Shown here: positions 1-13,570 of the stretch, in pieces | Layout of the letters: each line of letters starts with the position of its first letter | Position numbering within the stretch: the stretch's first letter is position 1 | From: a plasmid | Strand: one strand, 5' to 3' | Length of the DNA: 13,570 nucleotides | Sequence record: NZ_CP073849.1 | Notes under the pieces: model-generated | What the model was told of the DNA's origin: nothing | What the model saw: the letters and a program-made list of their open reading frames with translations, nothing else | Databases searched by the model: none | Program-made: the position numbers and the translations under genes

Positions 1-206
1 TTATTAAATTCTCCAATGACTTTATCCATAATTTTATACAATTCATCACTAGAGTTGATCATATTTAAATCAAGTTTATTTAAAAAATAACCACCAATTT
101 TATTAGATAGTTGTTCTTCTTGTTTTTTCTTTTGCTCTTTCAGTTGTGCAATTTGTTTTTCTAATTGACTTAATTTTGTAATATCTGTTTGTTTAATTTT
201 AGACAT
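1..206 (-). CDS. Hypothetical coiled-coil protein, 3' end beyond window (N-term MSKIKQTDITKLSQLEKQIAQLKEQKKKQEEQLSNKIGGYFLNKLDLNMINSSDELYKIMDKVIGEFN...)
   Basis: ATG at 204-206 (minus), preceded by RBS AAGGGAG (plus 207-221 revcomp) with ~8-nt spacing. Open frame runs off the left edge. Divergent from the relaxase gene. Not in the ORF track because no stop lies inside the window. Confidence 0.5.
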   Translation of the reverse strand, partial: MSKIKQTDITKLSQLEKQIAQLKEQKKKQEEQLSNKIGGYFLNKLDLNMINSSDELYKIMDKVIGEFN

Positions 207-251
207 TAAAAAACTCCCTTAGTTTATCTATATAAAGCATACCATAATTCA

Positions 252-348
252 TTGGGTAAGTCGCACATCCATGGTATAATATAACCAGTTCTTAAGACAC
301 TGCACTGCCCATTTACATGCAAATTGAAAATTGGCATAAAAATGGGCA
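252..348 (+). promoter_or_regulatory. Relaxase promoter (TTGGGT-N17-TGgTATAAT, 252-280) overlapping candidate oriT: RSF1010-like core GGTAAGTCGCAC (255-266) and imperfect 20-bp-arm hairpin 306-348
   Basis: -35 TTGGGT at 252-257, 17-nt spacer, extended -10 TGgTATAAT at 272-280. Arms tgcccatttacatgcaaatt (306-325) and aattggcataaaaatgggca (329-348) pair with 3 mismatches. The core resembles the MOBQ nic consensus YAAGTGCGCCCT. GGAGG RBS lies 7 nt before the ATG at 415. Confidence 0.45.
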
Positions 349-414
349 ACCATACTGGTTGATCATTATAGTTCCCACAGGGGTAAAAAAACAGAAAAGA
401 GAGGAGGTAAAATC

Positions 415-2337
415 ATGAATAAAGGTTACTTTATGTTGAGAGTGACTAACATTAATCGAGCAACAAAAAATATCGTTGCGTCAGCGTCTTATCGTTCTGA
501 TGAAGCATTATATAGCGAACGTACAGATGAAAAAATTAAGTTTAGAAATCATACTATTAAGCCTGAAAGCATGATTTTAACTCCTCAACATGCACCCGAA
601 TGGACTAAAGATAGACAGCGTTTATGGAATGAAGTTGATAAAGTTGAAAAGAATAATGCGAAAACAAAAAATCCTAGATTAGCAAAAGAAGTCTTATTAA
701 GTTTGCCTAATGATTTTGATAGAGAGGTACAAACTGAATTAACTAAAGATTTTATAAAAAGTGAGTTTGTAGACAAAGGAATGGTTGCTGATATTTCAAT
801 TCATAGAGATGATATAAACAACCCACACGCCCATGTTCTACTTACTCAAAGACCGTTTAATGCAGACGGTACTTGGGGGAAAAAGACAAAAACGAGAACG
901 CAATATGATGAAAATGGCAATGCGATTTTAAATAAAAATGGTAATAAAGTTAGAAAACAAGAACGATTTGCCGACTTTGATTTCAAAGAAGTTCGTAAGC
1001 ATTGGGAATTAAAATTAAATCAATACTCAGAACGTGAACAAAGTTTAAGACGATATGATAGTCGTTCTTTTGAAGCGCAAGGTTTAGAAAAAATTGCCGA
1101 AATTCCACTTACAAGAGAAGAATATAGATTAGAACAAAATGAAAGAAAACGCTGTGAAAAAGAGGGTATCGAGTACCAACCCGTTACTTATTACGGACAG
1201 AAAAATGAACAAATTAGAAGATATAATCGTGGCGAAGTATCACAATTATTTAGTGATAAAGAGAAAGAACAAGCACAAAATGAAATTAGATTATTTATTC
1301 AAAATGCTAACGAACAAGTAAGTAAAAATGAACAAAGTTATTCTATTTTATTTGATAGATATCAACGTGATGTTGGCTATTCAGAGGCGAAAGAAACAAT
1401 TAAAAATACGTTTGACAGTGCGTCTACCTTTGGTCGTAAAATTCAAAATGATTTACTTAAAAATGAAATTAAGAGACGTCAATTAAAATTCTATGCTAAA
1501 AATTATGATGAAAATTATCAGTTTAGAAAAGAAATTGAAAGTAAAGGATATAGTCAACAAGAGTTTGTTAATACTGTTGAAACTAACTATAAAGCGTTAC
1601 TCAATGAGAAGAATAAATTAGAAAGTAGAGAGGAAAAACGTAAAGAGATTTATCAATCAGCTAAAGATGTTTATCTAACTGAAAGTGAAAAAAATCATCT
1701 CATTGTTCAGCAAATGTACCCTAAATCTCATCATCATTTTAGCCATGATGAAAAAGCATTTATTGTTGATGAGGCACAAAAAGGTAATATTATAAAAGCA
1801 ACTCATGTTCAATACCTGTTCAAACAAAATAACAATATTCCTAATGATGTATTGCTAGAAGATACTTATAAAAAAGCGAGTAAAGATATTTTCTTTAGTC
1901 AAAAACATCTTAAAAATTTAGAAAAAGATAGCTTTGAATATAACGTTGAGTTGCAATTTATTAAGGAAAAAGAAAAAGAAATTGATAGTTATAAAGAACA
2001 TATTGATGATGATTTAAGAATAGATATAGGCGATAAAAACTTTGAAAAAGTCAAAGACCAAACACCTAATGAAAAAGTTCAATTACTCATTAAACTTGAG
2101 AAATATAATCATGTCGATCAAGAAGAAGTTATCGAAAAACATATTAATCAAGTAGATAGAAATGATCATGACAATCGTATTGAACATGAAAATGAACAAA
2201 CTAATCACATTAATTTACCAACGATAAATGCTAGTGACTTTCTTATGTACTATGCGAACGAAACTGAAAAGCAAAACAATATTAATCATCAGAAAAAGAA
2301 GAAGAAACAAGAGAGAAATAACCAAATGAGAAGATAG
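415..2337 (+). CDS. MobA/MobL-family (MOBQ-type) conjugative relaxase, 640 aa, with long C-terminal Lys/Glu/Asn-rich extension
   Basis: N-terminal ~200 aa match the MobA_MobL hallmark: AxAxYRS catalytic-Tyr region (ASASYRSDEALYSER) and the 3-His motif ISIHRDDINNPHAHVLLTQRPF. Strong RBS. Confidence 0.9.
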   Translation: MNKGYFMLRVTNINRATKNIVASASYRSDEALYSERTDEKIKFRNHTIKPESMILTPQHAPEWTKDRQRLWNEVDKVEKNNAKTKNPRLAKEVLLSLPNDFDREVQTELTKDFIKSEFVDKGMVADISIHRDDINNPHAHVLLTQRPFNADGTWGKKTKTRTQYDENGNAILNKNGNKVRKQERFADFDFKEVRKHWELKLNQYSEREQSLRRYDSRSFEAQGLEKIAEIPLTREEYRLEQNERKRCEKEGIEYQPVTYYGQKNEQIRRYNRGEVSQLFSDKEKEQAQNEIRLFIQNANEQVSKNEQSYSILFDRYQRDVGYSEAKETIKNTFDSASTFGRKIQNDLLKNEIKRRQLKFYAKNYDENYQFRKEIESKGYSQQEFVNTVETNYKALLNEKNKLESREEKRKEIYQSAKDVYLTESEKNHLIVQQMYPKSHHHFSHDEKAFIVDEAQKGNIIKATHVQYLFKQNNNIPNDVLLEDTYKKASKDIFFSQKHLKNLEKDSFEYNVELQFIKEKEKEIDSYKEHIDDDLRIDIGDKNFEKVKDQTPNEKVQLLIKLEKYNHVDQEEVIEKHINQVDRNDHDNRIEHENEQTNHINLPTINASDFLMYYANETEKQNNINHQKKKKKQERNNQMRR

Positions 2338-2435
2338 TAAGCAGTTGAAATCATACAAAGTTCATTCTTTAATAATAAGAAACTTAACCCAATGTGGTAA
2401 ATTAGCTTTGGTTTAAAGAAAACATTTATATACTT

Positions 2436-2487
2436 AGATAAGGTACATTCTATGTATTATCACAATGTATTTTAAAACGTGTATAAT
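2436..2487 (+). promoter_or_regulatory. Imperfect 25-bp palindrome GATAAggTACATtctATGTATTATC (2436-2460) abutting a promoter with extended -10 TGTATAAT (2480-2487); candidate operator/promoter for the XRE-TM2 operon
   Basis: Dyad symmetry read directly. -35-like atcaca at 2459-2464, 17-nt spacer, TGtATAAT. Confidence 0.4.
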
Positions 2488-2610
2488 TATAGAAAAACCT
2501 TGATATTATGCGATTGTTCACATATTTCAGCATAAAAAATACTAATGTTCATAAATATCGATAGAAAAAATTGAGTTTAAATATATCTTAAAGTTAAGGA
2601 GAAAAATAAT

Positions 2611-3024
2611 TTGGAAACAAAAATTGGACATCAAATACAAAAGTTAAGAAAAAGTAAAAACATGTCTCAAGAAAAATTAGCTGAAAAGTTAGGGGTATCG
2701 AGACATTCTATTTCTAATTGGGAAAGAGAAGTAAGTAATCCCGACTTAAAAACAATTTTAGAAATCACTAAATTATTTAATGTTTCTCTAAATCAATTAA
2801 TTAAAGGAGTGGAAATCATGCAAGTTAATAAATATGTTTACTCTGCATTAGCATTTTTTCTAGGAGGTTTCGGGGCTCATAAGTTTTATGTTAAGAAAAA
2901 TAAAAATGCTCTTCTTTATTTACTATTTTGTTGGACGGGAATACCGGGTGTGATAGGTATGGTAGAAGGTGTTTTAACACTTATGCGTCCGAGCGATAGT
3001 GAAAACAATATAGAAATAAATTAA
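2611..3024 (+). CDS. XRE-family HTH transcriptional regulator fused to a C-terminal TM2 membrane domain (137 aa), TTG start
   Basis: RBS AAGGAG at 2596-2601, 9 nt before the TTG. N-term QEKLAEKLGVSRHSISNWEREVSNP is a Cro/C1-type HTH. C-term SALAFFLGGFGAHKFYVKKNKNALLYLLFCWTGIPGVIGMVEGVLTL matches the TM2-domain pattern (GGxGxHxFY + two TM helices). Confidence 0.8.
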   Translation: METKIGHQIQKLRKSKNMSQEKLAEKLGVSRHSISNWEREVSNPDLKTILEITKLFNVSLNQLIKGVEIMQVNKYVYSALAFFLGGFGAHKFYVKKNKNALLYLLFCWTGIPGVIGMVEGVLTLMRPSDSENNIEIN

Positions 3025-3100
3025 ACCAAAAATAAAAAGCCGATGTATCGGATTTTTTTTAGTGTACATGTGAATATTAAAAATGATGGAGTGATTTCAC

Positions 3101-3334
3101 ATGAACACATTCGTTTTCGGCGTGATTACAAAGCGATTAGAAGAAATAGGTTTTAATGTACACAAGGTGTTTAAAATGCCCGAAAAACAGGCACTATTTG
3201 AAGATTTGTACCATTATGTGAGATACGTTAAACCATGCAAGGCTGAACTAACAATGGTGGCATTAGATAGTGATGAATTGATTCATTACTTTATATGCTG
3301 TTACATGGAACGTTATGCTTATCTTTTGAACTAA
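3101..3334 (+). CDS. Hypothetical 77-aa cytoplasmic protein (4 Cys: C46, C66, C67 plus HYF/HY motifs), probably co-expressed with the XRE-TM2 gene
   Basis: GGAG ~10 nt upstream of the ATG. Only a weak 4-5 bp hairpin (3041-3060) separates it from the upstream gene. Followed by a strong bidirectional terminator. Confidence 0.6.
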   Translation: MNTFVFGVITKRLEEIGFNVHKVFKMPEKQALFEDLYHYVRYVKPCKAELTMVALDSDELIHYFICCYMERYAYLLN

Positions 3335-3340
3335 TGATAA

Positions 3341-3369
3341 AAAAGACGCCTAATTTTAGGCGCCTTTTT
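3341..3369. terminator. Bidirectional rho-independent terminator (CGCCTAAtt/TTAGGCG palindrome 3347-3362 flanked by A- and T-tracts)
   Basis: Perfect 7-bp stem with A-run upstream and T-run downstream. Sits between the convergent 77-aa gene (+) and lipoprotein gene (-). Confidence 0.7.
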
Positions 3370-3382
3370 AATAATCTACTAA

Positions 3383-4087
3383 CTACTTATTATATCTAAT
3401 TTTACTTGCTAACTTAGCTACTGTTTTATTGTCGTAGGGTTTAATATAGACTGTTTCAATATTCTCCTCTATTGCTTTTTTTGTTATCTTATTCATTTGA
3501 CTATAATCACTATTTTGTGAATTTTCCCATTTATAAGGGATATTATTATATACATTAATTGTTCCATCACCATTACTGCTATATGTTACAGACCCACCAG
3601 CTCTCATAGGAGCTTCTAATTTCACAACTTTTTCTTTATAAATTGCACTATTTTTGGCTTGTGGATTTACTTTTGAGCCTTTTGGTATTTCTGTAACATA
3701 AACATTTTTAATACCTTTTAAATCATTTCTTGTAGATATTAACTGATACCAAACTCGTGCATATTCAATTTCTTTCGAGTTAAAATTATTTAAGTAACTT
3801 TTATTTTTATCAGTAGATTGTTGCTTCTTATTACTATCATTATTTTTTTCTTGTTTTTTATTATCATTTTTTTCTTTATTTTGTTTATTACTACTTTCTG
3901 AATTATCCGCACTATCAGATGTGTTAGTTTTTTCGTCAATTTCATTTGATGCTTCATTATCTTTGTTTTCTGAGGTGTTAGTATCACTAGAATTATTATC
4001 ATTGTGATGTTCTGAATCGTTATTATTACAACTCACTAAAATTACCGATAAACTAACAATTAATATAGGTAAAATGATTTTTTTCAT
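3383..4087 (-). CDS. Lipoprotein (234 aa): signal peptide + lipobox LVSC, long Ser/Asn/Asp/Lys-rich low-complexity linker, ~130-aa C-terminal globular domain
   Basis: MKKIILPILIVSLSVILVSC lipobox. RBS AAGGAG 8 nt upstream of the ATG (plus 4088-4105 revcomp). Confidence 0.85.
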   Translation of the reverse strand: MKKIILPILIVSLSVILVSCNNNDSEHHNDNNSSDTNTSENKDNEASNEIDEKTNTSDSADNSESSNKQNKEKNDNKKQEKNNDSNKKQQSTDKNKSYLNNFNSKEIEYARVWYQLISTRNDLKGIKNVYVTEIPKGSKVNPQAKNSAIYKEKVVKLEAPMRAGGSVTYSSNGDGTINVYNNIPYKWENSQNSDYSQMNKITKKAIEENIETVYIKPYDNKTVAKLASKIRYNK

Positions 4088-4191
4088 ATTACAACTCCTT
4101 TTCAGTATTTCAAATTAGATTATGTTAATATTTTTTCAGCAAGAAAACGTAAATTACATGAGTTGAAAAATATGTATTAAATATATAATAA

Positions 4192-4229
4192 AATAACCAC
4201 ATGTTTTACATAAACACGGTGGTTATTTT
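4192..4229. terminator. Terminator hairpin AAATAACCAC...GTGGTTATTT downstream of the LPXTG gene
   Basis: 10-bp perfect outer stem with partially paired interior. T-runs on both strands. Lies 9 nt after the stop at 4238-4240. Confidence 0.6.
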
Positions 4230-4237
4230 ATCAATTT

Positions 4238-4936
4238 TTATATTGCCTTTTTTCTGAATATTAAAAGACTTATACCTAATATTAGTAGTCCAGAAGCGCC
4301 AATTATTGACAATATATCACTTTGGTTGCTTTCTCCTGTTTCTGGTAATACTTGAGAGTTTGAATCTTGATTTTTCATTCCTTCAGAACTCTTGTTTTTA
4401 TTTTCAGTTACAGGTGTCAACACACCTTGAGGTGTATTAATAGTTTTATTTTCTTCATTAGCTATCTTTTGACTTTCATTTTTTACAATTTGATTATATT
4501 TTTCTGTGGATACACTATTAGGGTTAGGAACATGACTTTCTAATTCTTGGTATTCTTCTTGAGTCATACAATTAGGTATCACCCCTCCGAAAGGTCTTTT
4601 ACCTTGTTGAGTTCTCTCATTATTTTGTATATCAGTACTTTGTGATTGATATTCATTAAATACACTTGAAACTTTCTCATTATACTCGATTTGAGTTAAT
4701 TCCCCTGAATCTTTCTGTTTAGAAAGTTCACTTATTTGATTTTGTGCAGATTGTGGGAGGGATGAAGTATTGAAGTCTACATTAGCCCAACCATCTCCAT
4801 TTGTATCTGCGCTATTTGGTAAGTTCTCTCCGTATACGGTTTTGGCACCATCCTCAGCATTGGCTGTCGCTGAAAAACCTGTGAATGTTAATGAGCTAGC
4901 CAATAATAAAGTTGGAAGTAATGATCGTTTTTTCAT
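4238..4936 (-). CDS. LPXTG cell-wall-anchored surface protein (232 aa); true start MKKRSLLPTLLLASSLTFTGFSATANA, sorting signal LPETG + hydrophobic stretch + RKK
   Basis: The ORF track gives 4238..4987. The in-frame ATG at 4934-4936 has RBS AAGGAG 9 nt upstream, and the 17 extra N-terminal codons lack an RBS. Sec signal peptide, LPETG motif, C-terminal membrane span and positive tail. Confidence 0.85.
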   Translation of the reverse strand: MKKRSLLPTLLLASSLTFTGFSATANAEDGAKTVYGENLPNSADTNGDGWANVDFNTSSLPQSAQNQISELSKQKDSGELTQIEYNEKVSSVFNEYQSQSTDIQNNERTQQGKRPFGGVIPNCMTQEEYQELESHVPNPNSVSTEKYNQIVKNESQKIANEENKTINTPQGVLTPVTENKNKSSEGMKNQDSNSQVLPETGESNQSDILSIIGASGLLILGISLLIFRKKAI

Positions 4937-5036
4937 AAAATTATCTCCTTTAATAGAATTTGTATTTTCATTATCACATAGATACATTAAACATAAAATG
5001 ACTTATCGGAAGTGCATATGCTTAACAATTCACAAA

Positions 5037-5045
5037 TGATATAAT
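5037..5045 (+). promoter_or_regulatory. Extended -10 TGaTATAAT promoter for the toxin mRNA (TSS ~5052)
   Basis: TGATATAAT read directly. Weak -35. Divergent from the LPXTG gene promoter. Confidence 0.5.
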
Positions 5046-5099
5046 ATAAAAGTCGTCGTTCTACTTCTGTGCTGGTTTAGCATGGAAGGAGGTGACACC

Positions 5100-5198
5100 A
5101 TGTTCAGCATCATATTTGTATCTATAGTAGCTCCTATTATAGTAGGGGTTATAATCACGTTGTTTTCACATTGGTTGAATAATCGTGATAAACAATAA
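5100..5198 (+). CDS. Fst/par-family type I toxin, 32 aa (MFSIIFVSIVAPIIVGVIITLFSHWLNNRDKQ)
   Basis: Perfect SD GGAAGGAGGTGA 5-6 nt before the ATG. Single TM helix with the conserved Fst-family APIxVG....LF.HWL core and charged C-terminal tail (compare pAD1 Fst and S. aureus PepA1/SprA1). Too short for the ORF track. Confidence 0.8.
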   Translation: MFSIIFVSIVAPIIVGVIITLFSHWLNNRDKQ

Positions 5199-5212
5199 AG
5201 CGACGACACAGT

Positions 5213-5290
5213 AATAACACCAAAAAGAGCCCGATAACTACTGGAATAGTTATCGGGCTCGGTGTTTACCATGTTCAACACATATTTGTT
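5213..5290 (-). ncRNA. Candidate antitoxin antisense RNA (RNA II-like, ~75 nt), convergent to the toxin
   Basis: Minus-strand promoter TTGCAT (plus 5321-5326) - 18 nt - TGtTATAAT (plus 5297-5305). The transcript would contain UGUUGAACAUGGUAAACACC, complementary to the toxin SD/start region, and end at the shared terminator. Confidence 0.6.
5221..5267. terminator. Bidirectional terminator shared by toxin mRNA and convergent antitoxin RNA (14-bp perfect stem GAGCCCGATAACTA/TAGTTATCGGGCTC, loop ctggaa)
   Basis: A5 tract upstream (5222-5226) and GGTGTTT downstream. This is the architecture of par RNA I/RNA II. Confidence 0.75.
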
Positions 5291-5374
5291 ATCTAAATTA
5301 TAACATCATAGTGTGGAGGAATGCAAAATTGAATAATTAGTATGTTAAGTCTATACTATACTGATTAGTAAGTA

Positions 5375-6286
5375 CTAATTATCATCTTTGTTATTGTTAC
5401 CCCTTTCATTGGCTTTTGAATCTAATTCTTTTTGAAATTTTTTGTGTGATTTTGAAGAAGTGTTTAAAAAGAAATAGGTCATATTATCCATACGATGTCC
5501 TTTTATAAATTCATTGATAAATTGTTTTTTTGTCATTTTTTTGGTTGTATTACGTTGTTTTTGCAATCTAATGATTTCTTCTTCAATGTATACTCTTATC
5601 ATCAAATCTAAACTAGATGTCTGATTATAAGTAGTGAATAATTTTGGAACTAATAAAGTTTTATTACCATCAAAAAGAAATGGAGTGAAATCATAAGTTT
5701 CCCATATACCGTTAGTAGAGAAATAATAATATGTCACAGTTTCTTTAGAAAGAAACGATTTCATTTCTGGAAATGACTGAATCATGGATTTATTAAAATC
5801 AATTATAACATTCATGATTATATTACTTGTTAAATCTGATAATTTATCATCACCAAAATTTCTGATTAATGGTGCTTTTTGAGGTATTGTTAATCCGTCA
5901 TCATTTAAGATAATGGAAAGAATATCTTCATTCATAAATAGATTAATCAATTCAGATGCTGTAGTACCTTTTCCTGTATTACCTTTCTGAGAAAAACCTA
6001 AGCGTAAATGGTGTGGTTCTGAAAAATGAGAGAATAATTTTCTAAATTCATTACGCTTTTGGGTATCAGAAAAATCACTAAGATGTATATCGATAATTTT
6101 TTCAAAAAAAACATCAATTTGCTCTTGTGCTCTTTGAGCCAAAGTCGCAACTTTTCCAACTTCTCTATTAGATATTACTTTAATAAGGTTTGGGTCTATA
6201 TATTGAAGAGTGTCTTCTTCAATAGAAATATTTAAATAATCAGTTGATTTAGCATCATGATTGAATTTGGTACATACTAGTGTCAC
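5375..6286 (-). CDS. Uncharacterised 303-aa protein (GTG start); no confident family assignment
   Basis: RBS AAGGATGA 9 nt upstream of the GTG at 6284-6286. Long clean ORF with typical codon usage. Contains the Gly-rich segment GFSQKGNTGKGTTASELINLFMNEDI and a Lys-rich C-terminal tail. Confidence 0.75.
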   Translation of the reverse strand: MTLVCTKFNHDAKSTDYLNISIEEDTLQYIDPNLIKVISNREVGKVATLAQRAQEQIDVFFEKIIDIHLSDFSDTQKRNEFRKLFSHFSEPHHLRLGFSQKGNTGKGTTASELINLFMNEDILSIILNDDGLTIPQKAPLIRNFGDDKLSDLTSNIIMNVIIDFNKSMIQSFPEMKSFLSKETVTYYYFSTNGIWETYDFTPFLFDGNKTLLVPKLFTTYNQTSSLDLMIRVYIEEEIIRLQKQRNTTKKMTKKQFINEFIKGHRMDNMTYFFLNTSSKSHKKFQKELDSKANERGNNNKDDN

Positions 6287-6450
6287 TCTATATCATCCTT
6301 CTGTAAGTTTTTTGTTTACTTCCAATATAGAATGATGTATTATTGTAATTGTCGATTTACAATAAGTTGTTATTCTAGGTGGAAGTTTATTGCTTTTGAT
6401 GTATAGATAGACTTAACCTTTTCATTATAGCATACTATAGAAGAAAATGC

Positions 6451-6500
6451 AAGCAAAAGCATATAAACAACAAATGTTGTTTATATGCTTTTGCTTTTTT
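6451..6500. terminator. Strong bidirectional terminator: perfect 22-bp stem (AAGCAAAAGCATATAAACAACA / TGTTGTTTATATGCTTTTGCTT), 2-nt loop, T4 tail
   Basis: Read directly: arm 6451-6472, arm 6475-6496. Confidence 0.75.
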
Positions 6501-6704
6501 GTTAATTGGAGAGGACAAGGTGAATATTAACAGTCAAAATCCAGTTATGTCGGTTAATGAATCGATGAAAATTTTCAAAGCTCAAGTAATGCTTAGAAAT
6601 TTAAAGCTATTAAGCGAGTGGATTGTTAAAGGGGACTGAAGTTAAAGACACTTTTTAAGAAGATTTTTCAATTAAAGGGTATATTAAAACTTTAATTTAG
6701 TACT

Positions 6705-13570: not shown

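Follow-up and report, generated by a model that had tools for sequence, protein, structure and literature searches.

A known kind of Fst/par-type toxin-antitoxin cassette on a staphylococcal antiseptic-resistance plasmid

The stretch of DNA analysed here (the window; 13,570 nucleotides of sequence record NZ_CP073849.1) carries genes for a MobA/MobL relaxase (415-2337), an LPXTG surface protein (4238-4987, minus strand), a serine resolvase (6705-7349, minus strand) and a RepA_N initiator (11980-13026) together with qacR and qacA (7516-9805), and can therefore be recognised as a small staphylococcal antiseptic-resistance plasmid. An earlier note on this DNA had proposed that the interval 5035-5330 holds an unannotated type I toxin-antitoxin locus built like par of plasmid pAD1. 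This raises the question of whether the interval does contain such a system, whether the system is intact and whether it is new.

Our analysis indicates that this staphylococcal RepA_N/qacA plasmid very probably carries, at positions 5000-5328, an intact and self-contained type I toxin-antitoxin cassette of the par/Fst type. The cassette is of an already known kind, its exact sequence having been deposited and its toxin annotated in RefSeq. The interval 4990-5375 was 100% identical to Staphylococcus epidermidis DAR1907 plasmid unnamed3 (NZ_CP016971.1, 13,552 bp) and to the S. aureus plasmid NZ_CP026959.1. [quoted passage not shown]

The cassette and its toxin gene

In a sensitive DNA search, 333 plasmid records (328 Staphylococcus, 5 Mammaliicoccus) matched the module of ~300 bp with identities of 66-100%, and among the matches listed nearly all have the toxin annotated as an Fst family toxin. 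For the comparisons described below the window was aligned with 17 of the 333 records, giving 18 loci, and the 17 distinct homologues were folded. Homology starts near 5000, at a conserved upstream motif GACTTATCGGAAGT (5000-5013, plus strand) that forms the left edge of the conserved cassette, and it stops exactly at the -35 element of the minus-strand promoter (TGCAAA, 5322-5327). The flanks differ in nearly every locus and include IS257, arsR/cadX, ABC transporter, reverse transcriptase and lepB genes. The sharp edges of homology and the unrelated neighbours therefore mark the module as an autonomous cassette. The earlier note had also suggested a stability module that takes in the neighbouring resolvase and a 303-amino-acid gene. 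This linkage is not conserved, as the flanking genes vary by locus, and the neighbourhood of resolvase and 303-amino-acid gene was common only to the closest relative examined (L002). Searches of the 303-amino-acid gene product against Pfam, NCBIfam and PADLOC gave no match, and no functional tie between this gene and the cassette was found.

Fst-like loci of staphylococcal plasmids have reportedly been described by Weaver 2009, Kwong 2010 and Jensen 2010. One survey found them in a third of MRSA plasmids (PMC10135026); VRSAp, members of the pSK1 family and many other plasmids are on record as carriers (PMC4885055, PMC6496109), and pMW2, pN315 and pLAC-p03 are likewise listed (PMC8545097). The window shares with these staphylococcal plasmid loci a ~300-bp cassette that is recognisable at the DNA level and a toxin of the same RefSeq name.

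The toxin gene (5100-5198, plus strand) is identified by Pfam, NCBIfam and RefSeq and encodes the 32-amino-acid peptide MFSIIFVSIVAPIIVGVIITLFSHWLNNRDKQ, with its ATG at 5100 and its stop codon at 5196-5198. It is preceded by the Shine-Dalgarno (SD) region GGAAGGAGGTGA (5084-5095, plus strand), the core of which, GGAGG (5088-5092), is positioned 7 nt 5' of the ATG, so that both the ribosome-binding site and the 32-residue frame were found where the earlier note had read them. The sequence GGAAGGA and the start of the next GGTG were invariant in the 18-locus alignment.

The assignment of the peptide to the Fst family, which the earlier note had based on a core motif, was borne out by profile comparison: it scored 41.2 bits against Pfam PF13955 Fst_toxin (curated cut-off 36) and 62.6 bits against NCBIfam NF033608 type_I_tox_Fst (curated cut-off 26). 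The hallmarks described for the family (Weaver 2020, PMC7472228; Fozo 2010) are a hydrophobic helix bearing PxxxG, a conserved tryptophan beyond it and charged residues in the C-terminal tail. All are recognisable here, in a hydrophobic helix with PxxxG (APIIVG, residues 11-16), in W25 and in the charged tail NNRDKQ. With pAD1 Fst the peptide shares its small size, hydrophobicity, PxxxG and charged tail, whereas Trp25 is a valine in pAD1 and the direct similarity between the two toxins is weak (2kv5, E = 0.29). The nearest solved structure is that of S. aureus PepA1 (4b19, E = 8.6e-6, residues 4-30), the toxin of SprA1/SprA1AS. Similarity to the Ldr toxins of enterobacteria was at the superfamily level, with an E value of 0.023 for LdrD (5lbj) and a score of 18.4 bits, under the cut-off, against Pfam Ldr_toxin.

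The window toxin belongs to a clade (APIIVGV) that lacks a cysteine after PxxxG. In this it differs from PepA1, which has that cysteine, and from the staphylococcal members of the family as they have been described (Weaver 2020, PMC7472228). It is also set apart from the other staphylococcal plasmid loci by its length of 32 residues: its stop codon has been mutated from TAA to CAA, which adds one C-terminal residue (Q) relative to its relatives. The ratio pN/pS of the toxin was 0.2-0.56 in comparison with relatives, indicating purifying selection on the peptide.

Two convergent transcripts and a common hairpin

Convergent promoters for a toxin mRNA (RNA I) and an antisense RNA (RNA II) were present at the sequence level, and both were conserved across most of the 18 loci. 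The RNA I promoter consists of an extended -10 element TGATATAAT (5037-5045, plus strand) with no good -35 element. TGnTATAAT was kept in 15 of the 18 loci, with a TGATAGAAT-like version in two more. Judging by the spacing from the -10 element, transcription of RNA I would start near G5052. Further upstream, the edge motif GACTTATCGGAAGT occurs only once in the window. It was kept with few substitutions at most in 15 of the 18 loci and likewise in pN315 fst1, including cases in which the DNA separating it from the -10 element is different. Pairing of GACTTATCGG with a terminator arm (TTATCGG) was considered and rejected, the motif being unchanged in loci with an altered terminator stem.

On the minus strand, the RNA II promoter (5297-5326) forms the right edge of the cassette. 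It has the composition that the earlier note had given it, with a -35 element TTGCAT (5326 to 5321), an 18-nt spacer and an extended -10 element TGTTATAAT (5305 to 5297). TTGCAT and TGnTATAAT-like elements separated by 17-18 nt were kept in 15 of the 18 homologous loci; the exceptions were L015 and L016, which have TTGGAT, and L018, where the promoter is degenerate. A generic promoter scan did not list this promoter, because TTGCAT matches just three of the six positions of TTGACA.

The two transcripts would meet at a hairpin (5227-5260, both strands) with a plus-strand loop CUGGAA. Its 14-nt arms (5227-5240 and 5247-5260) are 100% complementary, and five of the stem pairs showed compensatory changes on both sides, each in five sequences of the 18-sequence alignment. 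A terminator scan accepted the hairpin for the minus strand, on which the stem runs into U5, but not for the plus strand, on which it is followed by GGUGUUUA, a weak U-tract. Of the shared bidirectional terminator postulated by the earlier note, the perfect 14-bp stem and the minus-strand terminator were thus confirmed, whereas bidirectionality was demonstrated only in part. Because the plus-strand side lacks a good U-tract, the 3' end that we assign to RNA I is uncertain. [quoted passage not shown] In two loci (L002 and L003) the loop is inverted, and the YUNR motif therefore falls in RNA II.

With its ends placed from these signals, RNA II would be an antisense antitoxin RNA of ~70 nt (5220-5290, minus strand), the 5' end being deduced from the -10 element and the 3' end from the U-tract. 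A small RNA has been detected at the equivalent position in a homologue. Plasmid pN315 contains two Fst toxin genes, at 5641-5733 (plus strand) and 23071-23166 (minus strand), whose loci are 55-61% identical in DNA to the window cassette. Table S1 of the N315 transcriptome, obtained by RNA-seq, lists Teg8pl (5831 to 5768, 63 nt), Teg5pl (23202 to 23049) and Teg9pl (22973 to 23027, 54 nt) (Beaume 2010, PMC2873960). Teg8pl converges on the first toxin gene, Teg5pl corresponds to the toxin mRNA of the second locus and Teg9pl converges on the second toxin gene. In an alignment of the window cassette with pN315 fst1 (61% identity), Teg8pl started just 3' of the TGTTATAAT homologue and ended at the terminator. 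A small convergent RNA has therefore been detected where RNA II is placed here, in the pN315 homologue rather than in this plasmid.

RNA I, the putative toxin mRNA, would span ~217 nt (5052-5268, plus strand), both of its ends being predicted. The folds of both transcripts, which the earlier note had put forward as a check, were more stable than expected by chance: RNA I had a minimum free energy of -81.7 kcal/mol (z = -8.6 against 200 shuffles) and RNA II one of -30.6 kcal/mol (z = -6.4). The predicted RNA I structure has three parts, one of which is the terminator hairpin. In the second, a long-range helix of 9 bp, the 5' end of the transcript (GUCGUCGUU, 5052-5060, plus strand) pairs with AGCGACGAC (5199-5207) directly after the stop codon, and would thereby sequester the 5' end. 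Compensatory changes in this helix were found in L015 and L016 (GGUCAUCUAG/CUAGAUGACU) and in L017 (GUCGCC/GGCGAC). The third is a 5' stem-loop (5064-5088, plus strand) formed by CUUCUGUGCUG with UAGCAUGGAAG, in which CUUCU is predicted to pair with GGAAG of the SD and so to sequester the 5' part of the ribosome-binding site. GGAAG pairs with an upstream CUUCY in all 17 distinct homologues (in L010 in part), and in L014, L017 and L018 the inner stem is altered yet still paired.

RNAalifold applied to the 18-sequence alignment failed to recover the SD hairpin, because three divergent sequences are out of register by one column in the MAFFT alignment. Folding the sequences one at a time gave the same three-part fold for 17 of 17 distinct homologues. 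[quoted passage not shown]

A direct repeat and the pairing of the two RNAs

If RNA II is to act as an antitoxin at the toxin initiation region, part of it should be complementary to RNA I there. A direct repeat provides this complementarity. Its first copy, the putative RNA I target site (5091-5124, plus strand), runs from the SD tail over the start codon to codon 8, and the complement of its second copy (5261-5295, plus strand) forms the 5' domain of RNA II. GGTG at 5091-5094 matches 5261-5264, and 5097-5124 aligns with 5268-5295, the two agreeing in 26 of 29 columns and requiring two 1-nt gaps. In gapped local alignment the repeat scored 39, compared with 11.8 ± 2.3 (maximum 24) in 2000 shuffles, and the second copy was the best match to the toxin initiation region anywhere in the window. 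The repeat that the earlier note had described (5091-5111 and 5261-5281) is hence real, but it is longer than was proposed and contains two 1-nt indels. An ungapped repeat search of the window did not report it, because the copies differ by indels.

RNA II can contact RNA I at two places. Over its 3' two-thirds, where the two transcripts overlap, its complementarity to RNA I is perfect. Its 5' 30 nt pair with RNA I 5091-5119, a target that extends from the SD tail across the AUG to codon 7. The complementarity to SD and start codon that the earlier note had noticed could be quantified as a predicted duplex of 26 bp and -34.6 kcal/mol, compared with -9.8 ± 2.8 kcal/mol for shuffled RNA II (the best of 1000 reaching -20.5). 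Co-folding of RNA I and RNA II returned the 3' overlap only (51 nt, ddG -39.4 kcal/mol), because the algorithm has no way of representing the pseudoknot-like topology that arises when both contacts are made. The 5' contact was for this reason scored separately, by intermolecular duplexfold.

Across the 18 loci, changes in one copy of the repeat are accompanied by changes in the other (for example ACC to ATC ahead of the ATG and AGCATCA to AGTACAC). Cognate duplexes ranged from -32 to -37.5 kcal/mol, with the exception of L013 (-24.0 kcal/mol), and always ranked first or tied first. In contrast, RNA II of divergent loci reached only -7 to -22 kcal/mol on non-cognate RNA I. The pairing regions thus form partly orthogonal specificity groups when cognate and non-cognate duplexes are compared. 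We regard this co-variation of the repeat copies as the strongest evidence that the pairing is likely to be functional.

In practice there is a gap, in that annotation based on Rfam misses the antitoxin RNA. At gathering thresholds Rfam gave no match in the whole window, and a permissive scan returned sub-threshold matches only, the models concerned being fstAT and, by its 3' end, RsaJ. The match to RF01797 fstAT (38.7 bits, E = 1.3e-5; minus strand, 5245 to 5145) fell below the gathering score of 72, and its alignment covers the 3' half of the terminator and the antisense of the C-terminal toxin codons rather than the predicted RNA II.

Known systems, proposed action and alternative readings

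The features of par and the mechanism of the family have been reviewed (Weaver 2020, PMC7472228). As the earlier note had recognised, the architecture is that of pAD1 par. Convergent promoters flank a terminator hairpin common to both transcripts, RNA II owes its complementarity to the toxin initiation region to direct repeats, and a 5' stem-loop and a helix conceal the SD and the 5' end, respectively. Efficient termination on the plus strand, however, is not apparent from the U-tract. The window differs from pAD1 par in its start codon (ATG as opposed to GUG), in having one long interrupted repeat instead of separate DRa and DRb, and in its weak plus-strand U-tract. The first pN315 locus, fst1, could be aligned with the window element by element. 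The DNA of the two pN315 loci is only 55-61% identical to that of the cassette, and the window pairing region belongs to another specificity group.

SprA1/SprA1AS likewise has a cis-encoded antitoxin with 3' overlap, and repression operates there via a non-overlapping 5' domain on the initiation region. In contrast to the present cassette, SprA1/SprA1AS and SprA2/SprA2AS are located on the S. aureus chromosome or on pathogenicity islands and not on plasmids, and no whole-cassette DNA homology to the SprA1 and SprA2 loci was detectable. Ldr/Rdl is regulated differently, the antisense RNA gene there facing the toxin gene at its 5' end.

From these parallels a mode of action can be proposed. The plus strand would give rise to the ~217-nt RNA I, encoding a single-helix membrane toxin of 32 residues. 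The 5'-3' helix would hide the 5' end of this transcript and the 5' hairpin its ribosome-binding site, and slow intrinsic translation of RNA I is therefore proposed. The minus strand would produce the ~70-nt RNA II from the convergent promoter. Since both RNAs contain the same terminator hairpin they would be fully complementary there, and by virtue of the ~30-nt direct DNA repeat the 5' domain of RNA II would also complement RNA I from the SD tail through the start codon to the seventh codon. By analogy with par and SprA1/SprA1AS, binding of RNA II at the initiation region would block toxin translation, while the intramolecular structures would delay translation and stabilise RNA I. Following loss of the plasmid, the presumably shorter-lived RNA II would disappear first, the stable RNA I would be translated and the cell would be poisoned, as in the post-segregational killing by pAD1 par. 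Sequence and comparison establish the elements of the cassette, the degree to which they are conserved and co-vary, and the family to which the toxin belongs; the toxicity of the peptide, the plasmid-stabilising effect and the relative stabilities of the two RNAs in this plasmid are expected from relatives of the system.

The same intact Fst/RNA II pair could conceivably have a main role other than plasmid stabilisation, in stress or persistence, in the exclusion of competing plasmids or in abortive infection as a defence against phage. The roles of many Fst homologues are obscure (Weaver 2020, PMC7472228). Many staphylococcal plasmids, pN315 among them, carry two copies (50 of 62 plasmids, PMC10135026), a redundancy not obviously needed for killing after loss, and the partly orthogonal specificity groups of the pairing regions also favour another role. 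However, the module is overwhelmingly found on plasmids beside unrelated cargo, which fits a selfish stability cassette, and reviews hold the plasmid versions of the family to act through post-segregational killing (PMC7472228). On balance we consider a different main role unlikely.

Control by RNA II might instead be exerted solely through the 3' overlap, by duplex cleavage and mRNA decay, with the repeat at the start codon incidental. The 51-nt overlap was by far the most stable contact in co-folding (the ddG of -39.4 kcal/mol given above). An incidental repeat, however, would not be expected to co-change in every lineage such that the cognate duplex is preserved and non-cognate ones are lost, and in par and SprA1/SprA1AS it is a region outside the overlap that blocks translation (PMC7472228 for par). 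This makes control by the overlap alone improbable, and we retain pairing at the initiation region as the preferred reading.

More improbable still is that the locus represents a decaying, non-functional remnant. The mutated stop codon and the weak plus-strand U-tract would agree with decay, but the open reading frame, the SD, both promoters, the helices and the intermolecular pairing are all intact, pN/pS is below 1 and the sequence is shared at 100% identity by two other plasmids from different species.

Finally, there is virtually no prospect that the real gene is the 83-amino-acid minus-strand ORF (5030-5281), which, despite being the longest of the interval, had no match in a Pfam search, is cut into fragments of 35-74 amino acids in 15 of 17 relatives (it is whole only in L002) and runs antisense through the terminator hairpin and the conserved toxin gene; the absence of a Pfam match and its interruption in relatives mark it as spurious, as the earlier note had judged.

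The par/Fst-type cassette accounts for the sole apparently non-coding gap in its part of the plasmid, and its toxin is a gene overlooked by ORF-length filters. Biologically it brings nothing new: the literature already covers this family, the way its loci are built and how common they are on staphylococcal plasmids. For the plasmid itself it provides a probable maintenance function, on a qacA (antiseptic-resistance) plasmid common to S. epidermidis and S. aureus. More tentatively, the co-varying repeats may define mutually orthogonal Fst/RNA II groups, without cross-neutralisation among co-resident or competing staphylococcal plasmids, and the recurrent inversion of the terminator loop might shift which RNA carries the U-turn of a kissing contact. 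If this were true, diversification of the cassette would be driven by plasmid competition rather than by drift.

Terminator loop and RNA pairing

The hairpin at which the putative toxin mRNA (RNA I, plus strand) and antisense antitoxin (RNA II, minus strand) of the Fst-type cassette would both terminate differs at its centre (window 5236-5252) between homologous plasmid loci that are otherwise near-identical, one version being the exact reverse complement of the other. The window carries AACTACTGGAATAGTTA, whereas loci L002 and L003 carry AACTATTCCAGTAGTTA at the same position. The same reverse-complement difference separates L007 and L010-12 (CTATTCGCAGTAG) from L008 (CTACTGCGAATAG). Inversion of the terminator loop is recurrent among the homologous loci, and it shifts a YUNR-like CUGG from the loop of RNA I to that of RNA II.

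In a duplex-energy matrix of 18 loci (the window and 17 relatives), the pairing regions (window 5091-5119 and 5261-5290) formed groups. Window-type RNA II still showed reasonably good pairing with toxin mRNAs of types L004-L013 (-22 to -32 kcal/mol); for the L014, L017 and L018 types the matrix gave -7 to -20 kcal/mol, making them essentially orthogonal. Plasmid pN315 carries two cassettes, which share 67% identity.

Toxin length and a conserved upstream motif

The toxin has 32 residues in the window versus 31 in nearly all relatives. The usual TAA stop codon reads CAA here and translation terminates at the next TAA (window 5190-5198), which accounts for the additional C-terminal glutamine.

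Approximately 27 nt upstream of the toxin extended -10 element lies the plus-strand motif (ACATAA..)GACTTATCGGAAGT (window 4990-5013), which might bind a protein or act as an UP-like element. GACTTATCGGAAGT occurs once within the window and is retained in 15 of the 18 loci and in fst1, one of the two pN315 cassettes, including loci in which the -35 region between motif and -10 is different. It resembles an arm of the terminator, but no co-variation between the two was found in the homologous-locus alignment.

Neighbouring reading frames

Both flanking ORFs lie on the minus strand. A 303-aa ORF (window 5375-6286) directly adjoins the cassette, and none of Pfam, NCBIfam and PADLOC gave a match for it; among the loci examined it is found beside the cassette elsewhere only in L002, a 98%-identical S. 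capitis locus. The 249-aa ORF (window 4238-4987) ends immediately upstream of the cassette; it encodes an LPETG cell-wall anchor and weakly matches the DMAP1-binding domain (28.4 bits versus 27). Its predicted product is a plasmid-borne, sortase-anchored surface protein.

Further along, the plus-strand qacA-type MFS transporter ORF (514 aa, window 8261-9805) is intact. In NZ_CP016971.1, which is otherwise near-identical to the window and 18 bp shorter in total, qacA/qacB is present only as five fragments (11985-13531). This fragmentation likely reflects indel errors in that assembly.

Rfam models and the antisense RNA

In the Rfam RsaJ model (RF01822), the final 53 nt resemble the body and terminator of RNA II (window 5227-5278, minus strand; 30.7 bits, E = 1.5e-5). 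The fstAT model (RF01797) aligned to the minus strand at 5145-5245, comprising the 3' half of the terminator and the antisense of the C-terminal toxin codons. The aligned sequence lies downstream of the inferred RNA II terminator, and the model therefore apparently covers a stretch other than the par-type RNA II. Annotation relying on fstAT would miss such antitoxins.
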